Origin: a virus
Taxonomy: Duplodnaviria; Caudoviricetes
DNA: 64,000 nucleotides
Reading direction: 5' to 3' (one strand)
IMG/VR virus record: IMGVR_UViG_3300046820_001270
Coordinates: 192,001 to 256,000 of that record
This document shows positions 1-64,000 of this stretch, piece by piece. The notes beneath the pieces are model-generated. The model made no database searches and was not told the DNA's origin. It saw only the letters and a program-made list of their open reading frames with translations. The position numbers were made by a program, and so were the translations under genes. The stretch's first letter is position 1, and every line of letters starts with the position of its first letter.

Positions 1-435
1 AATTACAACATCTTTAAGAACATCGTTAAATACCCCCTTAGAATAATGATTTACGTGTCTTTTACCCTCATGAAGATGACCAACTACGCCAAACATATTT
101 TCACGGTTTTGCCACCACATTCCACTCGTTAATTTATCGGTCCCCGCAATCCCAATAATTCCATATTCAGGATGTTTCTCAAATAACTTAACAATCTTAG
201 GTGTCATATTAGGTGTCTCCAAAATAAGGTCATCGTGCATGAAAACAACGATGTCGTTAACACTTTCTTTTAACCCTTTGTTATAGACTTGTGTTAAAGA
301 CATTTCACCGTTATTTTCATACATCAATATTTCTGTATTTGGATGGGAAAACATTCTTTTTACATGATCGTAATATGTCGGATCAATTTTTCTTGTGGAT
401 ATAACCACACTTACAACTTCATTATTCTTCGACAT
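1..435 (-). CDS. Glycosyltransferase family 2-like protein (partial, runs off the window start)
   Basis: Translated by hand: MSKNNEVVSVVISTRKIDPTYY...SLTQVYNKGLKESVNDIVVFMHDDLIL...GIIGIAG. This shows the GT-A pattern YNxG...hhFhHDD. Not in the ORF track. Confidence 0.8.
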   Translation of the reverse strand, partial: MSKNNEVVSVVISTRKIDPTYYDHVKRMFSHPNTEILMYENNGEMSLTQVYNKGLKESVNDIVVFMHDDLILETPNMTPKIVKLFEKHPEYGIIGIAGTDKLTSGMWWQNRENMFGVVGHLHEGKRHVNHYSKGVFNDVLKDVVI

Positions 436-1171
436 ATAATACTTGTATTTTACCGTTAATTTCAACTAAGTCAACAACGATTGGTTTATTGGTTGGTTCA
501 TATCCTGTGGTACATATCGCCGCATTTACAAATACAGTTTTTTTACCGTACTGAACCCCATATCCCTCGTGAATATGACCAAACACATTTACCAATGGAT
601 TAATTTCACCAATTCTATTTATTAAACATTCACAACCAACGTGTGTATTTGGTTGTCTCCAATTATTAACTAAATCTCCATATCCATTAGGTGGACTATG
701 TGTGATTAAAACATCCGTATCCTCAGGTATCATATTCCATTTCTCCTGTAATTCAGTTCCTAATCTCGGTAAGTTAAATGCCCAATCATAGAACCAAGGT
801 TGCCAAGGACTACCATAAAATTTGATAGGTCTTGAAAATTCGGGAGTTTCAATTGTAATAAAACTGTCCTCTAAATAAGTCACGTCAGATTGTGATAAAT
901 TTTCAGGAGACATTAAATGACTTAACCATTCATATGTACCTTTATAAGAAGGTTTATTAATTCTTTCAAAACAATAATCATGATTACCTGATATGAATAT
1001 TTTTTGATCCCATCCACCTAAGTTTTGAAACCAATCGATGAAATCTTTAACATCTTGTTCTCCACCTTTATTTGATAAATCTCCCGCATGAATTAATATA
1101 TCACCTTTTGGTAAAGGATGTTCCATCTGATGATGAAGGCTGTGGGTATCTGATATACATACTAATCTCAT
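422..1171 (-). CDS. Calcineurin-like metallophosphoesterase (MPPED/239FB-like)
   Basis: Motifs DTH, GD, GNHD, THSPP, FGHIHE. Likely start is MRLVCISDTH at 1171, because a TAnnTTTG promoter lies at 1176-1183. Confidence 0.9.
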   Translation of the reverse strand: MRLVCISDTHSLHHQMEHPLPKGDILIHAGDLSNKGGEQDVKDFIDWFQNLGGWDQKIFISGNHDYCFERINKPSYKGTYEWLSHLMSPENLSQSDVTYLEDSFITIETPEFSRPIKFYGSPWQPWFYDWAFNLPRLGTELQEKWNMIPEDTDVLITHSPPNGYGDLVNNWRQPNTHVGCECLINRIGEINPLVNVFGHIHEGYGVQYGKKTVFVNAAICTTGYEPTNKPIVVDLVEINGKIQVLYVEE

Positions 1172-1175
1172 AAAA

Positions 1176-1183
1176 CAAATATA
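1176..1183 (-). promoter_or_regulatory. Bacteroidota sigma70 -7 element (TATATTTG)
   Basis: Plus strand caaatata = TAnnTTTG on the minus strand, just upstream of the ATG at 1171. Confidence 0.6.
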
Positions 1184-1206
1184 CAAATTATTTTCGAATA
1201 TGCATA

Positions 1207-1232
1207 AAAAAAGTCAGAATTTCTTCTGACTT
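1207..1232 (-). terminator. Intrinsic terminator of the large ncRNA
   Basis: Minus strand AAGTCAGAA-gaaa-TTCTGACTT followed by a T run. Confidence 0.8.
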
Positions 1233-1243
1233 AATTTTGTATA

Positions 1244-2115
1244 GGCCGTATGGTTTTACATACATTCACCACCACTTTGTTTTTCTAAACAAAGAAAATA
1301 AAACTCTGAGAATACAAGTTTTAACAATCGACTTAGGAACATTATTTGTTTCTTTCCCTTTCCACAACCTTTTGAGTTGTACCGATCAATGACGGTCAAT
1401 TAGATTAACCAATCCTAAAGTCATCAGATACTCTTTTATTACTTATTACTCAACAAATCTGCCGACCTGTTTCAACCTTGCGGGTTTAGAGAACTTTCTT
1501 AAAAATCATATTGGGATTGAGTCCCTTTATGGCCGTGAACCCCTCACGACTAAGTAGTCACCTGTCTCCAATGACTGACGAACACTTTTTCTTGTTATAT
1601 TTAAGTTGTTAAACCGTAATTAACAAAATTTAGTTATCCGAATTGGGAAAGTAGTGGTTCGTCACCTAGCCAAGTTATCTTTTGAACAACTCGATACTAA
1701 ACTACTCTCTGAAGTGTCCCCACCTCCATATTTTTGGTTTCCTTCGAGATTAAACCCTTGGTAGGATTTATTCAAGGACACTAACAGCACCACCTGTTTT
1801 TTGTCATACCTTCCATCTTACGATGCTACGGTTTTAAGACCACCATTGTATTGAATTACGCAATAATAAAGTCGGATAACTATACTTCTTACATTAATTC
1901 TATGGATTATTCTTATTGATGTTCCCATCTCAACCAAACAACTCGGATTGCTTGGTCATCCAACCCTTTCGCTACGGAGTTACCCTCACTACTTCAGGTT
2001 AAATGATATTCCACTTGTCTACTCGAGATCCATTTCTGAATCCGCAACTTACCCCAACCAAGGGTTTGTCACTTTATCCCACTTTCGTGGTTTATTTTAT
2101 TGACTATAGACGGCC
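1244..2115 (-). ncRNA. Large (~870 nt) structured ncRNA, probably GOLLD
   Basis: GC-enriched region without a credible ORF. 5' GGCCGU (2110-2115) pairs with 3' ACGGCC (1244-1249). Many hairpins (ccac-GAAA-gtgg, ctttgttt-agaa-aaacaaag, acaac/gttgt). It has its own promoter, boxA and terminator. Size and phage/tRNA context fit GOLLD. Confidence 0.7.
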
Positions 2116-2123
2116 AATATTTT

Positions 2124-2135
2124 TATTCAAAGAAC
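2124..2135 (-). promoter_or_regulatory. rrn-type boxA antitermination element
   Basis: Minus strand GTTCTTTGAATA, between the promoter and the ncRNA 5' end. Confidence 0.6.
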
Positions 2136-2166
2136 ATTATCTTTTGGGTTATTCACCCTTCTTTTA

Positions 2167-2174
2167 CAAAGATA
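2167..2174 (-). promoter_or_regulatory. Bacteroidota sigma70 -7 element for the large ncRNA
   Basis: Minus strand TATCTTTG. Confidence 0.7.
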
Positions 2175-2205
2175 AGAAACTATTTCTAAAAAAAGAAATT
2201 ATTTC

Positions 2206-2430
2206 TTAATTATTTTCTACTTTATTTTTTTTAGACTGTTTTTTAGATGATACTTTATTATCACTTTTACCAGTTTTATATTCTGGATTCTTATAAAGTT
2301 TATATTCGGTTTTAGGTGCAAATGCCCAATTACCTCCTTTAACTCTTAAATCTGCTTCATTATTATCGATTCTTACCATTTCACCGATTTCATGACCCTT
2401 ACTTAATTTAATTAATTTAATACATTTCAT
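2206..2430 (-). CDS. Hypothetical basic protein
   Basis: 74-aa ORF with a Lys-rich tail, in phage gene orientation. Confidence 0.6.
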   Translation of the reverse strand: MKCIKLIKLSKGHEIGEMVRIDNNEADLRVKGGNWAFAPKTEYKLYKNPEYKTGKSDNKVSSKKQSKKNKVENN

Positions 2431-2484
2431 AGTTTACCTCCACGTTTTTTAAAAGATAAGTAATAATATTTTAAAAACAAAATT

Positions 2485-3663
2485 TTATTCACATTTTCCA
2501 CAATTTATTTTACAAACCTTTAGTTCGTTTCCACTACCTAAATCGTTATAAATAAACTTATCTAATATGTTGGTTTCCAATACTTCTTTTAATTTTTTAC
2601 CCTTCAATGAGAAGCTGTCAAATCCCAAATCTAACATTTTATTTAATATTTCTTTTTGAAACGAGTTTTCAAATCCATCCGAATAATTCATTGATATTGA
2701 TATATTAGGAGGTATTAAACAACACGGCATTATCATTTTATTATATGTAATAAATAAATGATAATCATCCGATTTAAGATCTGACGGATTTGAATAGTTT
2801 TTTGAATAACATGTTTGTTTTTTAATTAAATCAAAATTATTAATTTCATTTTGAGTAAAATTGTAATCGGTTCTCTCATACACTTTAGAAGTCCCTTTAA
2901 GTTCTTGTGATTTTTTAAAATCACCAATTTCTAATTCTTTAACAGGTATTGATGGAAGAGTATTTTTTAATTTTTCAAGGTCATCAAATTTCCATATTGT
3001 GTCATAGAATGGAGTATATTCTTCATTTTTAATTTCAGTTAAAAAATGAGTCAATTCACTTTTCATATTATGAACTGAAATTTTACCACCATTTGAAAAT
3101 GGTTTTTTAAGTAATAGATTACCTTTACCTAATGATTTAATAAAGTCAATCATCGGTATTATTTGATCCGTAGTTTCAGACCACATTAAAAATTGAATAA
3201 ATAACTTTTCTTTTTGACAATATTTGGTAAATGAATTGATGTTTTTAAGTATATTATCCCATTTAACATTAACCCTATATAATTCATTTTTTTCTCCAAT
3301 ACCATCTAACCCAAACATAATTTGCACACCTAATTTACCTAATTCTTCATAATCATTACTATTACCAATACCTCCATTGGTATTAATATTAACGGCAATT
3401 TTTGGGTTTAGTCGAATAAAGTATTTGATAATTTCTACCACATCTGGATTACCCATTGGATCTCCAAAATTACCACAAAGAGTTAATGTTTTTAAATTTG
3501 TTATTATGTCAATATCAATCGTATCAACAACATCATTTATTGACCAATATGTGTGTTCAAAATTACCGTAATGACCGAAACGTCTTCTTGAACAAACAGT
3601 ACAACCAGCATTACAAATTGATGAGATTTCAAAATCTAAATGTTGGATTGATTTTATGTTCAT
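2485..3663 (-). CDS. Radical SAM protein with SPASM/Twitch-like C-terminus
   Basis: CNAGCTVC (CxxxCxxC), CGNFGDP, NTNGG; C-terminal CYS...MPCC...CKINCGKC. Confidence 0.9.
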   Translation of the reverse strand: MNIKSIQHLDFEISSICNAGCTVCSRRRFGHYGNFEHTYWSINDVVDTIDIDIITNLKTLTLCGNFGDPMGNPDVVEIIKYFIRLNPKIAVNINTNGGIGNSNDYEELGKLGVQIMFGLDGIGEKNELYRVNVKWDNILKNINSFTKYCQKEKLFIQFLMWSETTDQIIPMIDFIKSLGKGNLLLKKPFSNGGKISVHNMKSELTHFLTEIKNEEYTPFYDTIWKFDDLEKLKNTLPSIPVKELEIGDFKKSQELKGTSKVYERTDYNFTQNEINNFDLIKKQTCYSKNYSNPSDLKSDDYHLFITYNKMIMPCCLIPPNISISMNYSDGFENSFQKEILNKMLDLGFDSFSLKGKKLKEVLETNILDKFIYNDLGSGNELKVCKINCGKCE

Positions 3664-3809
3664 TTTTAAAATTTATTTTGAATGAGAATAATCAATAGGG
3701 ACAGTTCCTTCACTTCTGTCTTGTAACTCCGTACCAACTCAGCACTATTGATGTTTGATGGATGAAAAACATCTATTCTTCTTGTGGACTTCCATCGGAG
3801 TCCCATATC

Positions 3810-4040
3810 TTACAAAAATCTACTACCTTGTCTTCTTCTTGCTTCTTCAGCTTCTCTATACCAACGAATCCACGTTAATGCTACATCAATTGGTGCTAAG
3901 ACCCAAGCCATCATTATCACCATAATTGTATCTAACTCAGGTGAACCACCTGTTGGATCGTTAGAATACCTTTTGTTTAAATTTTTAAACAACTGGTATA
4001 AACAATAAATAATACAAATAACATAATAACCTAAAAACAT
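3810..4040 (-). CDS. Small hypothetical membrane protein
   Basis: Two hydrophobic segments in a 76-aa ORF. Confidence 0.6.
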   Translation of the reverse strand: MFLGYYVICIIYCLYQLFKNLNKRYSNDPTGGSPELDTIMVIMMAWVLAPIDVALTWIRWYREAEEARRRQGSRFL

Positions 4041-4092
4041 AATATAAATTTTTTATAAATTACGAAAAATATCCCAAAAAACAAAATAACAT

Positions 4093-4908
4093 TTAAATTA
4101 ACATTTGCTTAAATTCCGTATCTGAAATTAATTTTTGATCATATCCAAAAAAATAAGACTCATTTGAGGTATACTGACATACTTTAGAATATTCATTTTT
4201 AGTTACTTTATCATTATAGTTTATGTTCAAATGATGTTCCCTTTGTCCATATAAATTTTTAAAATATGAATAGAATAACATAAACATAAAATTAAATTCA
4301 GCAGGAAAATCAGACAAAAACGGAAATTCTATAGTGTCAGTATTAAATGCAGTTTTTTTTAATTTATCATTAAACCCAATATTTTCTTTAATTATGGTGT
4401 TATTATTTGATTTAATAACATCGTTTATAGATTCAATTTTGATAAATTTAAAATTATTTTTAAATTTATTTTTATATAAAAGATTTAAATCTCCGTCAAG
4501 TACCTCTTCCTTAAAAAAAGAATTATCGTAAAAAAGTAATTGTGAACTCTGAGGTATGTAATGAAAATCATCACAAAATTGTAAAAATGTCCTATAATTT
4601 ATAATATACGAATTAATGTCAGTTATTTTGGAACTCCTTAAATAATCATTAATTTTTATTTTTTCCTCATGATCATTATCAAATTCAATCATTTGTTTCA
4701 TCCAAAAATATGAAGAAAAAAAACGATCAATAGGGTCTCGTGTAAAAATTATTTTTTTATCTAAAGATGTAGTTGTGTCAAATGAAAATTCAATTTCAAT
4801 TTTAAAATGTTGAAATAAATGACTTAATGTGGTATAAATTAAAGTATGTCCATTTTTAACAGGTATAAAAAAAGAGGTATTGTATTTCTTTAAATTAAGT
4901 ATTTCCAT
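4093..4908 (-). CDS. Sulfotransferase family (Sulfotransfer_2-like)
   Basis: IPVKNGHT (5'PSB-like), FTRDPIDRFFSSY (3'PB), DFHYIPQS. Confidence 0.75.
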   Translation of the reverse strand: MEILNLKKYNTSFFIPVKNGHTLIYTTLSHLFQHFKIEIEFSFDTTTSLDKKIIFTRDPIDRFFSSYFWMKQMIEFDNDHEEKIKINDYLRSSKITDINSYIINYRTFLQFCDDFHYIPQSSQLLFYDNSFFKEEVLDGDLNLLYKNKFKNNFKFIKIESINDVIKSNNNTIIKENIGFNDKLKKTAFNTDTIEFPFLSDFPAEFNFMFMLFYSYFKNLYGQREHHLNINYNDKVTKNEYSKVCQYTSNESYFFGYDQKLISDTEFKQMLI

Positions 4909-4925
4909 TATCTAATATATATCGG

Positions 4926-4997
4926 TATTCCCGACGGGATTCGAACCCGTATTACCTCCGTGAAAGGGAGGTGACCTAACCCTTAGTCGACAAGAAC
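4926..4997 (-). tRNA. tRNA-Glu(TTC)
   Basis: CCTCC-CT-TTC-AC-GGAGG anticodon arm; GGTTCGAATCC T arm. Confidence 0.9.
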
Positions 4998-5260
4998 AAA
5001 TAATCACTCAAATGGGTATTTGTTATAGTATCACAATCGGTGCACTGTACTCTGGTTAATTACTCCGTCTGTACCCAACAGCTTTATGTTGGCTTATAAT
5101 TGGCTACTTTACTATAACTCACATTTTTATTTGTGATTAAAAAAGATCCCGTTTTTTTTCTACATTTAGCCCAAGCACCAGTAGGTCAGTGTTTTGGGTT
5201 TTGACGCGAGAAGTCTACAAGGTTTCCCCATTAGACCGTTACCACGGGCAAACTCTACAG

Positions 5261-5347
5261 CGGAAGCGTAGGGATTTGAACCCCAGATACCTTTCGGTAT
5301 GCCAGTTTTCAAGACTGGTGCAATAAACCGGACTCTGCCACACTTCC
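5261..5347 (-). tRNA. tRNA-Ser(TGA)
   Basis: CCAGT-CT-TGA-AA-ACTGG; long variable arm; G73. Confidence 0.95.
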
Positions 5348-5348
5348 A

Positions 5349-5909
5349 TTATTTATTAGAAACAATATATCCATTATATTCCAATACTTGAATACATTTT
5401 TCTAAAAATTCTTCTACAGAAATGTCACTTTTCATTTTATTTATCGAAAAACTTATTAATCCCGCATTTTCTATAGTGTTTTCACCACCTTTAGATGCCG
5501 GTGTAATATGATCAATACTATATGATTTAGTCTCATATAAATTAATTGGTTCACCCGATAAATAACATTTAGGTTCGTTTCCTATTTTTAACAAAAAATC
5601 TCCTATATTAAAAGTAAGTTCAGGTTTAGTAATTGATATTTTTGAACCTTCCCTTCTTTGAAAATCTCTAACTTTACTGAGAACTCTTTTACCTAAATTA
5701 TTCCTATATCTAAAATCATATAGTTTTTTTTGTAAAATAAATTCAGGTTTAGATGTTCTTTTAATACTTCTATTTTTTGTTTTTTCTTTTTGGTTATCAC
5801 CCAAATAATATGAAATTGTCGATTTACTACAATTCAATTCTTTCATTATTTTATTATAGGTATAACCTTCTTTTTTTAATTCAATAATTCTATTTCCAAG
5901 CTCTGTCAT
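5349..5909 (-). mobile_element. Free-standing HNH homing endonuclease with N-terminal HTH
   Basis: N-terminal GYTYNKIMKELNCSKSTISYY (HTH); CYLSG...SIDHITPASKGGENTIEN...SINKMKSD (HNH). Confidence 0.85.
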
Positions 5910-5967
5910 GATATTCTTTATATATAAATATCAGGTTCGAACTAAAAAGTTAAAAATCGAACTTCTT

Positions 5968-5979
5968 ATTTCAAAGAAC
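5968..5979 (-). promoter_or_regulatory. rrn-type boxA element
   Basis: Minus strand GTTCTTTGAAAT, just downstream of tRNA-Asp. Confidence 0.55.
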
Positions 5980-5984
5980 GTTTG

Positions 5985-6058
5985 CGGAACAGACGAGACT
6001 CGAACTCGCGACCCCGGCAGTGACAGTGCCGTATTCTAACCAACTGAACTACCATTCC
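5985..6058 (-). tRNA. tRNA-Asp(GTC)
   Basis: CGGCA-CT-GTC-AC-TGCCG; canonical D and T arms. Confidence 0.95.
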
Positions 6059-6156
6059 TAATTATCACATCAAACAGGGATTCTACTTCCCGCAGCACGA
6101 AATTGTATCTTACTTAGCCCTACGTTAGCGGTATGGGTACCTGAAGATATGATTTG

Positions 6157-6232
6157 TGGGTGAGTTTGGATTCGAACCAAAGACCTAAAGTTTATGAGAC
6201 TTTTGCTCTAAAACCAGCTGAGCTACACACCC
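6157..6232 (-). tRNA. tRNA-Met or Ile2 (CAT)
   Basis: AAAGT-CT-CAT-AA-ACTTT; G1-C72, A73. Met versus lysidine-Ile2 cannot be resolved by eye. Confidence 0.9.
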
Positions 6233-6324
6233 TATTAGTCTTTTCCTTACCTCTTAATAACCACATTGCCATCCCGGTGTTACTGCCGGGTGCTTACCAC
6301 TTGCGTGGAGTGATTATCACGTTG

Positions 6325-6397
6325 CGCTCCCTGAGGGTCACGATCCCCCGACTTCAAAATTAACAGTTTTGCGCTCTACCAACTGAGCTAAGGAAGC
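6325..6397 (-). tRNA. tRNA-Asn(GTT)
   Basis: CAAAA-CT-GTT-AA-TTTTG; atypical T-loop ATCGTGA. Confidence 0.9.
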
Positions 6398-6668
6398 GTG
6401 TTTGATTCCAACCCAACTTAAGTTGCACCATCCGTGTCATGCACTGGTTAACAAAGTCCTCGTTGAGTTAGTTTCAAAAAGTTACAGGTTTTTCGTACCA
6501 TCTATGTACATCATGTCCGAGACTGATTCATGAATCGGAGGTTACTTTTCGCTTAATGGTTAATTACTCCAACTTATAGTAACTCTACTCTCACCGTTCT
6601 ACATCTAGATTCAAACGGATAGTTGAGATTCATAGACAGTGGGGTCACACCACCGTCGTCACCTGTTG

Positions 6669-6741
6669 AGCCTAAGGTCAGATTCGAACTGACGACCTGC
6701 TGATTACAAATCAGCTGCTCTACCAACTGAGCTACTCAGGC
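6669..6741 (-). tRNA. tRNA-Thr(TGT)
   Basis: GCTGA-TT-TGT-AA-TCAGC; canonical arms. Confidence 0.95.
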
Positions 6742-6758
6742 TTATTTTCTACTATTTT

Positions 6759-6770
6759 ATGTCAAAGAAC
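6759..6770 (-). promoter_or_regulatory. rrn-type boxA element
   Basis: Minus strand GTTCTTTGACAT, between the promoter (6782-6789) and tRNA-Thr. Confidence 0.65.
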
Positions 6771-6781
6771 CACTTATCTTA

Positions 6782-6789
6782 CAAAGATA
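6782..6789 (-). promoter_or_regulatory. Bacteroidota sigma70 -7 element (internal tRNA-array promoter)
   Basis: Minus strand TATCTTTG. Confidence 0.65.
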
Positions 6790-6834
6790 ATAAATAAATT
6801 CGGATATACAAAATTATTCTTAAATCTTTTTTTG

Positions 6835-6906
6835 AGGTCTCGGGTAGGGTCGAACTACCAACTTGAAATCCGTAGTTTCATGTGATCACCATTTCACCAC
6901 AAGACC
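6835..6906 (-). tRNA. tRNA-Arg(ACG)
   Basis: TGAAA-CT-ACG-GA-TTTCA; T arm GGTAG-TTCGACC-CTACC. Confidence 0.9.
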
Positions 6907-6913
6907 ATTTTAG

Positions 6914-6982
6914 TTGCGGGACCGGTAGTCGAAACCGGAAAAACACAGCTTATGAGACTGGTCGGGAACCCTCCTCCCCGCA
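6914..6982 (-). tRNA. Atypical short tRNA-Met(CAT) with fMet-like acceptor and reduced D arm
   Basis: TGCGGGG/TCCCGCA acceptor; CAGT-CTCATAA-GCTG; CCGGT-TTCGACT-ACCGG; 69 nt. Confidence 0.75.
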
Positions 6983-6986
6983 ATTT

Positions 6987-7060
6987 TGGATGTCCCTCGT
7001 GGATTCGAACCACAGCTAGATGGACCAAAACCACCTGTACTACCTCTATACTAAAGGACA
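6987..7060 (-). tRNA. tRNA-Gln(TTG), CCA encoded
   Basis: GGTGG-TT-TTG-GT-CCATC; T1-A72; 3' TCCA. Confidence 0.9.
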
Positions 7061-7065
7061 ATATG

Positions 7066-7145
7066 TACCCAAGGTCGGACTCGAACCGACACGTCTCTCG
7101 ACACGGTTTCTAAGACCGCCGTGTATCCCATTCCACCACTCGGGT
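7066..7145 (-). tRNA. tRNA-Leu(TAG)
   Basis: GCGGT-CT-TAG-AA-ACCGT; variable arm; A73. Confidence 0.95.
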
Positions 7146-7152
7146 ATTGTTG

Positions 7153-7224
7153 CACCCATGTAAGGACTCGAACCTTCATCTTCGGTTTTGGAGACCGACG
7201 TTCTACCAATTGAACTACACAGAT
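7153..7224 (-). tRNA. tRNA-Trp(CCA)
   Basis: TCGGT-CT-CCA-AA-ACCGA; G73. Confidence 0.9.
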
Positions 7225-7231
7225 ATGTTTG

Positions 7232-7307
7232 TCTAGATGGCTGGATTCGAACCAACGTGTTCTGCTTTCCAAAAGCAGCGAGAAAAGCCGGACTCCTCTA
7301 CATCTAG
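7232..7307 (-). tRNA. tRNA-Pro(TGG)
   Basis: CTGCT-TT-TGG-AA-AGCAG; C1-G72, A73. Confidence 0.9.
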
Positions 7308-7311
7308 ATAT

Positions 7312-7351
7312 AAAACAAAAAACCCCGAGATTTTTAAGTCTCAGGGTTTTT
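7312..7351 (-). terminator. Intrinsic terminator/attenuator hairpin directly upstream of the first tRNA
   Basis: Minus strand AAAAACCCTGAGA-cttaaaaa-TCTCGGGGTTTTT-TGTTTT. The G-U pair supports the minus strand. Confidence 0.75.
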
Positions 7352-7374
7352 AATATTATTAGTTAAACTTACAT

Positions 7375-7470
7375 TTAACCGTGATTAATATCTCCGAGAC
7401 ATATAGACATAGGACGATCATTCCAATTTTGTTGGTTCATCGGCGACGTTGTATATAGGTTTTGTCTCAT
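7375..7470 (-). CDS. Putative 31-aa leader peptide (MRQNLYTTSPMNQQNWNDRPMSICLGDINHG)
   Basis: Short ORF between the promoter (7501-7508) and the terminator. It contains segments complementary to the terminator 5' arm. Confidence 0.55.
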   Translation of the reverse strand: MRQNLYTTSPMNQQNWNDRPMSICLGDINHG

Positions 7471-7500
7471 TGAATTTTGTTTAATTTTTGTTTCTTTTTA

Positions 7501-7508
7501 CAAAGATA
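7501..7508 (-). promoter_or_regulatory. Bacteroidota sigma70 -7 element heading the tRNA array
   Basis: Minus strand TATCTTTG. Confidence 0.7.
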
Positions 7509-7594
7509 CATATAAATATATACATAAACAATAAAAGGTTAAAATATTTTATAATCAATTATGAATCAATCGATAAGAACTGATATTTATCAAT

Positions 7595-8110
7595 ATGACA
7601 AAAATAAAGGGACTCTCTCTCCTTTTATGTACTTTGTTCTTGGCATTCTCTTCATTTGCTCAGGACACGCAAAAAGTGTACATATCTGGCGTTGAGAATA
7701 AAATCAAGATTGGTCGTATGACATCTAACCGAAACTTGGCTTTCGGTGTTAAAAACATTTTCGAAGAAATTTTACAGGATAAGGATTTCACAATCGTAGA
7801 GGTACGTAGTGAGGCTGACGTTTTATTAAACGTTGATTTATTATTTTTTGACGTTAATAAAACTAAAAGAAACGTTTCAGTATTTCATTCTAATGTTGAA
7901 GAAACATTGGTAATAATGAAAGGTACTATCACCGATAAATCAGGTAAAAAATTAAAAGAGGTGGTGGCCGAAGAATCAAGTTCAGAAATTTCTACGTCAA
8001 CGTTAATCACTGACGAAGGAAGTGGACAAATAAACCAACAGGCATTGTCTTCAGCAATTAAGAAGACATGTGTTTCACTTGTAGATAAAATATTTTTAAA
8101 TAAGAAATGA
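7595..8110 (+). CDS. Secreted protein, probable CsgG/TolB_N/LpoB-like fold
   Basis: Sec signal peptide ending FAQ; alpha/beta pattern KVYISGVEN...GVKNIFEEIL...EADVLLNVDLL. Confidence 0.55.
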   Translation: MTKIKGLSLLLCTLFLAFSSFAQDTQKVYISGVENKIKIGRMTSNRNLAFGVKNIFEEILQDKDFTIVEVRSEADVLLNVDLLFFDVNKTKRNVSVFHSNVEETLVIMKGTITDKSGKKLKEVVAEESSSEISTSTLITDEGSGQINQQALSSAIKKTCVSLVDKIFLNKK

Positions 8111-9759
8111 AAAAACTAACATTATTAATGGGATTATTTTTATTAATGTCCCTATCATCATTCGCACAATTAACTATCAGTCAATCATTAACACCAACAA
8201 CGGGTTTAAAGGTGGGTGATACAATTACCGTTAGATATAATCTAACAAAAGGTCAGGTAATCGTAAATCCTCGTTACCTTTGGTTTAGATATCAATTTAA
8301 CAACAAGGCGTTGACTTATCTTTCAACTGAATTTAATCAGGGTGCATCTACACAAACATTCTACACAGGTTGGAACAACTATAAGTTCACACCGAATACT
8401 AATAATAACGCTAGTGATAATGAATTGAATGTTCAATATGGTTTAAGTCCATGGAATTACACAGTAAATTCGGATTGGAATGTCGGACAATTAACCATTC
8501 AAAGAGCAGACCGTTCTATTGATGGGTTACTTGCAACTCAAAAGTATATTTTAAAAGATCAAAACACATATGATAATATATTCAAAATAGATTTGGCAAC
8601 AGGTACCGATACAACTGGTGCTGTTGTTGGAACTATCTTTGGTGGTGGGTGGTCATCCATATCTAATGTAGTTGGTAACACGTCACAATTCAAAGTTAGA
8701 GTGTTATTCCCACAAGGATATACGATTAGCGACCACAATGTTCAATTGATGAGATTGAAAACAGATGGTAGTGGTGACATTGATTGGTCACAACAACCAA
8801 TTACACAAAAAGCGTTGGATGCAAGTGGTGAAGCAATATTCACATCAGGTGTTAAAGTTGGTGATTCGGTTGGTGTATTTATATCACCCGCATCACAAAA
8901 GACTTGGATGAATAATGTAATCACAGTTTCAGATGCATATAAAGCATTCTTAGGTCATTCTCAAACTGATATTAGTGGAACCGCAAACTTCTTTACAAGA
9001 CCTGTTTTAGAAAGAAAAATAGGTAATGTAACAAAAAATGATATGACATTCAACGAAGCTGACTCATATAACTTATTTGCATATGTAATCGGACAAGATG
9101 TATCAATAAATGCATTCATTCCGACATCAACTGCAACTTCTTGGAGATGGCATAGTGGTTTATTAAATCAAAGTTGGTTAGATGGTGTTACTAAAAATAG
9201 AGTATTAGTTACAGCACCATCACAAACTGTTGATGCGGTATTTGCATGGGCAGGTGACTTAAACTGGTCACACTCATCTCATCCTGACACAATTGCAACT
9301 AGAATTACACAAGGTAATTTTACAAACTCAGTAAACGATAGAAACTTCCAATCACTTTCAGTGAAATCAATGTCATATACTCAACCTACATTTGAAAAAA
9401 TGACATTGGGTATTAACTCTACTTTAGAAAATGGTAAAGTTGTATTAACTACAACATTAACAAAAGAAGGATTGGCAGGTTTACAAGTTATTATGAATTA
9501 TGACGAAAGTAAATTAACGTTGGATAATGTTTCATTTGATGCGGGATCTACAATTACAAACTTCTCAACTCGTGATGGTAATAGATTAACATTTGGTTCA
9601 ATTGATCAAATGAAAACTGCGAGAATTAAAGTAGGGACACCGTATAAATTAATTTTCACCCCTAAAGTTCAATTAACAAATACCGCAGGTTTATTCTTCT
9701 TTGTATTAGCAGACGCGGTTGATGGTTTGGGTAAGAAAATTGATTTGACAATAGAATAA
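8107..9759 (+). CDS. Secreted protein with N- and C-terminal cohesin-like domains and a central dockerin-like region
   Basis: Signal peptide; LKVGDTITVRYNL...WFRYQFNNKALTY; ITVSDAY...GNVTKNDMTFNEADSY; GLQVIMNYDESKLTL. Confidence 0.65.
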   Translation: MKKLTLLMGLFLLMSLSSFAQLTISQSLTPTTGLKVGDTITVRYNLTKGQVIVNPRYLWFRYQFNNKALTYLSTEFNQGASTQTFYTGWNNYKFTPNTNNNASDNELNVQYGLSPWNYTVNSDWNVGQLTIQRADRSIDGLLATQKYILKDQNTYDNIFKIDLATGTDTTGAVVGTIFGGGWSSISNVVGNTSQFKVRVLFPQGYTISDHNVQLMRLKTDGSGDIDWSQQPITQKALDASGEAIFTSGVKVGDSVGVFISPASQKTWMNNVITVSDAYKAFLGHSQTDISGTANFFTRPVLERKIGNVTKNDMTFNEADSYNLFAYVIGQDVSINAFIPTSTATSWRWHSGLLNQSWLDGVTKNRVLVTAPSQTVDAVFAWAGDLNWSHSSHPDTIATRITQGNFTNSVNDRNFQSLSVKSMSYTQPTFEKMTLGINSTLENGKVVLTTTLTKEGLAGLQVIMNYDESKLTLDNVSFDAGSTITNFSTRDGNRLTFGSIDQMKTARIKVGTPYKLIFTPKVQLTNTAGLFFFVLADAVDGLGKKIDLTIE

Positions 9760-9762
9760 TTT

Positions 9763-12045
9763 ATGAAAAAACTATTAGTAGTATTATTTTTATTTATATC
9801 ATTTTTAGGGTTCGGACAGAGTGTATCTGCTCCGGACTCTAAATCGTTTATACCATCCACAACTGCACAAGATGGAAGTGGATTCGTATTAAGTGGATTT
9901 AGTGCAACATCTACTTTGTTAGCATCAATCAGTTTAATAAATCCATCAACAAATACTACATTTTATTTAACTACAACAACGGGTTTAACTGCAGCAAGTG
10001 GATTTACTTTAAGTGGTAACAAAACTCGTTTGGTTGTAACGGGAACGATGGCTAATATCAATACCGCATTGGAATCGTTAAAAGTTAATACAGGTTCAGT
10101 AGTAGGTAATGTTCAATTATCAGTAGCGGCAACTGTCAACCCCGTTGGGTATTTCTACAATGGTGTTAATGGACACTTTTATAGACCTATATCAACCGGA
10201 GCAACTTATACAAATGCAAGAACACTATCATCTCAACAAACATTCAAAGGACAGACAGGATATTTGGTAACAATTACTTCTGCGGATGAAGATGCTTTTA
10301 TATTTGCTAATGTTCCACAAGCTAGTATTTGGTTTGCATTAACCGATGAAGCAAGTGAAGCTAGATGGACAATCGATGCTGGTCCTGAAAACGGAACTCT
10401 AATTAAAATCAATAACGGACAACTAAACGGAAACATTCCTGGTCAATATAACAACTGGGCACCTGGTGAACCAAACAATAGTGGTAACGAAGATTATGCA
10501 GTAACTAAATGGGGTGGAGGTTCTCAATGGAACGATTTACCAAATCATTTTAGTTGTGCTTATGTAGTTGAATTTGGAACTTGGACTAACCCTGATGACC
10601 AAACATTTACAGAATTTTATACTAATAGTGTAACTCACTCAAACGGAGAAGTATTAAGAGCATCATTCAATGTAGATTTTGGAACTAATGTAGATGAAAC
10701 TAAATTTACAGCAAAAGGATACACATATACTAACAACACATGGAATATAGTAAACGGAACTGCTAGACAATTGAGTGGATTGGGTAAAGTTGATTTAACT
10801 ACCTTATTAGATACTAATAAAATTGCTGGAAATGGATATAGAGCAACAACCTCTACCGGACAAGTTGAATGGGCAATAATAAATCCATATAATGAAACTT
10901 TGGGTGGCCATCAATTATTAATAGACGAAAGAGAATTCGACGGAACAGGGGTATCCCCAAATAATGTAACATCAATTAAATTATTTGACATATACGATGG
11001 ACCAGTTAGTGTTAATAGTGTAAGTGGATGGTGGAAAACATATGTAATTCCTGGCAATTTGACAACCAAAATAACTTCATCTACGTTTCAAGCTCAATTA
11101 AGATTACAAGATGGTTGGTATGGAACAAGAGCCGAATTTACTTTCTCACCAATAATGTCATACAAATCACATGGAATAGAATTATCTCATTCAAATCAAA
11201 CTGAGTTAAACACATTGTATAGTAGTATTGTGAGTGTGGCTGATGTATATTTAGCATTCAAAGAATTAGCAGATAGGGGTATATTAGGAAATCAAAGTGG
11301 ATTAGGTTTGACAAATGGTATTCAGTATTTGAATGCAGATGTGGATGGGAATGGGGTATTCAATGAAGCGGATACCTACAAATTATTACAACATCTAACA
11401 GGAGTTCAATCACTTTCACAATCCACTGCATTAACTTATTTAATGAAGTTATACAATAAATCAGCATATGATACAATAACAACATCGAATTGGGGAACTC
11501 AATTTAATTACACTCGTAACTTAATTCCATTTACATTAACTAGTTTGAATAACACATATAATTTAAGTGTAACTTGGTTAGGTGATGTAAACTTATCACA
11601 TTCAGCACAACAAAGTGTAAGTAGTGTTGCAACTAATTCATATAGAAGTATGAGTGTATTTTCATCACCGATATCAAATGAAATCAATGCATCAATCTTA
11701 ACTGAAATGATTGGTGATAGTGTTTATGCATATATCACAATTGACCCAATAGGACAAGAATTGGTAGGAACACAATTCAAATTAAATTACGATAATAGTT
11801 TATTGAAATTTAACAATGTAAGTTTCAAAACAAAAGGTTTTCCTACAAATTATGGAACTGACAAAGGTGATTATATCAATTTAGGTTCTTTAATTACGGA
11901 TGGTGGAATTTTGGATAATACAACTGAATATAGAATATCATTCACATCAAAAACAAAATTGGATAACATATTAGGATTGATTTCAGTAGATACAACGGAT
12001 GCGGTTAGTAAAGATGGTAAACAATTAAAAGTAAAAATAAAATAA
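9763..12045 (+). CDS. Secreted C-type lectin + dockerin-like + cohesin-like protein
   Basis: NGHFYR...YLVTITSADED...NWAPGEPNNSGNEDY...WNDL (CTL); ADVDGNGVFNEADTYKLLQHL (dockerin); GTQFKLNYDNSLLKF (cohesin). Confidence 0.75.
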   Translation: MKKLLVVLFLFISFLGFGQSVSAPDSKSFIPSTTAQDGSGFVLSGFSATSTLLASISLINPSTNTTFYLTTTTGLTAASGFTLSGNKTRLVVTGTMANINTALESLKVNTGSVVGNVQLSVAATVNPVGYFYNGVNGHFYRPISTGATYTNARTLSSQQTFKGQTGYLVTITSADEDAFIFANVPQASIWFALTDEASEARWTIDAGPENGTLIKINNGQLNGNIPGQYNNWAPGEPNNSGNEDYAVTKWGGGSQWNDLPNHFSCAYVVEFGTWTNPDDQTFTEFYTNSVTHSNGEVLRASFNVDFGTNVDETKFTAKGYTYTNNTWNIVNGTARQLSGLGKVDLTTLLDTNKIAGNGYRATTSTGQVEWAIINPYNETLGGHQLLIDEREFDGTGVSPNNVTSIKLFDIYDGPVSVNSVSGWWKTYVIPGNLTTKITSSTFQAQLRLQDGWYGTRAEFTFSPIMSYKSHGIELSHSNQTELNTLYSSIVSVADVYLAFKELADRGILGNQSGLGLTNGIQYLNADVDGNGVFNEADTYKLLQHLTGVQSLSQSTALTYLMKLYNKSAYDTITTSNWGTQFNYTRNLIPFTLTSLNNTYNLSVTWLGDVNLSHSAQQSVSSVATNSYRSMSVFSSPISNEINASILTEMIGDSVYAYITIDPIGQELVGTQFKLNYDNSLLKFNNVSFKTKGFPTNYGTDKGDYINLGSLITDGGILDNTTEYRISFTSKTKLDNILGLISVDTTDAVSKDGKQLKVKIK

Positions 12046-12051
12046 AAAATT

Positions 12052-12348
12052 ATGAATGTATCGTTTGATTATAATGAAATGAAGAATTTTATATCACACA
12101 CAGGTAAATATAAAATCGTAAATGTTAAGTGTTTTATTATAGTAGCCGGTAGTTGGTATAATCAATTTAGAAGAGAAGAAGAAGAGGTAGATATGGAAGT
12201 GGCTTATCTAATAGATGATATTGAAACTGAAAAATGGATATTTGATGAAAGATATAGGAAAAGAAAAGACGAACTTATGATGTGGAGTATCGAATCGGTT
12301 TTTTATAGAGAGTACAAAAGTAAAATATTAAATTTATTATATAAGTGA
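12052..12348 (+). CDS. Hypothetical cytoplasmic protein
   Basis: 98-aa ORF without a signal peptide, inside the operon. Confidence 0.65.
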   Translation: MNVSFDYNEMKNFISHTGKYKIVNVKCFIIVAGSWYNQFRREEEEVDMEVAYLIDDIETEKWIFDERYRKRKDELMMWSIESVFYREYKSKILNLLYK

Positions 12349-13238
12349 AAAAACTAATAATCATATTATCCTTACTTTGTATAAGTTTTGTTTCAAACGC
12401 ACAAATCGTAAAACCTGATACATTACAATTATCACCAAAAGAATTATTTGGAGAGAGTGATGATTGGAACGATGTGGGTATATTGCAATCCTATGTTAAT
12501 TTTTCAAAAGATGTTCTCTCATCATCAAACCTTTCAGTTGGTATAATTGGTAGGCAAGTATCTACAACTCTTAATTTAGGTTACAATAAATCATCTATGA
12601 ATGGTCAATGGGCCCACACATTTGCGGCATCAATAAATCCTATATGGAACTACTATGGAGTAGGTTATGGACTTAGTAGAAATACAGAAAAAAGAACAAC
12701 AACAATACAAACATTTTATTCTACGGATTTTGATTTCCAAAAAGATATTACATTATCATTTATAGATGTGTTTAGAACAAAAAAGTATGGAACATTCGGT
12801 TATAGTTTAACAGCATCAAAATCATTTTGGGGAACTTATCAAGGTGAATGGGAAGGAAAATATACGGTAGATGAAAATGGTGATTTTAAAGATTTAATAT
12901 ATCCACAAATGCCGGCATCATCCGAACTTTCTTATAGAGGTATGGTGATGTACACTTATACATTGAAAACAAAAAGGGTGAATATTTCACCGCAAATATT
13001 TGCAATGAGTGATGTATATAAAGTATTTAAAGATGGTACCAAATCGGATTTAGCATATGTAGATGATTTCAATTTGGATTTATATTATGGTACATCTATT
13101 GATTGGAAAATAACTAAAAGATTTGTGTTGAATACTAATATTAGATATAACACAACTTGGGATAAATTAAGTGAATCAGTTGGTTATAAAAAAAGTAACC
13201 CAATAATGTTTATGATAGGAACAAACTTTCAATTTTAA
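12345..13238 (+). CDS. Putative outer-membrane beta-barrel protein
   Basis: Signal peptide, amphipathic strands, C-terminal Bam-type signal IGTNFQF. Confidence 0.7.
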   Translation: MKKLIIILSLLCISFVSNAQIVKPDTLQLSPKELFGESDDWNDVGILQSYVNFSKDVLSSSNLSVGIIGRQVSTTLNLGYNKSSMNGQWAHTFAASINPIWNYYGVGYGLSRNTEKRTTTIQTFYSTDFDFQKDITLSFIDVFRTKKYGTFGYSLTASKSFWGTYQGEWEGKYTVDENGDFKDLIYPQMPASSELSYRGMVMYTYTLKTKRVNISPQIFAMSDVYKVFKDGTKSDLAYVDDFNLDLYYGTSIDWKITKRFVLNTNIRYNTTWDKLSESVGYKKSNPIMFMIGTNFQF

Positions 13239-13582
13239 TGAAAAAGATAATAATCATATTAATTTTATCGTTGGTGTCGTGTAAAAAAACACAAGTTCCA
13301 CCCACACCACAAACCATAAATAAAGAATTTTTCAATTCACGTGAAAATAACGTTAAAAATGGGGATATTATTAATTTTACCTTAACCACAGTTGGTGTTT
13401 ATACTTTAACAATGATTGATACGGTTCAAAATCAAGTTATTACCAGAGAAAAATTCACAGGTAAAATTGGTATAAACTCACTTAAAATATTTACAAAAAC
13501 TTTACCGACAAAATACCTAAGTGTCGTTTTAAAGGATCAAAATAATCAACAGATAGGTAAAACAAGAATAACAATAAACTAA
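13238..13582 (+). CDS. Lipoprotein with Ig/T9SS-CTD-like domain
   Basis: Lipobox LVSC-KK; GVYTLTMIDTVQNQVI...YLSVVLKDQNNQQI. Confidence 0.65.
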   Translation: MKKIIIILILSLVSCKKTQVPPTPQTINKEFFNSRENNVKNGDIINFTLTTVGVYTLTMIDTVQNQVITREKFTGKIGINSLKIFTKTLPTKYLSVVLKDQNNQQIGKTRITIN

Positions 13583-13595
13583 AAAATAACAAAAA

Positions 13596-13964
13596 ATGAA
13601 AAAAGTATCTCTCGTACTCTTCGGTTTAATTCTACTTGCTGGATGTAGAAAATCAGATTTTCCAACACCTCCTCAATCAATTAGTGATGATTTAAAAATT
13701 GCTAGTTTATCAGGGTTAAAATTACAAACTGCATTTGTAACAAGTGAAGTTTCAATGAACATAAAAAGTGAGGCATCTCAAACTGTCACTATCAAAATCT
13801 TTGATATTGCAAATAGAGTAGTGTCTAAATCAACAAGCGAGGTAAAATCAGGTGATAACATATTGAAGGTATATACCTCAGCATTACCGTCATCAGGATA
13901 TAGAATTGCAATTTACGATCGTGCCGGTAATATGTTAGGTATTACGGACTTTAATAAAATTTAA
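13596..13964 (+). CDS. Lipoprotein with T9SS C-terminal sorting domain-like fold
   Basis: Lipobox LAGC-RK; VTIKIFDIANRVV...SGDNILKVYTSALPSSGYRIAI. Confidence 0.7.
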   Translation: MKKVSLVLFGLILLAGCRKSDFPTPPQSISDDLKIASLSGLKLQTAFVTSEVSMNIKSEASQTVTIKIFDIANRVVSKSTSEVKSGDNILKVYTSALPSSGYRIAIYDRAGNMLGITDFNKI

Positions 13965-13995
13965 GATAATTATATAAAGACAAAAACACAAAATT

Positions 13996-14304
13996 ATGGC
14001 AGAAGAAGTAGAACAAGAATCAACAGGTAAATCCTTTAAAGGAATTATTATCACATTAGTAAGTACAGTTACATTAGGTGTAGGTGGATTTATTACGAAC
14101 AAATTAACAGGTGGTGGAGATGATGAAAAACCGGCAGTACAACAAGCGGCTCCCGTAATCAACATTCAAAACACTCAAAACCAGTCTCAATCGGCGGGTG
14201 GTGGTAAGACAGTCATTATTAAAGAAAAGGAAACTGTTAAAGAACAACCAAAACCTAAGAAGAAAGAAGGTGATGAGTTTAAAGAAGAAGCTCCAAAGTG
14301 GTAG
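13996..14304 (+). CDS. Single-pass membrane protein
   Basis: TM segment IIITLVSTVTLGVGGFI, then a charged low-complexity tail. Confidence 0.7.
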   Translation: MAEEVEQESTGKSFKGIIITLVSTVTLGVGGFITNKLTGGGDDEKPAVQQAAPVINIQNTQNQSQSAGGGKTVIIKEKETVKEQPKPKKKEGDEFKEEAPKW

Positions 14305-14403
14305 TATCTGTAACAGGATACCAAATTGGGACACTAATCTTTACGATTATAATAATGGGGTTTTCAATAAAGACGACCTTGGATTTAATAAAAAAAGAAA
14401 AAA

Positions 14404-15030
14404 ATGGCTGATCAACAACCACCAAGTGGATTTAAAGAATTATTAGCAAGTATGATGAAACGTAGATGGTTCATCACCGCCATCGTATTAGGTGGATTCA
14501 TGATTATCATAATGGGTATATTTGGAGCAATTCTAAATAAATCTGCAATCGAGGGAGAGTGGAAAGAACTTTTATTATTGTTATTGGGTGCTTTCATTGG
14601 TTCTTATGGTAAAATCATTGACTATTGGTTTAGTGATACTGATAAGGATAAAATGTTAGTTCAGAAAATGGATGAGGAAGACGGTACATCATTAAGTAAT
14701 ACCGCGGATTTACCAAATAACCCAATTGTCCCAATGTCAACAGCACCTTTAGTTTTACCAACAACACAAGATACGGTAGAAGTCGAAACTCCACAACAAA
14801 GTGATGAAGTTATTACTCAAGTTACACCAAAAGTAGGTGTGGAGATTGATGAAGATGGTGATGGAACTATGGATGGTTTAGATTTTGACGGAGATGGTAA
14901 AATTGATGAATATTTTACACACAGACAATGTGAACACGTTTGGGGAGACTTAGACGGTGATGGTACAGAGGAGTGTTTGAAATGTGGTAAAGTAAAAGAT
15001 GAATTTGCAGAAATGCATATGGAAGGATAA
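14404..15030 (+). CDS. Two-TM membrane protein with DxDGDG Ca-binding repeats and a C-terminal Cys/His motif
   Basis: Two TM helices; DEDGDG, DFDGDG, DLDGDG; CEHVW...CLKC. Confidence 0.75.
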   Translation: MADQQPPSGFKELLASMMKRRWFITAIVLGGFMIIIMGIFGAILNKSAIEGEWKELLLLLLGAFIGSYGKIIDYWFSDTDKDKMLVQKMDEEDGTSLSNTADLPNNPIVPMSTAPLVLPTTQDTVEVETPQQSDEVITQVTPKVGVEIDEDGDGTMDGLDFDGDGKIDEYFTHRQCEHVWGDLDGDGTEECLKCGKVKDEFAEMHMEG

Positions 15031-15056
15031 TAAACAAAGACAAAAAATAAAAAACT

Positions 15057-15305
15057 ATGAATTTTAAACAATGGGTTATTGAACTTTTCAAAGATGAAAG
15101 AGGTTCTATATCGGTAAAACCGGTAATTGCAATGATAGGTGCTATGTTCCTATGTATTACGATGATATTAAATTCGTTCTCTCACGCGGATTTTGCTCCA
15201 TCACCTGAATTGGTTAACGCGGTTATGTTAATCACAGGTATTGGAATGGGTGCAGATACTTTAGATAAGTTCTCACACAAAAAGAAAGAAGAAACAGAAG
15301 GTTAA
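15057..15305 (+). CDS. Small two-TM protein (holin-like)
   Basis: Two TM helices and a charged C-terminus. Confidence 0.6.
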   Translation: MNFKQWVIELFKDERGSISVKPVIAMIGAMFLCITMILNSFSHADFAPSPELVNAVMLITGIGMGADTLDKFSHKKKEETEG

Positions 15306-15308
15306 TAT

Positions 15309-15337
15309 TAAGGAGGGTTTATCCCTCCTTTTTTTTT
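15309..15337 (+). terminator. Intrinsic terminator
   Basis: AGGAGGG-tttat-CCCTCCT followed by a T run. Confidence 0.85.
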
Positions 15338-15362
15338 GTATATATTTATTAAAAATGATTAT

Positions 15363-15575
15363 ATGAAAAAATTAAAAGAAACATTAGCTTTAAGATTTGT
15401 TCAGTTAGTTTTTGTATGGGTAAACTTGGCACTAGCATTTCAAGTGTTTATGTTAGTCACACATTTTACTAATCCAGAATTAAGTACAAAAATAGGTAAT
15501 GAAATAATGTGGAAAATTGACGGGACATTCAAAAATGACCCTAATAATATATGGTACGAAGGACCATCAAAATAG
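15363..15575 (+). CDS. Small membrane protein
   Basis: One long hydrophobic helix; start chosen downstream of TATTTAT at 15343. Confidence 0.6.
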   Translation: MKKLKETLALRFVQLVFVWVNLALAFQVFMLVTHFTNPELSTKIGNEIMWKIDGTFKNDPNNIWYEGPSK

Positions 15576-15581
15576 TAGATA

Positions 15582-16160
15582 ATGATTTTCCCAAAAAGAA
15601 TTAGTAATAATATTTTTTTTAAAAAAGAATTTATTGACGGGTTGTTACTAAATGTACCAAAAGAAACCATGAACTATTGGGGGGTTTCGATTATTGACAC
15701 TAACAAAATAGAAGGGGGAATTCGTTATATCAATGGCATAATAGATGTTATCTATATCGTTATAAATTGTAAAAAAGGGGTTGATCGTTCAGAAAAATTA
15801 ATAAAATTCAATTTAATTGAACAAAATTATGTTTTTGATTCTTTATACATAAAATATGATATTAAAACTGATTCTCCGTCCTTTCCAATTGAATATAGGT
15901 ACGATAACGATTTAAACGTAATTGCGACATATAAATGGAATAATAACATTAATGAATATCTTAGAACAGGTATTCTTACCACACAATATAAAGATAATAT
16001 TAAATTAAAAGAATATATATTATGTGCAAATAAAAAGGTACCCGAATCATTTAAAGAACTAACCGATATATTGATAATTCCAGAAAGTATTTATAATAAT
16101 GATATAGAATACTTATCTGTTAAAGATAATCAAGAATTATTATATTATTATATTAAATAA
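15582..16160 (+). CDS. Hypothetical protein
   Basis: 192-aa, very AT-rich ORF. Confidence 0.6.
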   Translation: MIFPKRISNNIFFKKEFIDGLLLNVPKETMNYWGVSIIDTNKIEGGIRYINGIIDVIYIVINCKKGVDRSEKLIKFNLIEQNYVFDSLYIKYDIKTDSPSFPIEYRYDNDLNVIATYKWNNNINEYLRTGILTTQYKDNIKLKEYILCANKKVPESFKELTDILIIPESIYNNDIEYLSVKDNQELLYYYIK

Positions 16161-16166
16161 AAAAAT

Positions 16167-17240
16167 ATGAAAAAAGAACAAATTCCTACGGGATGGAAAG
16201 GTGGTTTTCCCTCAGAAAATCAAAAACAAATGTTATATCCTACTTCGGATTTAACTTCATTACCTATGTTGGGTAATATGGATAACATCGATTTACTACA
16301 AAGACAATGGGGTGTTAAATGGCCAATGTTTAGTTGGAATACTCTAAATGGAGAAAAGGATCCAAAGCGTTGTTATGTACAATTTGCTCCTTATATCTCA
16401 AGAATAGGATATACCAATGAAGGTAGAATTTATTCCATAATCTGTCCTCAACAAGGGATGTGGATTGGGGATGAAATTTGTATCAATGTTGAAGTAACAG
16501 TTACAGGACAAAGAGGTTGGGTTAATGAAACCACAAAAGAAATTTCTGCAGATATGATGGTTGAGGGAAAAATTTGGTTAACACCAAGTGAACATCAAGG
16601 TAGTCATTTAAAAGCAATTTGGCCATTATTAAAATACGGATCTCACAAATACCCTATCGACAAAGAAAACGCTATTCGTGTTGGAACACACCTACCAGGA
16701 AATCCTAAAGAACCTATATTCCAACTCGGAAAAGGTCTATCCTCAAGATTTAAAAATCCAGAATATGCTTTACACGAAGAAGGATCATTTACAACAGGAC
16801 ATATTGATGTTGAGATAGGAGGAATGATCCCCACAAACGATGAAAAATTAGATAAGTTTAATCAATATTTTTTAAACATTTTTAATATAGCTACGGGTAA
16901 TATGCTACAAAAGGGTAATGTATTATCGTGGAATTTATGGTTTAATTCACCTGAGTTAGTTTCAGTTCCTGAATGGAAAAATCACGCTGAATATTGGCGT
17001 ACTTCTATAAACGCCCATCACGGTTCACCAGGTGGTGAGGGAACAAGTGCAAGATATTTTGACGGAACATATTTTGACACTAAATCATTTGCTGTTAAAG
17101 AGATTGTTAAAGAAATTTTAAATCACACCGTAAAAAATTCCGTGTTGAGGAAGGTTTTAATATTCACTATAGAACATTTCCCTAAAACAATTTTGGATAT
17201 GTTTTTAAAGAAAAGTAATAAAGATAAAACAAATACATAA
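16167..17240 (+). CDS. Hypothetical protein (Trp/Gly/Pro-rich globular)
   Basis: 357-aa ORF; no family recognised. Confidence 0.75.
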   Translation: MKKEQIPTGWKGGFPSENQKQMLYPTSDLTSLPMLGNMDNIDLLQRQWGVKWPMFSWNTLNGEKDPKRCYVQFAPYISRIGYTNEGRIYSIICPQQGMWIGDEICINVEVTVTGQRGWVNETTKEISADMMVEGKIWLTPSEHQGSHLKAIWPLLKYGSHKYPIDKENAIRVGTHLPGNPKEPIFQLGKGLSSRFKNPEYALHEEGSFTTGHIDVEIGGMIPTNDEKLDKFNQYFLNIFNIATGNMLQKGNVLSWNLWFNSPELVSVPEWKNHAEYWRTSINAHHGSPGGEGTSARYFDGTYFDTKSFAVKEIVKEILNHTVKNSVLRKVLIFTIEHFPKTILDMFLKKSNKDKTNT

Positions 17241-17983
17241 TGACAAAAAACGAAATACTATACAATGTCGGTTTAACCGACAAAGTTTATTCAGAACAAA
17301 AAGATATTGATTTTAAGGCACAAAGATTAAAATTAATTAAATGGATTGAGGATAAAAAATCAGATACTCAAGGATTTGTTGCAACTAAAGACAACACAAT
17401 TTATATTGTGTGGAGAGGTAGTTCTTCTAAAAAAGACTTCCAAAACGACGCATCAATAGATAAGGTACCTTTTGTTGAGGAAGGTGAAAAAGTTCACATT
17501 GGGTTTAAATCTTGTTGGGATGCCGTTAAGGACGACACATATAAGGCTTTAGATATTGCACTTAAAAACTTGGGTCAAGAACATTCAATTGACAATATTG
17601 TTGTTTGTGGACATAGTTTAGGTGCCGCAATTTCAACCTTATGTGCATATGAGATCTATTCAATTTATAAGTCAAATAAAATTATATGTTGTACAATTGG
17701 TAGTCCAAGAGTTGGTAATAAAGTGTTCAAACAAAACTTTGACAAATCTCCAATTGAATCATTAAGGATTGTAAACAATTTAGACGTTGTTACTCGTGCT
17801 CCAAATATCGGATATCATCATGTTAATACCGAATTACGTATTGATAGTGAGGGTAAAATCAAAAAATGGATGATTGATTGGCAAAGAGTTGGTGAATACC
17901 TTAAAGCCGTATTTACAGGTAGGACAGCTAAAGATCATATGACAAATAACTACATAAGTGCATTAAATAAATGGAACCCATAA
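17240..17983 (+). CDS. Lipase class 3
   Basis: IVWRGS lid, VHIGF, GHSLG nucleophile elbow, IGSPRVGN, DVVTRAP, YHH. Confidence 0.9.
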   Translation: MTKNEILYNVGLTDKVYSEQKDIDFKAQRLKLIKWIEDKKSDTQGFVATKDNTIYIVWRGSSSKKDFQNDASIDKVPFVEEGEKVHIGFKSCWDAVKDDTYKALDIALKNLGQEHSIDNIVVCGHSLGAAISTLCAYEIYSIYKSNKIICCTIGSPRVGNKVFKQNFDKSPIESLRIVNNLDVVTRAPNIGYHHVNTELRIDSEGKIKKWMIDWQRVGEYLKAVFTGRTAKDHMTNNYISALNKWNP

Positions 17984-17992
17984 AAAAAATAT

Positions 17993-18712
17993 ATGAAAAA
18001 ATTATTAACATTATTAATCGTTTGTTTAGTAAGTCTTGTTGCAAATAGTCAAACAATAGGTAAGACTAAGACAGAGGACTTTAAGGCGGACTTTGAAAAG
18101 AAAAAAGATATAAGTGCTTACTTAGATTATGAGGGTCCTCAAATACCCGTTCAAATCCTTAAATGTGGTATTTCTGACGAGGTGTATGAAATGTACCCTG
18201 AATTGAAAGAAAAACGTGTAGGTTTGGGTGTTGCGAATATTTCTATGGAATACCTTGAAAACTTAAACAGATTCAAATTTACCGAAGATAAAACGGAAAT
18301 TAAGAATCGTATGGTAAAACAATTTCAAGCGTCTGCCGCAGGTATTTCTGAAAACAAATTAGACGGTCGTGGTAAAATCAATTTAGCCAAGTATTTTGTA
18401 ACTATTGAGTGTTATGACTATTCCGTATCAGAAGACGAAACTATCAACCTAAAAGACGGTATTAAGGACAATATGGTTACTCGTATCGGTTTACAAGTTA
18501 GATTTACAGATGCGGAAACAGGTTTAGTGTTTGCAGGTTCAGGTTTAGGTGAGGCTAAAACAACGAGAGAATTAACTCTATTGTCTGACGCAACTATAGA
18601 CCCAATAAAATTTAACCAATCAACTATCAGTATTTCAACCAAAAAAGCATTAGACATTGCGGTTGCAAATATCCTTGATAGAATGATTAAAAAAGGTATA
18701 TTCACAAAATAA
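17993..18712 (+). CDS. csgG: CsgG-family secretion-pore-like protein
   Basis: Signal peptide; LGVANISMEYLENLNRFKFTE...AKYFVTIECYDYSV...RIGLQVRFTDAETGLV. Confidence 0.7.
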   Translation: MKKLLTLLIVCLVSLVANSQTIGKTKTEDFKADFEKKKDISAYLDYEGPQIPVQILKCGISDEVYEMYPELKEKRVGLGVANISMEYLENLNRFKFTEDKTEIKNRMVKQFQASAAGISENKLDGRGKINLAKYFVTIECYDYSVSEDETINLKDGIKDNMVTRIGLQVRFTDAETGLVFAGSGLGEAKTTRELTLLSDATIDPIKFNQSTISISTKKALDIAVANILDRMIKKGIFTK

Positions 18713-18942
18713 TGAAATACGAAATTGTGGACGTCCCACAACCTGAAAATTGTGAAAAATGTACCCCATGTTTAAGAATAAGATTAATGGAAATGGGGTT
18801 TATTACAGGTGAAAAAATTGAATTTGGAGAAAAAAGGTTAGGGTTATACACGGTTAACATACTAACCGAAAACGATCATGTTTCATCGGTCGTCGCATTA
18901 AGACAAGAAGAATTAGATAGAATATGTTTAAAAGGGGTTTAA
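18712..18942 (+). CDS. feoA: FeoA-domain (SH3-like) protein
   Basis: LRIRLMEMGFITGEKIE...VVALRQEE. Confidence 0.8.
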   Translation: MKYEIVDVPQPENCEKCTPCLRIRLMEMGFITGEKIEFGEKRLGLYTVNILTENDHVSSVVALRQEELDRICLKGV

Positions 18943-18956
18943 TAACCCCTTTTTTA
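18932..18956 (+). terminator. Intrinsic terminator
   Basis: AAAGGGGTT-taat-AACCCCTTT-TTT. Confidence 0.8.
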
Positions 18957-18969
18957 GTATTTATATAAT

Positions 18970-19149
18970 ATGAATAAGTTTTATAGAATATATGATGATA
19001 GAGTTTTCTTTGGTGTATGTGGGGGATTAAGCCACAGAACCAATATAGATCCATTAGTTTGGAGACTATTATTTTTCTTTCTAATATTTTCACCATTACC
19101 AATAATAACAGGATATTTATTAACCTCAATTTTAACTAAAAGCGTATGA
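18970..19149 (+). CDS. pspC: PspC-domain membrane protein (59 aa, missing from the ORF track)
   Basis: Translated by hand: MNKFYRIYDDRVFFGVCGGLSHRTNIDPLVWRLLFFFLIFSPLPIITGYLLTSILTKSV. ATGA overlap with the next gene. Confidence 0.85.
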   Translation: MNKFYRIYDDRVFFGVCGGLSHRTNIDPLVWRLLFFFLIFSPLPIITGYLLTSILTKSV

Positions 19150-19988
19150 AAAAAGTTTTATTAGTTACAGGATTAATTTTTATATTAATTCTAATATGTA
19201 CTTTCATGTTAAGTGCACAAGTGTCATCTTGGAGAAGTAATCCTCCACAACAAAAAACTGAAACACCAAGAGTTCAACCATCTGTATCACAACAAAATAA
19301 TGTGAGTCGATGGAGAACACAAACCGCACCTATTAGACCAGGTGATAAATATGAATTACCACAATCAACTCGTAGAGTTAGAGTACAAAATTGGGGTAGA
19401 CCAAATCCCTACGGTTACTATTGGAGTAATTGGGGTTGGTATCAACCATTCCCTTATATTTGGTACGATGACTTTGGATGGAGACAACGAAGTGTAATTC
19501 ATGTATATGAAAATGGTAGAAGAGATACGATTAAAAAAGAATCGGTTTATACCTCTTTTGGTATCGGACACACAAATAATAAACAATCGTCTTTTTGGGG
19601 TGCTGTAGGAAGAAAGAAAGGTTATTTTATTTTAGATTATACAATGTCTTACGATATTGACCAAAATAAATTTTACCCGAATGGTAGAATTAATGAAGTG
19701 GATTTCCCATTAAGTAAGAATGACTTTATCAAAGAAGGAACTTTATATCTCGGAGGAGGTAAAAGATTTGGTAAGTTAGGTGTTCACGGAATGATTGGTT
19801 TTGGGAATGAGAATATCAGATATCAAGGTAAAGATGATCTTGGAGGTATATCTTTTCCTAAATCAAACTCAAATTTTACAACACTTAAATTTGGTATTAT
19901 AAGAGACTTCAATTTCTTTACATTAAAATTAGACAGAGATCCAATAAGAAATTTTAATCAAATATCAATAGGATTACATAATAAGTAA
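19146..19988 (+). CDS. Secreted protein with Trp/Tyr-rich linker and probable C-terminal beta-barrel
   Basis: Signal peptide; amphipathic strands ending ISIGLHNK. Confidence 0.65.
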   Translation: MKKVLLVTGLIFILILICTFMLSAQVSSWRSNPPQQKTETPRVQPSVSQQNNVSRWRTQTAPIRPGDKYELPQSTRRVRVQNWGRPNPYGYYWSNWGWYQPFPYIWYDDFGWRQRSVIHVYENGRRDTIKKESVYTSFGIGHTNNKQSSFWGAVGRKKGYFILDYTMSYDIDQNKFYPNGRINEVDFPLSKNDFIKEGTLYLGGGKRFGKLGVHGMIGFGNENIRYQGKDDLGGISFPKSNSNFTTLKFGIIRDFNFFTLKLDRDPIRNFNQISIGLHNK

Positions 19989-21430
19989 TGAAAAAAATAA
20001 TATTACTCATTTTTATTATTTTTAACGTTTTAACTTTAAAATCACAAACGTACACACAAACTTTTATAGATAAGTGTACGGGTGAAAAAAAAGTTGCAAC
20101 AACTACCATGATAAATGGTAATGCTCAAGTTTCATTTTATAGTCAAGTTAGAACATTTACACCAATTGAAGTTCAGACAGGACAATTACAAATATGGTTG
20201 CAAACAACATATGCCACATATAACTCTTTAGCTTGCCCTACTAGTCAAGTGGTACAACAAACTGTACAGAATACCGTAACTCAAGCAACTTCACAAGCGG
20301 CAAGTGCTGCCGCATCAAATGCAGCTTCAAATGCCGCAAGTTCGGCAGCATCTTCTTCGGCGTCCGCTGCCGCAAGTAGTACCGCATCATCTGCGGCTTC
20401 AACCACAGGTTCATCTGTATCAAGTAGTGGAGCATCCACTTCGTCATCAGCACCACCTCCAAGTTCATCATCAAGTAGTTCATCATCAAGTAGTTCATCG
20501 TCGTCTTCGTCTGAAAGTAGTTCATCATCTTCAAGTAGTTCTTCATCTGAAAGTAAAACAGAATCTAAATCAGAAACTAAGAGTGAATCTAAATCAGAAG
20601 AAAAGAAATCGGAAAGTAAGAGTGAAGAAAAAAAGGAAGAGAAGAAATCTGAAGAAAAGAAAGAAGAGAAAAAAGAGGAAAAGAAAGAAGAAAAAAAGGA
20701 AGAGAAGAAAAAGGAAGAGAAGAAAAAGGAAGAAAAGAAAAAAGAAGAGAAGAAAGAAAAAAAGAAAAGTGGCGTATTAAACCCAATGTTAATTGCTTCA
20801 GATTATACCGTAGCACAAAATGCGGATAAAAGTTTTGGTTCTATGTTAGGTTTGGGTTGGAGTAAATCTTCTTTAATGGGAGATGAATCATTTTCGGTAA
20901 ATTCAATTATTTGGACTAACCTTAAACAATTTGCACTTGGTGGTGGTTATACAAAAATGGATTTTAAAGATGGTAAGTTAAACGCAATACATTCATATGG
21001 AGTGACTACGGCGTATCTCGATGGTAATTATATGGCACTATTAGGATACACATGGATTAAACCACATCCAAAATACGGAACGTTTGGTTACAACTTAGGT
21101 GTAGTAAATTTATTTTTAAAAGGAACAAAACAAAAATTTGATTATAGTACTGTGACATCGGCAGTTGTGTTTTGGACTAAACCTTATCAGTACAGTAAAA
21201 AATTGTCTATATCTCCACAGGTATTCGTAATGTCATCTCCATTGTCATATAATTCTTTTATGGGAACATCTTCTGTTAATAGACATGCAGGATTTTTAAT
21301 GGGTAGTTCTTTTGATTATAAATTAAGTAAAAGATTTGGATTTAGTTTTAATTATAAAATGAATTTCTCAACTCAACCGTACTCACCAGTTTTACATAAC
21401 TTCTTAGTTGGTAGTAGAATGGTATTATAA
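19988..21430 (+). CDS. Secreted protein with Ser/Ala-rich and Lys/Glu-rich linker and C-terminal beta-barrel
   Basis: Signal peptide; poly-Ser; KKEE repeats; amphipathic strands ending LVGSRMVL. Confidence 0.75.
   Translation: MKKIILLIFIIFNVLTLKSQTYTQTFIDKCTGEKKVATTTMINGNAQVSFYSQVRTFTPIEVQTGQLQIWLQTTYATYNSLACPTSQVVQQTVQNTVTQATSQAASAAASNAASNAASSAASSSASAAASSTASSAASTTGSSVSSSGASTSSSAPPPSSSSSSSSSSSSSSSSSESSSSSSSSSSSESKTESKSETKSESKSEEKKSESKSEEKKEEKKSEEKKEEKKEEKKEEKKEEKKKEEKKKEEKKKEEKKEKKKSGVLNPMLIASDYTVAQNADKSFGSMLGLGWSKSSLMGDESFSVNSIIWTNLKQFALGGGYTKMDFKDGKLNAIHSYGVTTAYLDGNYMALLGYTWIKPHPKYGTFGYNLGVVNLFLKGTKQKFDYSTVTSAVVFWTKPYQYSKKLSISPQVFVMSSPLSYNSFMGTSSVNRHAGFLMGSSFDYKLSKRFGFSFNYKMNFSTQPYSPVLHNFLVGSRMVL
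20290..20770 (+). repeat. Low-complexity Ser/Ala and KKEE coding repeats
   Basis: AGTAGTTCATCATCA and GAAGAAAAGAAA-type tandem units. Confidence 0.85.
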
Positions 21431-21462
21431 AAAAATCCTCGAAGTAGAAACCTCGAGGATAT
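21430..21462. terminator. Terminator between convergent units
   Basis: aaaaaATCCTCGA-agtagaaacc-TCGAGGAT. Confidence 0.7.
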
Positions 21463-21517
21463 GACAAAAAATAAATGTACCTCTCTCCTGATACAATGTA
21501 AATTTAACTAAGATTTT

Positions 21518-21856
21518 TTAAAAAGTCAATTCTTTGTGGAGATTCAATACTTGACTACACATTTCGTAATCTTCATTTTCTTCAAAAAAAGGAAGAATAT
21601 CTCTTTTCAAAACAATCGTTTCACTACGGTGAAATTCAAATTCAGTATTCCAATCCGCGTCTTTAAATTTAGCAGATAATTTTAATACCAAAGATTTTTT
21701 TCTTGTGTTTTTAAATTCCTCAAAGATTTCAATTATTGATTTATAAATTTCTTCTTTGTTAGGTTCGTAAAAACTTTTCCAATCCTTATATACTCCATTG
21801 ATAATCAATTCTTTATAAGGTTTTTTTCTCCTCTTAGGTTGGTTTAGTTCTTCCAT
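21518..21856 (-). CDS. Hypothetical protein with a C-terminal UVR-like helix
   Basis: FEENEDYEMCSQV. Confidence 0.65.
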   Translation of the reverse strand: MEELNQPKRRKKPYKELIINGVYKDWKSFYEPNKEEIYKSIIEIFEEFKNTRKKSLVLKLSAKFKDADWNTEFEFHRSETIVLKRDILPFFEENEDYEMCSQVLNLHKELTF

Positions 21857-21927
21857 ATGTTATTGGGTTTAGTTTAGTTTAGAAACGGAGATAAAATTAA
21901 GTAAATTTATCAAACAAAAAAAATTAT

Positions 21928-22416
21928 TTATTCGTTTTCCACACTTCGATCCCACTTTGCCTTACGGGCCTCGGGAGAAAGGTGGAAAACTTCATCTATG
22001 GTATGTTCAATTTGGACTCTTACACAAGTTTGAGGTAATCTACAATTCATTAAATAATTGTTGATATAACCCATCATATTACCCGCACCGATCGGGTTTG
22101 CCGAATGAATGTATATTTGAGGTAAAGGTATTTTTTCATTCATACTCTCACTTACAATATAACGACAACAATCCATACCAGTCCTTTCATTAATGTTGTT
22201 ATAATCCAACATATAATTATTTTTTACATTTGTATAGTATTCAACCATAGCACCCTCACCTAAATCGTGATCTAATGATATCACTTCAAATGATGACAAT
22301 CCGTGCAGTTTAATTTGTTTTATAAATTCGTCATAATCTCTCGCAACAATCCATTCAGAATCTTTTGGTGTTCTTATATCATCAAGGTATAATCTCAATC
22401 TTTTATTAATTTTCAT
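21928..22416 (-). CDS. Cyclic-phosphate-processing receiver domain protein
   Basis: LYLDDIRTP...ISLDHDLG...TGMDC...IHSANPIG. Confidence 0.8.
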   Translation of the reverse strand: MKINKRLRLYLDDIRTPKDSEWIVARDYDEFIKQIKLHGLSSFEVISLDHDLGEGAMVEYYTNVKNNYMLDYNNINERTGMDCCRYIVSESMNEKIPLPQIYIHSANPIGAGNMMGYINNYLMNCRLPQTCVRVQIEHTIDEVFHLSPEARKAKWDRSVENE

Positions 22417-23476
22417 CTTTTTTAAATGGTTTTTCGTATTTAGGTTTCATTATTCTCCAAATAATTTGATCATATGGTTTTCCGTCCCACATTGCAAATA
22501 ATATTGGTCTATAAAATGTCTCAACATCACATTTTTCTAAATGTAATGCAAAATCTTTTTTTGTTGGCATTGGGTCTACATCTCCATATTTTCCATATCT
22601 AAAATAATCATGTATCTTACCACAATGTTCTCCAATTCTGTATTTGGCATATTCAAAAGAACTCACTTGTTGTTTAACCCACTTGTAAAATTCATCAGGT
22701 ACCCTATCTAAAAATTCATCCATAGGTTTTCCTTCTTTCATTAATTCCCAAATATCTTTTGATGAAAAATTGGTTAATATTTTATGTAATCTTTTATATT
22801 CTTCTCCTTTGATTTTCATACGAAAACCATTTTTAAAACGAATTACATAACCTTCTCTATCTTTACTAATTTCTTCTTTAAGTAAATCATATCCTTCTCC
22901 CCATGTTTTGTATGTCATAACAATTTCAAATCCAGATTCCTGCATCCAAAAAATACTACTATCAGGTATTTCATAACCAGTTTCAGTATGTATTGCACCA
23001 AGAACAACTAATTTTTCTTCACCTTTATAATCGACAACAATTCTATTTTCAGGATAAATAATTTCAAACAAATATGTATTGTCTTTTCTCCATGCACTAA
23101 TGTCATGTCTATCAAGAATTTCTTTACCCTTAATTGCCTGCGGTGATGTGAATGATCCGCGTGTTGCGAATATCCATTCATTTTCATAATTAAAAAGAAT
23201 ACCTAATGAACCATCCATTTTTTCATAAACAACATAATCTTCATTTGGAATATCTTCTGGTTTATGTTCTTCATAATTAAAAAATTTCTTAAATGGTCTT
23301 GCAACAATATCACCTTTTGAATTAGTAACTAATCCACGACATTGCAAAGTAATATCATCCCACAATCTTTCGTATTGAACTTTAGGAGAATAATTCCATA
23401 TGGTCAAATCTTTAGTAGGATGTGTTTGTTTATGCAACAAACCATCATTATAATATTTTTCTAATATGTCTAACAT
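22406..23476 (-). CDS. T4 Rnl1-like RNA ligase
   Basis: CRGLV, FKKFFNYEE, YEKMDGSLG (adenylation Lys), FEII, EGYV, MKIK. Confidence 0.92.
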   Translation of the reverse strand: MLDILEKYYNDGLLHKQTHPTKDLTIWNYSPKVQYERLWDDITLQCRGLVTNSKGDIVARPFKKFFNYEEHKPEDIPNEDYVVYEKMDGSLGILFNYENEWIFATRGSFTSPQAIKGKEILDRHDISAWRKDNTYLFEIIYPENRIVVDYKGEEKLVVLGAIHTETGYEIPDSSIFWMQESGFEIVMTYKTWGEGYDLLKEEISKDREGYVIRFKNGFRMKIKGEEYKRLHKILTNFSSKDIWELMKEGKPMDEFLDRVPDEFYKWVKQQVSSFEYAKYRIGEHCGKIHDYFRYGKYGDVDPMPTKKDFALHLEKCDVETFYRPILFAMWDGKPYDQIIWRIMKPKYEKPFKKDEN

Positions 23477-23479
23477 AAA

Positions 23480-23722
23480 TTATTTTACGGGTCTGAATAA
23501 ACCGATGTTGTACGTATATTTTAACCAGTTTATAGACAAATATACACCACATATTTTGTTTTTCCAAATAGATACATGGGAATCGGGATGACAAGTATCA
23601 AAATAAAAATAAACAAAAGGTAATGGATATAATGACCATTGGTTTCTATGTAAGTTAGCGTGGAATTTCATCTTAGGTTTTGGATTTACGGATTCAACAT
23701 AAGAAGAAATAAATTGACTCAT
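23480..23722 (-). CDS. Hypothetical protein
   Basis: 80-aa ORF coupled within the operon. Confidence 0.6.
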   Translation of the reverse strand: MSQFISSYVESVNPKPKMKFHANLHRNQWSLYPLPFVYFYFDTCHPDSHVSIWKNKICGVYLSINWLKYTYNIGLFRPVK

Positions 23723-24150
23723 TAAAGTTTAACTTGAAATCTATTTTTCATTTGTTGAAGTTTATCTTCGGGAACTCCGTGGACATTTTCATTACCATGT
23801 CTGTTTTCAACAATTACTGTATGAACACGATAATTGTATCTTTCCGCCATTTTAAAATATTCGTCCATTTCCCATTCTTGGGTAAAAGTATTCGCAACAA
23901 CTATCCTAGCCTTTTGTTGTCTCATTCTTTCTGAGCATCTAAATTGACAATAGTTATGTGCTTCTTTTATTTTAGTCGGATCAAAATTGTAATCACCTTC
24001 TTTATCTTCAAAAAAATCATCAGCAGATAAAACCTCAGGTTCATCTGTACTTCTAAGTTGTAGTATGATTTTTGCTAATGTTGATTTACCTGAACCAGGT
24101 AATCCTCTCAATAATATTAATTCACCTTGTGTCTCGTTTACACTATCCAT
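23722..24150 (-). CDS. P-loop polynucleotide-kinase-like protein (AAA_33/N4BP2-like)
   Basis: LRGLPGSGKST, SADD, VANTF, NVHGVP. Confidence 0.88.
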   Translation of the reverse strand: MDSVNETQGELILLRGLPGSGKSTLAKIILQLRSTDEPEVLSADDFFEDKEGDYNFDPTKIKEAHNYCQFRCSERMRQQKARIVVANTFTQEWEMDEYFKMAERYNYRVHTVIVENRHGNENVHGVPEDKLQQMKNRFQVKL

Positions 24151-24203
24151 AGGAGAGATTTAAGATTAAAAAATTGGGGTTAGACTAATCCAACCCCGAT
24201 TTC

Positions 24204-24416
24204 TTATTTTACAGCTTCATTAGATACTGGTTTTTCAGCATCTTCTTTTACTGCACCACCTTCAACAGGGGCAACAGTTGAATCCGCTACCACTGCAGTT
24301 GTGTCTGCAACAGGAGCTACTGTAGAGTCAGTTGTTTGAGTTGCGGTTGACCCAGAACCACATGCTGATAGTGTTAATACAACACCAAGAGCCAAAATAA
24401 ATGTTACTTTTTTCAT
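24204..24416 (-). CDS. Small lipoprotein
   Basis: MKKVTFILALGVVLTLSA-C lipobox; DSTV/DTTA repeats. Confidence 0.8.
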   Translation of the reverse strand: MKKVTFILALGVVLTLSACGSGSTATQTTDSTVAPVADTTAVVADSTVAPVEGGAVKEDAEKPVSNEAVK

Positions 24417-24460
24417 ATATAGTAAATATACGAAAATTAAATTAGAAAACCAAATCCAAT

Positions 24461-24491
24461 AAAAAAACCCCAACGAGATGTCGGGGTTTAA
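24461..24491 (-). terminator. Intrinsic terminator
   Basis: Minus strand AAACCCCGAC-atctc-GTTGGGGTTTTTTT. Confidence 0.75.
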
Positions 24492-24607
24492 GGTCTTTGG
24501 GTGGGTTCAACCCCACTTACTTTTGAAAAAAACGAAAAGGTAATCGACAAAGAGAACCTATAGTGATATAAATATATATAACTTTAGTAAAAAGTCAAGT
24601 ATTTACA

Positions 24608-26620
24608 TTATTTTTTTGAGATTATTAAATTTTCGTCCTTATATTTCAAAGTATATTGTACGTTTTCTAAAATTGTACCTTTTAAAATTTCTTCACTTAA
24701 AAAGTCTTCACAAAGATTTTGAATGATACGTTTTAAAGGACGTGCACCATATTCTTCTTGTGAATTCAAATCATAGATTCTATTAATCACAGTTTTATCA
24801 AAATTAATTTTGTAGTTCTTTTCAATTAAACGTTTATTCAATCTATTAACTTCAATATTAATAATTTTCTTTAATGTATCGTTATTCAATGAATTGAATA
24901 AAATAATATCATCAATACGATTTAAAAATTCAGGATTGAATTGTTGTTTCAACGCCTTTTGGATCATTGTCTTTCTAACTTCGTATTGTTGTTCTTCACT
25001 TGATGAGGTTTTAAATCCAACACCACCACCTAAATCAGAAACACGTTTTGCACCAACGTTGGAAGTCATGATAACAATCGTATTTGTAAAATTAATTTTT
25101 CTACCAAATGAATCAGTTAAATGACCTTCATCTAAAATTTGTAATAAAATATTGAATACATCTTTATGTGCCTTTTCAATTTCATCAAATAATACAACAG
25201 AGAATGGGTTATTTTTAATTTTCTCAGTCAACTGACCTCCTTCATCATAACCAACATAACCTGGAGGAGAACCAATTAATTTAGATACATTATGTTTCTC
25301 CATGTATTCACTCATATCAACACGAATAATTTTATCAGGATCACCAAATAAAGTTTCCGCAATTGATTTAGCAAGATATGTTTTACCAACACCTGTCGAT
25401 CCGATAAAGATAAACGAACCAATTGGTTTATTTGCCTCTTTGATACCGACACGATTTCTTCTGATTGCCTTTGAGATGGTTTTAACTGCCTCATCTTGAC
25501 CGATTACTTTAGAAGTTAATGTTTCTTCTAATTGTAATAACTTTTTAGTTTCTTTTGTGTCAAGTTTAGTAATTGGAACTCCTGTCATATCACTAATAAT
25601 GTCATAAACATCGTCTAATGAAACTGGTGTCTTATTATCTTTTTGTTTTTCCGACCATTTTAATTTTTCATCTTCCAGTTTTGTTGTTACTTTTCTTTCT
25701 TCATCACGAAGCTTCGCAGCTTGTTCGTAATTTTGATTTTTTACAACTTGAACTTTCTTTTCTTTAATAGTATCAATTTCCTTTTTTAATTTTTCAATTA
25801 CTTCAGGAATTTTAGATGATACTCTTTTTTCAGAACCTAATTCATCCAACACATCAATTGCCTTATCAGGAAATTGTCTATCAGTAATGTAACGTCCTGA
25901 AAGTTTAACAATTGTTTCTAATACACCTTCTTCATAACTTACTTTGTGGAAGTCTTGATATGATGTTGTTAGATTTTTAAGAATTTCTAATGTTTCTTCT
26001 TCGGTTGGTTCTTGTAAAACTATTTTTTGAAAACGACGAACTAATGCCGCATCTTTTTCAATGTGTTTTTTGAATTCATCAAAAGTTGTTGCACCAATAC
26101 ATTGTAATTCACCACGTGCTAATGCGGGTTTCAAAATATTAGCAGCATCCATCGCACCACTTGCATTACCCGCACCAACCATAGTATGTAATTCATCTAT
26201 GAAGATAATAACGTTTGGGGCTTCTTGTAATTCATTAATAATTGCTTTAATTCTCTCTTCAAATTGACCACGGTATTTTGTACCCGCAACTAAAGATGTT
26301 AAATCTAAAGACATGATACGTTTATCTAAAAGATTTGAAGGGCAATCTCCTTTATGAATCATCAATGCTAATTTTTCTACTAATGCTGATTTACCAACAC
26401 CAGCCTCACCAACAATAACAGCATTGTTTTTCTTTTTACGAGAAAGAATTTGTGCAATTCTTTTTACCTCTTTATCTCTACCAACAACAGGATCAATTTT
26501 ACCCTCTTCAGCCATCTTAATAAGATCACGAGAGAAATTGTCTAAGATTGGTGTGTTTGACCCTTTTCTAACCTTCTTGGGGTTTGTGGTTGGTCCGTCC
26601 TCAAAAAAATCTACTGACAT
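24608..26620 (-). CDS. clpC: ClpC/ClpB-family AAA+ chaperone lacking the Clp-N domain
   Basis: Two NBDs ([16 protein letters not shown]), UVR-type middle domain ([13 protein letters not shown]), YGARPLKR. Confidence 0.9.
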
Positions 26621-26700
26621 AAATAATAAGTTTAGTTTACAGTACAAACATAACATATTCCATACTAAAAACCAAATGGTTGTGTATAAATTTATTTTAA

Positions 26701-26771
26701 TGACAAGTTGTCAAATAAAATTATAAAACTATGACAAGTTGTCTAAATTTATGTGTTGGCAAATATTTTGA
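26701..26771 (+). promoter_or_regulatory. Two TGACAA-G-TTGTC palindromes and a sigma54-like TGGCA-N7-TGA site upstream of hsp20
   Basis: TGACAAGTTGTCA 26701-26713; TGACAAGTTGTCT 26732-26744; TGGCAAATATTTTGA 26757-26771. Confidence 0.55.
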
Positions 26772-26798
26772 TAATTTAAGGGTATAAAACAATTTATT

Positions 26799-27155
26799 AT
26801 GATAACATTATTTAAAGACCCATTTTTTAGAGGAATAGATACGAAGGGATTTCTATCTACTCCTGAAACTAACATCGAAAAAGATGAATTAGGATACACG
26901 GTATCCATAAGCGTTCCTGGTTTAACAAAGGAAGATCTAAAAATTTCCGTTAAAGAAGGTGTACTAAAAATTACCTATCAAAAAGAAGAAGGTGATATTA
27001 CAAGACACTTTATTGGAAGTTTTGTGAAATCCTATAATATTCCAGAAGATGTTAAAGAAAAAGATATCGAAGGTAAAGTGGAAAATGGTGTTCTAACTAT
27101 CTCATTACCAATTGATAAGAAGAAAAGTTTAGAAAGATTAATTTCTTTGAATTAA
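26799..27155 (+). CDS. Hsp20 small heat-shock protein
   Basis: VPGLTKEDLKISV...FVKSYNIP...GKVENGVLTISLP. Confidence 0.92.
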   Translation: MITLFKDPFFRGIDTKGFLSTPETNIEKDELGYTVSISVPGLTKEDLKISVKEGVLKITYQKEEGDITRHFIGSFVKSYNIPEDVKEKDIEGKVENGVLTISLPIDKKKSLERLISLN

Positions 27156-27223
27156 AATATTTCCTCTAAAATTTTTTTTTACGGATATATTTGTGTAGAT
27201 TTATAATATAAAATTTATACACC

Positions 27224-27475
27224 ATGTCAGTAAAAAAAGAAAAAATCAACGGTAAGATGATTGAGGTATCAATCAAGTCAACAAGTTTAAACAAAGCAAC
27301 TTACGATGCTTTAAAAGAAAACTTGAGAGTATCTTTTGTAAATGGAGGCATTTACGAATATCAAGGGGTACCTTCTAAAACTTTTACACAGTTTAGATTG
27401 GCTAAATCACAAGGTAAGTTCTTAAACGAAAGTATCGCTAAGACTTACAAATACAAAAAAGTTAGAACTATCTAA
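27224..27475 (+). CDS. KTSC domain protein 1
   Basis: STSLNKATYD...LRVSFVNGGIYEYQGVP...SQGKFLNESI. Confidence 0.88.
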   Translation: MSVKKEKINGKMIEVSIKSTSLNKATYDALKENLRVSFVNGGIYEYQGVPSKTFTQFRLAKSQGKFLNESIAKTYKYKKVRTI

Positions 27476-27482
27476 TTAAACT

Positions 27483-27513
27483 TAAACCCCTCTAAATGAG
27501 GGGTTTATTTTTT
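27483..27513 (+). terminator. Intrinsic terminator
   Basis: AAACCCCTC-taaat-GAGGGGTTT-ATTTTT. Confidence 0.8.
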
Positions 27514-27548
27514 GGTATTTATTAACTATAATATATAAACAATATAAT

Positions 27549-27794
27549 ATGGGAATAATATCAGAAAAAATTGATGGTAAACTTATTACTGTCGTTGTCC
27601 AATCATCCAATCTTAAAGAAGCTACTTACAATACCGAAACAGAAGATTTGACCGTTATATTCAATAACGGAAGTATTTATGAGTATAATAAAGTTCCTTG
27701 GTCTAAGTTCACCAAATTTAGGTTAGCCGAATCTCAAGGAAAACACTTTAACGAAAACATCGCTAAAGCACATAAGTACACAAAAAAAGGATGA
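27549..27794 (+). CDS. KTSC domain protein 2
   Basis: SSNLKEATYN...LTVIFNNGSIYEYNKVP...SQGKHFNENI. Confidence 0.88.
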   Translation: MGIISEKIDGKLITVVVQSSNLKEATYNTETEDLTVIFNNGSIYEYNKVPWSKFTKFRLAESQGKHFNENIAKAHKYTKKG

Positions 27795-28543
27795 GTTTAT
27801 TTGAAGAACTTATTGAGGGTAAAAAGAAAGACAAACAAATTGTAAAATCTTTCGAGACAAAAGAAACTTTATCTAATCAAATTTTTGAGGAGAAGAAGGG
27901 TCATTTTGTTATGCGTGATGAAATTAAAAAAAGACTTCTTGAGGTATCTAATAATTTTATTGAGAGTTTGGGAGTTGAATTTTTTATTCATGACATCGTT
28001 CTTACAGGTTCATTGGCGAATTATAATTGGTCTCAATATTCAGATGTTGATTTACATATCCTTATCGATTTTGAAGAATCCAAGTATGAAATGGATATTT
28101 TAAAGGAGTTTTTTGATGCGAAGAAAAACGTATGGAATGAAAAACATGACATTAAAATAAAGGGTTATGACGTTGAAGTTTACGTACAGGACGTAAACGA
28201 GGAACATATTTCATCAGGTGTATATTCAATACTACATAATAAATGGGAAATTGAACCTGAAAAAGATAATCCAAATATTGACGATAGAAAGATATTGGAA
28301 AAGGGAGAAGAGTTTGGTAAAAAAATAGATCATTTATTACAAAACCCTAAAGAGATTACAATTGACCAACTTGAGGATCTTAGAAAGAAGATAAAAGAGT
28401 TTAGACAGAGTGGTTTAGAATCTGGAGGGGAGTATTCTTATGAAAACCTTACGTTCAAATTATTGAGAAGAAACGGATATATCCAAAAACTTTTAAAACT
28501 AAAAACACAACTGACGGATAAGAAATTGTCCATAACACAATAA
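27791..28543 (+). CDS. Pol-beta superfamily nucleotidyltransferase
   Basis: LTGSLANYNWSQYSDVDLHIL; third acidic residue in VEVYVQ. Confidence 0.85.
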   Translation: MSLFEELIEGKKKDKQIVKSFETKETLSNQIFEEKKGHFVMRDEIKKRLLEVSNNFIESLGVEFFIHDIVLTGSLANYNWSQYSDVDLHILIDFEESKYEMDILKEFFDAKKNVWNEKHDIKIKGYDVEVYVQDVNEEHISSGVYSILHNKWEIEPEKDNPNIDDRKILEKGEEFGKKIDHLLQNPKEITIDQLEDLRKKIKEFRQSGLESGGEYSYENLTFKLLRRNGYIQKLLKLKTQLTDKKLSITQ

Positions 28544-28614
28544 TTATACCTAATTTTTCTATATATCTATGTATTTATAGGATAAGAATAAGTATATCTT
28601 AACAAATTTAAAAA

Positions 28615-29592
28615 ATGGGAGATTTAAAACCACTAGGAAGTGAAAAATTAAACGGGAATGACAAGTTAAAAAGAATTCTCGAATTAACATACTTCAACAG
28701 CAATAAAAATAATAGTCGTTCTTCGAGTAAACCCGAATTAGTGAAAGAATCTAAAAACGGGGGTGTATATGGTGTCGTTAAAGAAAAAGACGGTTACTAT
28801 GTAAAGAGAGGATTAAATGAATCATCACTAGATTATATCGGTGGAATGTTCATGAAGAACAAGAATAAGTTCTCTTCGTATGCCGAAGCGTTCAAACGAC
28901 TTGAGTTGTTGCAAGGACAAGAGGAATTACAGGAAGCGACAAAATATGTGTTAAAGCAAAACAAACCTCAACAAGAGGCTCCAATGCCAGAACCACAAAT
29001 GGATTTACCTCCAGCACCTGCGGCTGACGCATCAGGTGATGTTCCTCCTGCTTCTCCTGAAGGTGGTGAAGCTCCAATGGATGCTCCAACAGACGCTCCT
29101 CCTGCTGAAGGTGGTGATGACGCTGAAGATGAAAGTAAAAGATCGTCTTACATGGCTGAAGCTCAAAAATATGCTGGTAAATTAGGTCAAGAATTACGTG
29201 ATTTACATGATAGAATGGAAAGTGATGATATCAAATACATTTTAAACATGATCATATCTGCGGTTGATTTAGATAAATTATCTGATGAAGATATTGAAGA
29301 AATAGGTAAGAAATTTGAAAGAGAGGAAGAAGAAGGTGGAATGGGTTCTGAAGAACCAATGGGTGATGAACCATCTCCTGAAGAAGCTCCTTCTGATATG
29401 AATGAATATGATTCAATAGAGGCATTAGATGAGTTTGTTAACACTCCTATGGATACTGACGAAGTAAATTTGAGTAAGTATTCAATTAAAGAAGAAGGTG
29501 AAATAGGTGGTGAAGAAGATGATATTCAAGAATTAGATTTAGATGAAATAAAGACGGCGATTGGTGATACATTAAGCAAATATTTTAAATAA
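28615..29592 (+). CDS. Acidic hypothetical protein (possible head-associated)
   Basis: 325-aa ORF with Pro/Ala/Asp/Glu-rich linkers, preceded by TATTTATA. Confidence 0.75.
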   Translation: MGDLKPLGSEKLNGNDKLKRILELTYFNSNKNNSRSSSKPELVKESKNGGVYGVVKEKDGYYVKRGLNESSLDYIGGMFMKNKNKFSSYAEAFKRLELLQGQEELQEATKYVLKQNKPQQEAPMPEPQMDLPPAPAADASGDVPPASPEGGEAPMDAPTDAPPAEGGDDAEDESKRSSYMAEAQKYAGKLGQELRDLHDRMESDDIKYILNMIISAVDLDKLSDEDIEEIGKKFEREEEEGGMGSEEPMGDEPSPEEAPSDMNEYDSIEALDEFVNTPMDTDEVNLSKYSIKEEGEIGGEEDDIQELDLDEIKTAIGDTLSKYFK

Positions 29593-29595
29593 AAA

Positions 29596-29997
29596 ATGCA
29601 TCTAATATATGTCAATGAAATCGGGTCAGATTACAAAGGTCAAAAACAATACGAATTCGTATTCAGTCAGACCACTGAGATTGATATGGGTGACTGGTTC
29701 GTTATTCCTGCTTCGGCTTGCCAACGATCTAAATCGCCTGACATCGAATATGTTGATGTAGTTGGTTTATTAAAAGATACAGATTTACAATTAGAATTAG
29801 TTCAAGACTCCGATCATTTCGGAGTTATTGATGCTGTAGATGGTGTAATTTCAATGGCTTGGGAAAAGTTTGATTTTGAAAATACAGAACAAAGATTGAC
29901 ATTTAAATTTGGTGAACCAATAGAGAATGTAACAAAGAAATTAAAATCAAGAGGGTTTATCCTCTTAAAAGAAGAAATAAAATTCAAGGAATCATGA
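29596..29997 (+). CDS. Hypothetical protein
   Basis: 133-aa ORF coupled within the operon. Confidence 0.75.
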   Translation: MHLIYVNEIGSDYKGQKQYEFVFSQTTEIDMGDWFVIPASACQRSKSPDIEYVDVVGLLKDTDLQLELVQDSDHFGVIDAVDGVISMAWEKFDFENTEQRLTFKFGEPIENVTKKLKSRGFILLKEEIKFKES

Positions 29998-31631
29998 AAA
30001 GAACAGAATTAATCGGAAGACTTTTAAAAGAAGGGTTTTCAGAAAAAACATTAGTAAACTTTAGCGATAACCAATTAAAACAATTGGCTTCAAGAATATT
30101 ATCTGAAGAAGATTTGATGGTGTCTAAAAAAGATCCTCAATATCAACAAAAAGTAGCTGACGCTAAAAAACAAAATAAAACTATTGAAGCTTACGAAGAA
30201 CTTAAGGGAAACCAAAAAGTATTAGATAAGAATGACAATGGTAAAATTGATTCCGATGATTTTGCTATTTTAAATAAAGAAAAGAAAGGTGAAGTTAAAG
30301 AAGGTATATTCGGTGGAAAACACAAAAAAGTTAGTACCATCAAACATGACGGACATGAAATAGATGTTTTTTCAAAAGACGATAAAAAGGTATACGGACA
30401 TCCAAGAAAAGAAGGTTCAAAAAATCAAAACGATAAAGAACGTTTAGTATATAATGATTTAGAAAGTTTGAAAAAATCTGTGAGTTCTATGGGTAAAGGA
30501 GAAAAGAATGTAAATTTCCCAAAATCTAAAAAAATTAGTAATCCTGATTATAAATCAACAGTTGTAGATATTAACGAAGTTGATATGGGATTAACCATAA
30601 AAGGTTCAAAATCAAGTAGTTCATCTGTATTTGGTGGAGTACCTAAAAAATCAAGTTCTCCTAAAAAGAAACCTACACCTAAGAAAAAAGAAATGGGAGA
30701 AGAAGGTGAAGTGGATGAATCTTTACATGGTATTATGATTGGAGCAACTAAAGAAAAATTAAAGAAAGATTTAGGTAGAGATCCTAAAGATCATGAAGTG
30801 GAAAAAGAACTTGAAAAATTTGTTGATAGTTGGAAAAAAGATAACGAGTCGAAAGAAAAAAAGGGAAAAAATCCCTATAATCCAGGGAAACCACCTAGTC
30901 CAGATTTTAATGGTTATAATAAGAGAAAAGAAAAGAAAGAAGGTGAAGTAGAAGAGGGTGATTATCACAATGAAAGAAGTGAAAAGGCATTAGAGAAATC
31001 AAAAGAAGATTTCCCACAACTTAAAAACGTTAAAAAATGTAAAGAGTGTGGAAAGGTAGAGTCTAAGTGTAAGTGTGAAAAAGAAGAAGAAGTGGATGAG
31101 TTATTACGTTTTTATGATGATGACGGAAACCCAATAAAAAATAAAAAAGGTGAACAAGACGCGGTTTCTACAAAGGATAAAAACTTTAAAAAGAAAACCA
31201 AAAGTAAGAAATGTTCAGATTGTGGGGAAGATACAAAAGATTGTAAATGTGATCACAGTCATTTAGATGAAAATAAAACAATAAAAAATTGGGTTAAAAG
31301 TTTGGTAGAAAACAAAGAATTTCATAGCTTTACGTCTAAAAACGAAATTATGGAACTTATCCAAACTAAACTTACTGAGTCTGAAACAATGACACACGAA
31401 TTTGGTCCTAAAGTTAAAAAAGGACATAACGGTATTCCTGAGTTTATGACTTATGACGCGATTACAAGTGCAGAACCAAAAACAGCACCAAGTAAACCAG
31501 AACCATCAACTAAACCTGGAACAAGACCAACACCAACAAGAAGAGAAGACCCAAGAAAAACTCCTTTTCAACCTGGACCAGGAACAAACCCTAAACCAAA
31601 GGCTAAAATAGCTGAGGAGAAAAAAAAGTAA
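29994..31631 (+). CDS. Lys/Glu-rich protein with EF-hand-like loop and two Cys4 clusters
   Basis: DKNDNGKIDSDDF; CKECGKVESKCKC; CSDCGEDTKDCKC. Confidence 0.75.
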   Translation: MKRTELIGRLLKEGFSEKTLVNFSDNQLKQLASRILSEEDLMVSKKDPQYQQKVADAKKQNKTIEAYEELKGNQKVLDKNDNGKIDSDDFAILNKEKKGEVKEGIFGGKHKKVSTIKHDGHEIDVFSKDDKKVYGHPRKEGSKNQNDKERLVYNDLESLKKSVSSMGKGEKNVNFPKSKKISNPDYKSTVVDINEVDMGLTIKGSKSSSSSVFGGVPKKSSSPKKKPTPKKKEMGEEGEVDESLHGIMIGATKEKLKKDLGRDPKDHEVEKELEKFVDSWKKDNESKEKKGKNPYNPGKPPSPDFNGYNKRKEKKEGEVEEGDYHNERSEKALEKSKEDFPQLKNVKKCKECGKVESKCKCEKEEEVDELLRFYDDDGNPIKNKKGEQDAVSTKDKNFKKKTKSKKCSDCGEDTKDCKCDHSHLDENKTIKNWVKSLVENKEFHSFTSKNEIMELIQTKLTESETMTHEFGPKVKKGHNGIPEFMTYDAITSAEPKTAPSKPEPSTKPGTRPTPTRREDPRKTPFQPGPGTNPKPKAKIAEEKKK

Positions 31632-31637
31632 GTTAAA

Positions 31638-33038
31638 ATGCAATTTTCTAAGAAAAAACTCTTATCTTTAATTCAAGAAAATTTGAATGAAATGCCAATG
31701 GATTTTGATAGTCAGGATAGACCTGACCAAGGAGTACAAGATGACTTAGCTGCGGGAGAAACCCCGTTGAAAAAGATACCTTTCCCACAAACAGGGGATG
31801 AACCTAACAAGAACTTCCAAGAACTATTAGCTTCAGAAAGATATAGACAAGTTGTTGCTAAAATGAGACAATATACCGGTACAAATGCTACTATTAGAGG
31901 TACACAAGGTATGACCCCATTGATGCAACAAATGATGAGTGCTCACAACCAAATCTTACAGTTTGAACAAAACCACAGAGGAGAATTAGAAGCGTTAGCG
32001 ATTGAATTAGTTATGAAGGAATTAGGTATTCCTGAAGGGTCAGTTCAATATGATGCAAAAATTATTGGTATGGGGGAATTCAACCCTGAAGATTTTAATC
32101 ACGACCAAGAAGGTGAAGAAGAAGGTGGTGAAGAAGAAGGTGGTGAAGAAGAAATGAATTTTGGTAACGAAATTGAAATCGTTAATGATTTAGAAAAACT
32201 TGACTTAGAAAAGGCAAAAAGAAGATTTATAAATACAATTATACAAGGCGCTTCTAAAAGAGGTCATTACATGTATCATTATGCGGAAGAGAGAATTAGT
32301 CAAATTGTTGGTAACGACAGACTCATTGGACTTTATGGTATTATGATGTCTGTGAATGATGCATTATATTGGCAATTACCTAACGACACTATGAAAGCTA
32401 TGGGTCAGGCCGGTAATATTGCAGGTAGAGAAGATGTTGATAGACAAACAGATCCACCAACAGTTAAAGCGAGAGCGGTAAACTTCCCAGTTTTAATTCA
32501 TGAATTAATTAAAGGAACTTTAGAGTTAGTTGCAATTCAAGGAAGACCAAGAGATGAAGAAGGTAATGAAGAAGATTTTAGCGCCGTTGAAGATAGTGAA
32601 GACACATTAGAAAAAGAAATGTGGGATTTACGTTTAGGACCTGCAATTTGGGACAGAATTAGATCTAAATTCCCTGAAGATGTATTAACAGATGAAGATA
32701 AAGGAATTATCCAATTAATGGTATTTCAACATATATTTAAAAAACCAGCAAAGGAATTCTTAGTATTCATGAAAGAAATAGTTTCTAATACTGAAAATGG
32801 AAATCGTTTAATGGAAACATTGGTTCGTGCAATTGAAGAGGATATCAACAATTACGATTACGAACAAACAATGGCGGAATTTGACGAGGACTTAACAGGT
32901 ATTAGTGATGAAACAGATAACGATGAATTAAAAGATTTTATATTAGGTATTCCTGGCGTTTCATTGTCTAATGATGATGAAGAAGACGATGATGATAGTC
33001 TATTTGACGAGTTAGGGTTAGACAGACCTACGAAATAA
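31638..33038 (+). CDS. Conserved-looking hypothetical phage protein
   Basis: 466-aa helical ORF upstream of the terminase. Confidence 0.75.
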   Translation: MQFSKKKLLSLIQENLNEMPMDFDSQDRPDQGVQDDLAAGETPLKKIPFPQTGDEPNKNFQELLASERYRQVVAKMRQYTGTNATIRGTQGMTPLMQQMMSAHNQILQFEQNHRGELEALAIELVMKELGIPEGSVQYDAKIIGMGEFNPEDFNHDQEGEEEGGEEEGGEEEMNFGNEIEIVNDLEKLDLEKAKRRFINTIIQGASKRGHYMYHYAEERISQIVGNDRLIGLYGIMMSVNDALYWQLPNDTMKAMGQAGNIAGREDVDRQTDPPTVKARAVNFPVLIHELIKGTLELVAIQGRPRDEEGNEEDFSAVEDSEDTLEKEMWDLRLGPAIWDRIRSKFPEDVLTDEDKGIIQLMVFQHIFKKPAKEFLVFMKEIVSNTENGNRLMETLVRAIEEDINNYDYEQTMAEFDEDLTGISDETDNDELKDFILGIPGVSLSNDDEEDDDDSLFDELGLDRPTK

Positions 33039-33042
33039 TATA

Positions 33043-33071
33043 AAGGTGGTTTACAATAACCACCTTTTTTT
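33043..33071 (+). terminator. Intrinsic terminator
   Basis: AAAGGTGGTT-tacaat-AACCACCTTT-TTTT. Confidence 0.85.
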
Positions 33072-33085
33072 GTATTTATACATAT

Positions 33086-34867
33086 ATGAATACTAGGACA
33101 CAACAGTTAATGGAATATGCGAAGATCATAAAAGATACTCCGTATGCACTTAGAACGTATTTACAAACATTCGATAATACACAGAAGAAGTATGTTCCAA
33201 TGGACTTGTTTGAAGATCAAATTCAACTAATTCAGGACTACGAAGACTACAACGAAAATATTACAAGAAAGTATAGACAAGCCGGTGTTACAACAGTAAC
33301 GGCAGCATGGTTATCAAAAAAATTACAATTAGCAAAACCCGATAATCCTGAGAGAGTCTTACTTATTGCAAACAAACGTGATACTGCGGTGGAGATGGCT
33401 AATAAGGTTAGACATTTCTTGGAACAATGGCCTGAATGGTTAAATGTTGGGTTCTCACCTGATAAAAACTCAGAAAGTAGATTTAGATTAAATAACGGTT
33501 GTGAGGTTAAGGCGGTCGCGACATCAGCGGATGCCCTTCGTGGTTATACACCTACGATACTTGTATTTGATGAGGCTGCATATATTGAAGCGGGAGATGA
33601 TTTTTGGGCGGCGTCTATGGCATCACTATCTACGGGTGGTAAGATTATTCTTATCTCCACTCCAAATGGTTATGACCCTATCTACTACGGTGTTTATGAC
33701 CAAGCATTACGAGGAATCAATGATTTCCATATCACAGATTTAAGATGGTTTAAAGACCCTCGTTATACTAAAGATTTACGTTGGATTAAATGTAAAGATA
33801 TCTGTCACTATATGTTAAATAGAGAACAGTATAATGATGATGAAGTCGTTTTATATGACTTTGACATGAAAGAATATCTTAAACTTATTGAAGATGGTTA
33901 TAAACCATTTTCATCTTGGTTTGAGTCTATGTCTAAGAAATTTAAATATGATAGACGTAAAATTGCTCAGGAGTTGGAATGTGATTTCTTAGGATCAGGA
34001 GATGGAGTTATTCCAAGTGATGTACAAGAAAACATAGCTAAAAACATGGTTAGAGAACCCATTGAAAAATATATGCAAGGTACATTTTGGCAATGGAAGG
34101 AACCAATTATAGGTCATCGTTATATTATGGGTGTGGACGTGAGTAGAGGTGATAGTGAAGATTTTTCTGCAATTTCAATTATTGATTTTGATGATAGAGA
34201 ACAAGTTGCCGAATATATAGGTAAAATACCTCCCGATGATTTAGCTGCTGTTGCATATAAATGGGCTATTCTATATGGTAATGCGTTTATAGTGACGGAT
34301 ATCACTGGAGGAATGGGGGTTGCAACGTCGAGAAAATTAACTGAGTTAAATTATAAGAACGTTTATGTTGAAGGGGTTAATACTCAAAACATTTGGGACT
34401 ATAATGCTAAGGCGATGGAGAAAATACCGGGACTTAACTTCAATAATAAAAGAACACAAATTGTTGCCGCATTTGAAGAACAACTTAGAAAAGGATTTAT
34501 TGTTAGATCCGCAAGATTATTAAATGAACTTAATACGTTTGTTTATTTAAACGGAAGACCTGATCACATGAAAGGTACTCATGATGATGCCATTATGGGA
34601 TTATCTATGGCATTATATTCCGCGGATATATCATTTAATCTTTTACAGAAAAATGAAAATGCTAACAAAGCAATGTTAGATTCTTGGACTATGACAGAAA
34701 GATCATATGAAACGAGTAAATCGTTTTATTCATATGGTACTGCATTTGATCAAATTGGTTCGATGGGTACGGATAATAATAACTTATATTATCAAGATAA
34801 TTCAATGAATGTTAGTAAACAAACATATCAAGAGAACTCGTGGTTATTTGGGGGTAGACGTAGATAA
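33086..34867 (+). CDS. terL: Terminase large subunit (T4 gp17-like)
   Basis: KYRQAGVTT, ILVFDEAAYI (Walker B), ISTPNG, QELECDF, MGVDVSRG, HDDAIM. Confidence 0.95.
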   Translation: MNTRTQQLMEYAKIIKDTPYALRTYLQTFDNTQKKYVPMDLFEDQIQLIQDYEDYNENITRKYRQAGVTTVTAAWLSKKLQLAKPDNPERVLLIANKRDTAVEMANKVRHFLEQWPEWLNVGFSPDKNSESRFRLNNGCEVKAVATSADALRGYTPTILVFDEAAYIEAGDDFWAASMASLSTGGKIILISTPNGYDPIYYGVYDQALRGINDFHITDLRWFKDPRYTKDLRWIKCKDICHYMLNREQYNDDEVVLYDFDMKEYLKLIEDGYKPFSSWFESMSKKFKYDRRKIAQELECDFLGSGDGVIPSDVQENIAKNMVREPIEKYMQGTFWQWKEPIIGHRYIMGVDVSRGDSEDFSAISIIDFDDREQVAEYIGKIPPDDLAAVAYKWAILYGNAFIVTDITGGMGVATSRKLTELNYKNVYVEGVNTQNIWDYNAKAMEKIPGLNFNNKRTQIVAAFEEQLRKGFIVRSARLLNELNTFVYLNGRPDHMKGTHDDAIMGLSMALYSADISFNLLQKNENANKAMLDSWTMTERSYETSKSFYSYGTAFDQIGSMGTDNNNLYYQDNSMNVSKQTYQENSWLFGGRRR

Positions 34868-34921
34868 CGTTTAGTTTATCATTATTTTAGTTTATATTAT
34901 AAAGAAAAGTATTTATATAGA

Positions 34922-36760
34922 ATGGCAAATCAAAATTTAACTGTATTTCAGAAATTAACAAAGATGTTTGGTTATCCAGGGAAACCTCAAGTAACACAGG
35001 CACCTACCTTTAATTTCAGTAAAGATGAATTACTAAAAACAGACAGTAGAGAAGAATATGAAAAAGCAATGTTACAGGCTCAACAGAGTCAATACATTGC
35101 CGATAAATGGACTAAATTAGATCAGTCTCTTTATAACCAATCGGTTTATTATGAACCAAATAGATTGGCCGCTTATTACGATTACGAAGCTATGGAGTTT
35201 ACTCCTGAGATATCAGCAGCATTAGACATATATGCGGAAGAGTCTACTACAATGTCAGAAAAAGGTCAAATTTTAACGATCTATTCTGAGTCAGATAGAA
35301 TTAAAGAAATATTAGAGGATCTCTTTAACAATAGATTAGACGTAAATACTAACTTACAAATGTGGACAAGAGGTGTTTGTAAGTATGGTGATAATTTTGT
35401 TTATTTAAAGTTAGATCCTGAGAAAGGTATTGTTGGATGTCAACAATTACCAAATATTGAAATTGAAAGATTGGAAGGTGCCGCGGGTAAAACTACAACA
35501 CAGAATAAAGATTTAAAAGTTCCGTCAAGAGAATTACGTTTCCAATGGAAGAACAAAGATTTGGAATTCCAAGCATGGGAGATTGCTCATTTTAGATTAT
35601 TAGGTGACGATAGAAAATTACCATACGGTACTTCAATGTTAGATAAGATTAGAAGAATTTGGAAACAACTTTTACTTGCGGAAGATGCCATGTTGATTTA
35701 TAGAACATCGAGAGCACCCGAAAGGCGTGTATTCAAAGTGTTTGTTGGTAATATGGATGATAAAGATATTGAATCTTATGTACAACGTGTTGCAAACAAA
35801 TTTAAAAGAGATCAAATTTCTGATCCACGAAACGGTCAAGTTGATATGAGATATAATCAAATGGCAGTTGATCAGGATTATTTTATTCCTGTTCGTGATC
35901 CATCACAAACAAACCCAATTGAAACTTTACCAGGTGCGCAAAATTTAGGTGAGATTGCCGATATTGAATATATCCAAAAGAAAATGTTAGCCGCATTACG
36001 TATCCCTAAAGCATTCTTAGGATTTGAAGAAGTTGTTGGTGAAGGTAAGAGTTTAGCATTAATGGATATTCGTTTCGCAAGAACAATCAACAGAATTCAA
36101 AAATCTGTTATTCAAGAGTTAAATAAAATTGCATTAATCCAATTATACCTTTTGGGTATGGAGGATGAATTAAATAATTTCTCATTGTCATTAACTAACC
36201 CATCAGCACAATCTGATTTGTTACGTATTGAACAATGGAAAGAGAAAGTTACACTTTACAAAGATGCAACATCGGATCAATCACAAGTGGGTATCTTACC
36301 TGTGTCTCATACATGGGCTAAGAAGAATATCCTTGGATTTAGTGATAGTGAAGTTATGTTGGATTTACAACAACAACGTTTAGAACGTGCATTAGGATTT
36401 GAATTAACAAATACTCAGAATGTTATTAAACGTTCAGGTGTGTTTGATGAAGTAGATGCTAAGTATGGTATTCCTGAAGAAGATAGAGAAAAGGCAATGG
36501 AAGCCGCGGGTGGAGCTGAAGGAGGAGGAATGGATATGGGTGGAGGAGGAATGGATATGGGTGGAGCACCACCGCCACCATCAGGTGGAGGAGAGGCACC
36601 ATTGAGTGAATCAACATTACAAAGAAAATCTAAAAAATCTAAGATTTTAAGTATGTTGGGAGAAGAAAAAGAAGATTTTAATATTCTATTTGATATGGAA
36701 AAGGCTCAACAGAATATTTATGAAATAGAGACGAAAATAAATGATATGTTAAACGATTAA
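34922..36760 (+). CDS. Portal protein (T4 gp20-like)
   Basis: PEISAALDIYAEE, PYGTSMLD, EDAMLIYRTSRAPERRVF, DYFIPVR, IETLPGAQNL. Confidence 0.95.
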   Translation: MANQNLTVFQKLTKMFGYPGKPQVTQAPTFNFSKDELLKTDSREEYEKAMLQAQQSQYIADKWTKLDQSLYNQSVYYEPNRLAAYYDYEAMEFTPEISAALDIYAEESTTMSEKGQILTIYSESDRIKEILEDLFNNRLDVNTNLQMWTRGVCKYGDNFVYLKLDPEKGIVGCQQLPNIEIERLEGAAGKTTTQNKDLKVPSRELRFQWKNKDLEFQAWEIAHFRLLGDDRKLPYGTSMLDKIRRIWKQLLLAEDAMLIYRTSRAPERRVFKVFVGNMDDKDIESYVQRVANKFKRDQISDPRNGQVDMRYNQMAVDQDYFIPVRDPSQTNPIETLPGAQNLGEIADIEYIQKKMLAALRIPKAFLGFEEVVGEGKSLALMDIRFARTINRIQKSVIQELNKIALIQLYLLGMEDELNNFSLSLTNPSAQSDLLRIEQWKEKVTLYKDATSDQSQVGILPVSHTWAKKNILGFSDSEVMLDLQQQRLERALGFELTNTQNVIKRSGVFDEVDAKYGIPEEDREKAMEAAGGAEGGGMDMGGGGMDMGGAPPPPSGGGEAPLSESTLQRKSKKSKILSMLGEEKEDFNILFDMEKAQQNIYEIETKINDMLND

Positions 36761-36762
36761 AA

Positions 36763-37509
36763 ATGAACAAATTCGGGGTTATTAAAACCAAATTATTAAA
36801 TAAGTTAACTGAATCTTACGCTAAAGAAAATAAAGCTGAGATAAAAAATATTTTAACAACAATTAAAGAAAACAAAGATTTCAAAGAAATGTATTTGTTT
36901 TACGAAGAAATTGAAGGTAAAACTATTTCAGATAAAGAAACTGCAAAATTATACGTTGAAGGTTTAAGTACATATTTTGGTCAACCGATAGGAAATTGGA
37001 GTAATTTAAATGTATTTTGTGAATCTTTAAACAAAAGATTAGGTGATGAAGAAGTAACAACAAATGAATTATATGAGTCTTTAGATATATTATCTGAAAA
37101 AGATTCATTATCAAATATTGAAAAGAAAGTTATTGCTAAAAAGAAATTAGTTGAACATTTAACAACTAAAAAAGAAATTACAGAATCAAAAGAAACTACA
37201 TTAGTTCCTAATGAAACTTTATTAAATGCTGTGTTAGCAAACAATTTCAATGTTTTATATTCTAACACATTATCCGAATCACAAAAAGAAGAGTTAAAAA
37301 ATATTTTATCAATTTCTTATGACGATTTAATTACTAAAAGTAATGAATTGGCCGAATCAGTTATTAAACAAGTATCTACACTTTTAAGTGAATCAAATGA
37401 TACAGATTTATCCAATAAATTAAAGGCGGTAAAAGATGAGGTAACTCAGATGTCTCCGTCGAGATATAACTATTACAGATTAAACGAATTAAAAAATGGA
37501 CTTAGTTAA
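36763..37509 (+). CDS. Hypothetical head-module protein
   Basis: Helical 248-aa ORF after the portal. Confidence 0.75.
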   Translation: MNKFGVIKTKLLNKLTESYAKENKAEIKNILTTIKENKDFKEMYLFYEEIEGKTISDKETAKLYVEGLSTYFGQPIGNWSNLNVFCESLNKRLGDEEVTTNELYESLDILSEKDSLSNIEKKVIAKKKLVEHLTTKKEITESKETTLVPNETLLNAVLANNFNVLYSNTLSESQKEELKNILSISYDDLITKSNELAESVIKQVSTLLSESNDTDLSNKLKAVKDEVTQMSPSRYNYYRLNELKNGLS

Positions 37510-37693
37510 GTCCATTTCTTTTTTGTTGTATATAAACTGCTTTTAACTTTTCAGTTCTTTTCTTAACTGAAGGTTTAGTAAAGACTTGTCTTTCCCTCAA
37601 TTCTTGAACTTGTTTAACTTTTTGAACTTTATGTTTGTAAGTTCTAAGTGCAGTTTCTATACTTTTTTCTTTTGATAAATCTACTATAATCAT
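37502..37693 (-). CDS. rpsU: 30S ribosomal protein bS21
   Basis: SIETALRTYK...ELRERQVFTKPSVKKR...KAVYIQ (Bacteroidia-type C-terminus). Confidence 0.9.
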   Translation of the reverse strand: MIIVDLSKEKSIETALRTYKHKVQKVKQVQELRERQVFTKPSVKKRTEKLKAVYIQQKRNGLN

Positions 37694-37710
37694 ATATTAT
37701 AAATATACTA

Positions 37711-37718
37711 CAAATATA
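37711..37718 (-). promoter_or_regulatory. Bacteroidota -7 element upstream of bS21 (TATTTATA motif also at 37698-37705)
   Basis: Minus strand TATATTTG. Confidence 0.55.
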
Positions 37719-37795
37719 TGAAATTATTTTTGGTTATTCCAAGTATTTTCTTTATTTTTTATAAACACCATAAGAAATAATAATATGAATAATTA

Positions 37796-38221
37796 ATGAA
37801 AACAGGTAAGTATATCCCTTTAGGGACTTACAATGATGTAAAGATCGGTTATGGTACCGTAGATTTTAAAAATCTTAAAACCATTTACTTAAAGTTAAAT
37901 TCGTGGGTACAACCCGAAAATGAAACTGATGATTTTGATCACATGATTCATAAATCAAGAAGAAAAGTTAAAGAAATAATCTATAATCTTAAAACCCCTT
38001 ATTTTAAACAACAATCTATTGTTGACTTAGATATTAGAACAAAGGGAATTAAATTAGAAAAGAGATCTTTTATGAACTTGGAAATCACATTATATGTTGA
38101 TAATCAGTTCGACGTTAAATCAAAAGAAATTAAAAATAACATAAAGGATATTCTAATTTATGTTATAGAAGATGGTCTTTCTGATAAAAAACTATTCAAT
38201 TTTTACAAATCCAAAAAATAA
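37796..38221 (+). CDS. Hypothetical protein
   Basis: 141-aa ORF. Confidence 0.75.
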   Translation: MKTGKYIPLGTYNDVKIGYGTVDFKNLKTIYLKLNSWVQPENETDDFDHMIHKSRRKVKEIIYNLKTPYFKQQSIVDLDIRTKGIKLEKRSFMNLEITLYVDNQFDVKSKEIKNNIKDILIYVIEDGLSDKKLFNFYKSKK

Positions 38222-38259
38222 TAGGGATATCGATGTATTTATAGTAATAAAATCTATAA

Positions 38260-38943
38260 ATGAAGATATTAGGACCCAAAGAACTTGGAACAGGAATTTT
38301 AATAGAATACGACGCAGGACACGTATCTCCAGACGAGAACAAAAAAATTATACAGGAAATGAAGGGTGTGGACTTCTCAGAAGACCTAATCCTTTATGCT
38401 GTCTTACAAAAATTCGATACTCCAAATAAGAACGGAAGGATATATCCTGAAATGTTACTTAAAAGAGAGAACGAAAAATATCAATCACTTATTAAGAAGG
38501 GAGGAGCATTAAACGAATTAAATCACCCTTCATCTTCACTAATCGATTTAGATAGAGTATCACACTCAATTTTAGAAACTTGGTGGGACGGTAGAATCCT
38601 TATGGGTAAAATCAAGTTATTCACTTCTCCTGGATGGAAGAAGATGGGTATCGTTTCAACCAAAGGAGACCAAGCTGCAATGTTATTAATGAACGGAGCA
38701 ACTCTTGGTATCTCTTCACGTGGTGTAGGATCACTTAAACAAGTTAAAGGAGAAAACATCGTACAAGATGATTTCGAATTAGTTTGTTTTGATTTAGTAT
38801 CATCACCATCAACTCCCGGAGCTTATATTTTTAAGGACCCATCAGAAAGAGACCAATATCAAGAAGCTGAAATCAAGAAACCAACACTTGACAGTAGAAT
38901 GTCAAAACTTATGGGCAATTTAGATACATTTTTATCTAAATAA
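38260..38943 (+). CDS. Prohead protease (T4 gp21-like)
   Basis: NKNGRIYP, ELNHP, DRVSH, GISSRGVGS, DLVSSPS. Confidence 0.95.
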   Translation: MKILGPKELGTGILIEYDAGHVSPDENKKIIQEMKGVDFSEDLILYAVLQKFDTPNKNGRIYPEMLLKRENEKYQSLIKKGGALNELNHPSSSLIDLDRVSHSILETWWDGRILMGKIKLFTSPGWKKMGIVSTKGDQAAMLLMNGATLGISSRGVGSLKQVKGENIVQDDFELVCFDLVSSPSTPGAYIFKDPSERDQYQEAEIKKPTLDSRMSKLMGNLDTFLSK

Positions 38944-39032
38944 TAAACTTTATAGGGGCAGTAATATTAAAAAACACGATTTTTTACTAAATCGTAGTAT
39001 TTATAAGATAATAAAAACAATTAATTTTCACA

Positions 39033-40313
39033 ATGAGCGAAAAATCAATTTTAGAACAAGCGTTACTTCAAGTGCAAAATCTTGAAGAAGCAGTTAAGCA
39101 AAATGCAAAAGGTATACTTGCTTCAACAATGAAGGAAGAACTTAAAGATTTGCTAAAAGAATCATTGGAAGAAGAGGAAGATGTTGACGTTATGGAACAA
39201 CCAGAAACTGAAACTGATCCTGAAGGAGAGGAAGAACAAGATGTGGCAGCTGACGACGAAGAAACAGACGATGAGTCTGAAGAAGACGTTGATACAGATG
39301 TTGATACAGATACAGACCTCGATAACTTAGACTCAACAGATGACGTTGATTCAGATGTTGACGCTGACGTTGACATGGATGATATGAGTACCGATATGGA
39401 TACTGATATGGAATCTATGGATGACGAAGGTTCAATGGATGATGAAGACGTTATGGATATGACAAGTGCTTCAGACGATGAAGTTCTTAAAGTATTCAAA
39501 GCTATGAAACCAGAAGATGGTATCGTAGTTAAGAAAGACGGTAACAATGTTGAATTCGGTGACGGTGAAGATGAATACATTATCAAATTAGATGGTGAAG
39601 ATTCTGATGTCGATGCTGGAATGGACATGGGTGCTGACTTTAGTTCAGATGTTGATTCTGACGTTGATTCCGACGTTGAAATGGATGAAATGGATATGGA
39701 TGTGGATGCTGATATGGACACTGATACAGATGTTGATGGTGAAATGGAAGCTGACGAAGAAACTATCTATGAAATCGAATTAGACGAGGAAGATGAGGTT
39801 GAAGAACCTAAAAAAGTTGAAGCTACTGAAGCTGCACGTACAAAATCAAACCCTCACGGAAACAAGAATGGTATGAAAAGAGCTGGTTTACCATCTAAAA
39901 AAATGTACAAGGCAGGATCTGGTATCAACGAACAAGTTGAAACATTGAAAAAACAAAATGCTGAATATAAAAAGGCATTAGTATTATTCAAGGATAAACT
40001 AAATGAAGTTGCAGTATTCAATGCAAACTTAGCTTACGCTACACGTTTGTTTACTGAACATTCAACTACAAAACAAGAGAAATTGAACATATTAAAGAGA
40101 TTTGATACAGTTTCTACTATGAATGAATCTAAAGGTTTATTCAACACAATCAAAACTGAATTAGGTTCAAAAACTACGGTTACCGAATCAGTTGCGACAA
40201 AAATCTCTAACACTCCATCAACATCTTCTTCTACAGAGGTATTATCTGAGTCAAAAGCTTACGAAAATCCTCAATTCAGTAGAATTAAAGAAATGATGAG
40301 AAAAATAAAATAA
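39033..40313 (+). CDS. Prohead scaffolding protein (gp22-like)
   Basis: Very acidic, coiled-coil C-terminal half, located between protease and MCP. Confidence 0.85.
   Translation: MSEKSILEQALLQVQNLEEAVKQNAKGILASTMKEELKDLLKESLEEEEDVDVMEQPETETDPEGEEEQDVAADDEETDDESEEDVDTDVDTDTDLDNLDSTDDVDSDVDADVDMDDMSTDMDTDMESMDDEGSMDDEDVMDMTSASDDEVLKVFKAMKPEDGIVVKKDGNNVEFGDGEDEYIIKLDGEDSDVDAGMDMGADFSSDVDSDVDSDVEMDEMDMDVDADMDTDTDVDGEMEADEETIYEIELDEEDEVEEPKKVEATEAARTKSNPHGNKNGMKRAGLPSKKMYKAGSGINEQVETLKKQNAEYKKALVLFKDKLNEVAVFNANLAYATRLFTEHSTTKQEKLNILKRFDTVSTMNESKGLFNTIKTELGSKTTVTESVATKISNTPSTSSSTEVLSESKAYENPQFSRIKEMMRKIK
39230..39760 (+). repeat. Asp-rich DxDxDM/DVDSDV coding repeats in the scaffold
   Basis: GATGTTGATTCTGACGTTGAT-type units. 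Confidence 0.75.
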
Positions 40314-40338
40314 ATTAAAAACAAAATACAATTTTAAA

Positions 40339-42105
40339 ATGGGAGCATTATTAGAATCAGGTATGGTAGGTAACATCGGTCTTAAGCACCTTAGAGTTAT
40401 CAAAGAAGATACCATCAAAAAATGGGACGAATTAGGCTTTTTAGAAGGTCTTGACGGTCACCAAAAAGATAACATCGCACAATTATATGAAAACCAAGCG
40501 TCTTACTTAATCAACGAAGCAGCAGTAGCTGATGCGTCTGGTTCTTTCGAGACTGTAGTTTTCCCTATCATTCGTCGTGTATTCTCTAAATTATTAGCTA
40601 ACGACATCGTGTCTGTACAAGCTATGAACTTACCAATCGGTAAATTATTCTATTTCATTCCTAAAATTCAGGAAAGAGATGGTAATGGTCACTACTCACC
40701 TTATGGTGGTGCGAACAACGATTTAGGTTTACCACAGAACGCACAATCAGGTTATCCTGCTGGAAAGAGAAGTTTATATGATCGTTTCTACGAAGCTAGT
40801 GACGATTTAGAACAAGGTCTTTTTGATTACTCAAAAGGAGCTTTCTCTGTTCAATCATTAACTGTAAATGGTTTCACAACTTTCTCTAATGGTGTGGTTG
40901 ATGTTAGTACAAGTGCAATTGCAACAGGTACAACAAAATCAAATGTTATTTTAGCATTATCTGGTTTCACATCAGCAGGTGCAGGTAAATTAAAAGGACC
41001 AGACGGTAATGAAATGGATTCTGAAGAATTCTTAGCTTCATTACAAGTGTTCACTTCAGATGCTAACTTATTAGCTTTCTTAGGTGCGACTACAGGTACT
41101 TCTTTACCAATCAATATCGTTACTCAAAAGTACGGTAAAGGTATCGTAGAATACGGTGCTAAAACAACTAACTCAACACAAAACTACTATGATATTTGTG
41201 ATGCTGATGGTGTTATCTATGTTCAAGTAGATTTACAAAAATACAGTGCAACTGCAGGTTTCGTTGATTACGTTGTAACTGGTTCAACATTAGCTAGAAC
41301 AGAATTCAACGCATCTTATCGTAAGTATGCAACTTTGGAATTTGAAGAGCAAATTGGTGAAGTATCTTTTGATTTAGAATCAGTAACAGTTTCTGTAACT
41401 GAAAGAAAATTAAGAGCTAGCTGGTCTCCAGAATTAGCACAAGATGTTAGTGCATTCCACAACATCGATGCTGAAGCTGAATTGACAGCTTTATTATCAG
41501 AGCAAATCGCTGCCGAAGTTGACCGTGAAATCTTACGTGATTTACGTAAAGGTGCAGCATGGAAAGCTAAATGGGATTACAATGAGTGGAAATACGGTGG
41601 TGCAAACGGTGCAACTTTACAAGGTTACACACAGAAAGATTGGAACCAAACTTTGGTTACAAAAATCAACCAAATTTCAGCTCAAATCCACAAAACTACG
41701 TTAAGAGGTGGTGCTAACTGGATCGTTATTTCTTCAGAGATTTCTGCAGTATTTGATGATTTAGAGTATTTCCACGTTTCTAACGCAGAACCAGAGCAAG
41801 ATCAATATAACATGGGTATCGAGAAAATCGGTTCAGTAGGTGGACGTTACCAAGTGTATCGTGATCCTTACTTCCCAGCGAACAAGATCTTGATTGGTCA
41901 TAAAGGTAAGTCTTTGTTAGATGCAGGTTATGTATACGCACCATATGTGCCATTACAGTTAACCCCTACAATGTACAATCCGTTCAACATGACTCCGATC
42001 AAAGGTATCATGACTCGTTACGCAAAGAAAATGGTAAACAACCGTTACTTTGGTATCATCGATGTTCAAGGTATTCAATCTTTCGGATTAGATACATTAA
42101 GATAA
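40339..42105 (+). CDS. Major capsid protein (T4 gp23-like)
   Basis: KWDELGFLEG, QAMNLPIGKLF, RKLRASWSPELAQD, EVDREI, YAPYVPLQ, GIMTRY. Confidence 0.97.
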   Translation: MGALLESGMVGNIGLKHLRVIKEDTIKKWDELGFLEGLDGHQKDNIAQLYENQASYLINEAAVADASGSFETVVFPIIRRVFSKLLANDIVSVQAMNLPIGKLFYFIPKIQERDGNGHYSPYGGANNDLGLPQNAQSGYPAGKRSLYDRFYEASDDLEQGLFDYSKGAFSVQSLTVNGFTTFSNGVVDVSTSAIATGTTKSNVILALSGFTSAGAGKLKGPDGNEMDSEEFLASLQVFTSDANLLAFLGATTGTSLPINIVTQKYGKGIVEYGAKTTNSTQNYYDICDADGVIYVQVDLQKYSATAGFVDYVVTGSTLARTEFNASYRKYATLEFEEQIGEVSFDLESVTVSVTERKLRASWSPELAQDVSAFHNIDAEAELTALLSEQIAAEVDREILRDLRKGAAWKAKWDYNEWKYGGANGATLQGYTQKDWNQTLVTKINQISAQIHKTTLRGGANWIVISSEISAVFDDLEYFHVSNAEPEQDQYNMGIEKIGSVGGRYQVYRDPYFPANKILIGHKGKSLLDAGYVYAPYVPLQLTPTMYNPFNMTPIKGIMTRYAKKMVNNRYFGIIDVQGIQSFGLDTLR

Positions 42106-42123
42106 TCTTAATATTATCAATAG

Positions 42124-42154
42124 AAAAACCCTCGAGAAATCGGGGGTTTTTTAT
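42124..42154 (+). terminator. Intrinsic terminator after MCP
   Basis: AAAAACCCTCGA-gaaa-TCGGGGGTTTTT-T. Confidence 0.88.
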
Positions 42155-42191
42155 TTTTGGTATATTCTAAATAAAGTTGTATATTTGTAAT

Positions 42192-42488
42192 ATGGAATAC
42201 GAAAACCTACGTTTAGACATACTAACCAAACTCATAGATGAGAGGGGAATTGTATGTAAAAACAAGAAAGATGTAATGATTGAACACCTCAAAATGGACG
42301 ATGAGGGGAAATATGTTCGTGAAACTACCTACGAAAAGTGGGAAGGTCGGTTTTTGGTGGGTATAGACCTTAAAAACGGACCTCATTTAATACAAATGGG
42401 TAAGTTAGTGGAAAAGAAAGAGGCGTCTCCTAAGGGTCTTTATGCATCAGATAGAGTATATTTTCTTTCTGGTCAAAAATTAATTTAA
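42192..42488 (+). CDS. Hypothetical protein with a SAP/Rho-N-like N-terminus
   Basis: MEYENLRLDILTKLIDERGIVCKNKKDVMIEHL; TATATTTG promoter at 42180-42187. Confidence 0.65.
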   Translation: MEYENLRLDILTKLIDERGIVCKNKKDVMIEHLKMDDEGKYVRETTYEKWEGRFLVGIDLKNGPHLIQMGKLVEKKEASPKGLYASDRVYFLSGQKLI

Positions 42489-42489
42489 A

Positions 42490-43239
42490 TTACCAAGTTC
42501 TACAAGCCCAATATCTTGGTTTCCAACGTGGACCTGGATTTGAACAATTGTGTCTCGCTCTAAATGATTTACGTCTTTTTGGGTTATTTTTTTTAATAAC
42601 CATTCTTTTACCTTTTGCAGATTTACCACCAAATCCAAAGTTTACTTTAACGACTTTACCTTTGTCGTTTTTAACATAAACTTTAAATTTCTTAACGTCT
42701 CCTTGCATAATTTTACCTAACTGAACTTTACGTCCTTGGTATTCCGCTTCATTTAACATATTGTTATATTCGAAATTAGTATTTTGTACTGAACCGTCTT
42801 CATCTTCGTAAATTAATACGGGAGTTTGTTCGTTATATTCAAATAGTCTTTCGAATTGATCTTCTGATATTTGTATTATTGTTCTTTTTTCCATATTTTC
42901 ATCGAATTTAGTCATAGTTGGTTTATTACCCTTTCCCACTTTAGGATCTTTTTTTTCAGCTCTTCTTTTTTGTGAAGTCATTGCTTTCTTTTCTTTTTTA
43001 CTGTAAGACGAAGCAACTTTAGGAGTTTCTTTAGAAACTTTTTTTGAAGGTCTACATTTTGGATATGATTTACCGTCAGCATCTTTTCTACCACACGGTG
43101 GATGTTTACCGTTTACCTTTTTACTAACATCAACCCATTTTTCTTTAAACCATCTTCTAAGGTCTTCTTTTAAAACCTCACCAGATTTAATGGATTCTTC
43201 TATATATTCTTTATCTTCTTTTGAAACGATAATTCTCAT
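42490..43239 (-). CDS. Basic modular phage protein (probable internal head protein)
   Basis: LRRWFKEKWVDV...YPKCRP module and KKNNPKRRKSFRARHNC module. Start corrected to MRIIVSKED. Confidence 0.75.
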   Translation of the reverse strand: MRIIVSKEDKEYIEESIKSGEVLKEDLRRWFKEKWVDVSKKVNGKHPPCGRKDADGKSYPKCRPSKKVSKETPKVASSYSKKEKKAMTSQKRRAEKKDPKVGKGNKPTMTKFDENMEKRTIIQISEDQFERLFEYNEQTPVLIYEDEDGSVQNTNFEYNNMLNEAEYQGRKVQLGKIMQGDVKKFKVYVKNDKGKVVKVNFGFGGKSAKGKRMVIKKNNPKRRKSFRARHNCSNPGPRWKPRYWACRTW

Positions 43240-43240
43240 A

Positions 43241-43897
43241 TTATTTACATTTTCTCCAACCACCACCTTTAGATTTGTAATTTTTTGCCGCCCATCCGTT
43301 TGCATATGCTGAAGGATAAACATCAAATTTTCTTTTAGCCGCCGCTTTAGATGCTGCCCATTTTGCAGGGTCTGTAGGACAATTCTTACTCTCGTCTATT
43401 TCTTTTTCGGTAGATTCATTCTTAGGTGATTTACCTTGCTTCTTCATATTAATTGCAATTGCCGCTTGTTGAGCTGGACTACTTGCTTCGTTTGTTGGAA
43501 CACAGTTTGGTACCATTTTTCCGTTTTTCTTCTTACCACCAACTTGTTTATATCCATCCCAACATTTTTCATCAAGTTGATCTTCTTCATTCATACTAAA
43601 TTGATCCATATCAGCGGTTACATCTTCTTTATCATTACTTTTAGTTTCATTCATAAAGAAATCAAAAACTTGATCCATGTTGTTCTTTGCCTCAGATACG
43701 TGATCATCAGCCCAATCGTGACCATTCTTAATGATTTGATCTAACTCTTGTGGATCCATTTTCATCAACATCTCACATTGTCTGTGAATTTGTTGTAAAT
43801 TACTGAAAAACATGTAGTTTTCAGTTGATTGATTTTCCTTTATAATCTTAGTGATATATTTTCTAAGATCGTTTTCTTTTAGTTTAATTACTTTCAT
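43241..43897 (-). CDS. Modular phage protein (probable internal head protein)
   Basis: HDWADDHV, KCWDGYKQVG...VPNCVP and DVYPSAYANGW modules separated by LxE/IxE sites. Confidence 0.75.
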   Translation of the reverse strand: MKVIKLKENDLRKYITKIIKENQSTENYMFFSNLQQIHRQCEMLMKMDPQELDQIIKNGHDWADDHVSEAKNNMDQVFDFFMNETKSNDKEDVTADMDQFSMNEEDQLDEKCWDGYKQVGGKKKNGKMVPNCVPTNEASSPAQQAAIAINMKKQGKSPKNESTEKEIDESKNCPTDPAKWAASKAAAKRKFDVYPSAYANGWAAKNYKSKGGGWRKCK

Positions 43898-43912
43898 AAT
43901 ATATAAATAGTT

Positions 43913-45295
43913 TTATTTTTCAGACAATATTTCAAACTTAATTGATTCGTTATAATAAATCTCCTCAGTATGTGTTTTTGCTTTAATTTCTAAATGGTAC
44001 TCTCTCGGAATATAGTTATTTGTATCAAAATAGAATGAGTTTTCATTAGTCTTATCTAACAATGTCCAATCATGTACATTGACATCAACTGTTCCTTCCT
44101 TAATATATAATCTATAATAAACCTCATCAAATAACACTGATTTTGGTACATCTAAAGATTTAATTGTTACAATTACTTTTCTAACATCACCTTGTTTAAT
44201 TTTCTCACCTTGTTTAATGCCAAAGTATTGAATTTTATAACGTTGTAATTCTGTTTGATTTTCCCCGATTGTATATTGTGATGTAAATGGTTTCGGTACA
44301 AATTTTTGTCTAATGTCCTCAATTTCAATACCGTCAATTGATAAATCAGTCCAACGATCGTAGAAAAAACGTTTACCATCACATAAATTACCATCAATAC
44401 CTAAGGTTACTCTATAAACACCCTTTTTAACATGAGATACTGATTGTAGATTGTTTAAACCACTTATAACCGTTCCCGTTGAGTCTAAAATATCAACTCT
44501 TGGAACTGTATCTAAATTATAAAAATTAGTTCCTTTAGTTACGTATAAATAAAGATGGTTATCCACACCTGCCGCGAAATTCAACCTATTATCGTCTATT
44601 CTATCATTTACATATGTCTCAACATATGGTTCAAAGAACGTTTGTGTATATTTTGTAAAAAATGAAACTGATTGTTCAAACATAGGTGTTAAATCTTGGA
44701 AAGGAACCGAAAACGCCAATCCAAGTCCTTTTAAATTTCCTAATGTGTTCCATTGTAACATATCATTAATATATGAGGTGATATCAACATTAATATCTTC
44801 ATTACCGTTATCAAAATGGATAGTTTCAATAATTGTTGGGTTTTCGGCATATATACCTGATGTAGACCAACTATTTAATGTAGTCCTATCGTACCAAGTT
44901 GATGGTCTTTGATCAAATACTTTTTCACCGTTTAATGTATCGGCGTTAGTATTAACATAATCAAATCCAACTCCTTCATCCCAATATTCACCAATTTCAA
45001 ATAAAATTAAATCAAATGATGTTGCTCTATCTCTACCGGTCGATCTTAATTGACCTTTAAATGCCTCATCCCCAAAAATACAGTTGGTTAAATGTAAAGT
45101 ATGTGTGATATTAGTAAGATTAGAAAATTCACCAGTATTAAATTTATTAATTAAATCTGTAAAATCTACTTTAAATATGAATTTAGAAAACCCACCACCA
45201 TAATAGATCTCAGTTGTAGGGTTTTTAGCCGTATTAACCTGAGAATTCTTTATAATTGTGTTGTTCTTCTCAAAATAGGAACGTATATATGACAT
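43913..45295 (-). CDS. Hypothetical beta-rich protein (probably structural)
   Basis: 460 aa, preceded by TATTTAT. Confidence 0.75.
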   Translation of the reverse strand: MSYIRSYFEKNNTIIKNSQVNTAKNPTTEIYYGGGFSKFIFKVDFTDLINKFNTGEFSNLTNITHTLHLTNCIFGDEAFKGQLRSTGRDRATSFDLILFEIGEYWDEGVGFDYVNTNADTLNGEKVFDQRPSTWYDRTTLNSWSTSGIYAENPTIIETIHFDNGNEDINVDITSYINDMLQWNTLGNLKGLGLAFSVPFQDLTPMFEQSVSFFTKYTQTFFEPYVETYVNDRIDDNRLNFAAGVDNHLYLYVTKGTNFYNLDTVPRVDILDSTGTVISGLNNLQSVSHVKKGVYRVTLGIDGNLCDGKRFFYDRWTDLSIDGIEIEDIRQKFVPKPFTSQYTIGENQTELQRYKIQYFGIKQGEKIKQGDVRKVIVTIKSLDVPKSVLFDEVYYRLYIKEGTVDVNVHDWTLLDKTNENSFYFDTNNYIPREYHLEIKAKTHTEEIYYNESIKFEILSEK

Positions 45296-45318
45296 CTTTT
45301 TTATTAATAAATATCAAA

Positions 45319-46866
45319 TTAGTTGATTCTAATCGATTTATTTAATATATCATTTTCAATCGTTTTTAAAAGTTCTTTTAATTGATTACCCTCATTATAA
45401 TCATATTGACCTGAAATTGACATTAATGGATTATGTCTATGTGTAAAAATTACTTCAATCATCTTATTAAGTAAGTTTAATAAGTTTTCCCCTCTTACCG
45501 TGGAGAATGTGGCTGGTTCAATCTTTTTAATATAATCTTGTTGTGTTAACTCATACCCATTTAAATCAAAAAACGGTACTGGATTATTAGATTCATTTGT
45601 ACCTAAATCGGTAGACAATAAATAAAACTTATCGGCCATTATTGCTCCAAACGTTTGTTCAGGACTATTAGGGTCAATTTTAACTCTTTCTTCAATTGAC
45701 TCAACCTCTTTAATTTCATTTTTTGCTTTAGTTTCTGACCATATCAAACCGCTAGATGGTCCAACCCTTAAAACATTTACATTATTTAATATTGTTTGTC
45801 TATTATCTCTTTCTTCTTGAGTGCTTAAAGAATCTGTTTTAAATTTTTTGGTAGGTCTAAAATAAAAAGGATGCATGTCATCCATGTATTGTGATAAATT
45901 ATAATTTTCATCTAAACCAAATAACCCTTTTTCGTGTAATATAAAAATATTATCTCTTATATCTTTATAAATGTCATTTATGGAATTTACTGTGGTTGTT
46001 AATGTTGGTGTTGTTTGTGTATCGTCTAAATTAATTAATTTTATTAATGAAGATGTTGCATATGAATGCTCAGTAAAATAATTACTTTTAAACTCGTCCC
46101 CAAAAGGAGTGATAACTTTATAGACAAATAGTCTTATTGTTGCAGGAGATTCATCAGACACATTTTTTAATCCACCTTCTTTATATACCTCATACTCGAC
46201 AATATATTTAATATCTTTATTTTCACTTACATTATTTTTAACAACGACCTCCTCTATTGTCATCTTTTTAGGGAATTTTTTAAGATATAACCTAGATGAT
46301 TTTTTAGCCATTATTGGATAATCTATTAAAACCGCTTTGTTCGACGCACTTGCGGCACCTTTAGATAATAACTTACCACTTCTTAATTGTAACCCATTTT
46401 CGGTAAATAATATATCTGAATTATTTTTACCATATATTGCAAAATCTTTTTCTTTTGCAAATGTATTTTCAGATTTTTTATTAATGTACTTACCCCCAAT
46501 ATTATTTCTTATGTTTGGTTTATGTAAAACACTAACACCATAAGTTGTATTTGCCACTTGTTGTGAAAATGTTTGACCGTTATAATCATACATTGTTGTA
46601 AATGGACCCGCAATATATTCAACATTTACAGTATCTTTATCCGTATTATATTGAATGATTTTTACCGATTGATTTATTTCAGGAATAAAATTAATGTTAT
46701 TTGGTAAAAATGGATTTGCAATAAATAAATCCCTGTCACTCCAAGGTTCATAATCTATAGCCTTTTCTCTTTGACCTGGCATTTCGTTATAACGAATAAC
46801 TCGTATTCTACCAATTCCTAACGGATCAACATTATCTACACATTTACCAATATCTATTATTTTCAT
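45319..46866 (-). CDS. Baseplate hub/spike gp5-like protein (N-terminal OB fold)
   Basis: GKCVDNVDPLGIGRIRV...FIPEINQSVKI; C-terminal VRGENLLNLL...HRH. Confidence 0.7.
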   Translation of the reverse strand: MKIIDIGKCVDNVDPLGIGRIRVIRYNEMPGQREKAIDYEPWSDRDLFIANPFLPNNINFIPEINQSVKIIQYNTDKDTVNVEYIAGPFTTMYDYNGQTFSQQVANTTYGVSVLHKPNIRNNIGGKYINKKSENTFAKEKDFAIYGKNNSDILFTENGLQLRSGKLLSKGAASASNKAVLIDYPIMAKKSSRLYLKKFPKKMTIEEVVVKNNVSENKDIKYIVEYEVYKEGGLKNVSDESPATIRLFVYKVITPFGDEFKSNYFTEHSYATSSLIKLINLDDTQTTPTLTTTVNSINDIYKDIRDNIFILHEKGLFGLDENYNLSQYMDDMHPFYFRPTKKFKTDSLSTQEERDNRQTILNNVNVLRVGPSSGLIWSETKAKNEIKEVESIEERVKIDPNSPEQTFGAIMADKFYLLSTDLGTNESNNPVPFFDLNGYELTQQDYIKKIEPATFSTVRGENLLNLLNKMIEVIFTHRHNPLMSISGQYDYNEGNQLKELLKTIENDILNKSIRIN

Positions 46867-47066
46867 TTCCCCGTATATCTTTTTTCAATTTCTTTATTAA
46901 CCTTATTATATAAACTCTCAACACCATCTAAATGACGTGTTAAATCAATAATTAATTCTTTTGTTTTTTCAAATTCCTCTAATAATTCATCTGCAACAAT
47001 GAGTAAATCTTTATTAGATTTATTTTGTACATCGTTTGCTATTTCAATTAATTTTTTACTTTCCAT
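46863..47066 (-). CDS. Small coiled-coil hypothetical protein
   Basis: 67-aa coupled ORF. Confidence 0.7.
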   Translation of the reverse strand: MESKKLIEIANDVQNKSNKDLLIVADELLEEFEKTKELIIDLTRHLDGVESLYNKVNKEIEKRYTGK

Positions 47067-47070
47067 ATTA

Positions 47071-49068
47071 TTAGTTTTTCATCAATGCACCTGACATAAC
47101 TTGACCAGGTAAAATAATATCTCCTTTTAAAGAAATCATTTTTTTATTTGTTGATAAAAATGGTGTAACTGCCAAATTATCCGCCATTCCTTCTACATGT
47201 GCTGCGGTTGATAATACGTGATAATTCGCTTCTCCATTAACATCACCTGTTGGTATTCCCATATTTTGCATCTTTTCAGTTATGTCCATACTTGTTTTAA
47301 CCGCACTAAATCCAGGTAATTTATCCGCCAACAATAATAAACTTGCAGGTATGTTACCACCACCCGAAGCATTTAATGCACCACTAATTGCAGCACCAAT
47401 CGCAGCAATTAACGCGGCACAACTATCTAAACCATTTTCTAATATTTGTTTTAATAAAGCAATTAATGCAGATATAACCAAATAGTATCTTTTTAACTTA
47501 TCTCTTAATATTTTTCGTATGATTTTAATTAAAAAGTTTTTAAGGTCGGCTTTAACTCTCTTCCAAAATTCTCTAATAAATTTCCAAAACAACTCTTGTA
47601 TTGTACATAAAAATATATTCTTAAGTTTTTTTAATAATTCTTTTGCATCCATAACGAGATTTTTAGCTAAAGCATTAAATTGTTTATAAATTATTACAAT
47701 AGGTAAAAACATTTTAGGTGATATAATACTCATTACTAACGCCTTAGGAATATTAATAATAAATGATAAATTTAAAGATATTTTAAAACTTGGTAAATCA
47801 ATTGAAAAATCAGATTGTTCATATGCATCGGATGCCGATTTGTCTAATACACCGTCTATCCACGTTCTTCTGTCTTTTTTAGATTCTAAATAAATAAAAT
47901 CTTCCATATGTACCGTATTGTACGGAACTTCATAATTATTACAATCAACAAATCTTAAAACCTTCCTTCTTCTTGCATCCTCTTCCTCTAAATCAATACC
48001 CTCAACATCATCAAAATCAAAATAAAAATCATCATCAGATTCTTCATCATGAAATAAATTTGTTGGGGTTGATCCTGTAACCGGACCGTTATTACAGAAT
48101 GCAAATATTTTACTTAACATTCTTTCCAAATTGTTTATTGCCTCATCTAAAGATGGTGCAAAATCTAATGGGTTTTCCATACCACTAAAAGAACCTCCAG
48201 CACTAATACCTGTTTTATCCGCCGTAACACTACAAGCCTTTAAAGTCATTAACATGGCCTTTTTAATAATTTCATTCAAGTCAGGCATTTCTATACTTGA
48301 GTAGTAGTCGTTAAAAAAATCACCGACATTTACGTTACCATAAGTAATATTTCCCCCATTAATTGTGGGTTGAGTTAAACCTGTAATATAGAATCTTTGT
48401 TGATCAACTTGCCAAGTAGAATTAAATAATGTTTTATTACTCGGTGTATCAAATTGAAACTGATTACCTATTGATGTTGTTGTACCCCCACTAATAAAAG
48501 TTTGATACATTTGATAGTTGGGTTGTACATAAAGTCCGTTTCTTTTTTTCGGATTTTCATACATTATTTTACCGTAATCACTATCAGGAGGAACTTTAAA
48601 CATTCCTAAAAAATCAATTTCTTTTGGATATATGTAAACCTCATCTCTTTCTTTAGTTCCACCCATAAATTGGTCGGTTCCACAAATACCATCGTTAGCA
48701 AAAAAGGCATTTTTAACACAATCCATTAATATTTGTTTTGCAGAGTTTTTAGTAATCTCCACCGAATCTAATACGTGTTGTCTAAGTCTTTGAGTTGATT
48801 GAAACCTATCAGGATCATTCACTGTTCGTCCAGACTCTAAAAATTTATTAACAACACCTATTACCTCCTCAAATATATTTTTATTATTTAATTTTTTCTT
48901 TTTTTTGTTAGCCAACTTTGATTTAAGTTGTTCTAATTTTGCATTTAAATTTGGGAGTTTCTTTTCAAATTTTTTAAGTGTATCTTCAGGATCCAAACCA
49001 AAATTTAGGTTTGCGTTATCTACCGTTTTTTGAATAATGTCAATTTGGGTCTTTATTTTCTCAAACAT
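47071..49068 (-). CDS. Large hypothetical protein
   Basis: 665-aa ORF. Confidence 0.8.
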   Translation of the reverse strand: MFEKIKTQIDIIQKTVDNANLNFGLDPEDTLKKFEKKLPNLNAKLEQLKSKLANKKKKKLNNKNIFEEVIGVVNKFLESGRTVNDPDRFQSTQRLRQHVLDSVEITKNSAKQILMDCVKNAFFANDGICGTDQFMGGTKERDEVYIYPKEIDFLGMFKVPPDSDYGKIMYENPKKRNGLYVQPNYQMYQTFISGGTTTSIGNQFQFDTPSNKTLFNSTWQVDQQRFYITGLTQPTINGGNITYGNVNVGDFFNDYYSSIEMPDLNEIIKKAMLMTLKACSVTADKTGISAGGSFSGMENPLDFAPSLDEAINNLERMLSKIFAFCNNGPVTGSTPTNLFHDEESDDDFYFDFDDVEGIDLEEEDARRRKVLRFVDCNNYEVPYNTVHMEDFIYLESKKDRRTWIDGVLDKSASDAYEQSDFSIDLPSFKISLNLSFIINIPKALVMSIISPKMFLPIVIIYKQFNALAKNLVMDAKELLKKLKNIFLCTIQELFWKFIREFWKRVKADLKNFLIKIIRKILRDKLKRYYLVISALIALLKQILENGLDSCAALIAAIGAAISGALNASGGGNIPASLLLLADKLPGFSAVKTSMDITEKMQNMGIPTGDVNGEANYHVLSTAAHVEGMADNLAVTPFLSTNKKMISLKGDIILPGQVMSGALMKN

Positions 49069-49445
49069 TATAATGAATAGTTAGTTGATTTATTGTCGTT
49101 TCCGTCATTAACCAATCTATCCAAAATCTCACGATCTTCGTCAGATAAAGTCAATTTACCCATAGAACCTCCACCACCAGGTCCGCCAGTGGTTTGTTTA
49201 AGTAAAACACTTTGTAATTTAACTAATGAAATCTTCTTCTCGGTACAATCGTTAAGGATCTTCTGTTGTTCTTTAATAACAGGACCAATTGTACTCATGT
49301 CTTCTGCGTCCTTCATAAAACTCATCATTTTTCTCAAAATGGTTGAGGCAGTGTTTCTATTCTCAACGACATCGTTGTAGATCTCCTGCATTAAGGCTAA
49401 CGCCGAATCAACATCTAATGTAATATTGTTTCTTTGTGTTCTCAT
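49068..49445 (-). CDS. Hypothetical coiled-coil protein
   Basis: 125-aa coupled ORF. Confidence 0.75.
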   Translation of the reverse strand: MRTQRNNITLDVDSALALMQEIYNDVVENRNTASTILRKMMSFMKDAEDMSTIGPVIKEQQKILNDCTEKKISLVKLQSVLLKQTTGGPGGGGSMGKLTLSDEDREILDRLVNDGNDNKSTNYSL

Positions 49446-49459
49446 ATCAATAAATAGAT

Positions 49460-50161
49460 TTATTCTAAAAACCCACCCAAAATACCGTCATATAGTTTTT
49501 TATAACGTTTAAGGGAGACTCTAATCTCTTTTGTTGATAAGGAGGTCATTTCTCGTAAAGAGAGTAAAATGAGATTCTTATTGAATTTATTCCCGTCACC
49601 TACTTGAAAAATCTTATCGAAGTTTCCAAAGATTTCCAATAACGCATAACCTAATTTTCTTTCGTTATCAGATAAGTTTTTCTCTTTTTCTACAAAATTT
49701 TCTAAATCTACGGTAAGTTTTACAATTACAGATGCATAATCAACAATGTGCTCATCGATAACAAATGACAATTTTGGATCATCTTCAAAATCTGAAGAAA
49801 TATCGTCATATGATACTTGTCTATTTTGTTCTTTAGTATCTTTCTGTATTGCTCCCATAAGGTAGTTTTTACAGATCGTACCAAAGTAAGAATAAGCTTT
49901 AGTATTTTTTGTGTGATCAAACTTGTTGATCTTGGTTATAAGAAAAGACATAGTGTCTGTATGAATCTCTTCAAATTCCATGTCTTTTCTATAAAGTTTA
50001 TAACGTCGAATAATTGATTCGACCATTATAATTAGGGGTTCTCGTAAATATTCGTTGAATATCTTGTTTTTTTCTGCTTCATCAGTACTTTCTAAGTAAT
50101 TGACTACCGCCTTCTCTTGATCCTCCCCAAAATATATTTTTTGGGTTCTTGGTCTTGGCAT
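49460..50161 (-). CDS. Late-transcription sigma factor (T4 gp55-like)
   Basis: YFGEDQE...MVESIIRRY...KFDHTKNTKAYSYFGTICKNY. Confidence 0.8.
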   Translation of the reverse strand: MPRPRTQKIYFGEDQEKAVVNYLESTDEAEKNKIFNEYLREPLIIMVESIIRRYKLYRKDMEFEEIHTDTMSFLITKINKFDHTKNTKAYSYFGTICKNYLMGAIQKDTKEQNRQVSYDDISSDFEDDPKLSFVIDEHIVDYASVIVKLTVDLENFVEKEKNLSDNERKLGYALLEIFGNFDKIFQVGDGNKFNKNLILLSLREMTSLSTKEIRVSLKRYKKLYDGILGGFLE

Positions 50162-50940
50162 TAAGCTATTTCATAATTTACGTCTCGTTTATTTTTAAAG
50201 AAAAATTCTTTCTTCGCGGTCTCCAACCAAAACTTAGCTTCGTCTTCAGTAAGTTTATTAGTATCGTCATTTTTATATAACCAAAATAATGAATCTTCTC
50301 TGAAATTTAAGTGTTGGTATCCTACTTGAGGAACTGTCATAATTTTAACATTATTATGTGTTAATCTTAAAAGAAACTCATATCCAAATGTTAATTTAAT
50401 ATTTTCTTTTAATGAACCGTTATCTTTAATAACTTGTGTTTTATATAAACCTCCACTAATTTGATAGTTTTGAAAATCTAATAAAACTTCATTATCCAAA
50501 AATCCTTGTTTTTCTGTGAACCCGTAAGCCCATGTTGATTCATTTGTAAAACTTACAAATTTACCTTCATTGTTAATATCTTTTACTACAGGTAAAAAAA
50601 CATCAACATCGTTATATTTCTTTTTATATTGATCGATAGATTTTAACCAAATAGGTTTATACTCATCATCAACCTCCAAAATACTAAACCATTCAGTATC
50701 ACATTTTTCAATACCCAAATTGATTTGTGAACAAAAATCTGTTTTACCATTATTTGCCACAATATTAATTTCTAATAATTCAGATAAATTAGATAATTCA
50801 TTTTTAATTGACGGAGGACAAACAACTATCAATTTAACATCTTCGTAAAATTGTTCTACGGATTTAATTGAGTTATCCAACATTACACGATAACTGTCTT
50901 CAATTCTATGTACAGGTAAAATTACTGTTATATTTTTCAT
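50161..50940 (-). CDS. Glycosyltransferase family 2
   Basis: ITVILPV, INLGIEKCDTEWFSILEVDD. Confidence 0.85.
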   Translation of the reverse strand: MKNITVILPVHRIEDSYRVMLDNSIKSVEQFYEDVKLIVVCPPSIKNELSNLSELLEINIVANNGKTDFCSQINLGIEKCDTEWFSILEVDDEYKPIWLKSIDQYKKKYNDVDVFLPVVKDINNEGKFVSFTNESTWAYGFTEKQGFLDNEVLLDFQNYQISGGLYKTQVIKDNGSLKENIKLTFGYEFLLRLTHNNVKIMTVPQVGYQHLNFREDSLFWLYKNDDTNKLTEDEAKFWLETAKKEFFFKNKRDVNYEIA

Positions 50941-50941
50941 A

Positions 50942-51997
50942 TTATTCTTGTTCTTTTTTTAGATTTTCTAATGCCTTTGTAAATGTTTCAACTCTTTTAT
51001 TTGTAAATGAATTGAAAATTGATAAGATATTATTTTTAGTTATTTCAGTTTCGTATGGTAATAAAGTATCTTTCATTTTTTGTTTAACCTCATCAGTTAA
51101 TTCAACACCATCTAACCACGCTAAAACATATGTTCCTAAAATGTCAACTAATTTATTTTCGTCATATGTCCACATTCCATTTTCAGTTAACCAGTCAGGT
51201 TCTGTACTTGGTATTTTACCTATCACAGGAACATTAGATTTCATAGATTCTAATGGAAACGTACCAAACGTTGACTCATCATCTATCCACAATGAAACCA
51301 TACATTCTTTTAAACCTTCAGAAAATTCTTCGTATGACATTTGAACCATATCTCTAAAAGTAATCCAACGTAAATGTGGATACTTTATATAGAACTCAGA
51401 AATTATTTTTCTATGTTTAACTCTATCTCTACAACTAATTGCAATGTAAGGTTTTACAATATCTTCAATCTGTTTAAAATTATCACCAATAATTGGAGGT
51501 ACAATGTGAACTAAAATTTCAGGGAATAATTCTTGAATGTATTTTTTAGATGCTTCCGTTGTGGTAATAACTCTATCAATTCCATAATCACTCCAACGAC
51601 TACCAACAGGTAATGTTTCAAAAATATATTCTTTTTGTTGTACTAACATAACTTTAGTACATCTTACATTAGCCAATTGTTGTAAGACATTTGAATAATA
51701 TTCAGGAACAACAATAACGTCATCAATTAAAATATTAATTTTATCTTCTTTAATTGAAACAAGTTCTAAAACATCATATTTTTCACCTAACCATTCAGGT
51801 TTAGTGTATGACTTATCTTCTGTTAAAATTTTTGGATTTGATCCATTTTCTTTTAATGTTAAAGCCATATCGTAGATATGTTTTATTGCTGCTCTAGCAT
51901 TGTTTTTAGTGTCGTACGTTAAAAAATATATAACGTTCTCTTTTGTTTCTAACCTTCCTAAGGCTGATTCAAGTTTTTCTATGTTTTCTTTACTCAT
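50942..51997 (-). CDS. GT-B glycosyltransferase (GT4-like)
   Basis: VIVVPEY; STFGTFPLESMKSNVPVIG. Confidence 0.75.
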   Translation of the reverse strand: MSKENIEKLESALGRLETKENVIYFLTYDTKNNARAAIKHIYDMALTLKENGSNPKILTEDKSYTKPEWLGEKYDVLELVSIKEDKINILIDDVIVVPEYYSNVLQQLANVRCTKVMLVQQKEYIFETLPVGSRWSDYGIDRVITTTEASKKYIQELFPEILVHIVPPIIGDNFKQIEDIVKPYIAISCRDRVKHRKIISEFYIKYPHLRWITFRDMVQMSYEEFSEGLKECMVSLWIDDESTFGTFPLESMKSNVPVIGKIPSTEPDWLTENGMWTYDENKLVDILGTYVLAWLDGVELTDEVKQKMKDTLLPYETEITKNNILSIFNSFTNKRVETFTKALENLKKEQE

Positions 51998-52274
51998 CTT
52001 CGTCTTCTATTAAAATTTGATTTTTTATTAATGTGTTAAATGCAATTCTGAAAGATACTGATGTTCCTTCTTGTGCAAATTTCCCGAGTTCTTCATCTAC
52101 GTCGTCAATTTCACCTAAAACTCTATCCAAACACATTTTTATAATTTCGTATTTGAATATGTTTACCTCAGTTACTTCTGTTCCGTCTTCGTCTGGGATT
52201 GTTCCTCCTGTTCTACATTTTTCTGTGATTCCATCAAGGTCAATGTAGTAGTTTTTTCCAAAGATTTCAACCAT
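51990..52274 (-). CDS. Hypothetical protein
   Basis: 94-aa ORF. Confidence 0.7.
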   Translation of the reverse strand: MVEIFGKNYYIDLDGITEKCRTGGTIPDEDGTEVTEVNIFKYEIIKMCLDRVLGEIDDVDEELGKFAQEGTSVSFRIAFNTLIKNQILIEDEDE

Positions 52275-52858
52275 GGTTCGTTTATTTCTGTTAATTTAGA
52301 TATTTCTTTAGGATTAGTAAAGAATTGATTATAAGTGGTATTGAATTTAATTCCAGTTTTGTTCTCAGGAATTAAGTCAATAATCTTTTTATTGTCGGTG
52401 ATCCATACATCACATTTACTCCAAGAATCTTCAATATCCTTAGTTCTAATAAATTTAATATTATTACCAAGAAAACCATTCTTAGATAAAAAGAATAATG
52501 TTGCGGGTTTTGATTTACCTAATTCATCTAAACCAATTAATGTAAAATTGTGTTCAGGGTTATCAAATAAAATTTTATGTAAATCTGTGAAGGTAGTTGA
52601 ATAACTCAAACCAGCATGACCAAAAACTTCAATAGGATATTCAATAAACAAAAAGTTTTCAAATTCTTCTTGTGATTGAAATTTATAAGAATTTAATAAA
52701 TTATCATTTTGAATTGGTTCAGTAACACCATATTCAAAAGTGTTTTCTTCTTCCTCTTCTATAATAATATCACTATTAAAATAGGACTCATTATAATGAT
52801 AATCAAATTTTTGGATTGTGTTTCTTAAAACCCCATCAATACTAATGTATATTTCCAT
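52172..52858 (-). CDS. HAD-like 5'(3')-deoxyribonucleotidase-like protein
   Basis: YISIDGVLRN (degenerate DxDGV), DVWITDN, FNTTYN. The overlap with the next ORF may be a read-through tail. Confidence 0.6.
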   Translation of the reverse strand: MEIYISIDGVLRNTIQKFDYHYNESYFNSDIIIEEEEENTFEYGVTEPIQNDNLLNSYKFQSQEEFENFLFIEYPIEVFGHAGLSYSTTFTDLHKILFDNPEHNFTLIGLDELGKSKPATLFFLSKNGFLGNNIKFIRTKDIEDSWSKCDVWITDNKKIIDLIPENKTGIKFNTTYNQFFTNPKEISKLTEINEPWLKSLEKTTTLTLMESQKNVEQEEQSQTKTEQK

Positions 52859-52895
52859 TGTAAAAATATACAATGAATTGAGTTATAAGTAAATA

Positions 52896-53624
52896 CTAAT
52901 CGTATCTATTCAATATTTCTCCGATGATTGGATTTCTTACAATGTCTTCCATACCAAATTCAAAAATACCAATTCCTTTAACATCTTGTAATCTTTTCTT
53001 CGCATCAAATAAACCAGATTTTGTTTTGTCTCTGAATTTATCCGATTGTTCAAGATCACCCGAAATAAAGAACTTAGAGTTAAAACCAATACGAGTTAAT
53101 AATAACTTAATCTGTGATGGTGTTGCGTTTTGAGCTTCTTCAAAAACAAGGATCGTATTATCTACGTTCCAACCTCTCATGTAAGCAAGTGCTGCGACCT
53201 CAATATAACCTTGGTCTTTTAACTCCTCACGAGCTTCTTTACCTATAATCTTATTTAATAGATAATATGATGGATAAATGTATGGATCTAATTTCTCTTC
53301 TAAACCACCAGGAAGTGATCCTAATTTCTCTTCAGCTTCAACTGCGGGTCTAACTATGATAATCTTCTCATACTTGTTAGAATCGTCGTATAATAGGTCT
53401 ACGGCACGTTTCATGGCTATATAGGACTTACCTACACCTGCCGGACCGAAACATAATGTAATTTGATTTTCTCCAAGAATATTCCAATAGGTTTCTTGGT
53501 TTTTGGTTAAGAACTTTTCTTTAGGACGTTTGATAATTTGTCTTATCCTATCTTTATGTGATATTTTCTTCTCTTCTACTAATACGGGTGGTTGGATTGT
53601 TTTGGTTCTAGTTTTATATGCCAA
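52896..53624 (-). CDS. phoH: PhoH family ATPase
   Basis: GPAGVGKS, RPAVEAEEKLGSLPG, AYMRG, EEAQN, GDLEQSD, IVRNP. Confidence 0.95.
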   Translation of the reverse strand: MAYKTRTKTIQPPVLVEEKKISHKDRIRQIIKRPKEKFLTKNQETYWNILGENQITLCFGPAGVGKSYIAMKRAVDLLYDDSNKYEKIIIVRPAVEAEEKLGSLPGGLEEKLDPYIYPSYYLLNKIIGKEAREELKDQGYIEVAALAYMRGWNVDNTILVFEEAQNATPSQIKLLLTRIGFNSKFFISGDLEQSDKFRDKTKSGLFDAKKRLQDVKGIGIFEFGMEDIVRNPIIGEILNRYD

Positions 53625-53651
53625 AATTGTTAGTTTTAAAAGTTCTGTTTA

Positions 53652-54056
53652 TTATTTAATATGTTTAAAAATTCTTCTGATATTATCAGGTAAAGAATTA
53701 ATTGGTATTAATTTACATTTAATAGTATCTAATCCTCGTCTTATTGCTTTTTGAGCCCTATGATGTCCATCTATAATTGAAAGAATATTACCCTCGTCAT
53801 TAACAAATATCAATATGGGATATTGTAAATCTGCCATATCTATTTTTTGTACCTCACTATTATCGTGATCCCATGTTAATAACATATGTTTTAATCTTTC
53901 TACTGAAATTTGACTAACTGAAATATGGTCTGTGGCAATTAATAAATCCATAAGGGTTATTTTATCCCCTTCTTCGTTTTGCCAAGATGTATCATGAAGT
54001 CCCTCATTAAGACCCATTACCTTCTTTATACGTGATATGTTTTCTTGTAAATTCAT
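53652..54056 (-). CDS. ParB/Srx-like nuclease domain protein
   Basis: YPILI...IIDGHHRAQKA. Confidence 0.8.
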   Translation of the reverse strand: MNLQENISRIKKVMGLNEGLHDTSWQNEEGDKITLMDLLIATDHISVSQISVERLKHMLLTWDHDNSEVQKIDMADLQYPILIFVNDEGNILSIIDGHHRAQKAIRRGLDTIKCKLIPINSLPDNIRRIFKHIK

Positions 54057-54071
54057 ATCATATAAATATCT

Positions 54072-54713
54072 CTATTTTCCCGTAGATCCAAATCCACCAG
54101 ACCCTCTTTCGGTATCAGATAATTCAGGAACTTCTGTCATATATATGGTAGGATAAGGTAATATGATAATCTGTGCACCTCTTTCACCAACTTTATATTT
54201 AATTGAATCTAACCCTTGAGTTTTCTTAAAAGTTGCTTGTAATTCACCTCTATAACCACTATCAATTACACCTACACAATTCGATAAAATTAATTCTTGG
54301 TTTCTAACTGATGAACGAGGGAAAACTAAACCTACGTATCCTTTTGGAATTTCCATAGCAATTCCAAAACCATAAGATACACTAAATGATGTATTTTCAA
54401 TTTCTTTTGTGATTGTTAAATCCATACCAGCATCACCAACTTTCGAATAAGATGGTATAACGGCATTTGGATCTAATTTTTTAACTTTAACTAATACCCC
54501 CTCACTTACAACTCCACTATTAATTGGTTGATTATTATTCATTGTTTGTTCATTAACTTCAGGTGTAATTAAATCAGATTGTAATTTGTTTAATAAATCA
54601 TTTAATTCCGAAACAAAATTCAAATCAATTTCTTCGTCTTCATTATCTGATCCGATTGTTTTTTCAAAATCTTCTAATTGTTTTAAATAATTTTCAACAT
54701 CTTCTTTTTCCAT
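54072..54713 (-). CDS. dut: Trimeric dUTPase with N-terminal extension
   Basis: AGMDL, PRSS, GVIDSGYRGE, RGAQ, RGSGGFGSTG. Confidence 0.95.
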   Translation of the reverse strand: MEKEDVENYLKQLEDFEKTIGSDNEDEEIDLNFVSELNDLLNKLQSDLITPEVNEQTMNNNQPINSGVVSEGVLVKVKKLDPNAVIPSYSKVGDAGMDLTITKEIENTSFSVSYGFGIAMEIPKGYVGLVFPRSSVRNQELILSNCVGVIDSGYRGELQATFKKTQGLDSIKYKVGERGAQIIILPYPTIYMTEVPELSDTERGSGGFGSTGK

Positions 54714-54714
54714 G

Positions 54715-54930
54715 TTATTTAATTTTCTTTTCTTCTAACCATTTATCTAACGCCTTAATTCTTTGTTTAAGACTATCATCTTGTGGTCTTAGACAAACCT
54801 CTACAAATAATTCAGTTATCCGTATTAATTCTTCGACCGTAACAGTAACACCAACCGATGTGACATAGTCTAACGCCATTTTACTTTGTGATTGACGCAT
54901 GATTTGTATTTCACGACTATAGAATTCCAT
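54715..54930 (-). CDS. Hypothetical protein
   Basis: 71-aa ORF. Confidence 0.7.
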   Translation of the reverse strand: MEFYSREIQIMRQSQSKMALDYVTSVGVTVTVEELIRITELFVEVCLRPQDDSLKQRIKALDKWLEEKKIK

Positions 54931-54950
54931 ATCAGTTGGTGTTTAAATTG

Positions 54951-55187
54951 TTATTTTGTTTTGTAATACTCAGGTGTGTTCTTAGAGTCGATAATACATT
55001 CAATTGCCATTTTTGCAACTGAAATACTCTCGCTTGAACGAACGTCTCCAGCTCTGTATTTTGATGCAACAATTGTTGCTTCTTCTACAGTCTCCGCTTC
55101 AATAATGTACTTTAATTTTTGAAGACGTGGGTTTCCTGCTCTGTCCATTTGTTCGGTTTCATAACCGATTGTTACTAAATAATGCAT
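54951..55187 (-). CDS. DUF4494-like small protein
   Basis: YLVTIGYE...KYIIEAETVEEA resembles Bacteroidota DUF4494. Confidence 0.5.
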   Translation of the reverse strand: MHYLVTIGYETEQMDRAGNPRLQKLKYIIEAETVEEATIVASKYRAGDVRSSESISVAKMAIECIIDSKNTPEYYKTK

Positions 55188-55193
55188 GTTGTT

Positions 55194-56417
55194 CTATTTT
55201 ATTATTGATTTAAAAAATTCTACTCTATCTTGACATACTTTCTTTAATGAGTATGTGTCTTTAACTGTTTCATATAAACGATTTCCTAAGTCCTCAATCA
55301 TATTTGGATTTTCAACTAAACGTTTCATATGTTTTGCCCAATCCTTATGATTCTTTTTTGATCCTACTAATAGTGCGTTTCCTTTATCGTTAAATTTACC
55401 TTCATCTACTGCCGAAATTAAATCTATTGTAAAAGGATCAACATCACTTGCGATGATTGCCTTTTTAAAGAATCCCGCTTCAATTACTTTTAATTGTGAT
55501 TTATTAGCATTGAACATTGAATCGACTAATGGTGCTAATGATACGTCAAAAGTATTATAGTTTGTCGCGTACGATGTAATATTTTTTGTCCATCTTCTTC
55601 TATACGGTTCGTTTTCATCGTTATAGGGAGTTTCTAAAAATGTTTCTAAATAACTTTTATATTCAGGACTTAATACTTTATAATTGTCGGTAAAAAATTG
55701 TTCGTATTTATACCAAACAGTTTCCAACGGTTGAATTGGTCTATTTCTTTGTTGTTTTGTTTCTGGATTAATTTCAGTAACAGTTCCCCTTGTATCAAAC
55801 CCACATAAAACAAATTGAACTTTATCTTTAAAATAATTATGTATAGATGAAATTCCGTTCTCCATTAATTCTAAATCATAAAGATGTGATGATCCACCTA
55901 ACCAACCAAATCTAACTTTATCAGATTTTGTTGTTTCGTTTTTAAATTGTGGTTCTTCTTCATTAACAGCATTTGGAAACACGGCAACACTATTGATCTT
56001 TAAACGATCTTTAATTGTTTTTGCAAAAATTGGAGTTGTCGTTGTTACGTAATCAACCTCTTTTAACATTTCAATTTTCATCTCACCAATCTTATTATTC
56101 TTAATTGCATAATACATTGGGTGTCTTTGGTCAACAAACCATAAATCATCGATATCCATTATAGTTAAAATACCTTTTGATTTTAACCATTTAATTCTTT
56201 GAATATTATTATCGTGATTAGTTTGATGAATAAATGTATGAAATACTACAATATCATAATTTGAAAATACCTCATCGTTATCCTCCACATTGTAAGAGAT
56301 ATCGACATGGATATCATCTGAGTGTTTATCTGAAATGAATACAAACGGATCCATTATTCTAAACTTACCTACACCAAACTTATCTGATGGGATTGCTAAA
56401 ATTCTAATTTTTGACAT
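55194..56417 (-). CDS. GT-B glycosyltransferase
   Basis: DIDDLW, VTTTT, FPNAV, GWLGGSSH, DVSLAPL...NKSQLKVIEAG, IIASDV. Confidence 0.88.
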   Translation of the reverse strand: MSKIRILAIPSDKFGVGKFRIMDPFVFISDKHSDDIHVDISYNVEDNDEVFSNYDIVVFHTFIHQTNHDNNIQRIKWLKSKGILTIMDIDDLWFVDQRHPMYYAIKNNKIGEMKIEMLKEVDYVTTTTPIFAKTIKDRLKINSVAVFPNAVNEEEPQFKNETTKSDKVRFGWLGGSSHLYDLELMENGISSIHNYFKDKVQFVLCGFDTRGTVTEINPETKQQRNRPIQPLETVWYKYEQFFTDNYKVLSPEYKSYLETFLETPYNDENEPYRRRWTKNITSYATNYNTFDVSLAPLVDSMFNANKSQLKVIEAGFFKKAIIASDVDPFTIDLISAVDEGKFNDKGNALLVGSKKNHKDWAKHMKRLVENPNMIEDLGNRLYETVKDTYSLKKVCQDRVEFFKSIIK

Positions 56418-56469
56418 TTAAATTAACTTATATGTCTAAAATATAACTAAAAAAATTGGAAAAACAAAA

Positions 56470-57054
56470 TTACTTGGCTTTATTTACACCTGTAATTTTA
56501 CCCTTGAAAATTGAATCACCCACTTTTAATACTAAATTCTCATTAATAGACGATGTTGTAGATGCGGTAAGGATTTGGTTTAATTTTTCATCCATTACCT
56601 TACGAACTGTATTTTCAATAAGAACGGCAATTGCGTTCATATCTATATTTGAACTAACCGATTGTCTTTGTTGTGGTTGTGATTTTTTTGATGATGACAC
56701 ACCTTCTTGTTCCATTAAACGTTTTGCCCCTTTTACAAAATCCATATCTAATGTTTCATTTAAAGAAATGGACGGCATTTGTTCTATTGGGTGGTCGATC
56801 ATCGCTTGTTTAATTGCAGGAGATAATTTTGAGTTCATTATTTTATCAACATTCATATTACCACCGACAGGTCTTGTATTAGTTTGTTGTGGAAGTTGTG
56901 ATTCCATCAATTCAGATGGGTCAGATAATAACATTTCACTATTAACATGACCTCTTTCGAAGTTTCCTCCATCTACTTTATTCATTACTTTCTTAGCTTG
57001 AACTAATTTTTTCATTAAATCGTTTTGTGATATTGCTCCTTGACCTTGTGACAT
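56470..57054 (-). CDS. Hypothetical protein
   Basis: 194-aa ORF preceded by TATTTAT. Confidence 0.75.
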   Translation of the reverse strand: MSQGQGAISQNDLMKKLVQAKKVMNKVDGGNFERGHVNSEMLLSDPSELMESQLPQQTNTRPVGGNMNVDKIMNSKLSPAIKQAMIDHPIEQMPSISLNETLDMDFVKGAKRLMEQEGVSSSKKSQPQQRQSVSSNIDMNAIAVLIENTVRKVMDEKLNQILTASTTSSINENLVLKVGDSIFKGKITGVNKAK

Positions 57055-57087
57055 ACTAATAAATATTTTATACTATAATAAACTATT

Positions 57088-64000: not shown

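What the first reader, a model, noticed from the sequence alone, without database searches (positions are those of the whole stretch)
1207..2174. Self-contained ~870-nt giant ncRNA gene (GOLLD-like) with promoter, boxA and terminator
Seen: no credible ORF, raised GC, a closing helix GGCCGU/ACGGCC joining both ends, many hairpins with GNRA-like loops and G-U pairs favouring the minus strand, TATCTTTG at 2167-2174, boxA at 2124-2135 and a terminator at 1207-1232. Known: GOLLD RNAs are ~800 nt, occur in phages and lake metagenomes near tRNAs, and have no established function. Inference: this is a GOLLD member or relative in a Bacteroidota jumbo phage, transcribed like a stable RNA.
Basis: partly seen in the sequence, partly recalled or inferred. 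Interest (0 to 1): 0.75.

Follow-up and report, generated by a model that had tools for sequence, protein, structure and literature searches.

The report
Phage GOLLD RNA with boxA leader
This gene-free stretch of a giant lake phage encodes an ordinary, full-length copy of GOLLD, a known giant phage RNA that builds protein-free cages. It is made from its own promoter through a leader carrying the signal (boxA) that host bacteria place before their ribosomal RNA genes.

Summary
Window 1303-1709 (minus strand) matches the whole Rfam GOLLD model at 298.5 bits (cut-off 150). The roughly 400 bases upstream form a second folded domain. About 100 uncultured phage contigs share that domain, including two phages of about 640 kb, and it has very strong base-pair covariation.

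Among 81 related GOLLD loci, 76 keep the boxA motif and 62 have a TAnnTTTG motif just upstream. The same motif sits in the ribosomal RNA leaders or spacers of Bacteroidota genomes, and in front of this phage's tRNA genes.

Lake metatranscriptomes from four studies hold the GOLLD body in RNA contigs.

One claim fails: the GGCCGU/ACGGCC "closing helix". Two of its bases belong to a covarying local helix (P1). Its 3' arm lies in a tail found only in the closest relatives, and a match of this size is expected by chance.

This is a new member of a known family, and its function is still unknown. The scan has already reported the same GOLLD-plus-boxA arrangement on other DNA: 137 notes in at least 115 genomes. 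I found no paper linking boxA to GOLLD.

The parts
2167..2174 (-). Promoter-like -7 element TATCTTTG (Bacteroidota type, TAnnTTTG); TTTC sits 20 nt upstream at the -33 position
   Evidence: Read. A TAnnTTTG lies within 80 nt upstream of boxA in 62 of 76 related loci, against 0.086 expected per 80 nt.
2146..2158 (-). Small leader hairpin GGGU-GAAUA-ACCC at the predicted 5' end of the transcript, in the boxB-like position
   Evidence: Of 41 distinct promoter-boxA spacers in relatives, 38 fold at -3 kcal/mol or better (mean -5.7 against -1.15 when shuffled).
2124..2135 (-). boxA-like element GTTCTTTGAATA, followed by AUAUUGG
   Evidence: Kept in 32 of 34 and 45 of 47 relatives. The same motif lies in Bacteroidota rrn leaders and spacers. 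It matches 11 of 13 positions of the B. subtilis boxA shown to bind NusB (PMC13753749).
1711..2111 (-). GOLLD 5' domain, closed by helix P1 (2111-2106 with 2022-2017)
   Evidence: 106 consensus pairs, 72 with changes on both sides, 97.7% standard pairs. Controls with the 3' partner column shifted give 37-43%. Homologous in about 100 phage loci.
1303..1709 (-). GOLLD 3' domain (whole Rfam RF02032 model, positions 1-416)
   Evidence: 298.5 bits against a cut-off of 150, E 2e-84.
1577..1645 (-). AU-rich variable linker inside the 3' domain (Rfam positions about 66-136); in env-38 the equivalent is the disordered loop inside the cage
   Evidence: Alignment. The equivalence with env-38 nt 497-538 is inferred from numbering in PMC12286853.
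1275..1294 (-). Clade-specific tail hairpin CUUUGUUU-AGAA-AAACAAAG
   Evidence: L046/L008 carry CUUAGUUU...AAACUAAG, one compensating exchange.
1207..1232 (-). Intrinsic terminator (9-bp stem, GAAA loop, U run)
   Evidence: Conserved in the close relatives.
1244..1249 (-). ACGGCC, the 3' arm of the claimed closing helix (5' arm at 2110-2115); not supported as a structure
6761..6789 (-). Second unit of the same design: TATCTTTG (6789-6782), 11 nt, GTTCTTTGAC (6770-6761), then tRNA-Thr (6741-6668)
5970..5979 (-). Third boxA-like GTTCTTTGAA, directly after tRNA-Asp inside the tRNA array

Best explanation
Window 2174-1207 (minus strand) is a self-contained gene for a GOLLD RNA in a giant freshwater phage that uses Bacteroidota-type signals.

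Shown:
- Membership of the GOLLD family.
- A two-domain fold with heavy covariation.
- A conserved leader of promoter motif, small hairpin and boxA.
- A terminator.
- Presence of the RNA body in lake metatranscriptomes.

Inferred, step by step:
1. Host RNA polymerase starts about 7 nt after TATCTTTG.
2. The nascent boxA (GUUCUUUGAA) binds host NusB-S10 and builds the rRNA-type antitermination complex. That complex protects this long untranslated transcript from Rho and helps it fold as it is made.
3. Transcription ends at the 1232-1207 terminator, and the leader is probably trimmed off.
4. By homology with the env-38 GOLLD solved by cryo-EM, the roughly 811-nt body (5' cap domain plus 3' ring domain) assembles with copies of itself into a closed 14-mer cage, with the AU-rich linker inside.

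What the cage does is unknown. It shares its control signals and its neighbourhood with the phage's tRNA and tmRNA genes, so a role in the take-over of translation during lytic growth is my best guess.
For: Family:
- RF02032 full-length match, 298.5 bits against a cut-off of 150; no other family matches.

Structure:
- Core: 208 consensus pairs, 147 with changes on both sides.
- 5' domain: 106 pairs, 72 with changes on both sides, 97.7% standard. Controls give 37-43% with the 3' partner column shifted and 80% with columns shuffled.
- Fold z-score -7.6.
- The Rfam first helix and a GGUGAC/GUCAUU pseudoknot were recovered by a blind covariation scan.
- The loop I map to L21a carries GC here and switches to CG in relatives, as reported for cage bridge B8 (PMC12286853).

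Leader:
- boxA motif present in 32 of 34 loci picked by a 5'-domain word, against 0.015 expected per locus.
- Present in 45 of 47 loci picked independently by a 3'-domain pattern.
- Promoter motif upstream of boxA in 62 of 76 loci.
- Hairpin between promoter and boxA in 38 of 41 distinct spacers.
- 58 of 85 distinct motif sites lie within 250 nt upstream of a GOLLD, tRNA or tmRNA gene, against 6.4% of random sites.
- An exact or one-off motif lies at -78 to -121 of 16S in five of six Bacteroidota rrn operons, and an exact copy (GTTCTTTGAC) lies in the 16S-23S spacer of three, including the sixth.
- It is close to the NusB-binding B. subtilis boxA.

RNA:
- Contigs of four lake RNA libraries from four studies cover 1275-2106 at summed depths of about 80-1800, several with no differences from the window.
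- The silent-stretch control that the tool asks for (protein genes at 1-1068 and 2137-4806) had essentially no cover.
Against: - No binding, antitermination or assembly experiment exists for this RNA or for any Bacteroidota boxA.
- boxC was not identified.
- In some relatives a tRNA, not a promoter, precedes boxA, so the motif could also serve in processing.
- Two divergent GOLLDs (L125, L140) have no such motif, so boxA is a clade feature and not a family feature.
- The homology of this 5' domain to that of env-38 was not tested, because no tool here held the env-38 sequence. The mapping of cage bridges therefore rests on numbering.
- The RNA evidence is from contigs. It gives no transcript ends, strand or level.
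Confidence: 0.8

Rival explanations
1. The conserved GTTCTTTGAA is not an antitermination signal. It is instead a processing or maturation site (for example a nuclease or chaperone landing site that defines the GOLLD 5' end), or simply part of the precursor.
For: In several relatives the motif follows a tRNA directly, with no promoter nearby. In the window it also sits right after tRNA-Asp. A divergent GOLLD has a self-cleaving Pistol ribozyme at the equivalent place, so some GOLLD lineages do have 5' processing.
Against: The motif is the one found in Bacteroidota rrn leaders and 16S-23S spacers. rrn operons also repeat boxA after tRNAs in the spacer, so a position behind a tRNA is expected for a true boxA. 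It matches the NusB-binding consensus closely. The two roles do not exclude each other.
Confidence: 0.15
2. The GGCCGU/ACGGCC pairing is real in this subclade. It forms an rRNA-like leader-trailer stem that brings both ends together for trimming.
For: The single-sequence MFE and centroid both contain it. It is kept in 9 close relatives. rRNA precursors made with boxA do use such stems (PMC10250234, listed).
Against: It overlaps the covarying helix P1 by two bases. It shows no compensating change, and L012 breaks it. It is absent outside the closest relatives, where a tRNA follows the last GOLLD hairpin directly. The best leader-tail duplex is within the chance range. By my own estimate, about 0.8 perfect hexamer matches are expected between a 40-nt and a 100-nt stretch.
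Confidence: 0.08
3. This GOLLD does not form a cage. It acts as a monomer or with proteins, for example as a ribosome- or tRNA-binding decoy.
For: The function of GOLLD is unknown. Ribosome pull-down of GOLLD is mentioned in PMC12286853. The 5' domain, which forms the cage cap in env-38, is the less conserved half of the family, and I could not compare it with env-38.
Against: The 3' domain, which makes the ring and the contacts between the two half-shells, matches the family model end to end. The loops I map to L21a and L21b keep self-complementary GC or CG dinucleotides across relatives. env-38 assembles at 12.5 nM without protein.
Confidence: 0.12

Closest known systems
GOLLD RNA (Rfam RF02032), in particular env-38, whose D7 14-mer nanocage was solved by cryo-EM (Kretsch et al. 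2025, PMC12286853)
   Same: Full-length match to the family model. About 800 nt in two domains. A variable AU-rich linker after the first 3'-domain hairpin. Encoded in a phage next to tRNA genes. The loop I map to L21a has the GC/CG self-pairing dinucleotide.
   Different: The host signals are of Bacteroidota type. The RNA has its own promoter, leader hairpin, boxA and terminator, and it lies 2.7 kb from the tRNA array rather than directly behind a tRNA. The 5' domain is of a type shared by AT-rich giant lake phages, and its relation to the env-38 cap was not tested.
Bacterial rrn operon leader (promoter, boxB hairpin, boxA, boxC) and the Nus/SuhB/S4 antitermination complex (PMC4807359, PMC6614797, PMC13753749)
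   Same: Promoter, then a small 5' hairpin, then boxA, then a long structured untranslated RNA. The motif is identical to the one in Bacteroidota rrn leaders and spacers.
   Different: The cargo is a phage RNA, not rRNA. No boxC was recognised. No supported leader-trailer stem. Binding of Nus factors is untested.
ROOL and OLE RNAs (the other large ornate RNAs)
   Same: Large, highly structured, protein-free multimers. ROOL is also phage-borne and near tRNAs.
   Different: No match to their Rfam models even at E up to 10. Sequence and fold are distinct.

Membership tests
GOLLD RNA (RF02032) | Covariance-model match above the curated gathering score over the whole model | tested here: met
   298.5 bits against 150, model positions 1-416 of 416, E 2e-84.
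GOLLD RNA (RF02032) | Two-part build: a conserved 3' half plus a less conserved structured 5' half, over 800 nt in all | tested here: met
   The 5' domain is 2111-1711 and the 3' domain is 1709-1303. Both show covariation.
GOLLD RNA (RF02032) | Variable unstructured linker inside the 3' half | tested here: met
   About 70 nt of AU-rich sequence aligned to the unpaired model positions 66-136. Its length and sequence vary among relatives.
GOLLD RNA (RF02032) | Encoded by phages or prophages, often beside tRNA genes | tested here: met
   Eleven tRNA genes at 4924-7307 on the same strand. Relatives lie on phage contigs of up to 483 kb and in two phages of about 640 kb.
GOLLD RNA (RF02032) | Self-complementary dinucleotide (GC or CG) in loop L21a, which makes cage bridge B8 | tested here: met
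   The window has CGCAA. Relatives have CGCGA, CGGCA and GUCGAA. The mapping of L21a is by numbering only.
GOLLD RNA (RF02032) | Assembly into a homo-14-mer cage | not testable with these tools
   No RNA 3D or assembly tool is available. This needs mass photometry or cryo-EM.
rrn-type boxA antitermination leader | boxA sequence close to proven NusB-S10 sites | tested here: met
   AAUGUUCUUUGAAU against the B. subtilis consensus AUGAUCUUUGAAA (11 of 13 positions) and the E. coli consensus UGCUCUUUAACA (8 of 12). Consensus sequences are from PMC13753749.
rrn-type boxA antitermination leader | The same motif in the rrn leaders of the host phylum | tested here: met
   Six rrn operons from four Bacteroidota genomes were examined. 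Five have an exact GTTCTTTGA or a one-off variant at -78 to -121 of 16S, and three have an exact GTTCTTTGAC in the 16S-23S spacer, including the sixth.
rrn-type boxA antitermination leader | Position between the promoter and a long untranslated structured RNA, kept in relatives | tested here: met
   76 of 81 loci keep the motif. 62 of those have TAnnTTTG 11-58 nt upstream.
rrn-type boxA antitermination leader | Accompanying boxB hairpin and boxC | tested here: inconclusive
   A hairpin before boxA is common (38 of 41 spacers). No boxC was recognised. WATTG follows boxA in only 36 of 76 loci.
rrn-type boxA antitermination leader | Binding of NusB-S10 and resistance to Rho | not testable with these tools
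   This is a bench experiment.
rRNA-like leader-trailer processing stem | Long-range helix between leader and trailer, kept by compensating changes | tested here: not met
   Only 6 bp, with no compensating change, and it overlaps P1. It is absent outside the nine closest relatives, and the duplex energy is within chance.
ROOL / OLE / HEARO | Match to the family covariance model | tested here: not met
   No hit in 1100-2300 at E up to 10.

The most novel reading that the evidence does not exclude
In giant Bacteroidota lake phages, the GOLLD, tRNA and tmRNA genes form one boxA regulon that takes over the host's ribosomal-RNA antitermination and folding complex. That complex is needed for the 800-nt RNA to escape Rho and to fold and assemble into its cage as it is transcribed. 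This would tie the unexplained GOLLD cage to the phage's reprogramming of translation.
Probability: 0.4. Interest if true: 0.55.

Novelty: new member of a known kind. Interest (0 to 1): 0.3.

Why it matters
GOLLD is one of the largest natural RNAs that folds and assembles without protein, and its function has been open since 2009. This copy adds nothing new to the family as such. It does come with a clean, conserved expression cassette of promoter, hairpin, boxA and terminator, and with evidence that the RNA is abundant enough in lakes to assemble from small metatranscriptomes. The boxA leader gives a concrete bench test: does the host's rRNA transcription machinery make and fold GOLLD? The shared signals with tRNA and tmRNA genes also point to where its function might lie. 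The scan has already seen the same arrangement in many related phages, so this window is best used as one more well-annotated example.

Tried and rejected
1. ROOL, OLE, HEARO and every other Rfam family: nothing in 1100-2300 at E up to 10 apart from GOLLD.

2. The closing helix is rejected (see observation check).

3. Identity of the window: megablast of 20 kb against phage records found only a 300-bp chance-like match to a Staphylococcus phage. No whole genome is held for the window.

4. Host from prophages:
- The 16-mer scan of 185,579 genomes gave 62 hits. Only one, a 5.9-kb contig binned as Saccharibacteria (L070), is a real GOLLD, so it gives no host information.
- GOLLD was not found in 151 sampled Bacteroidota genomes. 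No control genome rang either, so this says nothing.

5. Parts of the window without RNA-contig cover cannot be used to place transcript ends or to show processing. These parts are the leader 2107-2160, the tail below 1275, and the terminator. Contigs stop at 2071-2106, and two run into sequencing adapter at 2106 and 2089. That is at most a weak hint that the leader is trimmed.

6. The joint 1735 to 2069 in two RNA runs has only 29 letters on its shorter side. It probably comes from a relative and was not pursued.

7. Two extra covarying 4-5-bp stacks are too short, on 32 sequences, to be claimed. They are q257-260 with q558-561 and q408-412 with q626-630, where q = 2201 minus the window coordinate.

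8. No tool here held the env-38 sequence, so the 5' domain and the named cage bridges could not be aligned residue by residue.

9. The count of structure pairs was not used, because it would need a typed 498-character structure string. A script with the same controls (3' partner column shifted, and columns shuffled) replaced it.

10. Of 17 further loci picked by the 3'-domain pattern, 15 hold no GOLLD by Rfam and are chance matches.

Full report
**What is there**

I read the region on the minus strand. The Rfam scan of the whole window gives one non-tRNA hit: GOLLD (RF02032) at 1303-1709, minus strand. It covers model positions 1-416 of 416 at 298.5 bits against a gathering score of 150, E 2e-84. 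A permissive scan of 1100-2300 finds no ROOL, OLE, HEARO or other family; everything else scores far below its cut-off. The Rfam model covers only the conserved 3' half of GOLLD, so the roughly 400 nt upstream had to be judged separately.

**The 5' half**

- blastn against phage records finds only two relatives, the uncultured phages LR756502 (642 kb) and LR745206 (635 kb). It matches mainly in the 5' part, and both carry a full Rfam GOLLD right behind it.
- A 16-base word invariant in the three sequences pulled 53 IMG/VR contigs. Forty-two of those, plus the two phage-record loci (44 of 55 loci in all), align to the window's RNA by nhmmer, most over both halves.
- Identity to the window ranges from 99-100% (L011, L043) down to about 63%.
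- A second sample, drawn independently with a 3'-domain pattern, added 47 further distinct loci with the same 5' domain.
- RNAalifold on 33 full-length sequences gives 208 pairs, 147 of them with changes on both sides. Almost every helix is at least 95% standard pairs.
- For the 5' domain alone (21 sequences) the tool gives 106 pairs, 72 with compensating changes. In my control script, 97.7% of cells are standard pairs, against 37-43% when the 3' partner column is shifted by 1-3 positions and 80% after column shuffling.
- The single sequence folds at -261.5 kcal/mol, z = -7.6. The minus strand folds about 51 kcal/mol better than the plus strand, and the consensus contains 30 G-U pairs.

So the region is a complete two-domain GOLLD whose conserved body runs from 2111 to 1301 (811 nt).

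**The closing helix**

The letters GGCCGU (2115-2110) and ACGGCC (1249-1244) exist, and the single-sequence fold pairs them. The alignment shows otherwise:

- G2111 and U2110 belong to helix P1, which pairs GUCUAU (2111-2106) with GUAGAC (2022-2017). P1 is kept in 32 of 33 sequences. Its second pair switches UA/CG, and its third runs through CG, GC, AU and UA.
- The 3' arm lies in a roughly 100-nt tail that exists only in the window's nearest relatives. In more distant ones a tRNA gene follows the last GOLLD hairpin directly.
- Within the nine sequences that have both arms there is no variation except a break in L012.
- The best leader-tail duplex is no better than with shuffled tails in any lineage.

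I therefore treat this helix as a chance match.

**The expression signals**

TATCTTTG (2174-2167) fits the Bacteroidota -7 promoter motif TAnnTTTG (from my own knowledge of Bacteroides promoters). A 13-nt hairpin follows at 2158-2146, then GTTCTTTGAA at 2135-2126. The terminator at 1232-1211 plus its U run is confirmed.

The conservation of the leader is the most informative result:

- The nine-base motif GTTCTTTRA lies within 140 nt upstream of P1 in 32 of 34 distinct loci of the first sample, against 0.015 expected per locus. It is present in 45 of 47 loci of the second sample.
- The surrounding leader diverges to 36-68% identity, and the distance to P1 varies from 21 to 117 nt.
- In 62 of 76 loci a TAnnTTTG lies 11-58 nt upstream of the motif, against a background of 0.086 per 80 nt.
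- 38 of 41 distinct spacers between the two form a small hairpin.
- Across all fetched loci, 58 of 85 distinct motif sites sit within 250 nt upstream of a GOLLD, tRNA or tmRNA gene, against 6.4% of random sites.
- In the window itself, TATCTTTG, 11 nt and GTTCTTTGAC precede tRNA-Thr (6789-6761). Another copy follows tRNA-Asp at 5979-5970.

To test whether this is the host-type boxA, I fetched six rRNA operons from four Bacteroidota genomes:

- Five carry GTTCTTTGA, or GTTCATTGA, at -78 to -121 of 16S.
- Three have an exact GTTCTTTGAC in the 16S-23S spacer, including the sixth operon.
- One reads GTTCTTTGAACATATTGG. The window reads GTTCTTTGAATAAAAATATTGG.
- The motif also matches 11 of 13 positions of the B. 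subtilis boxA that binds NusB in NMR titrations (PMC13753749).

I found no paper that links GOLLD with boxA.

**RNA evidence**

Six small lake metatranscriptomes hold about 40% of the sampled words of the region. I laid four of them, from four studies that may belong to one campaign, on window 1-8000. Their contigs cover 1275-2106 at summed word depths of roughly 80-1800, and several have no differences from the window. The tRNA array has lower depth, up to 206. The protein-coding stretches 1-1068 and 2137-4806, which serve as the silent-stretch control against carried-over DNA, have essentially none. These are contigs, so they show that the RNA body is present in RNA libraries. They do not show its ends, strand or level.

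**How it most likely works**

Shown: family membership, fold, conserved leader, terminator, and presence as RNA.

Inferred:
- The host polymerase starts after the -7 motif.
- boxA recruits NusB-S10 and the rest of the rRNA antitermination complex. That complex is known to block Rho and to act as an RNA chaperone on rRNA (PMC4807359, PMC6614797 and PMC8632103, listed).
- The leader is removed.
- By homology with env-38, the RNA forms a 14-mer cage with its linker inside (PMC12286853).
- In support of the last step, the loop I map to L21a carries the self-pairing GC here and CG in distant relatives, the exchange reported for bridge B8. The next loop (L21b) keeps a GC or CG core. This mapping rests on numbering, not on an alignment to env-38.

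**Context**

The flanking genes on the same strand are a metallophosphoesterase (422-1186) and a radical-SAM protein (2485-3663). Earlier notes of this scan describe the genome as a 334-kb freshwater phage of Bacteroidota. Close GOLLD relatives sit on contigs of 270-483 kb.

**Novelty**

This is an ordinary new member of a known family. The boxA leader is not in the papers I could search. However, this scan has already reported it on other DNA many times: 137 notes in at least 115 genomes, with the same reading. I reached it here independently, before reading those notes. Two divergent GOLLDs lack the motif, and one has a Pistol ribozyme in its place, so boxA is a feature of this phage clade rather than of GOLLD as a whole.

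Noticed in passing
L140:837-912 (minus), next to the GOLLD at L140:94-475 (minus): A divergent GOLLD (197.9 bits) has a Pistol self-cleaving ribozyme (RF02679, 69.4 bits) directly 5' of its roughly 360-nt 5' region, and it has no boxA. The ribozyme may cut the GOLLD 5' end in that lineage.
   Followed up: partly
Relatives, e.g. L011:1791-2187 (minus), with GOLLD at L011:3947-4942: ARAGORN finds a tmRNA gene 1-2 kb from the GOLLD in 18 fetched loci. Four of them have the boxA-like motif just upstream. In the window, the equivalent place would lie before base 1.
   Followed up: partly
window 6906-6987 (minus): The gap between tRNA-Arg and tRNA-Gln reads like an odd tRNA: acceptor GCGGGGA...UCCCGCA with a CUCAUAA loop (CAU anticodon). 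Both ARAGORN and Rfam missed it.
   Followed up: no
window about 5350-5910 (minus): An HNH-endonuclease-like ORF lies inside the tRNA array, preceded by a boxA-like GTTCTTTGAA at 5979-5970.
   Followed up: no
window 6761-6789 (minus): An internal promoter-like TATCTTTG plus boxA-like GTTCTTTGAC sits before tRNA-Thr, in the middle of the tRNA array. The array may therefore have more than one start besides the attenuator reported upstream at 7317-7531.
   Followed up: partly
window 1735 to 2069: RNA contigs of two runs join 1735 to 2069, skipping 333 bases of the 5' domain, at depth about 300. Only 29 letters lie on the shorter side, so this is probably a relative with another 5' part.
   Followed up: no
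L238 (Bacteroidota rrn operon), 85 nt after the 16S end: An E. coli-type GCTCTTTAACAA lies in the spacer, in addition to the GTTCTTTGAC further on. That makes two boxA flavours in one operon.
   Followed up: no
window 4998-5259 and 6398-6667 (minus): Gaps of 260-270 nt with 40-46% GC lie between tRNA genes. They have no ORF and no Rfam match, and could be further structured RNAs.
   Followed up: no

Follow-up and report, generated by a model that had tools for sequence, protein, structure and literature searches.

The purpose of phage tRNAs has been debated for decades, with codon compensation on one side and insurance against the destruction of host tRNAs on the other, and to our knowledge the control that phages exert over their own tRNA genes is essentially unknown. 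The locus described here raises this question directly. In a window of 64,000 nucleotides (positions 192,001 to 256,000 of the IMG/VR record IMGVR_UViG_3300046820_001270), an array of 11 tRNA genes is preceded by a short open reading frame (ORF) and a strong terminator, and it has to be asked what decides whether RNA polymerase enters the array. The window originates from a large uncultured freshwater phage and contains a terminase, a ClpB-like ATPase and a radical-SAM gene; the closest TerL of a cultured phage is at most 31% identical.

The leader module is located on the minus strand, in the gap that separates the tRNA array from a divergent gene for a lipoprotein-like protein (7595–8110, plus strand). 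The initial annotation had described a promoter, a leader ORF, pairing segments, a terminator and the first tRNA, all of which were found in place, and three pairings, namely segment 1 with segment 2 (1:2), segment 2 with segment 3 (2:3) and segment 3 with segment 4 (3:4), which are present in the window as written. The features, including those of the array itself, are as follows.

7529–7531 (−): TTG, −33-like element of the leader promoter; in the window, as in the homologues, 20 nt separate it from the −7 box downstream
7501–7508 (−): −7 box TATCTTTG of the TAnnTTTG type, seen in the window sequence
7471–7494 (−): A-rich 5′ UTR without a Shine-Dalgarno sequence, with the presumed transcript start; A-rich in all homologues
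7375–7470 (−): leader ORF of 31 codons plus stop, MRQNLYTTSPMNQQNWNDRPMSICLGDINHG; ATG at 7470, stop codon at 7377–7375
7405–7467 (−): putative sensor codons 2–22, mirroring the tRNA array; 17 of 22 decodable by the 11 downstream tRNAs
7463–7469 (−): segment 1, TGAGACA, which overlaps the start codon; in the minimum-energy fold it is paired to segment 2
7394–7400 (−): segment 2, GTCTCGG, codons 24–26; pairs with segment 3
7352–7392 (−): middle hairpin containing the stop codon, stacked under 2:3; from folding of the window leader and 61 homologues
7338–7346 (−): segment 3, CCCTGAGAC, 5′ arm of the terminator and partner in the antiterminator; from pairing and covariation
7339–7346 (−): terminator 5′ arm, CCCTGAGA, within segment 3
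7323–7330 (−): segment 4, TCTCGGGG, terminator 3′ arm; from its pairing with segment 3
7312–7322 (−): T tract of the terminator, seen in the window sequence
6834–7307 (−): tRNAs reached only via the putative attenuator, Pro(UGG), Trp(CCA), Leu(UAG), Gln(UUG) and Arg(ACG)
6759–6790 (−): internal promoter TATCTTTG (box at 6790–6783) and boxA-like element GTTCTTTGA ahead of tRNA-Thr
4924–6741 (−): distal tRNAs Thr, Asn, Met, Asp, Ser and Glu, with an HNH ORF inside

As outlined above, an intrinsic terminator consisting of a hairpin and a T tract (7346–7312) lies between the leader ORF and the tRNA genes, and tRNA-Pro starts at 7307, only 4 nt beyond the T tract. The promoter elements at 7531–7501 were assigned from established knowledge of the TTG/TAnnTTTG arrangement, which we take to be the Bacteroidota promoter type. 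Judging from its sequence, the second promoter at 6790 bypasses the attenuator and would drive the tRNAs from Thr to Glu independently.

The phages most closely related by the flanking protein (L001, L002 and L004, 88–99% identity) are without the leader module and carry a promoter and a boxA-like element directly before tRNA-Thr. This design is identical to that of the internal promoter and boxA-like element of the window (6790–6759), and the array of the window can therefore be read as an attenuator-headed unit (Pro-Trp-Leu-Gln-Arg) placed before a leaderless unit (Thr to Glu). Adjacent tRNA units are headed here by two different solutions, a leader ORF in one case and a boxA-like element in the other.

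Related leaders, reading frame and pairings

Relatives of the leader were gathered with two kinds of query, the neighbouring protein and DNA patterns. In IMG/VR and metagenome contigs 67 distinct leader ORFs, either homologous or analogous, were found to share the same architecture: each of them is followed within 300 nt by a tRNA array on the same strand, and most of them have a −7 box of the same type 25–31 nt before the ATG. Homologous leaders precede the tRNA arrays of about 60 different phage sequences from metagenomes, and an alignment of 61 homologous leaders (A1) is the source of all pairing and gap counts given in the following. For comparison, 185,579 prokaryote species genomes were scanned with segment 2 plus the terminator, and no copy was found; the sole match was the terminator of a 5S rRNA in a gammaproteobacterial metagenome-assembled genome, which is unrelated. 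Searches of cultured-phage DNA with the window leader and with the leader families A and E gave tRNA matches only, or nothing. A 15-mer pattern around the start codon, applied to viral contigs, returned at least 116 mostly chance matches and was rejected as too unspecific; it merely supplied additional DNA for screening.

The leader ORF is 30 to 32 codons long in the 61 homologues and its reading frame is kept in all of them. All 23 gap runs within codons 1–26 are 3 nt long; downstream of these codons the gap lengths vary between 1 and 10 nt, with 107 runs of 1 nt, 62 of 2 nt and 53 of 3 nt. Furthermore, the distance from the end of segment 2 to the stop codon is either 13 or 16 nt and the distance from the stop codon to segment 3 is 21–30 nt. 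Because of these spacings a ribosome at the stop codon, with its footprint size taken from the literature, would sit against segment 2 or cover part of it and would open the middle hairpin, and it would not reach the terminator. Conservation of the leader ORF in related phages, on which the initial annotation had made its proposal depend, is thus borne out by the frame, by the codon-sized indels and by the spacing between ORF and segments. As expected for an attenuator, the ORF appears to be coding, and it is presumably translated.

Conservation of the pairings had been named as a further touchstone, and here the outcome was divided: 3:4 and 2:3 are conserved with compensatory changes, and 1:2 is not a general feature. 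The terminator pairing 3:4 is formed in 100% of the cells of the 61 leaders, with compensatory CG/UA changes at two pairs (in 24 and 20 cells). For the antiterminator 2:3 the value is 98.8% (61 leaders), again with compensatory changes at two pairs, this time of the GC/AU type; one variable pair is GC in 32, GU in 19 and AU in 10 leaders, another one AU in 31 and GC in 25. The covariation score of 2:3 was reached by none of 500 shuffles, and slid controls paired in at most 55%. In total, 22 haplotypes of segments 2, 3 and 4 were distinguished, and all seven of the seven 2:3 pairs are kept in 56 of the 61 sequences. Since these pairs are kept while the codon bearing the variable bases (codon 26) reads D, G, E, S, K or R, the constraint must act on the RNA and not on the peptide.

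The pairing 1:2 is formed in 90.6% of the cells and broken in 5 of the 61 sequences. It is invariant within the alignment, and there is no counterpart to it in the other leader families; because it never covaries and is absent from these families, we regard 1:2 as optional. Analogues of segment 2 are present in unrelated leader families, and in a further family a concerted change was found, in which segment 2 turns from TGTTCGG to AGTTCGG, segment 3 from CCGAACA to CCGAACT and the 3′ arm of the terminator likewise. The middle hairpin has a median energy of −7.1 kcal/mol and a median z of −2.25 over the 61 homologues, whose stem sequences differ.

Several variants of the module were observed among the relatives. 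One contig (L153) carries three different leader ORF/terminator modules (~2254–2400, ~10053–10200 and ~11780–11954), each of them before a different tRNA block. A second leader family of 34–36 codons, with the terminator arm GACCCGAACA and the segment 2 TGTTCGG, is found in L226 at ~2380–2530 and also in L154, L187, L171, L140, L248, L115, L236, L246 and L068; it precedes a distal block starting with Leu(UAA)-Arg(UCU)-Pro-Asn, and about 62–66 nt of further RNA are located between its terminator and the first tRNA. Straight after the terminator of family A, a divergent tRNA-like sequence is found in L226 (457–526) and at the same place in L006, L008 and L011; it has an apparent UGC anticodon, scores 29.7 bits, which is barely above the Rfam threshold, and is missed by ARAGORN. 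In L129, L132 and L133 (L132 8504–8697 and upstream) the leader ORF carries an in-frame N-terminal extension of 25 codons. The extended ORF of 57 codons begins 8 nt past the −7 box; this extended start being ambiguous, the internal start was used for the three leaders. Their canonical start is altered to ATGAAACAA, which breaks 1:2, and an upstream ATGAGAT could, by its sequence, replace segment 1.

Leader codons and the downstream tRNA blocks

The leader codons upstream of segment 2 match the tRNAs that are encoded downstream. For the window, a share of decodable sensor codons as high as that listed above has a probability of P = 0.0014 when compared with 100,000 random segments of the same length from phage ORFs. 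In each of seven leader families, whose peptides differ, the leader matches the tRNA block that it precedes, with P values between 0.045 and 4 × 10−5, which combine to P = 6 × 10−14 according to Fisher's method. For 57 leader/array pairs an amino-acid match of 0.607 was obtained, compared with 0.48 for shuffled pairings (reached in 0 of 5000), and at the codon level one of 0.532 compared with 0.403. If a tRNA is present in the array, its amino acid is almost always found in the leader (Lys 28/28, Cys 36/36, His 33/33, Pro 22/24), and leaders of arrays lacking a given tRNA are mostly devoid of its amino acid (Pro present in 0/33, Cys in 5/21). Because the leaders are phylogenetically related within families, cell counts overstate the independent events, and the independent evidence is given by the comparisons between families and within contigs.

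The latter comparison is most direct in contigs with more than one leader. In L153 the leader before Arg-Leu-Gln-Leu is rich in R, L and Q, that before Lys-Ile-Ile-His-Val in K, I, V and H, and that before Tyr-Pro-Ser-Trp-Cys in S, W, Y, P and C. Two leaders per contig occur in L226 and in eight other contigs. In the proximal leader of the L226 type Arg is encoded by CGY and Ser by TCR, and the block contains Arg(ACG) and Ser(UGA); in the distal leader Arg is AGA and Ser is AGT, and the block contains Arg(UCU) and Ser(GCU). Leaders within one contig match their own block down to the isoacceptor.

Furthermore, the mirror depends on position: matches were counted at 86 of 145 sensor codons, compared with 17 of 56 codons in the final eight positions (P = 2.7 × 10−4). 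The mirrored codons constitute the zone in which a stalled ribosome would leave segment 2 free. The match is incomplete in the window, where Tyr, Ile and Cys codons of the leader have no tRNA and tRNA-Glu has no Glu codon, and in L180, L236, L211 and L248 the arrays have lost Ile-Phe-Lys and kept the old leader. Sensor codons are mostly single with few tandem runs, and each stall may therefore be weak.

Proposed switch, its alternatives and known systems

With the parts of the module, its two alternative helices, the preserved frame and the codon–tRNA mirror established by sequence comparison, the leader-peptide attenuator over the tRNA operon that the initial annotation had proposed gains support from this frame and this mirror, from the compensatory changes in 3:4 and 2:3 and from the spacing. 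We consider it probable that the module is a ribosome-mediated transcription attenuator, which responds to the speed of decoding and adjusts the supply of tRNA by feedback.

The window leader folds with −43.8 kcal/mol (z = −4.46; none of 200 shuffles was as good), and its minimum-energy fold consists of 1:2 plus the terminator. In equilibrium folding the terminator surpasses 2:3 in stability by 4–11 kcal/mol, also when the leader carries a ribosome. As the terminator always wins at equilibrium, the switch has to be a kinetic one. Equilibrium calculations with ribosome footprints cannot reveal such a switch, and consequently the folding of the nascent transcript was analyzed. For a nascent RNA that exposes segment 3 and not yet segment 4, 1:2 forms when no ribosome is present, and 2:3 forms once a ribosome footprint is introduced whose P site occupies any one of the codons 2–20.

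The attenuator would work in the following way. Transcription would start at the TAnnTTTG promoter and the A-rich leader would be translated at once, with codons 2–22 serving as a test peptide that samples the codons read by the downstream tRNAs. As long as these tRNAs are plentiful, the ribosome would cover segment 2 (codons 24–26), melt the middle hairpin and halt 16 nt past segment 2; with segment 2 covered, 2:3 would be prevented, the 3:4 terminator would form and RNA polymerase would be released 4 nt before tRNA-Pro. If any sampled tRNA became scarce, be it early in infection, by heavy codon demand of the phage or by cleavage of host tRNAs, the ribosome would lag within codons 2–20, 2:3 would pair once segment 3 emerges, segment 4 would stay single-stranded and the polymerase would enter the tRNA block. 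The outcome would be a negative feedback on tRNA supply. For leaders of the window's family, a transcript carrying no ribosome would sequester segment 2 in 1:2 and terminate. In this scheme we infer that the leader is translated, which way the switch turns, how its kinetics run and what triggers it physiologically, and we assume that transcription and translation are coupled in the presumed Bacteroidota host. Regarding the trigger, depletion or cleavage of host tRNAs had been suggested initially; a demand-driven feedback would fit equally well. In metatranscriptome contigs the depth over the locus stems almost entirely from other organisms, whose tRNA-Trp sequence is conserved; 7228–7334 is spanned by one low-depth contig and 7406–7498 by another one, with ends and strand invisible and DNA carry-over possible.

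Three other explanations have to be weighed against the attenuator. A conserved, in-frame ORF that is followed by a strong terminator, together with an internal promoter available for the distal tRNAs, is what would be found if the ORF encoded an ordinary small protein and the terminator belonged to that gene, the tRNAs being transcribed by constitutive leaky read-through or from other promoters without any regulation. However, the 4 nt between the terminator and tRNA-Pro leave no space for a promoter, and the peptides are wholly different between the families, yet each of them mirrors its own tRNA block. Radical changes of codon 26 with the base pairs kept, and the covariation of segment 2 with the terminator arm, likewise speak against it, and we hold this explanation to be very unlikely. 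If, on the other hand, the strong fold, the conserved hairpins and the position next to the tRNAs are emphasized, an untranslated structured RNA might be envisaged, for example a riboswitch or a T-box-like element binding a tRNA or another ligand, or a processing or pause element in precursor maturation, with the ORF being incidental. Against such an RNA, no Rfam family was matched at its threshold: the His_leader model (RF00514) scored 25.4 bits (E = 0.36) against a gathering threshold of 49, so that the module is not a member, and the T-box covariance model had no match at E of 1 or less within 4500–8200. Moreover, the codon-sized indels are confined to codons 1–26 of the ORF, and the mirror, which is limited to the codons upstream of segment 2, reaches the isoacceptor level over ten or more amino acids and could not be read by a single specifier. 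A purely structural role is hence hardly probable.

It could also be argued that the ORF only couples a ribosome to RNA polymerase and thereby protects the tRNA transcript, which is untranslated, against Rho or pausing, the hairpin being a pause or processing signal and not a conditional terminator. The leaderless unit with its boxA-like element in place of the leader is in line with this idea, suggesting that tRNA units need protection from premature termination. But the stop codon lies 21–30 nt before the hairpin, so that the ribosome cannot follow the polymerase into the tRNAs, and a hairpin followed by 6 or more T residues is the canonical form of an intrinsic terminator; since, in addition, mere coupling leaves both the 2:3 covariation and the codon mirror unexplained, it appears very unlikely.

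The attenuator reading places the module next to the attenuators whose leader peptides control operons of amino-acid biosynthesis (trp, his, leu, thr, pheA, ilv), and four features of the trp/his class are found by sequence comparison: a coding short ORF, a terminator, a mutually exclusive antiterminator and codons matching the product. In both cases the short ORF is promoter-proximal, its codons are regulatory (putatively so in the phage) and the antiterminator makes use of the 5′ arm of an intrinsic terminator; a candidate anti-antiterminator, 1:2, is present in the window's leader family. As in the trp attenuator, whose choice is kinetic, the terminator is more stable than the antiterminator, hence the kinetic control. 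In contrast to the trp/his class, however, to which no similarity in sequence is seen, the phage module would regulate tRNAs instead of enzymes, its putative sensor comprises 10 or more different codons mirroring the block instead of a run of a single codon, segment 1 overlaps the start codon and segment 2 lies upstream of the stop codon, and tRNA abundance is presumably sensed instead of amino-acid supply.

Other known systems share single aspects. The attenuator of E. coli pheST (phenylalanyl-tRNA synthetase) with its pheM leader also controls a component of the translation apparatus in response to the state of tRNA, but it senses one amino acid and tRNA and its output is a synthetase, whereas the phage module would sense many and its output is tRNA genes. 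T-boxes likewise sense tRNA status through the choice between terminator and antiterminator in a leader; they bind one uncharged tRNA without translation and regulate synthetase or amino-acid genes, whereas the evidence for the phage leader favours translation. With boxA/Nus antitermination of rRNA–tRNA operons the module has in common the control of read-through into stable-RNA units, but boxA/Nus is constitutive and protein-mediated and involves neither an ORF nor codon sensing. In passages of one report phage tRNAs are viewed as replacements for host tRNAs that were cleaved or degraded (PMC10264068); compared with the view taken in these passages, the phage leader is proposed here to be a sensor of demand.

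In the literature searched, no description was found of attenuation of tRNA genes or operons in either phages or bacteria, which agrees with the initial remark that none was known for a phage tRNA array. Beyond the single locus, we lean towards a family of programmable tRNA homeostats in large freshwater phages: each block would have a leader acting as its codon checklist, the phage would gauge the speed of decoding tRNA by tRNA, and a block would be transcribed only upon shortage of one of its tRNAs, including depletion by host anticodon nucleases or by phage-induced host shut-off, and the modules would be exchanged and re-matched by selection. A test peptide listing the codons of the downstream tRNAs implies a demand-controlled tRNA supply and would make the leader a directly testable read-out of the codons that are limiting for the phage. 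Leader-peptide attenuation, known from amino-acid metabolism, would thereby be extended to stable-RNA genes, and the sensing of a single codon to that of many. Such a module would rank among the very few attenuators proposed for Bacteroidota-type systems and would represent a natural, modular sensor of decoding speed, which could be re-programmed.

Further elements of the locus

The distal part of the tRNA array contains an HNH endonuclease ORF with an N-terminal helix-turn-helix (5349–5909, minus strand), which is located between tRNA-Asp and tRNA-Ser; the arrays of the relatives differ through insertions at gaps like this one. Downstream of the array a GOLLD RNA (Rfam RF02032, 298.5 bits, E = 5 × 10−86) was identified at 1303–1709 on the minus strand, which probably extends to about 2110. 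It has its own TATCTTTG promoter at 2174–2167, followed by a boxA-like element GTTCTTTGA at 2135–2126.

On the other side of the leader, a divergent operon (7595–12045, plus strand) begins with the lipoprotein-like protein of 171 amino acids (7595–8110), for which no family match was obtained. The operon continues with secreted proteins of 550 and 760 amino acids, the latter of which shows a weak match to C-type lectins.
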